Assembly: GCA_031272025.1 (NCBI GenBank)
Contig: JAISUP010000027.1
Location: forward strand, 1 to 29,169
Direction of reading: 5' to 3'
DNA length: 29,169 nt
Source of the DNA: Bacteroidales bacterium
GTDB lineage: Bacteria > Bacteroidota > Bacteroidia > Bacteroidales > WCHB1-69
Shown piece after piece: positions 1-29,169 of this stretch. The notes below the pieces were generated by a model. That model ran no database searches and was not told the DNA's origin. It saw only the letters and a list, made by a program, of their open reading frames with translations. A program made the translations under genes and the position numbers. How positions within the stretch are numbered: the stretch's first letter is position 1; each line of letters starts with the position of its first letter.

Positions 1-22
1 AAACAGTTTCACGCTTTTTTAT

Positions 23-247
23 ATGAAAAAAACAGGAATTAACATCGGCGAAATAATTCATCAGGAACTCGACAAACGGGAACGGTCAGTTGCTTGGTTG
101 GCAGACAAAATCGGTTGCCATCGCACAACCATGTCGCGAATGCTCGAAAAATACAGCATCGACAGCGAAGTGCTGTTCCAAATTTCTTACGTTCTGGACG
201 TCGATTATCACGCGCTCTACTGCCAAAAATTAAAAGACAGGGCTTGA
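23..247 (+). CDS. Small XRE-like helix-turn-helix DNA-binding protein (74 aa)
   Basis: Segment SVAWLADKIGCHRTTMSRMLE has the helix-turn-helix pattern of HTH_3/XRE regulators. It stands alone directly upstream of the SPFH cluster, with a direct-repeat pair in the intervening spacer. Confidence 0.55.
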   Translation: MKKTGINIGEIIHQELDKRERSVAWLADKIGCHRTTMSRMLEKYSIDSEVLFQISYVLDVDYHALYCQKLKDRA

Positions 248-309
248 TTGTGCAAAAACGCAGCAAGTTGATACAATTTCGCATCGCTTTGCTGCAAAAA
301 ACGCAGCAA
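246..309. repeat. Direct repeat pair TGCAAAAA(A)CGCAGCAA (about 249-267 and 289-307) between the HTH gene and the SPFH gene
   Basis: Read directly: ttgtgcaaaaacgcagcaag ... gctgcaaaaaacgcagcaat, spaced about 40 bp, immediately upstream of the TAnnTTTG promoter motif at 340-347. Confidence 0.5.
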
Positions 310-339
310 TACAGCCCTTGCTAATCAATATATTAGAAG

Positions 340-347
340 TACCTTTG
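340..347 (+). promoter_or_regulatory. Bacteroidetes sigma-A -7 element TACCTTTG (TAnnTTTG), 24 bp upstream of ATG 371
   Basis: Exact match to the TAnnTTTG consensus in the AT-rich leader, at the expected distance from the start codon. Confidence 0.45.
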
Positions 348-370
348 CAGTTAGTTTTTAAAAAAATTTT

Positions 371-1480
371 ATGGCATTAATAGACGTAGTAAAATGTGAG
401 GTCAACGATAAAGAGTTTGTCTATAAATTTCCGTCAGACGATTTGCGGCTTGGAACGCAACTCGTTGTTTATCATGCGCAAACGGCTTTCTTCGTGAAAG
501 GCGGCGCGATTTATGACGGATTTACAGCAGGCACGCACACGCTGAAATCGACAAATATCCCACTGCTGAACAAATTGATTAACTTGCCCTTCGGCTCTCA
601 ATCGCCGTTCAAGGCAGAAGTTTGGTTTATCAACCAGATTTCAAAATTGGATATAAAATGGGGAACGCCGACGCCCATTCAACTTGAAGACCCGCGATAT
701 GGCGTGATTGTGCCGGTGAGGGCTTTCGGGCAGTACGGAATTCGTGTCAAAGAACCTCGCGTTTTTCTCGAAACGCTTATCAGCAATATGACCTCTTTTA
801 CTGCCGAAAAAATTGAACAGTATTTTAAAGGTAAGGTTTTGGCGCAGTTGAGCGCGTTGATTTCGCAGAAAATAGCAAAGGAAAATATTTCTATCCTTGA
901 TATTAACGTGCATTTGGTTGAGATGTCGGAATTTACGAACGAAAAACTCAACGAAACTTTCAATAAGTACGGCATTGAACTGATAGAATTTGCTTATGCC
1001 TCTATCAACGCTCCGCAGGACGACCCCAGCATAATTCGGCTGAAAGAGGCAAAAGACATTGCTGCACGGATGAAAATAACGGGAAAAGACGTCTATCAAA
1101 TGGAACGCAGTTTCGATGTGATGCAAGCCGCAGCCCAAAACGAGGGTAGCGGAATGGTCAATCTTGGCGCGGGACTTGGTGCAGGCGTAGGACTTGGCGC
1201 ACAAATGGGCGGGATGTTTGCCAACACGCTAAACACTAATCCGGTAACGCCGCCGCCAGTGCCGCAAGTTACTTATTTTCTGTATATTAACAACGCTCAG
1301 CAAGGCGGTTTCGATTTTCAGACGGTTGCAAATTATATCGCGCAACGGCAAATCACTCCCGACACTTTGGCTTGGAAACAGGGCTTGCCTTCGTGGGTAA
1401 AAATATCTGAATTACAGGAATTTACAAATTTATTCGGCGCGGTGCCACCGCCTCTGCCGCCAATGCCTAATAATTTATAG
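371..1480 (+). CDS. SPFH (band-7, COG4260-like virion-core-protein family) domain protein with a C-terminal GYF-like DUF4339 domain and a Pro-rich tail
   Basis: N-terminus MALIDVVKCE...FVYKFPSDDL...QLVVYHAQTAFFVKGG...NIPLLNKLINLPFGSQSPFKAEVWFIN is typical of COG4260 SPFH proteins. C-terminus YFLYINNAQQGGFDFQTVANYIAQRQITPDTLAWKQGLPSWVKISEL matches the DUF4339 pattern. Gly-rich linker GAGLGAGVGLGAQMGG. Confidence 0.7.
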   Translation: MALIDVVKCEVNDKEFVYKFPSDDLRLGTQLVVYHAQTAFFVKGGAIYDGFTAGTHTLKSTNIPLLNKLINLPFGSQSPFKAEVWFINQISKLDIKWGTPTPIQLEDPRYGVIVPVRAFGQYGIRVKEPRVFLETLISNMTSFTAEKIEQYFKGKVLAQLSALISQKIAKENISILDINVHLVEMSEFTNEKLNETFNKYGIELIEFAYASINAPQDDPSIIRLKEAKDIAARMKITGKDVYQMERSFDVMQAAAQNEGSGMVNLGAGLGAGVGLGAQMGGMFANTLNTNPVTPPPVPQVTYFLYINNAQQGGFDFQTVANYIAQRQITPDTLAWKQGLPSWVKISELQEFTNLFGAVPPPLPPMPNNL

Positions 1481-1482
1481 CG

Positions 1483-1827
1483 ATGACAAAGAACATTGTT
1501 TTGATTACAGGAATTATCCTGCTTGTTGCCAACTTGCTGTTTGGCAGTGTTTTATCGGCATATTCGACGTTCAATATGCTGCTCAACTGCGGAGTTATCA
1601 TTGCTAACTCCCTTTTGCTCTATCTTTTGACCTGCATCACACTAAAAGACGGGTTCCGAATTTCGCTTTCGTCTCTCTTTTCGTTTTTGGGTTTTGTCGA
1701 GTTCATTCTCGGATTAGTAGCCCCGCAACGCTACGAGGACAATGGCTGCCTGCTTGCCGTTATTCTTATTGTCGCTTTCGAGGCTATAGTGCTGGTGATT
1801 ACTAATATGGTTTCAAAAAATACGTAA
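1483..1827 (+). CDS. Small integral membrane protein (114 aa, about 4 predicted TM helices)
   Basis: ATG sits 2 nt after the SPFH stop. The sequence is hydrophobic throughout (IVLITGIILLVANLLFGSVL..., LLAVILIVAFEAIVLVITNM). Confidence 0.5.
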   Translation: MTKNIVLITGIILLVANLLFGSVLSAYSTFNMLLNCGVIIANSLLLYLLTCITLKDGFRISLSSLFSFLGFVEFILGLVAPQRYEDNGCLLAVILIVAFEAIVLVITNMVSKNT

Positions 1828-1860
1828 ATAACTTATTTATAAATATTTAAAATTAAGAAT

Positions 1861-2088
1861 ATGGGAAGAAAAGAAAAATTATTGCAAGAATATAAAGAAC
1901 GGCTTGCTTTTTTACAATCAAAGGGCGAAACCCTCTCTTCTGAAGAAAGAGCAGAAACTGAATCGTTGCAACAACGATTAAAAGAGTTGAATATAGAACA
2001 AGAAGTTGAGAGGATGAAAGATATTATCGGGAAAACTGTCATCGGAGTTGACCCAGAAAAATATGATGAATATAATAAAAACAGATAA
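1861..2088 (+). CDS. Small charged coiled-coil-like hypothetical protein (75 aa)
   Basis: ATG start; Lys/Glu-rich sequence (KEKLLQEYKERLAFLQSKGETLSSEERAETESLQQRLKEL). Tightly packed in the operon, 33 bp after the previous stop. Confidence 0.4.
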   Translation: MGRKEKLLQEYKERLAFLQSKGETLSSEERAETESLQQRLKELNIEQEVERMKDIIGKTVIGVDPEKYDEYNKNR

Positions 2089-2093
2089 AAGAT

Positions 2094-2423
2094 ATGAAAA
2101 ATCTCTACAGTGCAGTCATTCCATTCGACAATGGAAAAATGGGCATCAAGTATGCCATAGAAAATTTTGTTGGTTTTGACAAAATTTCAAAAATCATTTT
2201 GTGTTCCCAAAATGATACTGCCGTAAATAATTCCGAAAATCCAATTATTGTTATCGAAAGAAACAATAAAGACGAAATAATGGAATTGTTAGGCAAAATC
2301 AAAAACGAGACTGGTAATATTCCGGTTGAAGAACTAACACAAGAGCCAACCGTAATAGTTTTGGAACGACAAACAGGTTCCTTTATTACAGTTGAAGATG
2401 ACGGTAAATTTATTAACTATTAA
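2094..2423 (+). CDS. Hypothetical cytoplasmic protein (109 aa)
   Basis: ATG start 5 nt after the previous stop; no recognisable motif. The next gene starts 13 nt downstream. Confidence 0.4.
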   Translation: MKNLYSAVIPFDNGKMGIKYAIENFVGFDKISKIILCSQNDTAVNNSENPIIVIERNNKDEIMELLGKIKNETGNIPVEELTQEPTVIVLERQTGSFITVEDDGKFINY

Positions 2424-2436
2424 GAAAGGAATAATT

Positions 2437-3804
2437 ATGGGCTTTTTAGACGAATTAGAAAGAGGCTTTAAAAAAGGAATTAGAGAAGCAGAGCAAGACG
2501 CGAAACGCTCACGAGAAGCAGAAAGAAAACAGGAACTTTCTCGTGCTCATACAGTTTTGCATCAAATCATTCACAAATACACGGGTGTATTTGCTGTATC
2601 AAGTTATTCTGACTATCTTTATGTTGAAAAAGAGCCGTTAGAAAAAACTATTGAGGCTTTACACAACGACAATCAGCACAATCTTGCAAAAAAGTTAGAA
2701 TTGATGTATGATGATAGTAAAAATGTAGAGTATGACAAGGCTTTTGACATTTACAACATTTCGTATTTAAAAGATGTTGCGCCCTTATATGAAGGTAGAG
2801 CAAAAAAATATGATGGTAATAATGTTGCTGCTGCAACTGTTGCTAACAGCACAAAGAACGCATCGGAAAATGCCTTACATACAGGAAATGAACCAAAAGA
2901 AAAAGATACTCAATCTGCAAGGGCGCAGAACGGTTCTGTAGAAAAAAACATCCCGCCCAAAGTTCCTGAATTTTGCCCCAGTTGCGGCGCGAAAATTGAA
3001 AATTCACGAAGTTGTGAGTATTGCGGATGGTCTATGGATGGCGAGAGTAATGAAAACAAGCCCCCATTGAGCGATGATTCTTTTGTTTATCCCGGACTTG
3101 TCGATGCTCTGAATGAAAATATTCGGTTGCAAATAAAGCACAATGGAGGCAAATTTGTTGCTACGAATGTGGACTGTGATGGTTATATAGCACAATTTGT
3201 TGCTTCAAATCAGTTTACTAATCCGGATACTGGCAGTATAGTATTTCCTTCTGCCAAAAGTCCTTCCATTTCTGTTCGGTTTGATTTAGATAAAGAATCG
3301 CAAGAATTGTCGAAGTTTCAGCAGATGGATACTTTCTCTCTTTTTACACCAGCCGGTAATTGGGATAATGGTCCAGTGTATGCTGTTGATATTGGCGAAG
3401 ATGTTGTTGCAGCCGCGCAACTATATTCAAAAATTATGAAATATGCCTTTGGCTGTACAGGAGAAGAAACGTGCGAGTTCGATACTTGGTCAAATAAAGG
3501 AATTAAAGGCAGCAATAATGTCCCCGCTCATACCACTCAAAATACAGAAGGAATTAAAGGCAGCAATAATGCCCCCATTCATATCGCTCAAAATACAGGA
3601 GGTAAAAATTGGCTGACAACATTATTGTTGTGCCTTTTTCTTGGCTGGTTAGGCGTTCACAGGTTTTATACGAAGAACTACTTGGTTGGCGTGCTCCAAT
3701 TTTTTACATTTGGTTGCATCGGCTTATGGACACTGATTGATTTTATTTTGATTCTTGTTGGAAGTTACAAAGATGGCGACGGTCAATTTTTAGTTAAAAA
3801 TTAA
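2437..3804 (+). CDS. Membrane protein with three parts: a zinc-ribbon (CPSCG...CEYCGW), an uncharacterised ~150-aa domain shared with the downstream paralog, and a C-terminal TM2 domain. A 17-aa tandem repeat lies before the anchor.
   Basis: Trimmed to ATG 2437 (MGFLDELERG), which is preceded by aggaataatt. Zinc ribbon: CPSCGAKIENSRSCEYCG. The C-terminus NWLTTLLLCLFLGWLGVHRFYTKNYLVGVLQFFTFGCIGLWTLIDFILILVG matches the TM2 family signature. The shared domain YPGLVDALNENIRLQ...FGCTGEETCEFDTW aligns with the product of 3823-4575. Confidence 0.7.
   Translation: MGFLDELERGFKKGIREAEQDAKRSREAERKQELSRAHTVLHQIIHKYTGVFAVSSYSDYLYVEKEPLEKTIEALHNDNQHNLAKKLELMYDDSKNVEYDKAFDIYNISYLKDVAPLYEGRAKKYDGNNVAAATVANSTKNASENALHTGNEPKEKDTQSARAQNGSVEKNIPPKVPEFCPSCGAKIENSRSCEYCGWSMDGESNENKPPLSDDSFVYPGLVDALNENIRLQIKHNGGKFVATNVDCDGYIAQFVASNQFTNPDTGSIVFPSAKSPSISVRFDLDKESQELSKFQQMDTFSLFTPAGNWDNGPVYAVDIGEDVVAAAQLYSKIMKYAFGCTGEETCEFDTWSNKGIKGSNNVPAHTTQNTEGIKGSNNAPIHIAQNTGGKNWLTTLLLCLFLGWLGVHRFYTKNYLVGVLQFFTFGCIGLWTLIDFILILVGSYKDGDGQFLVKN
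3499..3600 (+). repeat. Intragenic 51-bp (17-aa) tandem duplication: GIKGSNNVPAHTTQNTE / GIKGSNNAPIHIAQNTG
   Basis: Unit ggaattaaaggcagcaataatg... starts at 3499 and again at 3550; about 44 of 51 nt are identical. It lies between the shared domain and the TM2 anchor. Confidence 0.8.
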
Positions 3805-3822
3805 AAATAACAATTTAGATGT

Positions 3823-4575
3823 ATGGAAAATCCGGATTATAACAGCGACGCTCCCGTTTATGCAGGATTAGCAAACGCTCTGCAAGAAAATATCAGGTTG
3901 CAAGCCGAATATGATTTTGTGGCAACGGATGTCAAAGTGTATAACAAAAACAACTTTGCTATTCAATTTTTGCCGTCTTACAGCAATTTTGTGGAAGACG
4001 GCAACAAACTGTTTCCGTTGGCTCAAAGTCCCTCTATTGCTGCCTTCTTTTGTTTTGAAAAAACTTCGCGGGAACTTGAAATCTTTAAGCAAACGGAAAT
4101 ATTCCGGCAGTTTACGGATATTAGTCGCCGCTGTTCGTCAGATGAATTAGCCATATTTGCCATTGATTTTGGGCAGGATGCCTTGGGCGCCGCGCAGATT
4201 TTCACAGATATTATGATTTCCGTTTACGGATGCACGGGACACGAAACCTGCGAATGTAAAACTTGGAAAGAAGGTGAACGCCGCCAAACAGCAGCGGTAA
4301 CCACCCAACCGGCAAATTTTGCACAGCCGGTAGTACCGACAGTAACGCCGGCGAAGACAGGTTTTATTCTGGGTTTGCTTTCGGTATTATTTGTCGCGTG
4401 GATTCCATTTATTGGACTTCCATTGCCAATCTGCGGGCTCGTTTTTTCCAACAAAGAACTCAAAAAAACACCCAACAATCTGTCGCGGGCAGGAAAAATA
4501 ATGTCGATTATCGGCATTGCCATCGGCGCTCTTATGTTTTTGCTTACGATTATCGGCATCGCGGCAGAAGAATAA
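3823..4575 (+). CDS. Paralog of the 2437-3804 product: the same uncharacterised domain, then a Thr/Pro-rich linker and a 2-TM DUF4190-like C-terminal anchor
   Basis: YAGLANALQENIRLQAEYDF...YGCTGHETCECKTW is co-linear with the upstream protein's domain. The C-terminus GFILGLLSVLFVAWIPFIGLPLPICGLVFSNKELKKTPNNLSRAGKIMSIIGIAIGALMFLLTIIGI resembles the DUF4190 two-helix motif. Confidence 0.7.
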   Translation: MENPDYNSDAPVYAGLANALQENIRLQAEYDFVATDVKVYNKNNFAIQFLPSYSNFVEDGNKLFPLAQSPSIAAFFCFEKTSRELEIFKQTEIFRQFTDISRRCSSDELAIFAIDFGQDALGAAQIFTDIMISVYGCTGHETCECKTWKEGERRQTAAVTTQPANFAQPVVPTVTPAKTGFILGLLSVLFVAWIPFIGLPLPICGLVFSNKELKKTPNNLSRAGKIMSIIGIAIGALMFLLTIIGIAAEE

Positions 4576-4603
4576 ACGACGGCTGTTCTTCCACCGATTT
4601 TCA

Positions 4604-4643
4604 AAGCCCCCGAATATCAGTATTTTATTGATTTCGGGGGCTT
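4604..4643 (+). terminator. Rho-independent terminator hairpin (aagcccccgaa ... ttcgggggctt) ending the 371-4575 cluster
   Basis: Perfect 11-bp GC-rich inverted repeat with an 18-nt loop, 28 nt after the stop codon, followed by T-containing sequence. Confidence 0.6.
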
Positions 4644-4647
4644 GTTA

Positions 4648-4690
4648 ATCGTGATAATCAAATAAATCATCCAAAAATCACAGTTCAAAG
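4648..4690. repeat. Half copy (right arm, AATCA-repeat half ending AAAATCACAGTTCA) of the GTCTGAAC...GTTCAGAC palindromic element family
   Basis: gtgataatcaaataaatcatccaaaaatcacagttcaaagg matches the right half of the full copy at 27340-27432. Confidence 0.5.
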
Positions 4691-4718
4691 GTTAATACGT
4701 TATTCCGAAAATTTTATG

Positions 4719-4726
4719 TATCTTTG
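4719..4726 (+). promoter_or_regulatory. TATCTTTG -7 promoter-like motif about 127 bp upstream of the glgB start
   Basis: Exact TAnnTTTG match. The distance to ATG 4853 is long, so this is either a long leader or not the glgB promoter. Confidence 0.3.
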
Positions 4727-4852
4727 CGTTGCATATATCACTGATTAAGTGTTATTGATTTTTTAATTTAATACTTTAAAATTAAGCATTTTATATGAGA
4801 TATGCAATATTTTTTTAGAAATTTAAGTAAACGATATTGTTAAGGTTATAAT

Positions 4853-6841
4853 ATGCGTTCACATTGTGCTCTTGTTGATATAGATCCTTGGCTTAAGCCT
4901 TATGCCGCGAATTTGGAACGGCGGTATAGGCATGCTGTGCTCACCGGGTTGTTGCTAACCAATGGCGAGCAAACCTTGGGGGAATGGGCTAACTATCATT
5001 TATATTATGGGTTACATCATGATGCTAACGGGTGGGTTTTTCGCGAGAAAGCCCCGCATGCTCGTCGTGTTTTTTTATATGGCGATTTTTCGTCGTGGCA
5101 AATCGAAGATTGCTACGCACTTACCCCGTTGGGCAATGGCGATTGGGAATTACATTTGCCGTTCCATGCTTTAAAGCATGGCATGTTGTATAAAATGTGG
5201 ATAATCTGGGACGGGGGTAGCGATGAGCGATTGCCATCGTGTTGTACGCGGGTAGTACAAGACCCCGATACGCGTATTTTCTCGGCACAAGTATGGTTTC
5301 CCGAACAGCCCTACGCGTGGAAACATCCAAATCCACCTCGCCCGGCATTCCATTACATTTATGAGGCTCACCCCGGCATCGCCTCCGACCAACCTCTTGT
5401 GGCTACCTATCAATATTTTCGAAAAATGATATTGCCGCGTATTCATCAATTGGGTTACAATACTTTGCAACTCATGGCGGTGCAGGAACATCCATATTAT
5501 GGTTCTTTTGGCTATCAGGTATCCAATTTCTTTGCTCCCAGTTCGCGGTTTGGAACTCCTGAGGACCTGAAATGTCTGATTGATGAGGCTCATGGTTTGG
5601 GAATTGCCGTTTGGCTCGACCTTGTTCATTCTCATGCCGTGAGCAATGCCCGCGAAGGAATTGCCTACCTTGACGGTAGCGACAGTCTCTATTGTTACGC
5701 GGGAAAACAAGGACAGCACCCCGTGTGGAACTCCCGCTGCTTTAACTATGGAAAACCCGAAACCCTCGCCTTCCTGCTCTCTAATATCAAATATTGGCTA
5801 CACGAGTTTCGATTCGACGGGTTTCGTTTTGATGGTGTAACCAGTATGTGTTACCGTGACCACGGGATTGGGGTAAATTTTACGGATTACAAACAATATT
5901 TTGATGCACGAAACGTGGATAATGATGCCATTGCTTACCTAACCCTTGCCAATCAACTCGTGAAAGAACTCAATCCAACCGCGGTGAGTGTTGCCGAAGA
6001 CATGAGTGGTTTACCCGGTCTCGCGTTTCCGGTATCTTTGGGGGGAATAGGGTTTGATTACCGTATGGCAATGGGTATTCCTGACTATTGGGGAAAATTG
6101 ATTAAAGAATATCCTGACGAAACATGGTCTCCGGGGGACATTTATTTTCATCTCACCGACACGCGTCCCGAAGAACAAACCATCAGTTACGCGGAGAGCC
6201 ACGACCAAGCATTAGTAGGAGACAAGACTTTTATTTTTAGGATGATTGATAAAGAAATGTACGACAAAATGTCCATAGATATTCCTTCTTTACCCGTGGA
6301 TAGAGGTATGTCGTTACATAAGATTATACGGTTTCTCACACTAACCTTGGCACGAGGCGGCTACCTTAATTTCATGGGCAACGAGTTTGGACACCCCGAA
6401 TGGATTGATTTTCCTCGAGAAGGAAATCAATGGTCGTATAGTCATGCCCTAAGACGTTGGGACTTGGCAGATAACCCGCATCTTAAATATCGCTATCTGA
6501 AAAACTTTGACCAAGCCTTGTTACAAGCAACACAGCAGGTGTGTTTGTCGCGTACGTTGCCAAAACTATTGTGCGCGCACGAGCACGACAAAGTGTTGGC
6601 TTTCGAGCGAGCGGGGGGTGTTTTCGTGGTTAACCTAAATCCAACCTATTCATTTACAGACTATGAAATTCCTGCATCACAAGGCATATATGATCTTTTA
6701 TTGAATAGTGATGCTCCCGAATTTGGGGGTTTTTCCCGCCTCGCTACCGGACAAGAATTTCATTCATACAAACGACAGGACAATGATTATCTTAAATTGT
6801 ACTTACCTACGCGAACAGCCTTGTTGCTTTTCTCAAAATAA
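4853..6841 (+). CDS. glgB: 1,4-alpha-glucan branching enzyme (GH13, eukaryote-like GH13_8 type common in Bacteroidetes)
   Basis: Conserved GH13 branching-enzyme blocks: GWVFREKAPHA, FRFDGVTSMCY, GFDYRMAMGIPDYW, NEFGHPEWIDFP, AESHDQALVGDKT. Length 662 aa. Confidence 0.85.
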   Translation: MRSHCALVDIDPWLKPYAANLERRYRHAVLTGLLLTNGEQTLGEWANYHLYYGLHHDANGWVFREKAPHARRVFLYGDFSSWQIEDCYALTPLGNGDWELHLPFHALKHGMLYKMWIIWDGGSDERLPSCCTRVVQDPDTRIFSAQVWFPEQPYAWKHPNPPRPAFHYIYEAHPGIASDQPLVATYQYFRKMILPRIHQLGYNTLQLMAVQEHPYYGSFGYQVSNFFAPSSRFGTPEDLKCLIDEAHGLGIAVWLDLVHSHAVSNAREGIAYLDGSDSLYCYAGKQGQHPVWNSRCFNYGKPETLAFLLSNIKYWLHEFRFDGFRFDGVTSMCYRDHGIGVNFTDYKQYFDARNVDNDAIAYLTLANQLVKELNPTAVSVAEDMSGLPGLAFPVSLGGIGFDYRMAMGIPDYWGKLIKEYPDETWSPGDIYFHLTDTRPEEQTISYAESHDQALVGDKTFIFRMIDKEMYDKMSIDIPSLPVDRGMSLHKIIRFLTLTLARGGYLNFMGNEFGHPEWIDFPREGNQWSYSHALRRWDLADNPHLKYRYLKNFDQALLQATQQVCLSRTLPKLLCAHEHDKVLAFERAGGVFVVNLNPTYSFTDYEIPASQGIYDLLLNSDAPEFGGFSRLATGQEFHSYKRQDNDYLKLYLPTRTALLLFSK

Positions 6842-6846
6842 AGATG

Positions 6847-6854
6847 TAACTTTG
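6847..6854 (+). promoter_or_regulatory. TAACTTTG -7 promoter motif 26 bp upstream of the prfA ATG
   Basis: Exact TAnnTTTG match between the glgB stop and the prfA start. Confidence 0.45.
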
Positions 6855-6880
6855 CAGTCCGAAATTTTTAACAAAAATTC

Positions 6881-7960
6881 ATGAATAATTTATTGGAAAA
6901 GTTAGAGGCAATATACCAAAGATGGTTATCTATCGGGGAGGAAATTACACGTCCCGAATTGATGAACGACATGAAACGGTATATCAAACTCAACAAAGAC
7001 TACAAAGATTTGCAAGCGGTAGTAGATGCATATAAGTCGTACCGCAATATCTTGGAAAACATTGTCAATACCAAAGACATTATCGCGATTGAGAAAGACG
7101 ATGATTTTAGAGAAATGGCGAAGTCGGAATTAGATAATTTCATCACCGAGCGCGACAAATTAGAAGACGAGATACGGTTATTGCTTTTACCGTCTGATCC
7201 CCAGGATAGCAAAAATGCACAAGTAGAAATACGGGCAGGCACGGGGGGCGACGAAGCCAGTTTGTTCGCGGGCGACTTATTCCGTATGTATCAACATTAT
7301 TGCGACAAGAAGAATTGGAAAATAGAGACTGTCTCGATGACAGAGGGTACCGTAGGGGGATTTAAGGAGATTATTTTTAACATCACGGGAGAGAGCGTGT
7401 ATGGCATGATGAAATACGAGTCAGGGGTACATCGCGTACAGCGTGTTCCACAAACAGAGGCTCAAGGTCGCGTACATACCTCGGCCGCCTCTGTCGTAGT
7501 ATTGCCCGAAGCCGATGAGTTTGACGTAGAACTAAAACCATCAGACATCCGTAAAGATACATACTGCTCTTCCGGTCCCGGCGGGCAGTCGGTAAATACA
7601 ACATATTCTGCCGTGAGACTTACCCACATCCCTACCGGTATCGTAGTAGCCATTCAAGACGAAAAATCTCAACTCAAAAATCTCGACAAAGCCATGCATG
7701 TTTTGCGTAACCGTCTTTTTGAATTAGAATATAAAAAGTATCTTGACGAGGTAGCCTCAAAACGAAAAACTATGGTATCTACCGGAGACCGATCCGCGAA
7801 AATCCGAACTTACAACTACCCCCAAAATCGAATTACCGACCATCGTATTAATTTAACAAGTTATAACTTAACATCGTACATGGACGGCAATATTCAAGAA
7901 ATGATAGAAGCATTACAAGTCGCCGAAAATGCCGAGCGATTGAAAGAAGCCATAGAATAA
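6881..7960 (+). CDS. prfA: Peptide chain release factor 1
   Basis: GGQ motif (SSGPGGQSVNTTYSAVRLTHIPTGIVV). Block GVHRVQRVPQTEAQGRVHTSAASV aligns with the RF1 PxT region rather than RF2 SPF. 359 aa, RF1-like N-terminus. Confidence 0.85.
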   Translation: MNNLLEKLEAIYQRWLSIGEEITRPELMNDMKRYIKLNKDYKDLQAVVDAYKSYRNILENIVNTKDIIAIEKDDDFREMAKSELDNFITERDKLEDEIRLLLLPSDPQDSKNAQVEIRAGTGGDEASLFAGDLFRMYQHYCDKKNWKIETVSMTEGTVGGFKEIIFNITGESVYGMMKYESGVHRVQRVPQTEAQGRVHTSAASVVVLPEADEFDVELKPSDIRKDTYCSSGPGGQSVNTTYSAVRLTHIPTGIVVAIQDEKSQLKNLDKAMHVLRNRLFELEYKKYLDEVASKRKTMVSTGDRSAKIRTYNYPQNRITDHRINLTSYNLTSYMDGNIQEMIEALQVAENAERLKEAIE

Positions 7961-7984
7961 ATACCTGAAAATCAATATCGGCAA

Positions 7985-10669
7985 TTAAAACAATGCCAAT
8001 TGTTCGGCATCATCGGTTTCAGTATGTGGGGAGTTCGTGCTCTTTTCCACCTGAATACTTTTGAATAGTTCTTGCGCGATGGCATCGTCAATGCTAGTAT
8101 TTTCATTTTTCGGCATCTTCTCGTCCCCGTCATTATCCGGTTCTTCTTCCATGTCATCATCGGAAGGTAACGGCTCTATATTTTTGATTTCTTTAATATT
8201 ATCGAAAGGAACTCGTTTGCCTCGTGCTTTCATATTCATTACTTCCACAAATTCGGCACACGATAAAATTTCGTGCATTTTTTCCTTTTGCCGATTAAGG
8301 TAAATCACTTCTACCTGAGGTAGGGTATCCAAAGAAACAACAATTAAGGATATATGCTTTTCTGTCGGCAAAAAATCCACTTTTTTATCGGTAATTTCCG
8401 GCTTAAAGCGTTTCATGAAAAACTTGTTGTCTTGTTTGTTATAATAGACCACGGTGAGTATCTGTCTTTGATTGAATTTTTTAATCAATATTAAGTCATC
8501 ATCGAAATGGATAGAAGTATCGAAACCGGTAGTTTTATAATATCCTGATTTATAAATAGTAATAATTTTATTATTTTCTTTGAATGAGCCAAGCAACACG
8601 CCGCGGTCTTCGGTATTGAGTCTGCAGACTGTATCATCAAAATAGATATTGATAGCACCGAGTGTGGAATATCCTTTTTCTAACAATTCTACTTTTCGCA
8701 CAGCATTTCGCGTGACGATATTTCCTTGAGACGAGCGTCCTTTGATTGCCAAAGTTCCAAAATCATATTCAAATTGCAATTTCTTTAATTTGGGTTTGGG
8801 TTTAAGCCAAATCTTGATAATTTCCGATTCCCCGTTGGCGTTAGAGGTTAAGTGTAGTACTTTCGACCCATCTTTCCCTTTGGTCAGGTCATATTCCTTG
8901 TCGCGCGTAACGCCACCAATAGCAAATCGTTTTGCCATTGCCGTACCATTTGCTCCATCGGAATATACCATATTGTAAATAGTGCGGTCGTTATTGCGAC
9001 GAAATACATCTACATGAATAATATTTTTTCCAAAAAACTGTTTATCAGAAACTTTGCTTACCATAAACTTACCGTTTTCATGAAAAACAATAATATCGTC
9101 AATATCTGAGCAGTCGCATACATATTCCACGTTATCATCTTTTTTAAGGTTGGTACCCACAAAACCTTCTTTCTTGTCCACGTAAAGTTTTTGATTGGCA
9201 ACAGCCACCGCGTTAGCCGCGATAGTATCAAAAAATTTAAGTTCGGTTTGTCGTTCCCGACCTTTTCCATATTTTTTCTTTAACTGTTTGAAATAGTTAA
9301 TGGCGTAATCAGTAATATGTTCAAGATGATTTTTCACCTCTTCCATGTTAACTTCTATGTCTGTAATTTGTTCTTCCGCTTTTTTGATGTCGAATTTTGA
9401 TATTTTTCTAACCGGTTTGTCGCATAGTTTTAAGACATCTTCTCTCGATATTTCCATTCGAAACAAGGAACGGTAGGGGTCAAAAGCACGTTCTATATTG
9501 GTAATTTGGGTTTCCCACGTGTCGGTATCTTTTTCTAATTCTTTATAGATACGATGTTCGAAAAAGATTTTCTCTAATGAAATCCAATGCCATTGATTTT
9601 CGAGTTCTTGGAGTTGAATTTGCAACTCTCTGGTTAGTAAACTTACGGTATTCTTCGTGTTGACACGCAAGATGTCTTTGACGGAGAAAAAAACGGGTTT
9701 GCCCTCGTGTATCACGCAAGCATTGGTAGAATATGACATTTGGCAGTCGGTGAAGGCGTAGAGTGCATCCATGGTTTGATCCGGTGAGACCCCGGGCTGC
9801 AAATGCAGGCATATTTCTACTGTTCCAGCCGTATTATCATCTATCTTCCTGATTTTTAATTTTCCTTTTTCTATAGCGGGGGTGATGGATTTTTCTATGA
9901 GTTGTTGAGTTGTTGTGCCGAATGGAATTTCGTTAATCACGATAGTCTTCTTATCCACGATGGTCATGCGCGCCCGATTAAGCACTTTACCGCCTCGTGC
10001 CCCGTCATTATATTTGCTCACATCGGCATAACCTGCCGTGGGAAAGTCGGGGTATATCTCGAAGTCTTTGTTTTCGAGAATCGCCACGGAGGCATCTAAT
10101 AACTCGTTGAAATTGTGTGGTAAAATTTTCGTAGAAAGTCCAACAGCAATACCTTCGGCACCTTGGGCAAGCAAAAGCGGAAATTTAACTGGCAAAACCA
10201 CAGGTTCTCTATTCCGTCCATCGTAAGAACGTTGCCATTCAGTGGTTTTATGATTAAAAAGTACTTCTAACGCGAATTTGGTTAGTCGGGCTTCAATATA
10301 CCGCGGGGCGGCGGCACTGTCGCCGGTAAAAATATTCCCCCAGTTTCCTTGCGTGTCTATCGTGAGCATTTTTTGTCCCAAGTTTACTATCGCATCCCCG
10401 ATTGCCGCATCGCCATGCGGGTGGTATTTCATCGTGTTACCAACAATATTGGCGACTTTATTGTACCTGCCATCTTCCAACTCGTCCATCGAATGAAAAA
10501 TACGCCTCTGCACCGGTTTTAATCCATCAATTATATCAGGAATCGCCCTATTGAGAATGACATACGACGCGTAGTCAAGATACCAGTTCTCGAACATAGT
10601 CTGCACGTGTATCACGTTATGCAAATCGCTTTTTTCTATTTCTGTCCCTTTTTTTTCCGAATCTTCCAT
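7985..10669 (-). CDS. parC: DNA topoisomerase IV subunit A (GyrA/ParC family type IIA topoisomerase; no GyrA-box seen)
   Basis: N-terminal blocks LNRAIPDIIDGLKPVQRRIFHSM and YHPHGDAAIGDAIVNLGQ are the GyrA/ParC active-site region, including the catalytic Tyr. 894 aa. No QRRGGKG GyrA-box in the C-terminal domain, which favours ParC over GyrA. Confidence 0.75.
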   Translation of the reverse strand: MEDSEKKGTEIEKSDLHNVIHVQTMFENWYLDYASYVILNRAIPDIIDGLKPVQRRIFHSMDELEDGRYNKVANIVGNTMKYHPHGDAAIGDAIVNLGQKMLTIDTQGNWGNIFTGDSAAAPRYIEARLTKFALEVLFNHKTTEWQRSYDGRNREPVVLPVKFPLLLAQGAEGIAVGLSTKILPHNFNELLDASVAILENKDFEIYPDFPTAGYADVSKYNDGARGGKVLNRARMTIVDKKTIVINEIPFGTTTQQLIEKSITPAIEKGKLKIRKIDDNTAGTVEICLHLQPGVSPDQTMDALYAFTDCQMSYSTNACVIHEGKPVFFSVKDILRVNTKNTVSLLTRELQIQLQELENQWHWISLEKIFFEHRIYKELEKDTDTWETQITNIERAFDPYRSLFRMEISREDVLKLCDKPVRKISKFDIKKAEEQITDIEVNMEEVKNHLEHITDYAINYFKQLKKKYGKGRERQTELKFFDTIAANAVAVANQKLYVDKKEGFVGTNLKKDDNVEYVCDCSDIDDIIVFHENGKFMVSKVSDKQFFGKNIIHVDVFRRNNDRTIYNMVYSDGANGTAMAKRFAIGGVTRDKEYDLTKGKDGSKVLHLTSNANGESEIIKIWLKPKPKLKKLQFEYDFGTLAIKGRSSQGNIVTRNAVRKVELLEKGYSTLGAINIYFDDTVCRLNTEDRGVLLGSFKENNKIITIYKSGYYKTTGFDTSIHFDDDLILIKKFNQRQILTVVYYNKQDNKFFMKRFKPEITDKKVDFLPTEKHISLIVVSLDTLPQVEVIYLNRQKEKMHEILSCAEFVEVMNMKARGKRVPFDNIKEIKNIEPLPSDDDMEEEPDNDGDEKMPKNENTSIDDAIAQELFKSIQVEKSTNSPHTETDDAEQLALF

Positions 10670-10787
10670 GAATGATTTTATACCTATAATAATTTGAGTA
10701 TTCTATTTTTAATATTTTATATACTAAAGAAAAAACTGCCCGTGTCTTTCTACGAGAAAATGATTAACTTTTTCATAAAAAATGTTT

Positions 10788-12461
10788 TTATTTCGAGATG
10801 ACTACTTTTGTATAAAAGACTTGGTCTTTTTGGGTAAGATGCAAAATATACATTCCATTCGGTAGCACGGGTAGGGTACATTGTATCTCGCTACTCGCGG
10901 GTAAAATAGCATGAAAAACTTCCTGCCCCATGAGGTTAAAGAGCGCGCAAGTAACGGTTTTGCCCGTGAAATCTCCTTGTAAAGTTATCTTGTCGGAGCA
11001 AGGATTTGGGAAAACCGTACAATGTATTATTTTTCGTTCTATATGACTGATACCCAACGATGTGCCATCTACGGTCATGGTTCCCGTGTTGTCAGGGTCT
11101 AACCATGGTTGCAATTTCTTCGCGTCATCACTTTGGCTCCCGTTGGTCCACGAGTAGCCGATACGCCCGTAAGAATCTGTACCGGAGGCATAGTTGCACG
11201 ACGAATTTCCCCCATACAATTGACCCACCAATAGCCCGTTGGCATCAAAGAGTGCGCTCCCCGAGGACCCTGCTTCCGTTACTCCCTGATTATAAATTCC
11301 TATTTTCCAAGATACTTCCCAGAAACGGGTTCCCCCGCTTTTGACAGATTGTGGAAAACTCACTTTTTTGAAGTCGCCTCCGGGGTGATGAATGCACGCA
11401 CCTGCGGTAGGGGGCGACGAAGTCGTGTAGGTTCTGTTCCACCCTGCTAAGTATATATTAGAACTCACGCCGGCAGTCAAAGTCCCCGTGAGTTCTAACA
11501 ACAAAAAATCCGAAGATTTCGTGTAGTTATCACGTGCCCTTATGACTACGGTTTTATTGTAGACATCGCCACCATAGCCCTTTGTAGAGTTGCACGACGT
11601 TGATTGATAATTAAAATACACTCTAAAAATGCCTTGACCGGTTACGGCTTCGCAATGATTTGCCGTGAGCAGGAACAGACGTTTGTCGTTTCTCGCGTTG
11701 TTGAGCATGGTCCCGGTACAAAGGTAAGTTCCCGCGTCGCTACCTGAGGGGATCGTGATTTCCAAGTATACCACCGACTTTGCTATCGTCGTCCATGCCG
11801 CCGCGTCGGGGCAGTTAATGTCTATATGACAACTGCCCTCTGCCGAGCCATGCGTACCTTTATCTTCCTTATACTCTGTATCGTTATCAAACATAGGCGT
11901 ATCTCGGTAAGCGTGCAAAAGATTGGCGATAAACAGTTCTCCCTGAAACGAGGCATGAGAAGGTTCTCGATATTCTACGACTATCATTTCTCCGGGTAAA
12001 TTAGAGGATAGAAATGGGTCTGTTTCGTTTAGGTCTTCAGACGTGTACGTTACCACGGTCATGTGGTCAGGGGTATAAAGCCAAAGTTCGGCACCCTCCG
12101 GCACGCGGGTATATGTAAGGTGAACTGCCACGGCAAATGCCCCTGGGGAGATCAATACATGACGATATACTACCGTTCCATCAGGCAAAGTGTCTATCGT
12201 TGCCGATGCCTGCAATGCAAGATTAACCGGCTGCACCGTGCCCACCCGCAAAGGATAGCCCTGCAACAACCTTACCGAATCTGCCTGCAACAACGCTCTG
12301 CTATCTTCAGCGGGCATGATTTGACACGGCAATGACTTAACATTCCCGTCTAAATCCACAGAAACAACCGCTGATTGTGCCTGCACGTACTCCCAAAACA
12401 ACACGGGAAACAAACCCGCGACAACAATAAATTGTTTTATTTTTGCTGTATATTTATTCAT
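10788..12461 (-). CDS. Secreted S1-family (trypsin/lysyl-endopeptidase-like) serine protease with a T9SS C-terminal sorting domain
   Basis: Signal peptide MNKYTAKIKQFIVVAGLFPVLF. Catalytic-triad blocks LLTANHC and GSSGSALFDANGLLVGQLYGG. C-terminal ~75 aa (FPNPCSDKITL...MYILHLTQ...KVVISK) match the T9SS CTD pattern. Confidence 0.7.
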   Translation of the reverse strand: MNKYTAKIKQFIVVAGLFPVLFWEYVQAQSAVVSVDLDGNVKSLPCQIMPAEDSRALLQADSVRLLQGYPLRVGTVQPVNLALQASATIDTLPDGTVVYRHVLISPGAFAVAVHLTYTRVPEGAELWLYTPDHMTVVTYTSEDLNETDPFLSSNLPGEMIVVEYREPSHASFQGELFIANLLHAYRDTPMFDNDTEYKEDKGTHGSAEGSCHIDINCPDAAAWTTIAKSVVYLEITIPSGSDAGTYLCTGTMLNNARNDKRLFLLTANHCEAVTGQGIFRVYFNYQSTSCNSTKGYGGDVYNKTVVIRARDNYTKSSDFLLLELTGTLTAGVSSNIYLAGWNRTYTTSSPPTAGACIHHPGGDFKKVSFPQSVKSGGTRFWEVSWKIGIYNQGVTEAGSSGSALFDANGLLVGQLYGGNSSCNYASGTDSYGRIGYSWTNGSQSDDAKKLQPWLDPDNTGTMTVDGTSLGISHIERKIIHCTVFPNPCSDKITLQGDFTGKTVTCALFNLMGQEVFHAILPASSEIQCTLPVLPNGMYILHLTQKDQVFYTKVVISK

Positions 12462-12463
12462 TT

Positions 12464-14170
12464 TTATCGCACCACGAGTTTGAACGTTCTCGTCGTTTTA
12501 TTGTTGGTATTGGTGAGACGGATAATGTACAATCCTGATTGCATAGTATTGGTGGCAATGGTATTGGTACCGGCGTTAAGCCGCTCGGTATATACACGTT
12601 GTCCCACAAGATTAAAAATATCTAGTTGCATAGGAGTTCCTGTTTCGATGAGCACGTAGTCGGTTGCCGGGTTCGGAGCCAAGCGAATTGCCGCTTCGCT
12701 ACCTACATTTTGAATTCCCGTGCCATAAATGTCGTCATCGGGAGCCAAGCGGTTGAGCGTAGAAATACCGGTTTGTCCGCAAAAATGTAGTATCCCGTAA
12801 ATATCTACGGCAATAGTAGGAATAGGCTGCCCAATAATGGGGGCATCGGCATCATTTATCACGAGTACGCTATCTTTGCTGCTCCCGTCTTTGGTTAATT
12901 TGTAATATCCTCTGTCGGCGAAGTTGCCGGTAGCGTCAACACGCGCTTCCGCGATACGCACATACTGGCTTTGCAGCGGGTGCTGATAATCGGTGGTGCC
13001 AAGGTCGTCAAGCGTGATGTCTTTTGCCGTAACCGAATTTCCCATCGAGGTAACGAAAAGCGTTGTCGTGGGCACGATTTCAATACTGCCAAAATAATTG
13101 GTAAGCGTACCATAAATGCCGGTAATTGCATCGCCCCGACTAATACCGGTAGTGAAAGTTTTGTCTTTATCAAAAACAAGAATACCGCCGGTTTCGTCTT
13201 GCAAGAAAATGTCGTTGCCTCCCCTGTATTGCACTGAGGTAACTATTGCTGTTCCCGTGTATTTGTAAACCACGGTACCGGGGGCATTGCCTCCCGTGTA
13301 AGCGGGGGCTAACTTTTTGAGCGAATCAAGCGTGGGTACCCCTTCTGCCAAAAAACCTTTACCGGTAACGGATAAAGAGGCATCAATCTCGTTTGACGTG
13401 AAAGCGATACTGCCGGTATATTCCTCGGCAGCAGTAGGGGCAAACGTTACCGCTATATCAATACCTTCTTCTGACAGAATATCATTGTTGGCTATTTTGG
13501 CAGGAGACACACTAAAATTTTCGTCTCCGGCAATGGCAACACTGTCGCCCGCGGTGAGCAAATAACCTTTCACGTTGACGGATTTAACCGAAGTCTCTCC
13601 TACTTCTACATTGCCAAAACTTAACGCGGCAGGCGAGCAAACAATGCTTGGAGACTGTGGCACGTTAATTGATATGTCATCAAGGAAGAACCGTCCTTTG
13701 CTTGCTTGGGCACCTTCAAAGCGAATTTTGGTAGTTGCCGTACCCCCGGAAAGGGGAATGGAAAAAGTTGCGAACTCGTAAGCAGTAGTAGTTCCCAAAC
13801 CGGAAACCTCGGTGGGAGTACCATCATTCACGATAATTTTCATGGTCGCGGCATCACCATTCCATGCCATCGCCTTAAAAGTGAGAACGAAATTGCCACC
13901 ATTGCCCGATAAATCGATGGCAGGGGTAACGATGTACCCCAAAACAGAAGCAGTGCCCAACTTAATGGCACCACCTGCTTGATAAACTTTTGTTCCTGTC
14001 CAACCCGGTTGTTGGGTCAGGGTATCAAGACCTGCACTAACATCCGTGCTGCTGGCAGAAGCATTAGGCTCTCCCGCCGTGAATTGGTTAAAATCTTCGG
14101 AAAAAACAACCTGCCCGTTCATGCCCGCGGCAACAAATACAAGGGCTAATAATATCAAAATCTTTTTCAT
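12464..14170 (-). CDS. T9SS-secreted protein with an N-terminal choice-of-anchor-J-like domain, an Ig-like middle region and a T9SS C-terminal sorting domain
   Basis: Trimmed to the internal ATG giving the signal peptide MKKILILLALVFVAAGMNGQ. N-terminal domain EDFNQF...QPGWTGTKVYQAGGAIKLG...YIVTPAIDL. C-terminal IRLAPNPATDYVLIE...GLYIIRLTNT matches the T9SS CTD. Its stop lies 2 nt from the downstream protease ATG. Confidence 0.65.
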   Translation of the reverse strand: MKKILILLALVFVAAGMNGQVVFSEDFNQFTAGEPNASASSTDVSAGLDTLTQQPGWTGTKVYQAGGAIKLGTASVLGYIVTPAIDLSGNGGNFVLTFKAMAWNGDAATMKIIVNDGTPTEVSGLGTTTAYEFATFSIPLSGGTATTKIRFEGAQASKGRFFLDDISINVPQSPSIVCSPAALSFGNVEVGETSVKSVNVKGYLLTAGDSVAIAGDENFSVSPAKIANNDILSEEGIDIAVTFAPTAAEEYTGSIAFTSNEIDASLSVTGKGFLAEGVPTLDSLKKLAPAYTGGNAPGTVVYKYTGTAIVTSVQYRGGNDIFLQDETGGILVFDKDKTFTTGISRGDAITGIYGTLTNYFGSIEIVPTTTLFVTSMGNSVTAKDITLDDLGTTDYQHPLQSQYVRIAEARVDATGNFADRGYYKLTKDGSSKDSVLVINDADAPIIGQPIPTIAVDIYGILHFCGQTGISTLNRLAPDDDIYGTGIQNVGSEAAIRLAPNPATDYVLIETGTPMQLDIFNLVGQRVYTERLNAGTNTIATNTMQSGLYIIRLTNTNNKTTRTFKLVVR

Positions 14171-14210
14171 ACGATTAAAATTTAAGGTTAAAAAATAAAA
14201 TTTGAATGTG

Positions 14211-14218
14211 CAAAAGTA
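14211..14218 (-). promoter_or_regulatory. Minus-strand TACTTTTG -7 motif (CAAAAGTA on +) 41 bp upstream of the cargo-gene ATG at 14170
   Basis: Reverse complement matches TAnnTTTG in the 95-bp AT-rich spacer between the TonB-dependent receptor gene and the cargo gene. Confidence 0.4.
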
Positions 14219-14265
14219 AGAAAAAATTTTATGATACACCAAAACTATCGGAAAAAAAATGATAT

Positions 14266-16665
14266 TTAAAACTTAAAGTTCCATGTTATAGAAGGTAAAA
14301 TGGGGAACAAACTCATCTGGTATCCCTGCATGTTGAGTGAGAATTCTTTTTCTTGAGGGTTTAAAACGGTTTCGGTTTGAATGTATATAAAGAATGGATT
14401 TTGACGGTTGTACACGTTGTATACTGATAAATTAAGTCCTGTTTCGAAGCGTTTTTTCTTCACGATGGTCCAGTCAATAGAGAAGTCTAAGCGGTGGTAC
14501 GGGGGCATGCGATAGGCGTTTCTGTCGCTATATTCGGTAATAATGGTACCCGCGTAAAAGTAGAGTCCGGTAGGTACAGTCATGGTGTTGCCGGTAGAAT
14601 ATACCCACACAGCCGATGCCGAAAGTTTGTGCTTAATAATCTCGTAGGTCAAACTAATGGAAACATCGTGCCTGCGGTCGTAGCGGGCAAAGAATGGTTT
14701 TCCCCCGTTGAGCGCGTCAAACTGTCGGGTCGTGTAGGCAAGCGTGTAACCCGCGAACCCTATAAAACGTCCCCGCAACTTTTTAATAAAAAATTCTATC
14801 CCGTAAGACTGCCCTTGCCCAAAAGTATAAAGTTGGTCGGGATTCATGGTTACGTTACTTAAATCAAGTCCATCTTTATATTCCGCTAAATGATTCATTT
14901 TCTTATAGTAAGCATCTATATAGGTTTCGAACATGTTGTCGTGAAAATTGTAATACACCCCCAAGGAAACTTGATGGGCGGTTTGTGGGTACACGAGGTC
15001 TGTAGAAGGCATCCATACATCGGTAGGCAACGACACCGTGGACATGGAAATCTGGTGTAAATACTGGTAATTGAGCGTGTAAGAAGTTTTAATCGAGACT
15101 TGTTTATTCAAAAGGAAACGGGCAGAGAGACGGGGTTCGAGCCCGTTATGTCTCGACACGGGTTTCCCCGGTTTGTAGTAAATGCTATCTACGACATGCC
15201 CGGTGTTATCTTGCACGTAGCGGGTAAAAGCCCCTATATGCTCGAAATGACTATACCGTAGCCCCGCGTTGATTTTGAGCCATCTCGTGATGTCAAATTC
15301 GTCATTCGCGTATATTCCCAATTCGTGGGCATAATAGTTGGTCGCTACCGGCATGGCAAATTGGGTCTGTTCGCCCGCGGCAATCTCGTATGTATTGGGA
15401 TTAAACCGATGAAAAATATAGTGAACCCCAAAAGTAAAGCGGTGAGGAATCGCCGGTAAATAGGTCAATTCGCTCTTTAAAGCATAGTCGCGCACCCCCG
15501 ACTTAAGTTTAAATCCATAGACACTCATTTTCATGTCCGTGCCAAAATCATAGTCGCTAAACGTGGCAGAGGTATTGAGAAAAAGTTGAGCGTTAATAAT
15601 GTAATTCCAACGCAGCGAAGCCGCCGCGTTTCCCCAATGCATTTGCGCGTTCATGCCTCCCCCGTTTGACTTAAAGCCGTACACATCATTGCCATAATAG
15701 CCCCCGACAAACAACCGGTGCTTGTCGTTAAGAATGATATTAAATTTAGCATTGAGGTCGTAAAAATAAAAACGGGTACCTTTCATCGGGCTATTTTTGG
15801 AAAGAAAGGGCTGTATGAGCCAATCAATGTAAGTGCGTCTTCCCGAAATGATAAACGAAGCCTTGTCTTTCTTTATAGGACCTTGTATCGTGAGATTGGC
15901 AAAAATGAGACCAATGCCGCCTTGTCCTTCAAATTTTTTCATATTGCCTTCTTTTTGATGTACATCAAGGATAGAAGACATCCGTTGCCCGTATTGCGCG
16001 GGCATTCCCGATTTGATAATATCCACGTTTTTGACGGCATTGGCATTAAAGACGGAAAAGAACCCGAAAAGATGGCTGGCATTATACACCGTGGCTTCAT
16101 CAAGCAAGACCAGATTTTGGTCGGCACCGCCTCCCCGCACGTAAAACCCTGAATTTCCTTCTCCCCCTGACTGTACGCCGGGTAGCAACTGCACGGCTTT
16201 AATGACATCTGCCTCGCCCATGAGCGCGGGAATAGACTTTATTGCCTCCACGGTCATGCTCATCTTGCCCGTTTCTACACTGCTCACGTTATAGTCTTCC
16301 CGTTGCGCCGACACGGTTACCTCTTTGGTCAATATCGGGTTCGGCTCCATGTCAACATGATACGTGTAGTTAGAAGTCAAAAAAAGAGTATCTTCTATGG
16401 TCCTATATCCCATTAAACTGATTTTGAGATAGTACTTGCCGTCAGGAACGGTGAGAGAATAGAACCCCGATATATTAGAAAAACTGCCTTTTACCTCGCT
16501 TTTTTCCGAGACATTCTGCAAAAAAACATACACGCTGGCAAGCGTTTCGCCATTGGTTTTGTCTTTAATAATTCCCGACAAGGTTACTTGTTTACCCGAC
16601 AAGGATAATGGCAGCAAGAGAGCGGGCAAACAAAACGCTAAGAAAACGCGGGCGAAGGTTTTCAC
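14266..16665 (-). CDS. TonB-dependent outer-membrane receptor with an N-terminal carboxypeptidase-regulatory-like (CarbopepD_reg_2-type) domain
   Basis: Signal peptide MKTFARVFLAFCLPALLLPLSLSG, then the N-terminal domain GIIKDKTNGETLASVYVFL. Plug and barrel region 799 aa, ending in the aromatic ...ITWNFKF typical of OM beta-barrels. Its ATG lies 4 nt after the serC stop. Confidence 0.8.
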   Translation of the reverse strand: MKTFARVFLAFCLPALLLPLSLSGKQVTLSGIIKDKTNGETLASVYVFLQNVSEKSEVKGSFSNISGFYSLTVPDGKYYLKISLMGYRTIEDTLFLTSNYTYHVDMEPNPILTKEVTVSAQREDYNVSSVETGKMSMTVEAIKSIPALMGEADVIKAVQLLPGVQSGGEGNSGFYVRGGGADQNLVLLDEATVYNASHLFGFFSVFNANAVKNVDIIKSGMPAQYGQRMSSILDVHQKEGNMKKFEGQGGIGLIFANLTIQGPIKKDKASFIISGRRTYIDWLIQPFLSKNSPMKGTRFYFYDLNAKFNIILNDKHRLFVGGYYGNDVYGFKSNGGGMNAQMHWGNAAASLRWNYIINAQLFLNTSATFSDYDFGTDMKMSVYGFKLKSGVRDYALKSELTYLPAIPHRFTFGVHYIFHRFNPNTYEIAAGEQTQFAMPVATNYYAHELGIYANDEFDITRWLKINAGLRYSHFEHIGAFTRYVQDNTGHVVDSIYYKPGKPVSRHNGLEPRLSARFLLNKQVSIKTSYTLNYQYLHQISMSTVSLPTDVWMPSTDLVYPQTAHQVSLGVYYNFHDNMFETYIDAYYKKMNHLAEYKDGLDLSNVTMNPDQLYTFGQGQSYGIEFFIKKLRGRFIGFAGYTLAYTTRQFDALNGGKPFFARYDRRHDVSISLTYEIIKHKLSASAVWVYSTGNTMTVPTGLYFYAGTIITEYSDRNAYRMPPYHRLDFSIDWTIVKKKRFETGLNLSVYNVYNRQNPFFIYIQTETVLNPQEKEFSLNMQGYQMSLFPILPSITWNFKF

Positions 16666-16669
16666 CTTC

Positions 16670-17743
16670 CTACCGGTTTTGCTGCTCGAACTCTTGCATG
16701 CAAGCGACTAATGCTTGTACGCTTTCCATGGGACAAGCATTGTATAACGATGCACGGAAGCCTCCAACCGAGCGGTGCCCCTTAATTCCCACCATGCCTC
16801 GTTCTTTGGCAAGCATCATGAAAGCCTCTTCTTTGTCTTTATATTCCGGCGACATCACGAAACAAATGTTCATGATAGAACGACTGTCTTTTTCGGCGGT
16901 GCCCACGAACATCGGGTTCCGGTCAATCTCTTCATAAAGCAAATTTGCCTTCTTAACATTACGTTGGTTAATGGCTTCTACTCCACCCTGCCGTTTGAGC
17001 CATTTTAGCGTCTCGTTCATCATCATGATAGAAAATACCGGAGGCGTGTTAAACATCGAGTCATTGTCTACATGGGTTTTGTAGTTAAGCATGGTCGGGA
17101 TATAGCGGTCTACTTTTCCTATAGCGTCTTCTTTCACGATAACAAAAGTAACCCCTGCCGGTCCTACATTTTTTTGGGCACCCCCGTAAATCAGGACATA
17201 TTTGCTCACATCTACCGGGCGACTCATGATGTCGGATGACATGTCGGCAATGAGCGGGACCGGACATACCATGTCTTCCCTGATTTCCGTGCCGTAAATC
17301 GTGTTGTTGGTCGTGATGTGAAAATAGTCGGCATCTTCGGGAATCGTGTACCCTTTAGGGATATAGTTGTAGGTGGTGTCGGCAGAAGATGCCACGACAA
17401 CGGCGTCTCCTATTCCTTTGGCTTCCTTCCACGACTTTTTTGCCCAAACGCCGGTTTCGAGATACGCGGCTTTGTGTTGGAGAAAATTCATCGGTACCAT
17501 GAGAAATTGCAAAGAAGCACCGCCCCCTAAAAAAAGTACTCTATACCCATCAGGAATATGCAATAACTCTTTCCATAAAGCCTCTGTTTCGTGCATCACG
17601 GCATCCCATTCTTTGGAGCGGTGAGAAACTTCAATCACCGACATGCCTGTTCCTTTGAAATCATTCAGGGATTCTATCACAGCGTGTATCGCCTCTTGAG
17701 GCAACACGCAAGGTCCCGCGTTAAAATTATGTACTGCTTTCAT
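16670..17743 (-). CDS. serC: Phosphoserine aminotransferase
   Basis: Trimmed to the internal ATG giving the canonical SerC N-terminus [19 protein letters not shown]. Class V aminotransferase blocks ([31 protein letters not shown]). Confidence 0.85.
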
Positions 17744-17854
17744 TAATAAAATATATTTTAATAAATAATGACAACCTATTTTTTCCGGTGCGCGAAAATA
17801 CAAAAAAAACAGCAACCCGAATACATGATTTTTTGTCATTTGCTAAAAACATTG

Positions 17855-17862
17855 TATCTTTG
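17855..17862 (+). promoter_or_regulatory. TATCTTTG -7 promoter motif 24 bp upstream of ATG 17887
   Basis: Exact TAnnTTTG match in the divergent serC / glycosyltransferase intergenic region. Confidence 0.45.
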
Positions 17863-17886
17863 CAGCCTGAAATAAAACAAACATAT

Positions 17887-18744
17887 ATGATGTATCCTAA
17901 AAGCATTCAATGGTCTTACGATATTTTAGACTCGTTTTGGTCGGTAGTCAGGTTGTTGAAAGAGTCTCGTTTTGTTCGCGTAAAAAAGATAAACCGGGAG
18001 CACGAGAGTTGTATCATCATGGGCAATGGACCATCACTAAGCAACACGCTGAAAGCAAATGCCGACAATTTACAGCACCACGATTTGATTGCCGTGAATT
18101 TTGCCGCCTTAGCGGACGAGTTTTTGCTATACAAACCAAATACTTACGTACTGTGCGATCCCGCTTTTTGGTTTCAACCCGACTCGGAAGATCCTGAAAG
18201 TTCCCTTCAAAAGGTAAACCGTTTTTACCGGCATTTAGCAGAAAACGTAACTTGGAACATGCAGTTATTCATTCCTTTTCAAGCCAAGAAAATCGTCACC
18301 GAGATGAACGTTCTCTCGCGAAATCCCCGCGTAAGCGTGTGCTATTTTAACCGAACCAAAATAGAAGGATTTAAATGCCTGAAACACGCCATGCTAAAAA
18401 GACAATGGGGAATGTTTAGAACACAGAATGTTATTGTCGCCGCGTTGTTGCTTGCCATTTATTCCAATTATAAAGATGTTTATTTGGCAGGACTTGATTT
18501 CGATTGGACAAAAAATTTACGGGTTGACGAGAATAATGATGTGTGTTTCAGCGACAACCATTTTTATGCTAAAACAGATAGAAAAATGTCGCAGGCGATG
18601 TATGAAACATATTATTCATTGTATTGCGCGCACGCGAGTTTTTATAACATCAAAAATTACGCGGAAACGGCAGGCGTGAACATATTCAACTTGAATAAAC
18701 AGTCTTTCGTGAATTGTTTTGAGAAAAAAGATAAAATATTATGA
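17887..18744 (+). CDS. CstII-like (CAZy GT42 / DUF115 MptE-like fold) glycosyltransferase; putative sialyl/nonulosonate-type transferase
   Basis: Trimmed to ATG 17887 (MMYPKSIQ). Blocks CIIMGNGPSL, LIAVNF, VLCDPAFWF, VIVAALLLAIYSNYKDVYLAGLDFDW and NHFY are co-linear with the Campylobacter CstII blocks IIAGNGPSL / VFRCNQ / VFYNPSLFF / AVAIALGYKEIYLSGIDFYQ / HYIGH, as remembered, not searched. Confidence 0.55.
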   Translation: MMYPKSIQWSYDILDSFWSVVRLLKESRFVRVKKINREHESCIIMGNGPSLSNTLKANADNLQHHDLIAVNFAALADEFLLYKPNTYVLCDPAFWFQPDSEDPESSLQKVNRFYRHLAENVTWNMQLFIPFQAKKIVTEMNVLSRNPRVSVCYFNRTKIEGFKCLKHAMLKRQWGMFRTQNVIVAALLLAIYSNYKDVYLAGLDFDWTKNLRVDENNDVCFSDNHFYAKTDRKMSQAMYETYYSLYCAHASFYNIKNYAETAGVNIFNLNKQSFVNCFEKKDKIL

Positions 18745-18807
18745 ATAAACAAAAAATTGCTTTATTGGTGATTTATAATCATCGTTATGATATAAATATG
18801 TCAAAAA

Positions 18808-19104
18808 TTGAGAAAATCTTATCGTGTAGACAAGAAAGGGGTTGAGGTGAAAAACATTTTACATTCTTTTAATGACGCTTGTCAAAATATAATAACTGAA
18901 AAGAAAACTAATTTATCATCCATAGTCTATCATGTAAAAGGCATTGAAACACAATACAATTTTGATTTAGATAAATTAATGGAGAGTTTCCCGACCCATG
19001 CTCTTTTTATACATCCTATAAAATTTACAAAATGGAAATCAAAAAAAAATATAGAACACTTCATGAGAAAAATTCAGCCGATAAGATATTTTACTATAGC
19101 ATGA
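18808..19104 (+). CDS. Doubtful small ORF (98 aa, TTG start) in a 356-bp AT-rich spacer upstream of mutS2
   Basis: Only a TTG start is available. The region is about 72% AT, has no recognisable motifs, and overlaps the mutS2 ATG. This may be non-coding leader. Confidence 0.15.
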   Translation: MRKSYRVDKKGVEVKNILHSFNDACQNIITEKKTNLSSIVYHVKGIETQYNFDLDKLMESFPTHALFIHPIKFTKWKSKKNIEHFMRKIQPIRYFTIA

Positions 19105-21545
19105 TATATCCTGTTTCATTTGAGGAAAAAACGGGGTTCTCGCAGGTGCGACAGTTCGTGAGCAATTATTGTATTAGCGCGATGGGTAGGGAGAATGTTT
19201 CGCGCATGTCGCTTTCTGTTTCGCGTGAAGATATTTTGCATAGCCTGCAACAAGTGTCCGAGTTTCGCCACCTTCTGTTGTTTGACGACCCGTTCCCCGC
19301 ACGCGACTTTCACGATTCGCGCCCCGTTTTGCAACATTTACGCGTAGACGGTACCTATATCGAATTGGAGGCATTAAGACTATTGCGTGATTTTATTCAG
19401 GCAATCATTCAAGTATTTCATTATTTTCAGTCTCGCGAAGAGAAAAAAAACTATCCCACCCTTTGGGCATTATGTGAAACCGTAGTGCTTGAAAAAGAGT
19501 TATTATCTTCTATAAACAAAATTTTAGACCCGAAGGGGAACCTGCGCGACAACGCCTCCGAAGAGTTAAGAAGAATACGGTCGGAGATGATTCGGGTATC
19601 TTCGGAAGCCGATAGACGCCTGCGAAGGCTGTTGCAGCAAGTCAAACAAGAAGGGATAGTAAAAGAGGGTACGGAGATGACCGTTCGCGATGGCAGGCTA
19701 TGTATCCCTGTCCCGGCAATGTTTAAACGCAAATTGCCCGGTTTTATTCACGATGAATCTGCCACGGGACAAACCGTATTCATAGAACCTACCGAAGTTT
19801 TTGACGCGAACAACATGCTCAGGGATTTACAAAATGCCGAGAAACGGGAAATCATTCGCCTGCTCACGGTACTAAGCAACGAAATCAGGCTTTCTATTCC
19901 CAATCTACAAGCGGGGCACTTGTTTTTGGGAGAAATAGATTTTATTCGTGCCAAAGCCTTATGGGCAGTAGAAATCAACGGGATACAGCCGCGTTTGCAT
20001 CCCTGCCCGCTCATAGACTGGCATGAGGCAAAACACCCGCTTTTGTTGCTCAACGCCAAGCACACGGGCAAAACCGTGGTACCTTTAAACTTAACCCTAC
20101 ATGAAAAACAGCGTATCGTTATTATTTCCGGACCTAATGCAGGGGGTAAATCGGTATGCCTTAAAACCGTTGGACTTTTGCAATACATGCTACAATGTGG
20201 TCTCCTTGTCCCCATGAAAGACAGTAGCGACATGGGCATTTTTACCGATTTTTTTATCGATATTGGGGACGAGCAATCCATAGACAATGATTTGAGCACG
20301 TATAGTTCGCACTTGCTCAACCTGAAAAACATGCTCGAACATTTAAACGAAAGTTCCCTGTTCTTGATTGACGAATTTGGTTCGGGGACGGAACCCGCGT
20401 TGGGTGGGGCTATGGCAGAGGCTATTTTGGAGCGAATATACGAGTTGCAGGCTTTTGGAATTATTACCACCCATTTTGGCAATTTGAAAGCCTTCCCCGA
20501 CCACCATACCGAGGCGGTAAATGGGGCAATGCTCTTCGACACCCATGCACTCAAACCTCTTTTTTCTCTTAAAATTGGAAAGGCAGGCAGTTCGTTCACT
20601 TACGAGATTGCCCAACAAACCGGACTCCCCCCTGACATTATCGCGAACGCTATCGCCAAATCGGGAACCGCGCAAATTGACTACGAAAAAAAATTGGAAG
20701 AAATTGAATTGGAAAAAATAGAGTTGGAAAAAACACTCAAAAACGTGCATAATGCCGATGAAGAACTTGCCCGTATTGTACAATCGTACCACGAGAAATA
20801 TCACCTGCTCGACAGCCAACGAAAAGAAATTCTTCAGAAAGCCAAACAACAGGCTACTGCCATGATTGATAATGCTAATAAATTGATTGAAAACACGATA
20901 AGAGAGATTAGGGAAAGCGAAGCCGATGCAAAGCGCACGAGAAACGCGCGGCAAGAATTGTCGTTAGCCAAGGATCGAATTTCGCGACAGGAGATTCCCC
21001 CGTCAGAGTTGCCTGTTCCCCCCGCACCATCTTCTCAGGCGTCAAAAACATCACGAGAAGACACGGGCACGGGAAGCCCTTTGCAAGTAGGCGATGCCGT
21101 GCTCATGCCCGAAACCCAAATCATTGGTGAAATATCGCACCTGAAAGGCAACGAGGTTACACTCTCTTTTCATTCGGTTACTTTGCGCACAACGACAGAC
21201 AAATTATTGAAAATAAGTAAAAAAGAAGCGAGGGCAGTGCAACGGGGCAAAGCCAAAATCGGGGACACGAGCATAGGAGAGGTTATGAACCGCGAAGCCG
21301 CCTTGTTTCAACAAACCTTAGATTTGCGGGGCGAGCGGGCAACCGAAGCCCTGTCGAAAATGGAGACCTATATTGACAAAGCCATTTTTTTGGGAATAAA
21401 ACAAGCGCGTATCCTGCACGGGAAAGGCAACGGGATATTGCGACATGTTATTCGCGAGGCTTTGAGCAAACGAAAAGAGATTCGCGAATTTCACGATGAA
21501 TCCATTGAACGCGGGGGCACGGGCATCACCGTGGTAAAAATGTAA
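19101..21545 (+). CDS. mutS2: Endonuclease MutS2 (MutS ATPase domain plus C-terminal Smr domain)
   Basis: Trimmed to ATG 19101 (MIYPVSFEEKTGFSQVRQFV, the conserved MutS2 N-terminus). Walker A GPNAGGKS. C-terminal Smr block ILHGKGNGILRHVIREAL. Confidence 0.85.
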   Translation: MIYPVSFEEKTGFSQVRQFVSNYCISAMGRENVSRMSLSVSREDILHSLQQVSEFRHLLLFDDPFPARDFHDSRPVLQHLRVDGTYIELEALRLLRDFIQAIIQVFHYFQSREEKKNYPTLWALCETVVLEKELLSSINKILDPKGNLRDNASEELRRIRSEMIRVSSEADRRLRRLLQQVKQEGIVKEGTEMTVRDGRLCIPVPAMFKRKLPGFIHDESATGQTVFIEPTEVFDANNMLRDLQNAEKREIIRLLTVLSNEIRLSIPNLQAGHLFLGEIDFIRAKALWAVEINGIQPRLHPCPLIDWHEAKHPLLLLNAKHTGKTVVPLNLTLHEKQRIVIISGPNAGGKSVCLKTVGLLQYMLQCGLLVPMKDSSDMGIFTDFFIDIGDEQSIDNDLSTYSSHLLNLKNMLEHLNESSLFLIDEFGSGTEPALGGAMAEAILERIYELQAFGIITTHFGNLKAFPDHHTEAVNGAMLFDTHALKPLFSLKIGKAGSSFTYEIAQQTGLPPDIIANAIAKSGTAQIDYEKKLEEIELEKIELEKTLKNVHNADEELARIVQSYHEKYHLLDSQRKEILQKAKQQATAMIDNANKLIENTIREIRESEADAKRTRNARQELSLAKDRISRQEIPPSELPVPPAPSSQASKTSREDTGTGSPLQVGDAVLMPETQIIGEISHLKGNEVTLSFHSVTLRTTTDKLLKISKKEARAVQRGKAKIGDTSIGEVMNREAALFQQTLDLRGERATEALSKMETYIDKAIFLGIKQARILHGKGNGILRHVIREALSKRKEIREFHDESIERGGTGITVVKM

Positions 21546-21576
21546 CCCATGAATCATATAATTCATTTTTTTATAC

Positions 21577-21584
21577 TAACTTTG
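21577..21584 (+). promoter_or_regulatory. TAACTTTG -7 promoter motif 26 bp upstream of ATG 21610
   Basis: Exact TAnnTTTG match. Confidence 0.45.
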
Positions 21585-21609
21585 TCCCGGCAATTTTAAA
21601 GCATCATAT

Positions 21610-22695
21610 ATGTGCAGATTTTTGATAATTATCGGGATATGTTTCGCGCAGGTATCCATGTCGGCTCAAATTGGGGGCAGTAGGGTTTACCCTTTTCTCA
21701 ATTTCAGTTATTCGGCGAGGCAATCCGCGCTTGGAGGTAGTTTGATTTCCGTGAACGATGACGACCCTTCGCTCATCATCTACAACCCGTCTTCCATATC
21801 AGAGCAGCATCATCATTCTCTTTTGTTGCATTTTACTGATTATTTTACTACGACAGGGTATGGCTCCGTGCTATATTCACATACCTTTAAGCACGCGGGG
21901 AGTTTTGCTTTTGAAGCCCGTTGCGTGCAATACGGCACCTTTAACGGTATGGATGAATGGGGGTACGAGACCGGACATTTTACCGCGGGCGACTGTGCCC
22001 TAACCGCCGCGTGGGGCAGAACATTGAGCGAGCATTTCTCTATCGGGGCAAGTTTAAAACTGCTCTTTTCCGGATACGAAAGTTACAACTCCTTCGGGTT
22101 CGCGACAGATGTCTCAGGAAGTTTTTTTAGCAAAGAAAAACAACTATCGCTAACTTTATTGTTCAAAAATTTAGGCTCCGAACTGAAACCATTTAGCCCC
22201 GGGCAATATCAAAAAATACCGTTTGATATTCAATTGGCTTTGTCGCATCGGTTTAAATACATCCCGGTGAGGTACCACATTTCTTTACATTCTCTCTATC
22301 GCTGGGAAATGGGCGACAATAGTCTATATACCCCCTTCTATCAAACTGATGTGCTTACGGGAGAGATAAACTATCCTACACGATTTGCTCATTTCGCGGA
22401 CAATTTTTTCCGGCATATTATTTTCGGGTTAGAAATCGAACCTGTAAAATATCTCGCGTTGCATTGCTCTTACAATCACGACATGCACCAAGAGATGAGA
22501 ATACCACAGCGCAAAACCATTGCAGGCTTTGCCTACGGTTTTACCGTGAATATCTATTCTATTCGTGTCGGTTTTTCGCGGGTACATTATGCCGCGGGTG
22601 CCGTACCCAATTATTTTACCTTTTCCGCGAACATAGACGAGTTAACAAAATTGTACGCGAAAAATAAGAAAAAGAAATTACAAAGAATAGAATAA
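21610..22695 (+). CDS. porQ: PorQ-like outer-membrane beta-barrel protein (T9SS PorQ/PorV family)
   Basis: Signal peptide MCRFLIIIGICFAQVSMSAQ. N-terminal block YPFLNFSYSARQSALGGSLISVNDDDPSLIIYNPSSI resembles the PorQ-family signature. About 340 aa mature; alternating-hydrophobicity beta-strand character; basic C-terminal tail. Confidence 0.55.
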   Translation: MCRFLIIIGICFAQVSMSAQIGGSRVYPFLNFSYSARQSALGGSLISVNDDDPSLIIYNPSSISEQHHHSLLLHFTDYFTTTGYGSVLYSHTFKHAGSFAFEARCVQYGTFNGMDEWGYETGHFTAGDCALTAAWGRTLSEHFSIGASLKLLFSGYESYNSFGFATDVSGSFFSKEKQLSLTLLFKNLGSELKPFSPGQYQKIPFDIQLALSHRFKYIPVRYHISLHSLYRWEMGDNSLYTPFYQTDVLTGEINYPTRFAHFADNFFRHIIFGLEIEPVKYLALHCSYNHDMHQEMRIPQRKTIAGFAYGFTVNIYSIRVGFSRVHYAAGAVPNYFTFSANIDELTKLYAKNKKKKLQRIE

Positions 22696-22713
22696 TTGCA
22701 CGATTATTTTTCG

Positions 22714-22721
22714 TATCTTTG
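22714..22721 (+). promoter_or_regulatory. TATCTTTG -7 promoter motif upstream of yceD
   Basis: Exact TAnnTTTG match 21 bp upstream of the GTG at 22742. Confidence 0.4.
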
Positions 22722-22741
22722 CACCCCCAAATTTTAAGCAA

Positions 22742-23281
22742 GTGAAACACAAGCAAAAGAGAGATGAATTTAAATTGAGAGTATCCGGAGTTTCTCTCGG
22801 GAAGCATTGTTTTTCAATTTGTTGTGATGATGAGTTCTTTGAAATTGCCGAGATACAGGAGAAGAAAAGCGACGGTTTGCAAGTGGATATCGTGTTGGAG
22901 AAAAAGGAAAAAATGCTGCTGTTAGATTGTCATTTTCACGGGAAGGTGATAGCCCCGTGCGATCGTTGTTTGGATCTCGTAAGCGTGCCTCTTGATTTTT
23001 CCGAGCAGGTTGTAGTACAACTCGTGCCCGAAGTTGAGCCTGAAGATACCGGAGACGATGAAATCTGGAAGGTGAACGAGAACATTTACGAGTTAGACCT
23101 GTTTCATTTCGTGTACGAGGCTATCGTGCTCGCGCTACCCGCCCGAATCACGCACCCCTACATTGATAACGACACCCCGGAATGTAACCCTGAGGTGATA
23201 CAAAAATGGCAATCCCTATCATCATCTACAACAAAAGAAGACGCTCGTTGGGACAAATTAAAAGATATTAAATTGAATTAA
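22742..23281 (+). CDS. yceD: YceD/DUF177 family protein (rRNA large-subunit accumulation protein), upstream of rpmF
   Basis: Conserved position immediately upstream of the L32 gene. DUF177-like Cys pairs (CHFHG...CDRC). The start is uncertain (GTG 22742 or TTG 22775); there is no in-frame ATG near the N-terminus. Confidence 0.6.
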   Translation: MKHKQKRDEFKLRVSGVSLGKHCFSICCDDEFFEIAEIQEKKSDGLQVDIVLEKKEKMLLLDCHFHGKVIAPCDRCLDLVSVPLDFSEQVVVQLVPEVEPEDTGDDEIWKVNENIYELDLFHFVYEAIVLALPARITHPYIDNDTPECNPEVIQKWQSLSSSTTKEDARWDKLKDIKLN

Positions 23282-23323
23282 AGTAAAATATAATATAGTC
23301 ATTAATCAAAAAAAAGACAAGTT

Positions 23324-23515
23324 ATGCCGAATCCGAAAAGACGTCACTCCTCGACAAGGAGAGATAAAAGAAGATCACACGATTTTATGGTTGCCCCCAC
23401 GCTAACCATTTGTAGTCATTGTAATTCCGCGATACTTCCCCATCACGTATGCCCCGAATGTGGTTACTATCGCGGAAAACAAGCCATTGAAATAGCAGGA
23501 AGCGAGTTGAAATAG
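23324..23515 (+). CDS. rpmF: 50S ribosomal protein L32
   Basis: MPNPKRRHSSTRRDKRRSHD...CSHCNSAILPHHVCPECGYYRG: canonical L32 N-terminus and zinc-ribbon. Confidence 0.85.
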   Translation: MPNPKRRHSSTRRDKRRSHDFMVAPTLTICSHCNSAILPHHVCPECGYYRGKQAIEIAGSELK

Positions 23516-23571
23516 TACCCGCTTCCTGTATATCGCGCTTAAAAAAAATATAAATGCAATGACTGTTTCGA

Positions 23572-24150
23572 ATGAACTTAGTATTTGCTACACATAATAT
23601 TCATAAAACAAACGAGTTGAGAGATATGGTTGAGGGTCGTTTTACCATATTAAATCTCAAAGATATTGGTTGCGAGGAAGATATTCCTGAAACATCGAGT
23701 ACCTTAAAAGGCAATGCTTTACAAAAAGCACGATTTGTGCGGGAGCATTATGGGTTGGATTGCTTTGCCGATGACACGGGGTTGCTCGTAGATGCCTTAT
23801 CCGGGCGACCGGGCGTGTTTTCAGCACGATACGCGGGCGAAGGCACAACTTACGAAGACAACATGAACAAAGTGCTGCGCGAGATGCAAGATAAGACTAA
23901 CCGTGCGGCGCGTTTTATTACAGTCATTGCCCTGATTTTAAACAATGAAGAGTATTGCTTTGAAGGCTGTATCGAAGGCGACTTGCTCGCCAAACCGCGA
24001 GGCAGACACGGTTTTGGATACGACCCCATTTTTCGCCCAACGGGCTACACGCAAACTTTCGCCGAATTAGGCGATGCCGTGAAAAACAAAATCAGCCACC
24101 GTGCCTTGGCTGTATACCAACTCCTTGATTTTTTGTTTAAAAAATTATAA
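23572..24150 (+). CDS. rdgB: Non-canonical purine NTP pyrophosphatase (RdgB/HAM1, dITP/XTP pyrophosphatase)
   Basis: MNLVFATHNIHKTNEL...; FADDTGLLVDALSGRPGVFSARYAG; GFGYDPIF; ISHRALA are the HAM1 family blocks. 192 aa. Confidence 0.8.
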   Translation: MNLVFATHNIHKTNELRDMVEGRFTILNLKDIGCEEDIPETSSTLKGNALQKARFVREHYGLDCFADDTGLLVDALSGRPGVFSARYAGEGTTYEDNMNKVLREMQDKTNRAARFITVIALILNNEEYCFEGCIEGDLLAKPRGRHGFGYDPIFRPTGYTQTFAELGDAVKNKISHRALAVYQLLDFLFKKL

Positions 24151-24197
24151 GATCAGTATATTAGGATAAAATGTTTTTTGAATAAATAAATAAAGTA

Positions 24198-24238
24198 GAA
24201 AAGAGGCTACCCCGAAAGTTTCGAGGTAGCCTCTTTTC
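24198..24238. terminator. Bidirectional rho-independent terminator between the convergent rdgB and GH3 genes
   Basis: Perfect 14-bp stem gaaaagaggctacc / ggtagcctcttttc with a 13-nt loop (itself cgaaa-g-tttcg), flanked by an A-run upstream and a T-run downstream. Confidence 0.7.
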
Positions 24239-24258
24239 TTTTTTGTCTTTTTTTGAGA

Positions 24259-26889
24259 TTATTTCACGTCAAAAGTCGCGCTAACGGCTTCATCTTCAGA
24301 ATGCGTTCCCGCGAAGATGCTGTATTTTCCCGCGGGGACTACTTGTTTTCCTGCGGCATTGTCCCATTTGGCTAACGCGGAAACAGGAATGCTCACTTTC
24401 AACGAATAGTTACCCCCTTGAGCAATATTTTTCCGGTCAAAAAAGCGTAACTCTTTTAACGGTAACATTCTTTGTCCATCTTGGGGATATTTGATATAGA
24501 CTTGCGTAACCGCATCGCCCTCGCGATTGCCGGTATTTTTTACCGTGAGCACACATTCTATCGTTTCTTCAGGGGCATAAGATGTCTTGGGTTGTTTTTC
24601 CCATTCATAATTGAAAGTAGTATAAGACAGTCCAAAGCCAAAAGGATACAAAGCTTTGCCGGTAAAATATTTATAGGTCCGGTTTTTCATCGAGTAGTCT
24701 AAGAAATCGGGCAAATCTTTGTCATTTTCGTAGAAAGTAACGGGCAAATGACCTGAGGGGTTGATATTTCCCAGTATCAGGTCAGCGATAGCGTCTCCGG
24801 CGAATTCGCCCCCGTACCATGCCTCTACGATAGCATTCAGGTTACGGGCTTCCCAAGGCAATGCCATCGCGCAGCCGTTCATGAGAACTAATATAACCGG
24901 TTTTCCTGTATTTTTCAATGCTTTTAGGATATCGGTTTGCACTTTTGGTAAGAGCATGGTGGTACGGTCTCCCCCTTTGAAGCCGGGCAAATCCACGCCC
25001 ATTTCTTCGCCTTCCAAACGCGGGGAGATGCCTCCCAAGAACACGATAACATCGGCATCTTTCACTTTTTCGGCAACCAAAGAAGCGGGTATTGCCTTTA
25101 CCGAAGCCAATTGCAGAGCAATACGACCGCCACCAAGTTTTCCTTGACGATGCTCTAACTTAATATGGTATTCTTTTCCTTTGATTAAAGTAGTACGATA
25201 TTTAGCATCGGAAGCCACGTCGTGATTCCATACCGATTCAGATACTTTCTTGTGATCAATGAATAAGCGATAGGCATCATCGTAAGCAATTTTAAAATCT
25301 ACCGTCCCCGATACCGGGGCGATAAAACTACCTTCAAAACGAGTGGAATAGTCTTGAAGATTAACTCCTTTCGCGATGGGGTTTGCATCGCCTCCGGAAG
25401 TAAAGTCTATGTTTTTCGTGGTCGCGGTATAAACAGGTTTGCCTTCCAAATGGTCGTTATTAAAACAAGACATGGCAAAGCCGTCTCCGGTAACGAGATT
25501 TTCGAGGTGTAAGTCTTCCCAAACTTCGTTTTCGGTATAATTACAGCCTTGTTCCGCGATAATTTCCACGTTTGGCAATAATGCTTTCAAACTATTTAAT
25601 GGGGTTTTGGCGAGTTTGGGGTAGCCGGTATAATTGCCCAATTGCATTTCAGGGTTATCCATGTTGGGACCCATGATAGCGATTTTTTTCAAATTTTCTT
25701 TTTTAAGCGGCAATATCCCGTCATTTTTTAAGAGAACCATAGATTCGCGAGCCATTTTCAGGGCTTGTGCTTTGTGGTCTGCATGATTACAAATGGACGT
25801 ATCTATTTTAGCATAAATGTCTTGTTCTATGGGGTCGAACATACCGAGACGGAAACGAATGGTAAAGAGACGTTTGAGGGATATGTCAATTTGGGACTCG
25901 GAAATCAGTCCTTTTTCTACCGCCTCTTTTAGCCCGCGATAGGCTTCGTTTCCGCAATCAACATCGGTACCATGATAGACGGCATCGGCGGCGGCGGCAG
26001 GGGCATCGGGTTTGTATTTATGCGTTTTATAAAAATTGTCAATCGCGCCACAATCTGAGGTTACGTATCCGGTAAATTTCCAATCTTCGCGCAAGATGTC
26101 TAACATAAGATGGTCGCTACCGCAGCAAGGTTGTCCTTCATAGGCATTGTAAGCGCACATTACTCCCGCGACTTTGGATTGGGTTACCAATTCTTGGAAA
26201 GCCGGTAAATAGGTATCCCATAAGTCGTACATAGATATATTTTTAGCGTCAAAGACATGACGCAAGGGTTCGGGACCGCTATGGACAGCATAATGTTTGG
26301 CACAAGCGGCGACTTTCAGTTTCACGGGGTCGGTTCCTTGCAATCCCTTAACGAAAGCAGAGCCTATTTGGGCGGTAAGGAAGGGATCTTCGCCATAGGT
26401 TTCTTGTCCCCGTCCCCAACGCGGGTCACGAAAAATGTTGATATTTGGAGACCAGAAAGTAAGCCCGTGTCCTATCCCCATCACGCTGTCTCTTCTCGAC
26501 ACGTTGTATATCGCCCTGCCTTCTAACGCGATATAGTCGCACATCTGTCTTACCGCAGACGTATCCCAGGTGGCTGCCAACCCTATTGCCTGTGGAAAAA
26601 CCGTAACATGATAATTTTTCATGCTTACCCCTACTCCATGCAATGCCTCACTCCACCAATTGTACTCAGGGATCCCCAAACGCTCAATTGCCGGTGCCCC
26701 ATTGAGCATTTGATCAATCTTCTCTTCTAAGGTAAGACGTGCAACCAAATCCGCCGCACGCTCTTCCGGCGACAATGCCGGATTTTGAAACGGGTATGTG
26801 TATGTTGCCGCTTCTTTTGGCTTGTTACCACAACTCGCGAAAAACAATAGGCATGCTACCACACCCATGAAAATGAAATTTTTTCTCAT
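24259..26889 (-). CDS. Glycoside hydrolase family 3 beta-glucosidase/beta-xylosidase-type enzyme with an inserted PA14 domain and C-terminal FnIII-like domain; lipoprotein signal
   Basis: Lipobox MRKNFIFMGVVACLLFFASCG. GH3 blocks WSPNINIFRDPRWGRGQETYGEDP, KHYAVHSGPE, GYVTSDCGAID. PA14-like segment STRFEGSFIAPVSGTVDFKIAYDDAYRLFIDHK. 876 aa. Confidence 0.85.
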   Translation of the reverse strand: MRKNFIFMGVVACLLFFASCGNKPKEAATYTYPFQNPALSPEERAADLVARLTLEEKIDQMLNGAPAIERLGIPEYNWWSEALHGVGVSMKNYHVTVFPQAIGLAATWDTSAVRQMCDYIALEGRAIYNVSRRDSVMGIGHGLTFWSPNINIFRDPRWGRGQETYGEDPFLTAQIGSAFVKGLQGTDPVKLKVAACAKHYAVHSGPEPLRHVFDAKNISMYDLWDTYLPAFQELVTQSKVAGVMCAYNAYEGQPCCGSDHLMLDILREDWKFTGYVTSDCGAIDNFYKTHKYKPDAPAAAADAVYHGTDVDCGNEAYRGLKEAVEKGLISESQIDISLKRLFTIRFRLGMFDPIEQDIYAKIDTSICNHADHKAQALKMARESMVLLKNDGILPLKKENLKKIAIMGPNMDNPEMQLGNYTGYPKLAKTPLNSLKALLPNVEIIAEQGCNYTENEVWEDLHLENLVTGDGFAMSCFNNDHLEGKPVYTATTKNIDFTSGGDANPIAKGVNLQDYSTRFEGSFIAPVSGTVDFKIAYDDAYRLFIDHKKVSESVWNHDVASDAKYRTTLIKGKEYHIKLEHRQGKLGGGRIALQLASVKAIPASLVAEKVKDADVIVFLGGISPRLEGEEMGVDLPGFKGGDRTTMLLPKVQTDILKALKNTGKPVILVLMNGCAMALPWEARNLNAIVEAWYGGEFAGDAIADLILGNINPSGHLPVTFYENDKDLPDFLDYSMKNRTYKYFTGKALYPFGFGLSYTTFNYEWEKQPKTSYAPEETIECVLTVKNTGNREGDAVTQVYIKYPQDGQRMLPLKELRFFDRKNIAQGGNYSLKVSIPVSALAKWDNAAGKQVVPAGKYSIFAGTHSEDEAVSATFDVK

Positions 26890-26957
26890 CTTATTCTAAA
26901 TTTTAAATAAAAAAAAATGTTAATGAATACAATATTCATGTTCGCTAAAAAGCGAGG

Positions 26958-26965
26958 CAAATTTA
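26958..26965 (-). promoter_or_regulatory. Minus-strand TAAATTTG -7 motif (CAAATTTA on +) about 69 bp upstream of the GH3 ATG. A second candidate is TATTTTTG at 26995-27002.
   Basis: Reverse complement matches TAnnTTTG in the AT-rich leader. Confidence 0.35.
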
Positions 26966-27035
26966 CTAATATTTTCCGAGATACACACAAACTCCAAAAA
27001 TACGAATTAGTTTTGAAAAAAAAAAATGCGTTATT

Positions 27036-27088
27036 GTCTGAACCACGATTTTCATAAGATTTTCTTGATTGCCAAGATTTTTTCAGCA
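27036..27088. repeat. Half copy (left arm GTCTGAACCACGATTTT plus GATT repeats) of the palindromic element family, upstream of the GH3 gene
   Basis: gtctgaaccacgattttcataagattttcttgattgccaagatttttt. No right arm follows. Confidence 0.5.
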
Positions 27089-27120
27089 CACGGATATATT
27101 GCACTCGACAATAAAATTTT

Positions 27121-27200
27121 CTTCGTGTAACTTCGAGGTTCTTCGTGAACCTTCGTGTAATTATTTTAGCTACACGAAGTTACACAAAGAAGGCACGAAT
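27121..27200. repeat. Exact 10-bp periodic repeat array: 4 direct units CTTCGTGTAA-like, a 10-bp spacer, then 3 inverted units TTACACGAAG-like
   Basis: cttcgtgtaa|cttcgaggtt|cttcgtgaac|cttcgtgtaa|ttattttagc|tacacgaagt|tacacaaaga|aggcacgaat. Unit starts fall at 27121/31/41/51 and 27171/81/91. Confidence 0.75.
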
Positions 27201-27258
27201 AACCACAGAGAGTTACAAAAGTAAAAAGTGAAAAATATTTTCGCGTTAATTTGCGGAC

Positions 27259-27295
27259 AAAAAAAAACAGGCAACGACACCACCGCTGCCTGTTT
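27259..27295 (-). terminator. Rho-independent terminator for the minus-strand T9SS cargo gene (stem acaggca / tgcctgt, followed on the minus strand by a T9 run). A second 8-bp hairpin lies at 27312-27333.
   Basis: aaaaaaaaacaggcaacgacaccaccgctgcctgttt: on the minus strand this reads GC-rich stem-loop then UUUUUUUUU. The atcgcggg/cccgcgat hairpin lies just before it. Confidence 0.6.
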
Positions 27296-27339
27296 CTCTT
27301 TCTTTGCCGTCATCGCGGGACCTAACCCGCGATCCCCTT

Positions 27340-27432
27340 GTCTGAACTGTGATTTTCGTATGATTGAGGTGATTACTATGATTTTAAAAATCACACAAAT
27401 CAAATGAATCACTCTAAAATCACAGTTCAGAC
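27340..27432. repeat. Full copy of the ~93-bp imperfect palindromic element with 17-bp perfect terminal inverted repeats GTCTGAACTGTGATTTT, abutting the stop codon of the T9SS cargo gene
   Basis: gtctgaactgtgattttcgtatgattgaggtgattactatgattttaaaaatcacacaaatcaaatgaatcactctaaaatcacagttcagac. The halves are roughly mirror images (GATT/AATC repeats). It ends 3 nt before the TAA at 27436. Confidence 0.8.
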
Positions 27433-27435
27433 GAA

Positions 27436-28677
27436 TTATTCCTTCACCACCTTCACGCCCGCGCTTGCCGTGCCGTTTTCCACGATGCGCAGAATGTAGG
27501 TGCCTTGCGCGAGGTGCGCGATATTGATGGTTTCCCGTAGAGACGTGGCGTGCCGCGTCTCTACAACGCGACCTGACAAATCGAACAGCGCGAGCGTTCC
27601 GTTGGCGGCGCGTTCCAATTCCACGTTCAACTCGTTTTTCGCGGGATTGGGATAAACTTTCATCGGCGCGGCTGCTTGAACGCTACGTATGCCCGTTTCG
27701 GTGCAGGTAGCAAAATTTGCCGTGAAAGTAGTGTCGCTTGCAACATTGACTGTGCGCGGATTGTCGAGATTGCCGTCTGCCCAGCCGAGAAAGACAACGC
27801 CGCCTTTGGGCAAGGCAAGCAATGTGATATTACCGCTGTGATTTGCCGAAGTATTGTCGGGCGTGGTGGTTACAAAGCCGCAACCCGCAAAACTGTAAGC
27901 GTGTCCTTTGGATACATCGCTCGAAAGTACCGTTAAGGTGTTCAAACATTCGGCTTCTACAAGATTGGCAGTTGTCCAAAATACCACATTACTCCCGTAA
28001 GTAAGGTCTCTATTCCAATACTGCGGATAATTTGTCATCGAGAGTTCAAACAATTCCCTTGTTCCACAGGGAATAATGATTTTTGTAGTTGTCGGGTTAT
28101 TGCCAAATGTTTGTTGTTGATTACCATAGGTATTGCCTGTTGCCAAATTATAAAAAATGGCTGTTCCTTTGAAAATAACGCTGTCTAATGGGTAACCTTG
28201 AAACGCTTCCCCTCCAAAATACTGATAATATTCCCCAAATGTTACTTTGGTTAAATTGGGAAATTGTCCGGTCCCAGAAGGAGTTGCATTAAAGGACTGA
28301 AATTGTCGCATAAAGCGTGGCAAAACAAGTTCTGTCAGGTTACTGAAAACATAGCCATCATTATAACCTTCGCCGTGAATTACACCGCCATACAGACGAT
28401 AGGTAACGCCGTTGCCATCAACAACAGTTTCGGGTAAAACCCATTTTGTCAATCCAGCAGGGGCGGAAATAATGATGTTTGCCAAACTGACCGTTTGCAT
28501 TGTTACGCCATCGGGAAAAGTAACGCCGCTATTACCGTCAACTTGGTAAGTCGCCGTCACACCGCTTGCATCGGTGTAATTGAATGTTTGTGCCATCGCG
28601 CTGCTCGAAAGAGCGATTACTGCGAGGAGGGCTGTTGTTTTTGCCACGTTCCTCAAAAAAATACTTTTTGATAACAT
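27436..28677 (-). CDS. Secreted T9SS cargo protein (T9SS C-terminal sorting domain; N-terminal domain unassigned)
   Basis: Trimmed to ATG 28677, giving the signal peptide MLSKSIFLRNVAKTTALLAVIALSSSAMAQ. C-terminal KVYPNPAKNELNVELERAANGTLALFDLSGRVV...GTYILRIVENG matches the T9SS CTD. Marked GC shift between the 5' two-thirds (AT-rich) and the 3' ~500 bp (GC-rich). Confidence 0.65.
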   Translation of the reverse strand: MLSKSIFLRNVAKTTALLAVIALSSSAMAQTFNYTDASGVTATYQVDGNSGVTFPDGVTMQTVSLANIIISAPAGLTKWVLPETVVDGNGVTYRLYGGVIHGEGYNDGYVFSNLTELVLPRFMRQFQSFNATPSGTGQFPNLTKVTFGEYYQYFGGEAFQGYPLDSVIFKGTAIFYNLATGNTYGNQQQTFGNNPTTTKIIIPCGTRELFELSMTNYPQYWNRDLTYGSNVVFWTTANLVEAECLNTLTVLSSDVSKGHAYSFAGCGFVTTTPDNTSANHSGNITLLALPKGGVVFLGWADGNLDNPRTVNVASDTTFTANFATCTETGIRSVQAAAPMKVYPNPAKNELNVELERAANGTLALFDLSGRVVETRHATSLRETINIAHLAQGTYILRIVENGTASAGVKVVKE

Positions 28678-28693
28678 AAAAATAAAAATTTGT

Positions 28694-28745
28694 GTCTGAA
28701 CTTTGATTTTCAAATGATTGTTTTGATGTTTTTGATTGAAAACCA
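28694..28745. repeat. Half copy (left arm GTCTGAACTTTGATTTT plus GATT repeats) of the palindromic element, 17 bp upstream of the T9SS gene ATG
   Basis: gtctgaactttgattttcaaatgattgttttgatgtttttgattgaaaacc. Confidence 0.5.
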
Positions 28746-28934
28746 TTGTCTTCGACGGTTAATATTGAATTTAGAATAACTTTCTGTGTTAGGGGATTGC
28801 GGCTTTGGCTTACGCCGATTTTCAATTCGCCGCAATGACGGTGGAACAGGCGGGGATTGCGGTGTAGGGGCGCGATTAATCGCACACGCCCCAAACCTGT
28901 CAGGTTTTCAAAACCTAACAGGTTTAAATTGAGA

Positions 28935-29025
28935 GTCTGAACTGTGATTTTACTATGATTACAATGATTGATATGATTTTTAATCACAGCAATCAAAAAA
29001 ATCAAGCGAAAATCAAGGTTCAGAC
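28935..29025. repeat. Second full copy of the palindromic element (left arm GTCTGAACTGTGATTTT, right arm AAAATCAAGGTTCAGAC)
   Basis: gtctgaactgtgattttactatgattacaatgattgatatgatttttaatcacagcaatcaaaaaaatcaagcgaaaatcaaggttcagac. Confidence 0.75.
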
Positions 29026-29169
29026 AACGTTTTTCGGGGGGGGTAAATGTCAAAATTTTCGCGAAAGCGCAACACAGGGGCTTTAAAACGCCAAATAGAG
29101 GCATTTTATTTGCGGGATGCAACCCCGTGGCGGGCGATATGTAAAATTTTGTTGGCATTTTAGTTGGGT

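What the first reader, a model, noticed from the sequence alone, without database searches (positions are those of the whole stretch)
27036..29025. Family of ~90-bp imperfect palindromic (MITE/REP-like) elements with 17-bp terminal inverted repeats GTCTGAACTGTGATTTT; two full and three half copies, all in gene-flanking positions
Full copies lie at 27340-27432 and 28935-29025. Left-arm half copies lie at 27036-27088 and 28694-28745. A right-arm half copy at 4648-4690 directly follows a terminator hairpin. Each half is built from GATT/AATC-type short repeats, so the full element can fold into a long hairpin. Copies sit 3 nt after a stop codon, 17 bp before a start codon, and about 150 bp upstream of the GH3 and glgB genes. 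These are positions where such elements could supply promoters, terminators, mRNA-stability hairpins or protein-binding sites. Two full copies plus a half copy bracket the T9SS cargo gene 27436-28677. I do not recognise this repeat.
Basis: seen in the sequence. Interest (0 to 1): 0.6.

Follow-up and report, generated by a model that had tools for sequence, protein, structure and literature searches.

The report
Palindromic repeats tied to nuclease gene
The ~90-bp palindromes are real, and they are gene-less copies of a repeat found in about ten bacterial phyla whose complete form encloses a small uncharacterised Cas4-like nuclease gene (GxxExxY), which points to a kind of selfish DNA element I could not find described.

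Summary
The window holds seven arms: two full palindromes and three solo arms. Each arm is GTCTGAAC, two variable bases, then about four (T)GATT units spaced 9 bp apart. The family is not local. An exact-pattern scan hit at least 119 genome loci in about ten phyla. Similarity between copies stops at the termini.

The only gene repeatedly found between such termini is a ~135-aa GxxExxY protein (TIGR04256 / PF13366). In an independent sample of 80 such genes, 68 had termini within 300 bp and 54 had them on both sides. Most of the rest carry variant termini. In the simplest unit (~460 bp) the left arm supplies the start codon and the right arm encodes the C-terminal tail and stop.

The protein models confidently as a minimal Cas4/RecB-type PD-(D/E)XK nuclease with intact catalytic residues. 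There is no target-site duplication, no transposase and no Rfam match, and I found no paper on it.

Best reading: the window's repeats are gene-less derivatives of a selfish nuclease-gene element, closer in logic to REPIN/RAYT than to a classic MITE. How they move is inferred, not shown. The only strain differences seen are tandem duplications.

The parts
27340..27432 (.). Full gene-less palindrome (left arm + right arm), copy 1. It lies in the 3' UTR of the minus-strand T9SS-sorted gene, between its stop codon (27436) and an intrinsic terminator (~27293-27258).
   Evidence: I4; DNA hairpin z -7.6. It is 88% identical to an element in another termite-gut Bacteroidales MAG (L039), and that similarity ends at the termini.
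28935..29025 (.). Full gene-less palindrome, copy 2. The contig ends 144 bp further on.
   Evidence: (z -6.2)
27036..27084 (+). Solo left arm (GTCTGAAC then GATT units). Its outer end faces the GH3 gene start ~146 bp away.
   Evidence: D1, 69% identical to the reference arm; E 0.0011; no hairpin of its own
28694..28742 (+). Solo left arm. Read on the minus strand it is an open right-arm orientation ending 16 nt before the ATG (28677) of the T9SS-sorted gene, and it is in frame with that gene.
   Evidence: (D1, 76%)
4647..4690 (+). Solo right arm (AATCA units then the degenerate terminus GTTCAAAG), ~163 bp upstream of the glgB-like gene and just after a GC-rich hairpin.
   Evidence: D6, I7; weak, E 0.18

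Best explanation
The repeats are gene-less copies (two whole palindromes and three single arms) of a widespread selfish element.

Anatomy of the complete form. Two inverted arms, each GTCTGAAC-NN-(T/G)GATT followed by further GATT units every 9 bp, enclose one gene. That gene encodes a ~135-aa GxxExxY protein, a minimal Cas4/RecB-type PD-(D/E)XK nuclease. The left arm provides the 5' leader and the start codon(s). The right arm encodes the C-terminal tail and the stop. The unit has no room for a promoter of its own and usually sits co-oriented inside host operons, very often type I restriction-modification operons. It is probably expressed by read-through.

Shown:
- the anatomy;
- the tight gene-arm association;
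- the cross-phylum spread with homology ending at the termini;
- the absence of a target-site duplication;
- the intact nuclease active site;
- local amplification by tandem duplication that carries 12-23 bp of flank.

Inferred:
- The arms are the substrate the nuclease recognises. The conserved 8-bp terminus would be the cleavage or junction site, and the phased GATT array would be the binding platform, on duplex or extruded hairpin DNA.
- Gene-less copies arise by loss of the gene through recombination between arms. The L-ORF-L-R and L-R-ORF-R arrangements are the expected intermediates.
- Gene-less copies are then propagated in trans, as REPINs are by RAYT.
- In this window they need have no host function.
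For: Forward association. Among open reading frames (ORFs) in 119 loci found by the DNA pattern alone, the only recurrent small family is GxxExxY. It lies between or against termini in 4 of 5 cases. It matches TIGR04256 at E 3e-38 and PF13366 at E 1e-37.

Reverse test. Eighty metagenome loci were chosen by protein similarity only.
- Termini lie within 300 bp in 68 loci and on both sides in 54.
- Terminus density is 4.47 per kb near the gene against 0.44 per kb farther away.
- The apparent exceptions mostly carry variant termini, either GTCTGAAC plus 3 nt or GTCTTAAC.
- No other cargo is bounded by termini in any locus.

Anatomy. The modal unit is 452-526 bp. Its ATG lies in the third or fourth ATGATT unit, and its stop lies inside the right arm.

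Discrete unit.
- Copies from different genomes, and even different phyla, are 84-95% identical over the element only, with homology ending within ~5 nt of the termini.
- At least 119 loci in about ten phyla carry the pattern.
- A cyanobacterial contig carries a protein 87% identical, flanked by TGATT arms.
- A GC-rich contig carries a 58%-identical protein flanked by GTCTGAAC + GGATT arms.

Protein.
- Invariant residues are E32, D71, E81-x-K83 and Q95xxxY99.
- The AlphaFold model has pLDDT 93.9.

Arms track the protein clade.
- Distant GxxExxY genes carry other 9-bp-unit inverted arms: CACAGAGG in two proteins that are 55% identical to each other, and CGCAGAGGA in Gemmatirosa. The Gemmatirosa arms still end in GTTCAGAC.
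- The variable dinucleotide at positions 8-9 is complementary between the two arms in 80 of 135 elements, against 37 expected.

Derivation from gene-bearing units.
- L078 shows two near-identical direct left arms flanking the ORF.
- L209 has gene-less copies that retain the first ~6 GxxExxY-like codons.
Against: - No GxxExxY gene lies in this 29-kb contig. The source genome could not be examined: the contig is the whole record, and its nearest relative is only 63% identical.
- In the non-Bacteroidota genomes that hold many gene-less copies (Dehalococcoidia, Armatimonadota, Desulfobacterota, Thiotrichaceae), no cognate gene was seen in the ~55 loci held.
- No empty versus filled site was found. 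The only strain polymorphisms seen are one versus two tandem copies with duplicated flank. That shows duplication, not transposition.
- Identical proteins looked up across 20-24 contigs always sat in the same operon.
- The gene is flanked by arms in all four orientation combinations: L-R 22, R-R 16, R-L 10, L-L 6. The simple 'inverted repeats around a gene' picture is therefore incomplete.
- No PD-(D/E)XK nuclease is known to carry out strand transfer on its own (established knowledge).
- Some family members at 43-52% identity show no arms at all.
Confidence: 0.6

Rival explanations
1. The arms work mainly at the RNA level. In a host operon transcript the two arms pair into a long stem. The stem insulates or excises the parasitic cistron, much as RNase III excises 23S rRNA intervening sequences and cuts Correia-element hairpins. 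Gene-less palindromes and solo arms are inert scars left after the gene is lost. They do not move by themselves.
For: - In 15 of 15 L-ORF-R units, RNA folding pairs the two arms across the ~370-nt ORF. The pairing probability of the terminal 8 nt is 0.81-0.99, with 22-36 arm-arm pairs, against about 0 in controls.
- The units are co-oriented with their neighbours (52 of 61 upstream, 54 of 59 downstream) and packed into operons.
- Arm sequences differ between protein clades but stay mutually complementary.
- Copy 1 in the window lies in a 3' UTR.
Against: - The 8-bp terminus and the GATT units are conserved in sequence across phyla, which a pure structure does not require.
- Spacers between GATT units are often not complementary.
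- There is no per-copy compensatory change: the two arms of one element are no more alike than arms of different copies in the same genome.
- R-ORF-R and L-ORF-L arrangements cannot form the stem.
- The model does not explain high copy numbers of near-identical gene-less copies or tandem arrays.
- This reading is not exclusive of the best explanation.
Confidence: 0.2
2. It is a conventional MITE mobilised in trans by an unidentified DDE-type insertion sequence that shares the GTCTGAAC termini. The GxxExxY gene is merely frequent cargo.
For: - The elements have terminal inverted repeats, are small, lie between genes and occur in many copies.
- Cross-phylum spread is typical of promiscuous insertion sequences.
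Against: - There is no target-site duplication at any offset or length from 2 to 8 bp.
- No transposase-like ORF lies between termini in ~250 loci. The only bounded ORF family is GxxExxY.
- The arms overlap the start and stop of the GxxExxY ORF and change together with the protein clade.
Confidence: 0.07
3. It is a host-serving REP-like element: a binding array for a nucleoid or regulatory protein, or an mRNA-stability or terminator hairpin, retained because it is useful at gene ends.
For: - Median distance to a gene's 3' end is 15 nt.
- Host stop codons often lie inside the terminus, at GTCTGA or NNTGA.
- The GATT units are phased.
- All three solo arms in the window point towards a gene start.
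Against: - There is no U-tract after the hairpin, and copy 1 has its own terminator downstream.
- All three classes of intergenic region are occupied: 56 co-directional, 20 divergent, 19 convergent.
- Solo arms elsewhere face gene starts 21 times and gene ends 15 times.
- Copy number varies between close strains.
- The same sequence in about ten phyla argues against a lineage-specific host factor.
Confidence: 0.08
4. The palindromes are integron attC-like recombination sites, and the genes between them are cassettes.
For: - They are imperfect palindromes in the attC size range.
- The termini resemble RYYYAAC / GTTRRRY apart from one extra base.
- The host phyla overlap with those that hold integrons (the last point is from my own knowledge).
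Against: - GTCTGAAC and GTTCAGAC do not fit the R boxes (read directly from the sequence).
- Copies are mostly single and not arranged in cassette arrays.
- No integrase family recurs in the loci.
- attC sites have no phased GATT units.
Confidence: 0.02

Closest known systems
REP/REPIN elements with their RAYT (REP-associated tyrosine transposase) gene
   Same: - Dispersed intergenic palindromes that form hairpins.
- No target-site duplication.
- Clusters and tandem arrays.
- One small associated nuclease-type gene that is itself flanked by the repeats.
- The non-coding copies far outnumber the gene.
   Different: - The associated protein is a Cas4/RecB-type PD-(D/E)XK nuclease, not an HUH/Y1 enzyme.
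- Each arm is ~45 bp built from 9-bp phased units rather than a 20-40-bp REP with a GTAG tag.
- The arms overlap the ORF's start and stop.
- The same termini occur in about ten phyla, whereas REPs are lineage-specific.
- The gene family is very large and often multi-copy.
Bacterial MITEs such as Neisseria Correia elements
   Same: - A ~100-bp non-coding element with terminal inverted repeats.
- Mostly intergenic and co-transcribed with neighbouring genes.
- The hairpin could be an RNase III substrate (established knowledge for Correia elements).
   Different: - No target-site duplication (Correia elements duplicate TA).
- No DDE-transposase parent.
- The gene-bearing counterpart encodes a nuclease of unknown function.
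23S rRNA intervening sequences that carry a small ORF (PF05635 four-helix-bundle protein; Leptospira, Coxiella)
   Same: - A small selfish ORF bracketed by inverted repeats predicted to pair in the host transcript.
- Inserted in essential transcription units and tolerated there.
   Different: - A different protein family.
- Insertion in rRNA was not examined here.
- No four-helix-bundle gene was found between these termini.
- This comparison rests on my own knowledge.
Cas4 / RecB-family nucleases (protein level only)
   Same: - Same catalytic signature: E...D...ExK...QxxxY.
   Different: - About 135 aa, with no Fe-S cluster domain and no CRISPR context.
- No sequence-level match to any PDB chain.
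Free-standing homing-endonuclease genes in operons
   Same: A tiny nuclease gene wedged co-directionally between host genes with almost no intergenic space, for example fabD-GxxExxY-fabG.
   Different: - Homing genes do not have flanking palindromic arms or dispersed gene-less derivatives.
- No cleavage-site logic is known for this family.

Membership tests
MITE (non-autonomous derivative of a DDE insertion sequence) | Terminal inverted repeats on a short element with no ORF | tested here: met
   The 17-nt termini are inverted and the elements are 77-106 bp.
MITE (non-autonomous derivative of a DDE insertion sequence) | Flanking target-site duplication of fixed length | tested here: not met
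   In 137 unique elements, direct-repeat matches for k = 2-8 at offsets 0-4 are about as frequent as in permuted flanks. The flank preference is palindromic, aTT|...|AAt.
MITE (non-autonomous derivative of a DDE insertion sequence) | A parent element with the same termini that encodes a transposase | tested here: not met
   The only ORF family bounded by the termini is GxxExxY (PF13366), which is not a known transposase.
REP/REPIN-RAYT system | 20-40-bp palindromes with a GTAG/CGTC tag | tested here: not met
   The arms are ~45 bp, begin with GTCTGAAC and contain phased GATT units.
REP/REPIN-RAYT system | Associated HUH/Y1 transposase gene flanked by the repeats | tested here: not met
   The flanked gene is a PD-(D/E)XK nuclease. 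The layout is analogous, but the enzyme class differs.
Integron attC site | R'' RYYYAAC and R' GTTRRRY boxes; cassette arrays; IntI integrase | tested here: not met
   GTCTGAAC and GTTCAGAC each carry one extra base relative to the R boxes. Copies are mostly single per 8-kb locus. No recurrent integrase was found.
GxxExxY protein family (TIGR04256 / PF13366), for the partner gene | Profile match above the curated cut-off; GxxExxY motif; PD-(D/E)XK catalytic residues | tested here: met
   130.6 bits against a cut-off of 35, and 129.2 bits against 22. G29, E32, Y35, D71, E81, K83, Q95 and Y99 are invariant. This holds in related loci only; no such gene lies in the window.
Known structured RNA families (Rfam 15) | Match at the gathering score | tested here: not met
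   No hit at the gathering threshold. There are only sub-threshold miRNA-hairpin matches.
Intrinsic terminator | GC-rich hairpin followed by a T-run | tested here: not met
   The positions after the terminus are A, A. No element is flagged by the terminator scan, and a separate terminator follows copy 1.
rRNA intervening-sequence element | Insertion in 23S rRNA helices and excision by RNase III | not tested
   The loci were not screened for rRNA. Only the predicted long-range arm pairing in RNA was computed.

The most novel reading that the evidence does not exclude
GxxExxY units are a previously unrecognised class of prokaryotic mobile element. Their only protein is a minimal Cas4-like PD-(D/E)XK nuclease. 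It recognises phased 9-bp repeats and an 8-bp terminus on palindromic arms, and it drives spread of both the gene-bearing and gene-less forms without target duplication. Spread could proceed through hairpin or cruciform cleavage, or through break-induced recombination between arms. Type I restriction-modification operons would be a favoured landing place.
Probability: 0.35. Interest if true: 0.9.

Novelty: new variant of a known kind. Interest (0 to 1): 0.7.

Why it matters
- PF13366/TIGR04256 is a very large family with no assigned function. It has 14,402 clusters at 50% identity at E<=1e-3, and more than 8,000 clusters at 90% identity were returned for one subfamily. A 2012 superfamily survey lists its function as 'Unknown' (PMC3424549). 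Tying the family to a conserved DNA partner gives it a testable function.
- If the nuclease does act on the arms, this would add an enzyme class to the short list known to propagate palindromic repeats. It would also offer a compact protein with a defined DNA recognition site.
- The repeats matter in practice. They break metagenome assemblies: contigs end at them. They generate spurious small ORFs (LNCDF..., NHKNHSSD). They alter gene ends, because host stop codons lie inside the termini. They vary in copy number between strains inside restriction-modification operons.

Tried and rejected
- **Literature.** Text searches for the terminus sequences returned only noise. 'GxxExxY' and 'PF13366/PDDEXK_3' returned five papers in all, none about repeats or mobility. 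Searches on nuclease-linked repeats, MITEs, REPINs and intervening sequences found nothing that matches. The 2024 MITE review lists no such family. Porphyromonas BrickBuilt termini are unrelated.
- **Empty-site test for the window.** The window is a complete contig of a Bacteroidales MAG, and its nearest GH3 relative is 63% identical, so no comparison was possible.
- **Identical protein in several contexts.** Four look-ups always returned the same operon.
- **Phage carriage.** There was one viral contig with the pattern and no GxxExxY relative.
- **Defence annotation.** There was no PADLOC match and only a weak PHROG match.
- **First structure model.** A shallow alignment gave pLDDT 43.8, so the model was discarded.
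- **Other cargo between termini.** Only artefact ORFs that translate the arms themselves were found.
- **Orientation rule for solo arms.** The pattern seen in the window does not hold elsewhere.
- **Neisseria DNA-uptake sequence.** It shares GTCTGAA with the terminus. I judged this coincidental and did not pursue it.
- **TAACTGA repeats of Beggiatoaceae (PMC4679880).** I did not read the paper. From its title and abstract these are direct repeats of a different motif (TAACTGA), which I take to be a different unit.
Full report
**1.

The window contains seven arms of one repeat.
- Two pairs form complete palindromes at 27340-27432 and 28935-29025.
- Three arms stand alone at 27036-27084, 28694-28742 and 4647-4690.

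The terminal 17-mer matches 7 times with up to 2 mismatches, against 0.01 expected. The repeat finder recovers the same direct and inverted families. A profile built only from 340 arms of other genomes picks out exactly these seven sites in the 29 kb.

As single-stranded DNA the full copies fold into long interrupted hairpins (z -7.6 and -6.2). The solo arms do not fold.

- a GH3 glycosidase;
- a protein with a T9SS sorting domain;
- a glgB-like enzyme.

The window is the whole 29,169-nt contig of a 'Bacteroidales bacterium' MAG. Its closest GH3 relatives are termite-gut Bacteroidales at 63% identity or less.

**2. Anatomy of an arm**

I aligned 353 unique arms from all loci on the terminus. 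The consensus is aTT | GTCTGAAC | YN | TGATT, followed by further GATT units centred 9 bp apart (positions 11-14, 20-23, 29-32, 38-41). Little is conserved between the units. The flank preference (T 77%, T 65%, A 49%) is the mirror image on the other side, so it extends the palindrome rather than forming a direct repeat.

In the orientation GTCTGAAC>GATT, the terminus and the TGATT units place TGA stops in two reading frames. GATTAA often closes the third frame. The opposite orientation is open in all frames (read directly from the sequence).

**3. The family is far larger than this genome**

By my count of the record titles they break down as follows:

| Group | Loci |
|---|---|
| Bacteroidota | 64 |
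| Dehalococcoidia | 17 |
| Desulfobacterota | 11 |
| Chthonomonadaceae (Armatimonadota) | 8 |
| Thiotrichaceae | 5 |
| Spirochaetota | 3 |
| Cyanobacteria | 3 |
| Patescibacteria/Peribacteria | 3 |
| Margulisiibacteriota | 2 |
| Fibrobacter | 1 |
| Latescibacterota | 1 |
| Unclassified | 1 |

Several of these loci are on chromosome-level long-read MAGs, so mis-binning cannot explain the spread.

The 139 elements are 77-106 bp long, and some form tandem arrays of up to seven copies. All-against-all blastn shows copies from different genomes, and even different phyla, at 84-95% identity over the element only. Homology ends within about 5 nt of the termini. Examples are window copy 1 against L039, Margulisiibacteriota against Fibrobacter, and Desulfobacterales against a Bacteroidota-type metagenome copy. 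This is the signature of a discrete, horizontally spreading unit.

**4. The partner gene**

I clustered all ORFs of the 119 loci. Only one small family recurred next to the repeats, in five Bacteroidota loci, and in four of them it lay between or against termini. It is the 'GxxExxY protein' (TIGR04256, 130 bits; PF13366 PDDEXK_3, 129 bits).

The reverse test is independent of the DNA pattern. I fetched eighty metagenome loci by protein similarity alone.
- 68 had a terminus within 300 bp of the gene, and 54 had one on both sides.
- Terminus density was 4.47 per kb near the gene against 0.44 per kb farther away.
- The twelve apparent exceptions mostly carry variant termini that the strict pattern missed, either GTCTGAAC + 3 nt + TGATT or GTCTTAAC.
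- No other protein family is bounded by termini anywhere. The remaining 'ORFs' are translations of the arms themselves.

**5. The complete unit**

In the simplest form (22 of 92 unique genes) the unit is 452-526 bp.
- A 44-bp left arm carries the start codon in its third and/or fourth ATGATT unit. The two ATGs are in frame because the period is 9.
- The ORF follows.
- A right arm encodes the C-terminal tail (...KSxESKKSN) and contains the stop.

Other arrangements are common: R-ORF-R 16, R-ORF-L 10 (the gene lies between two complete palindromes) and L-ORF-L 6.

Where the gene is flanked by two direct copies of one arm (L078, L054, L113, L221), recombination between them would delete the gene and leave exactly a gene-less palindrome. 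In L209 two gene-less copies are still followed by about six codons resembling the GxxExxY N-terminal YKY motif. These observations support derivation of the ~90-bp palindromes from gene-bearing units.

**6. Where the units sit**

The gene is co-oriented with its upstream neighbour in 52 of 61 cases and with its downstream neighbour in 54 of 59. Neighbours fall into 68 clusters. The largest look, from the sequences themselves and from Pfam assignments on the look-up loci, like HsdS (21), RhuM/Fic (10), HsdR (9), Bro-N-like proteins and DNA methylases.

All four look-ups of exact proteins returned type I restriction-modification operons. Distant family members on plasmids and chromids sit between housekeeping genes, for example fabD-GxxExxY-fabG in Sphingomonas.

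Gene-less copies occupy co-directional (56), divergent (20) and convergent (19) intergenic regions.
- Median distance to a gene's 3' end is 15 nt, and host stop codons frequently lie inside the terminus.
- Median distance to a gene's 5' end is 75 nt.

**7. Tests of known kinds**

- There is no target-site duplication at any offset or length and no transposase. It is therefore not a classic MITE.
- The arms are not GTAG/CGTC-tagged 20-40-mers and the enzyme is not HUH. It is therefore not a REP/RAYT member, though it is organised like one.
- The termini miss the attC R-box consensus by one base, and copies are not in cassette arrays.
- Rfam gives nothing at gathering scores.
- The hairpins are followed by A, not T. 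Copy 1 lies between the T9SS gene's stop codon and a separate canonical terminator on the same strand.
- Solo arms outside the window face gene starts 21 times and gene ends 15 times.

**8. The protein**

Across members 28-63% identical, the invariant residues are G29, E32 and Y35 (the name motif), D71, E81-x-K83 and Q95-xxx-Y99. With a diverse alignment AlphaFold gives pLDDT 93.9 and pTM 0.86.

Structural matches:
- Foldseek adds lambda exonuclease and the Argonaute-associated Cas4-family protein ACE1.

It is thus a minimal Cas4/RecB-type nuclease without the Fe-S module, and its active site is conserved. No solved structure matches by sequence.

The family is very large. There are 14,402 representatives at 50% identity. 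More than 8,000 clusters at 90% identity were returned for this subfamily alone, and the top 120 are 86-96% identical to the query. That pattern fits recent expansion.

**9. Do arms and protein go together?**

- TGATT/GGATT arms with GTCTGAAC termini accompany proteins down to 58% identity, including one on a GC-rich contig and one on a cyanobacterial contig.
- More distant proteins have different inverted arms, again built from ~9-bp units: CACAGAGG in B. finegoldii and Bernardetia, whose proteins are 55% identical to each other; CACGCGAAG in Sphingomonas; and CGCAGAGGA in Gemmatirosa. The Gemmatirosa palindromes still end in GTTCAGAC.
- Two members at 43-52% identity show no arms.
- Within the TGATT family, the variable dinucleotide is complementary between the arms far more often than chance (80 of 135 against 37 expected). 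The two arms of one element are nevertheless no more alike than arms of different copies in the same genome. Palindromy is therefore a family-level property with no sign of per-copy compensatory change.

**10. How copies multiply: what is seen**

Two loci sampled from many metagenomes differ between strains only in having one or two tandem copies.
- In one locus the extra copy carries 23 bp of left flank.
- In the other it carries 12 bp of right flank.

Larger arrays have fixed 6-78-bp spacers. Several elements are wrapped by a second, short pair of termini. So local amplification by duplication is documented. Dispersal to new sites is inferred only from the distribution and from homology that stops at the termini.

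**11. RNA level**

In 15 of 15 L-ORF-R units, RNA folding pairs the two arms across the ORF with probability 0.81-0.99. Such a stem would enclose the start codon and resembles the RNase III stems of rRNA intervening sequences. This is a prediction only. It cannot apply to the R-R and L-L arrangements.

**12. Verdict**

I put the identification of the window's repeats as gene-less members of the GxxExxY-arm family at about 0.95. I put the proposal that the nuclease acts on the arms and propagates them at about 0.4-0.5. The composite best explanation gets 0.6.

I found no description of this association in the searchable literature. That library is incomplete, so prior description cannot be excluded.

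Noticed in passing
window 27120-27199: A second kind of periodic palindrome, built from CTTCGTG / CACGAAG units every 9-11 bp (DNA fold z -4.65). One similar array lies in L040 at 666-692. It is in the same style as the arms around distant GxxExxY genes, such as CACGCGAAG in Sphingomonas. No gene link was found for it.
   Followed up: partly
window 27537-27564: A 28-nt GTAGAGACG...CGTCTCTAC palindrome (GTAG...CTAC, REP-like) lies inside the coding region of the T9SS C-terminal sorting domain. The same repeat appears translated as 'RDVARNVST' in spurious ORFs of a Tannerella MAG (L024).
   Followed up: no
window 28790-28925: The spacer between the 28694 arm and copy 2 holds other small repeats: ggggattgcgg twice, a GC-rich GTAG-type palindrome at ~28864-28893, and a hairpin at ~28895-28925. 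The intergenic regions of this MAG are mosaics of several repeat families.
   Followed up: no
window 27258-27293 (minus strand): A canonical intrinsic terminator (hairpin plus T9) lies downstream of copy 1. Copy 1 is therefore part of the 3' UTR of the T9SS-sorted gene and is not its terminator.
   Followed up: yes
L210-L228, L236-L255, and 80 metagenome loci L120-L199: GxxExxY units are strongly concentrated in type I restriction-modification operons, between hsdS, hsdM and hsdR and alongside RhuM/Fic and Bro-N genes. HsdS is the commonest neighbour (21 of 120 neighbours).
   Followed up: partly
L237/238/240/242 vs L239/241/243/244/245; L247/L249 vs L246: Strain-level polymorphism: one versus two tandem copies of the gene-less element at the same site. 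The extra copy carries 23 bp (left) or 12 bp (right) of duplicated flank.
   Followed up: partly
L041 4224, L088 349, L012 983, L028 2474 and 3718: Full elements are wrapped by a second, short (15-23 nt) outer pair of termini. Removing the inner copy leaves a mini-palindrome with TT|AA at its centre. This could reflect either a target preference or end duplication.
   Followed up: no
L209 6113-6352 (the only viral-contig hit): Two gene-less copies are each followed by ATGGAACTATACAAATAT, about six codons resembling the GxxExxY N-terminal YKY motif. This suggests the gene was lost by deletion.
   Followed up: partly
window end (29169); L208; L250-L254: Contigs often stop at or just beyond these repeats. 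The window ends 144 bp after copy 2, a Logan contig stops ~160 bp upstream of the GH3 start, and several contigs end 50 bp after the GxxExxY ORF. The repeats appear to break short-read assemblies.
   Followed up: no
window 3497-3598: A 51-bp tandem duplication (90% identical) lies inside the ORF at 2392-3804. It is unrelated to the finding.
   Followed up: no

Follow-up and report, generated by a model that had tools for sequence, protein, structure and literature searches.

What is the array of short, regularly spaced repeats that lies upstream of a GH3 beta-glucosidase gene in a Bacteroidales genome, and does it serve that gene? The window in which it stands is the whole stretch of DNA that we analysed, a complete contig (29,169 bp) from a MAG labelled 'Bacteroidales bacterium'. 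A first-pass annotation, made from the letters alone, had mainly taken the array for a set of sites to which a response regulator, or some other DNA-binding protein, binds cooperatively. The array itself is confirmed, and the interpretation it was given is partly supported. We put a probability of about 0.7 on a different reading, namely that the array is a gene-less copy of a widespread selfish hairpin whose heptamers are putative cis sites of GxxExxY, a protein with a nuclease fold.

A phased heptamer palindrome between two genes

The array at 27121-27210 did not arise by chance: a four-unit phased pattern with up to two mismatches matches once in the window and never in 100 dinucleotide shuffles of it. 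Its units (Table 1) number four direct and four inverted, and the total element spans about 27116-27215, with ends that read TTTTCTTCGTG... and ...CACAGAGAG. Four direct and three inverted units in exact 10-bp steps had been described. The direct arm bears out both the count and the step, but the inverted arm has a fourth unit, CACAGAG, and advances by 10, 11 and 10 bp, a 1-nt shift that is masked when the units are framed as decamers. CACAGAG/CTCTGTG is a frequent variant heptamer of the repeat family described below, and the central 'GAAGAAGGCAC' spacer of the inverted arm is also that of class II of this family. The family consensus is 10-11-10 on both arms, so the left arm of the window copy deviates from it by 1 bp with its exact 10-10-10; the units CTTCGAG, CACAAAG and CACGAAT of this copy are degenerate. 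GTTACA-like motifs are present in the right arm. Tandem Repeats Finder, run at score 30, did not call the array, because adjacent units are merely 60-80% alike.

Table 1. Features of the window copy and of its surroundings
Feature	Position	Strand	Details or basis
Whole class II phased-heptamer hairpin, solo, without gene	27116-27215	.	Covariance model R1 and fold z-scores
Direct arm	27121-27157	+	CTTCGTG 27121-27127, CTTCGAG 27131-27137, CTTCGTG 27141-27147, CTTCGTG 27151-27157; steps 10-10-10
Loop TAATTATTTTAGCTA, 15 nt	27158-27172	.	Aligns to family loop ..TAAnAAAAtcc../..AAGGATTTTTTGTTA..
Inverted arm	27173-27210	+	CACGAAG 27173-27179, CACAAAG 27183-27189, CACGAAT 27194-27200, CACAGAG 27204-27210; steps 10-11-10
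GH3 beta-glucosidase gene, neighbour outside the element	24259-26889	-	Pfam Glyco_hydro_3, Glyco_hydro_3_C, PA14, Fn3-like
Putative Bacteroidetes-type promoter of GH3	26958-26991	-	-33 TTTG 26991-26988, -7 TAAATTTG 26965-26958; by eye
Intrinsic terminator of the upstream T9SS-tail gene, hairpin and T-run	27259-27301	-	A good terminator
Gene for protein with T9SS C-terminal sorting domain (T9SS-tail gene)	27436-28746	-	Pfam Por_Secre_tail

The two halves can pair into a long hairpin, as had been suggested, with fold z-scores of -4.2 (minus strand) and -3.8 (plus strand). As an intrinsic terminator, or an attenuator of that type, the element was rejected: the flanks read TTTT-hairpin-AAAG on either strand, the opposite polarity to that of an intrinsic terminator, and the real terminator of the upstream gene is a separate hairpin (Table 1). 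Nor is the array a CRISPR, as was already recognised, for its units are 7 nt long, its spacers 2-4 nt, and the whole is a palindrome. An Rfam search with the window element gave 0 matches at the gathering score and, below that threshold, generic hairpin noise of the miRNA-precursor type (E 0.1-9).

The minus strand is the sense strand of both the GH3 and the T9SS-tail genes. Along it, the 546-bp spacer between them presents in turn the T9SS-tail stop, a palindrome that we call element A, a small GC hairpin, the terminator, the CTTCGTG hairpin, half an element A, the putative promoter and the GH3 ATG. The first-pass annotation was right to place the array after the terminator of the upstream gene and before the GH3 promoter region; measured from the ATG (26889, minus strand), it lies 232-311 bp upstream, and hence between two transcription units. 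The Bacteroidetes promoter consensus is TTTG/TAnnTTTG, and the candidate found by eye on the minus strand reads TTTG, 22 nt and then TAAATTTG; it is separated from the array by about 150-250 bp that include the half element A. Element A, a 93-bp palindrome, belongs to a repeat family distinct from the CTTCGTG hairpin and is absent from the viral contigs and from all the loci that we fetched. The longer ORF of the T9SS-tail gene passes through a half copy of it. The true start of that gene is probably the ATG at 28677, and an exact look-up of its protein gave no match.

In protein sequence, GH3 matches MDR1757777.1 of a 'Bacteroidales bacterium' MAG at 100% identity, and its next-closest homologues, in termite-gut-type Bacteroidales, are 63% identical. 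The sole other contig with this GH3 gene ends 160 bp upstream of the ATG, so that conservation of the array could not be followed there through orthologues. A search for similar repeats upstream of other glycoside-hydrolase genes of the genome had been proposed. With covariance model R1 (see below) we found no second copy elsewhere in the 29-kb window, which holds further carbohydrate-active and TonB-dependent receptor genes, none of them near another copy. No regulator gene adjoins the element among its annotated neighbours. A GxxExxY profile searched against the six-frame translation of the whole window, with filters off, detected no gene or remnant of one. The window element is therefore solo, and we rejected for it the status of a GxxExxY cassette, in which a gene adjoins the arms.

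A dispersed family of phased-heptamer hairpins

The array has relatives in many other genomes. A pattern that describes the architecture alone, CTTCGTGNNNCTTCGTGN{8,30}CACGAAG, or two phased direct units followed by one inverted unit within 8-30 nt, hit more than 120 JGI metagenome contigs among the matches listed, plus one IMG/VR contig; such metagenome counts are lower bounds and taxonomically unbalanced. All the matches extend to palindromes of 3+3 or 4+4 heptamers. The degenerate four-unit pattern TTYGWG x4 was discarded as too loose, its 99 viral matches being mainly unrelated tandem repeats, and a three-unit direct pattern returned half elements together with several unrelated 10-bp tandem repeats. 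BLASTN of positions 27030-27440 against the PLSDB plasmids and INPHARED phages produced chance matches of 26-39 nt alone.

An arm in this family is a row of 3-4 heptamers of the form CTYYRYG, set 2-4 nt apart, and the variants CTTCGTG, CTCTGTG, CTTTGTG, CTTTGCG, CTTCATG and CTCTGCG all fit this formula. There are at least three classes. Class I is GC-rich and built as 3+3 with spacing 10-9 (TTTCCTTCGTGnnCCTTCGTGTCCTTnGTGGTT-loop-AACCACGAAGGACACGAAGGnnCACGAAGGAAA); class II is AT-rich and built as 4+4 with spacing 10-11-10 and the same central spacers as the window element; the third is built as 3+3 with spacing 10-10. Spacing in the family as a whole ranges from 8 to 11 bp, which weakens the earlier argument that units one helical turn apart lie on the same face of the DNA.

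To assign the window element we used a covariance model, R1, made from 16 class II copies at other loci with the window left out. On either strand the model matches 27116-27215 with all of its 100 positions, at 73 bits (E 5e-16) on one and 72.5 bits (E 7e-16) on the other, and the window array is thus a member of the widespread 4+4 class II family with 10-11-10 spacing. It has four direct and four inverted units of the CTYYRYG/CRYRRAG type around an A/T-rich loop within the 10-30 nt of the class, over about 100 bp, with the single base pair missing from the left arm. Pairing in class II is confined to the heptamers, which are invariant and show 0 compensatory pairs, and the spacers between them are non-complementary and form internal loops. 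The flanks of the class read TTTT-hairpin-AAAA, the reverse of an intrinsic terminator.

Complete hairpins stand in tandem arrays at three loci (L137, L170 and L196). At another (L200) a pair of solo copies agrees at 97% over 154 nt, against 76% identity for the flanking paralogues. The neighbours of family copies are functionally unrelated, among them xseA/xseB, sdhA/sdhB, thiolase/acyl-CoA dehydrogenase and T9SS cargo genes. A link of the hairpin to T9SS cargo genes, suggested by the window and by L200, was rejected as inconsistent across L122, L136 and L142. Where a solo element has a called gene on each side, it lies between co-directional genes in 38 of 52 cases (73%), the ORFs in these context statistics being crude stop-to-stop calls of at least 100-120 aa. 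No target-site duplications were seen by eye at class II flanks, and no empty site for the element was found.

Linkage of the heptamers to GxxExxY genes

In an all-against-all ORF comparison of the pattern-selected loci, the most recurrent neighbour was the GxxExxY protein, about 123 aa long, with matches to TIGR04256 and Pfam PDDEXK_3 at E of about 1e-40. A profile search of these loci found it in 11 of 121 (746 kb), abutting elements every time. Because this first set had been picked by the repeat, we also ran the test in reverse and selected loci by the protein alone, which gave 85 loci from more than 10 phyla, including 80 from GTDB genomes that cover these phyla and a Methanophagaceae archaeon. 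Within 50 bp upstream of the GxxExxY gene these 85 loci hold 58 inverted units against 16 direct ones, and within 50 bp downstream 87 direct against 18 inverted. Exact 6-mers repeated at 9-11 bp reach 11.3/kb within 200 bp of the gene, whereas the remaining non-ORF DNA of these loci has 3.0/kb and their ORFs have 1.4/kb.

The linkage is frequent, not universal. Just 33 of 80 protein-selected loci have, no more than 300 bp away from the gene, at least five positions with exact phased 6-mers, and under a looser CTYYRYG definition at least three phased units are present at 52 of 85. Model R1 finds full hairpins abutting a GxxExxY gene at loci outside its training set (L240-248, L252, L255, L260, L290 and L318). 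On two viral contigs, both GxxExxY genes have phased-heptamer arms, one of the CTTCGTG type and one with a different heptamer.

The commonest cassette has the layout III(I)-gene-DDD(D), with inverted units before the start and direct units after the stop, and fuller cassettes carry a complete direct-loop-inverted hairpin at each side of the gene. Bracketing arms occur in Bacteroidales, Ignavibacteria, Planctomycetes, Desulfobacterota, Chloroflexota, Acidobacteriota and one archaeon. Two operons, from Bacteroidales and Prevotellaceae MAGs, illustrate these forms. Between xseA and xseB, the GxxExxY gene is accompanied on either side by class II hairpins whose number differs between near-identical strains, even though its protein is identical across assemblies. 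Between sdhA and sdhB, the last of three CACGAAG units stops 2 nt short of the ATG, while four CTTCGTG units start at the stop codon and run on into two complete hairpins. The cassettes are oriented like the surrounding operon genes. There are also damaged cases, with a hairpin beside an internally deleted GxxExxY gene (L130) or beside a truncated one (L218). A Prevotellaceae MAG (MDR0872420.1) carries a GxxExxY cassette with CTTCGTG arms; its accession prefix and Logan run series resemble those of the window (MDR1757777.1; SRR147109xx), and the two are possibly from the same study.

Gene and arms vary together. The arms of one gene share their heptamer type at a rate of 0.55, against 0.19 at random pairing (0 of 5000 shuffles), and protein identity is 62.1% when the heptamer type is shared and 57.4% otherwise (0 of 2000 label shuffles). 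The single order Bacteroidales contains several heptamer variants, and some nearest-protein pairs cross taxa: CTTCGTG arms are common to a Planctomycete and its Desulfobacteraceae partner, and likewise to a Prevotellaceae member and Melioribacter. The archaeal GxxExxY and an Anaerolineales protein agree at 82.5% identity, and CTC(T/A)GCG is the heptamer of both. Such co-variation of arm with arm and of protein with heptamer across taxa indicates that gene and arms move together as a unit, and from these comparisons the cassette appears to have moved between phyla.

The D...ExK residues are invariant in both of our GxxExxY alignments. PADLOC returns a weak Cas4 match for the protein, which has faint similarity to the Cas4 core. 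Its predicted structure is poor (pLDDT 51), and the searches found no sequence relative in the PDB and no PHROG match. The family is very abundant: in one search 7,975 of the 8,000 candidates scored were GxxExxY relatives, and among the genome stretches listed at least 592 of 600 encode one. The function of PDDEXK_3 is given as unknown, with multiple transfers between divisions (PMC3424549). Literature searches on the repeat sequence, the family names and the underlying concept yielded no account of these repeats and no function for GxxExxY, although absence from such a search is no proof.

Candidate explanations and known relatives

The window element looks like selfish DNA and not like a dedicated GH3 switch. 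Under our preferred reading, gene and arms would make up a compact selfish cassette that sits between housekeeping operon genes in their orientation. The heptamers are predicted to be binding sites of the GxxExxY protein, which may act on the hairpin or cruciform, or on the paired ends, and in this way move or maintain the cassette. Solo hairpins would be mobilised in trans, in the way that RAYTs mobilise REPINs and a parent transposase mobilises MITEs, or else they might be leftovers after loss of the GxxExxY gene. Solo copies have the order direct-loop-inverted, whereas the minimal cassette has the order inverted-gene-direct, so that a simple internal deletion of the minimal cassette does not yield the solo form. 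A solo copy corresponds better to a single complete hairpin of the pair that fuller cassettes carry around the gene. Mobility of the solo copies is an inference. More tentatively, and with the balance somewhat against it, GxxExxY could be the nuclease or 'transposase' of unrecognised minimal mobile elements with phased CTYYRYG ends, which would spread across phyla and into archaea, settle in operons and seed gene-less hairpins.

The best-surviving alternative, which we consider unlikely, is that the element acts in the transcript, as a hairpin or, in cassettes, through pairing of the 5' and 3' arms around the GxxExxY ORF. ORF-bearing intervening sequences of 23S rRNA are cut out by RNase III, and the arms of a cassette might similarly form an RNase III site that excises the ORF from an operon mRNA, or a stem that stabilises the mRNA or masks translation; in that case read-through or leader transcripts would contain the window copy as a structured RNA or an attenuator. 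Such a role agrees with the strong fold on both strands, with the complementarity of arms that is kept across heptamer variants, with the shared orientation of cassettes and operon genes and the 38 of 52 solo elements between co-directional genes, and with the last inverted unit of the GC-rich classes, GAAGGAAA, which falls at the Shine-Dalgarno position. Yet the sequence of the heptamer is itself conserved beyond what pairing demands, as the missing compensatory pairs and the internal loops of class II make plain, and some hairpins systematically set CTCTGTG x4 against CACGAAG x4, with one mismatch and one wobble per unit. No Rfam family was matched, the flanks are the inverse of an intrinsic terminator, and the window copy may be poorly transcribed because it sits after a good terminator and before the likely GH3 promoter. 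Conserved heptamers, non-complementary spacers and hairpins with unlike arms together favour recognition by a protein over a purely structural stem. An RNA-level role could coexist with protein recognition. Complementarity of the arms is equally expected for a stem that functions as RNA or as DNA.

It is quite improbable that the window copy is an inert relic, the decayed flank of a former GxxExxY cassette with neither an activity of its own nor mobilisation in trans. Decay does occur in the family, as seen from the hairpins beside truncated GxxExxY genes (L130, L218), and the degenerate units and short left arm of the window copy could be taken for it. There is, however, no trace of a gene for several hundred bp, and the copy nevertheless scores 73 bits with R1, where gene-adjacent copies (L240-248) score about 60. 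The near-identity of the two solo copies at L200, in far less similar flanks, and the tandem arrays of whole hairpins likewise speak against inert remains.

Least probable of all is an operator array through which a response regulator or another transcription factor would control GH3: the direct repeats are phased at about one helical turn in non-coding DNA upstream of GH3, are similar to OmpR/PhoB-type sites and come with GTTACA-like motifs in the right arm, but the same element stands beside functionally unrelated genes in many phyla, has no other copy in a window that offers carbohydrate-active and TonB-dependent receptor genes, lies far from the putative -33/-7 promoter with half an element A in between, belongs to a family whose spacing varies from 8 to 11 bp, and has no regulator gene next to it. 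Uniqueness to this spot, which the first-pass annotation thought would tell against its proposal, was not literally found; the dispersal of the element and its linkage to a nuclease-like gene point to a selfish repeat.

Among known systems the nearest analogues are REP/REPIN-RAYT systems, MITEs whose ends bear several subterminal binding sites, and free-standing ORFs of the homing-endonuclease or intervening-sequence kind. OmpR/PhoB-type regulators bind direct repeats phased at 10-11 bp, and the heptamer hairpins share this phase and their position in non-coding DNA. They differ in that they are not distributed as a regulon, have an inverted second arm in every case and are tied to a nuclease-like gene, not to a regulator; the window array is far from the promoter. 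Sites at a promoter that recur at co-regulated genes, the mark of an operator array, are not what we found for the window element, which we rejected as one.

The family resembles REP/REPIN-RAYT systems in its short, dispersed, extragenic palindromes, in a small cognate gene flanked by them, in gene-less copies that outnumber gene-bearing ones, and in the co-variation of repeat and protein. It differs in its partner, which is a PD-(D/E)XK protein (GxxExxY) and not an HUH/Y1 transposase, and in its range, since the heptamer family spans many phyla and one archaeon and the gene is often multi-copy and inside operons. The arms differ as well, consisting of 3-4 phased heptamers, whereas a REP is a simple palindrome of 20-40 bp with a GTAG or CGTC tag (PMC3733652). 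The window element was rejected as a REP, as its ends have no GTAG/CGTC tag and the protein of its relatives is not Y1_Tnp.

With MITEs and IS elements the family has in common inverted ends made of several short repeated binding sites, here putative, and gene-less, non-autonomous forms. Multiple subterminal transposase-binding repeats are found at the ends of Tn7, Mu and IS21-type elements. Unlike these, the heptamer cassette has no DDE, serine or tyrosine transposase, measures about 0.5-0.7 kb and shows no target-site duplication, and the direct-loop-inverted order of solo copies corresponds to abutted ends or to a complete flanking hairpin, not to an internal deletion.

Homing endonucleases of the PD-(D/E)XK type exist (I-Ssp6803I), and the ORFs of 23S rRNA intervening sequences encode S23p/four-helix-bundle proteins with RNase III stems around them. 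Both kinds of element are, like the heptamer cassettes, small selfish ORFs placed among conserved genes or within a conserved transcript, with inverted repeats around them and a patchy, horizontally transferred distribution. The heptamer cassettes differ in having no intron or intervening-sequence context and in being flanked by heptamer arrays instead of simple stems. What appears to be new here is a selfish palindromic repeat, otherwise of a known kind, that is paired with a cognate nuclease-fold gene, the repeats being undescribed in the literature searched.

The window array should accordingly not be annotated as a GH3 operator, nor does its presence speak for a regulon that responds to glycosides. 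Should the hairpin influence GH3 expression at all, this would be a by-product of its having landed between the upstream terminator and the GH3 promoter. The individual GH3 locus is ordinary, and the interest lies at the level of the family. The linkage to GxxExxY defines a readily recognised repeat family and leads to a testable hypothesis, in which a sequence- or structure-specific nuclease would maintain or move its own cassette. The hairpins probably cause contig breaks and false small ORFs, with HEGHEG and FVSFV translations, in metagenomes of many phyla. If the hypothesis is true, and GxxExxY is the PD-(D/E)XK counterpart of the RAYT/REPIN systems, it would provide a function for a very large protein family of unknown function and would account for a frequent cause of breaks in assemblies and of spurious small ORFs.

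A second palindrome in the window

The window carries a second dispersed palindrome, element A, which is unrelated to the CTTCGTG hairpin and has the layout GTCTGAAC-N3-GATTTT ... AAAATC-N3-GTTCAGAC. Seven matches were found in the window against 0.39 expected, and element A turned up neither in the viral contigs searched nor in any of the retrieved comparison loci. Inside it, about four TGATT and about four AATCA units follow one another at a step of roughly 9-11 bp; this phasing gives element A the phased-unit hairpin design of the CTTCGTG element, built on another unit. The Logan contig, an independent assembly of the GH3 locus, stops at 27049, exactly within one of the half copies. Another half copy bears on the gene encoding the T9SS tail (Por_Secre_tail domain, minus strand): its longest ORF starts at 28746 and runs through that copy, but translation more probably begins in frame at the ATG at 28677 (MLSKSIFLRNVA...). 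Further GC-rich palindromes in the window are REP-like, and a tandem repeat lies in an ORF coding for a TM2-domain protein.

Palindromes and repeats in the window and in the comparison contig L200
Feature	Position	Location or neighbor
Class II solo copy	27116-27215	window, downstream of T9SS-cargo gene
Class II solo copies	4736-4889 and 7405-7558	L200, downstream of two paralogous T9SS-cargo genes
Element A, full palindrome	27340-27432	window
Element A, full palindrome	28935-29025	window
Element A, half copy	27034-27081	window
Element A, half copy	28694-28745	window
Element A, half copy	4674-4690	window
Palindrome GTAGAGACGTGGCGTGCCGCGTCTCTAC	27537-27564	coding part for C-terminal sorting domain, T9SS-tail gene
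Hairpins of GGGGATTGCGG... and GTAGGGGCGCGATTAATCGCACACGCCCC type	28780-28930	upstream of T9SS-tail gene
Small hairpin ATCGCGGG-ACCTAA-CCCGCGAT	27312-27333	window
51-bp tandem repeat, 2.1 copies, 89% matches	3497-3602	ORF 2392-3804

Neighboring genes of the CTTCGTG hairpin

In L200 and in the window, T9SS-cargo (Por_Secre_tail) genes are followed, 160-300 bp further downstream, by solo copies of the class II CTTCGTG hairpin. The pairing is inconsistent in three other loci (L122, L136 and L142), and the proximity may thus simply mirror the abundance of such genes in the host genomes. In four IMG/VR contigs (L004, L008, L012 and L016), half elements TTTTCCTTTGTGATCCTTCGTGACCCTTCGTGGTGAA stand immediately 5' of divergent phage-contig ORF starts and provide a Shine-Dalgarno-like GAAGGAAA end on the strand of the gene.

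Tandem, composite and variant forms

Complete hairpins also occur in head-to-tail tandem arrays with periods of 105 bp and 127 bp (L137 8001-8249, L170 and L196 4367-4672), and in L196 the array immediately precedes a gene for the PD-(D/E)XK-fold protein GxxExxY. Five GC-rich loci (62-67%; L134, L209, L213, L223 and L227) hold a short CTTCGTG hairpin, spaced 10-9-13-9-10, nested in another conserved palindrome, CTAGAGCGGTTTGCGATCGGAT...GCTCTCACC, an arrangement that looks like a composite repeat. Finally, in L237 (1100-2007) the palindromes on either side of a GxxExxY gene are built from another phased heptamer, ATCAGCG / CGCAGAT, and the design is therefore broader than the CTYYRYG heptamer.
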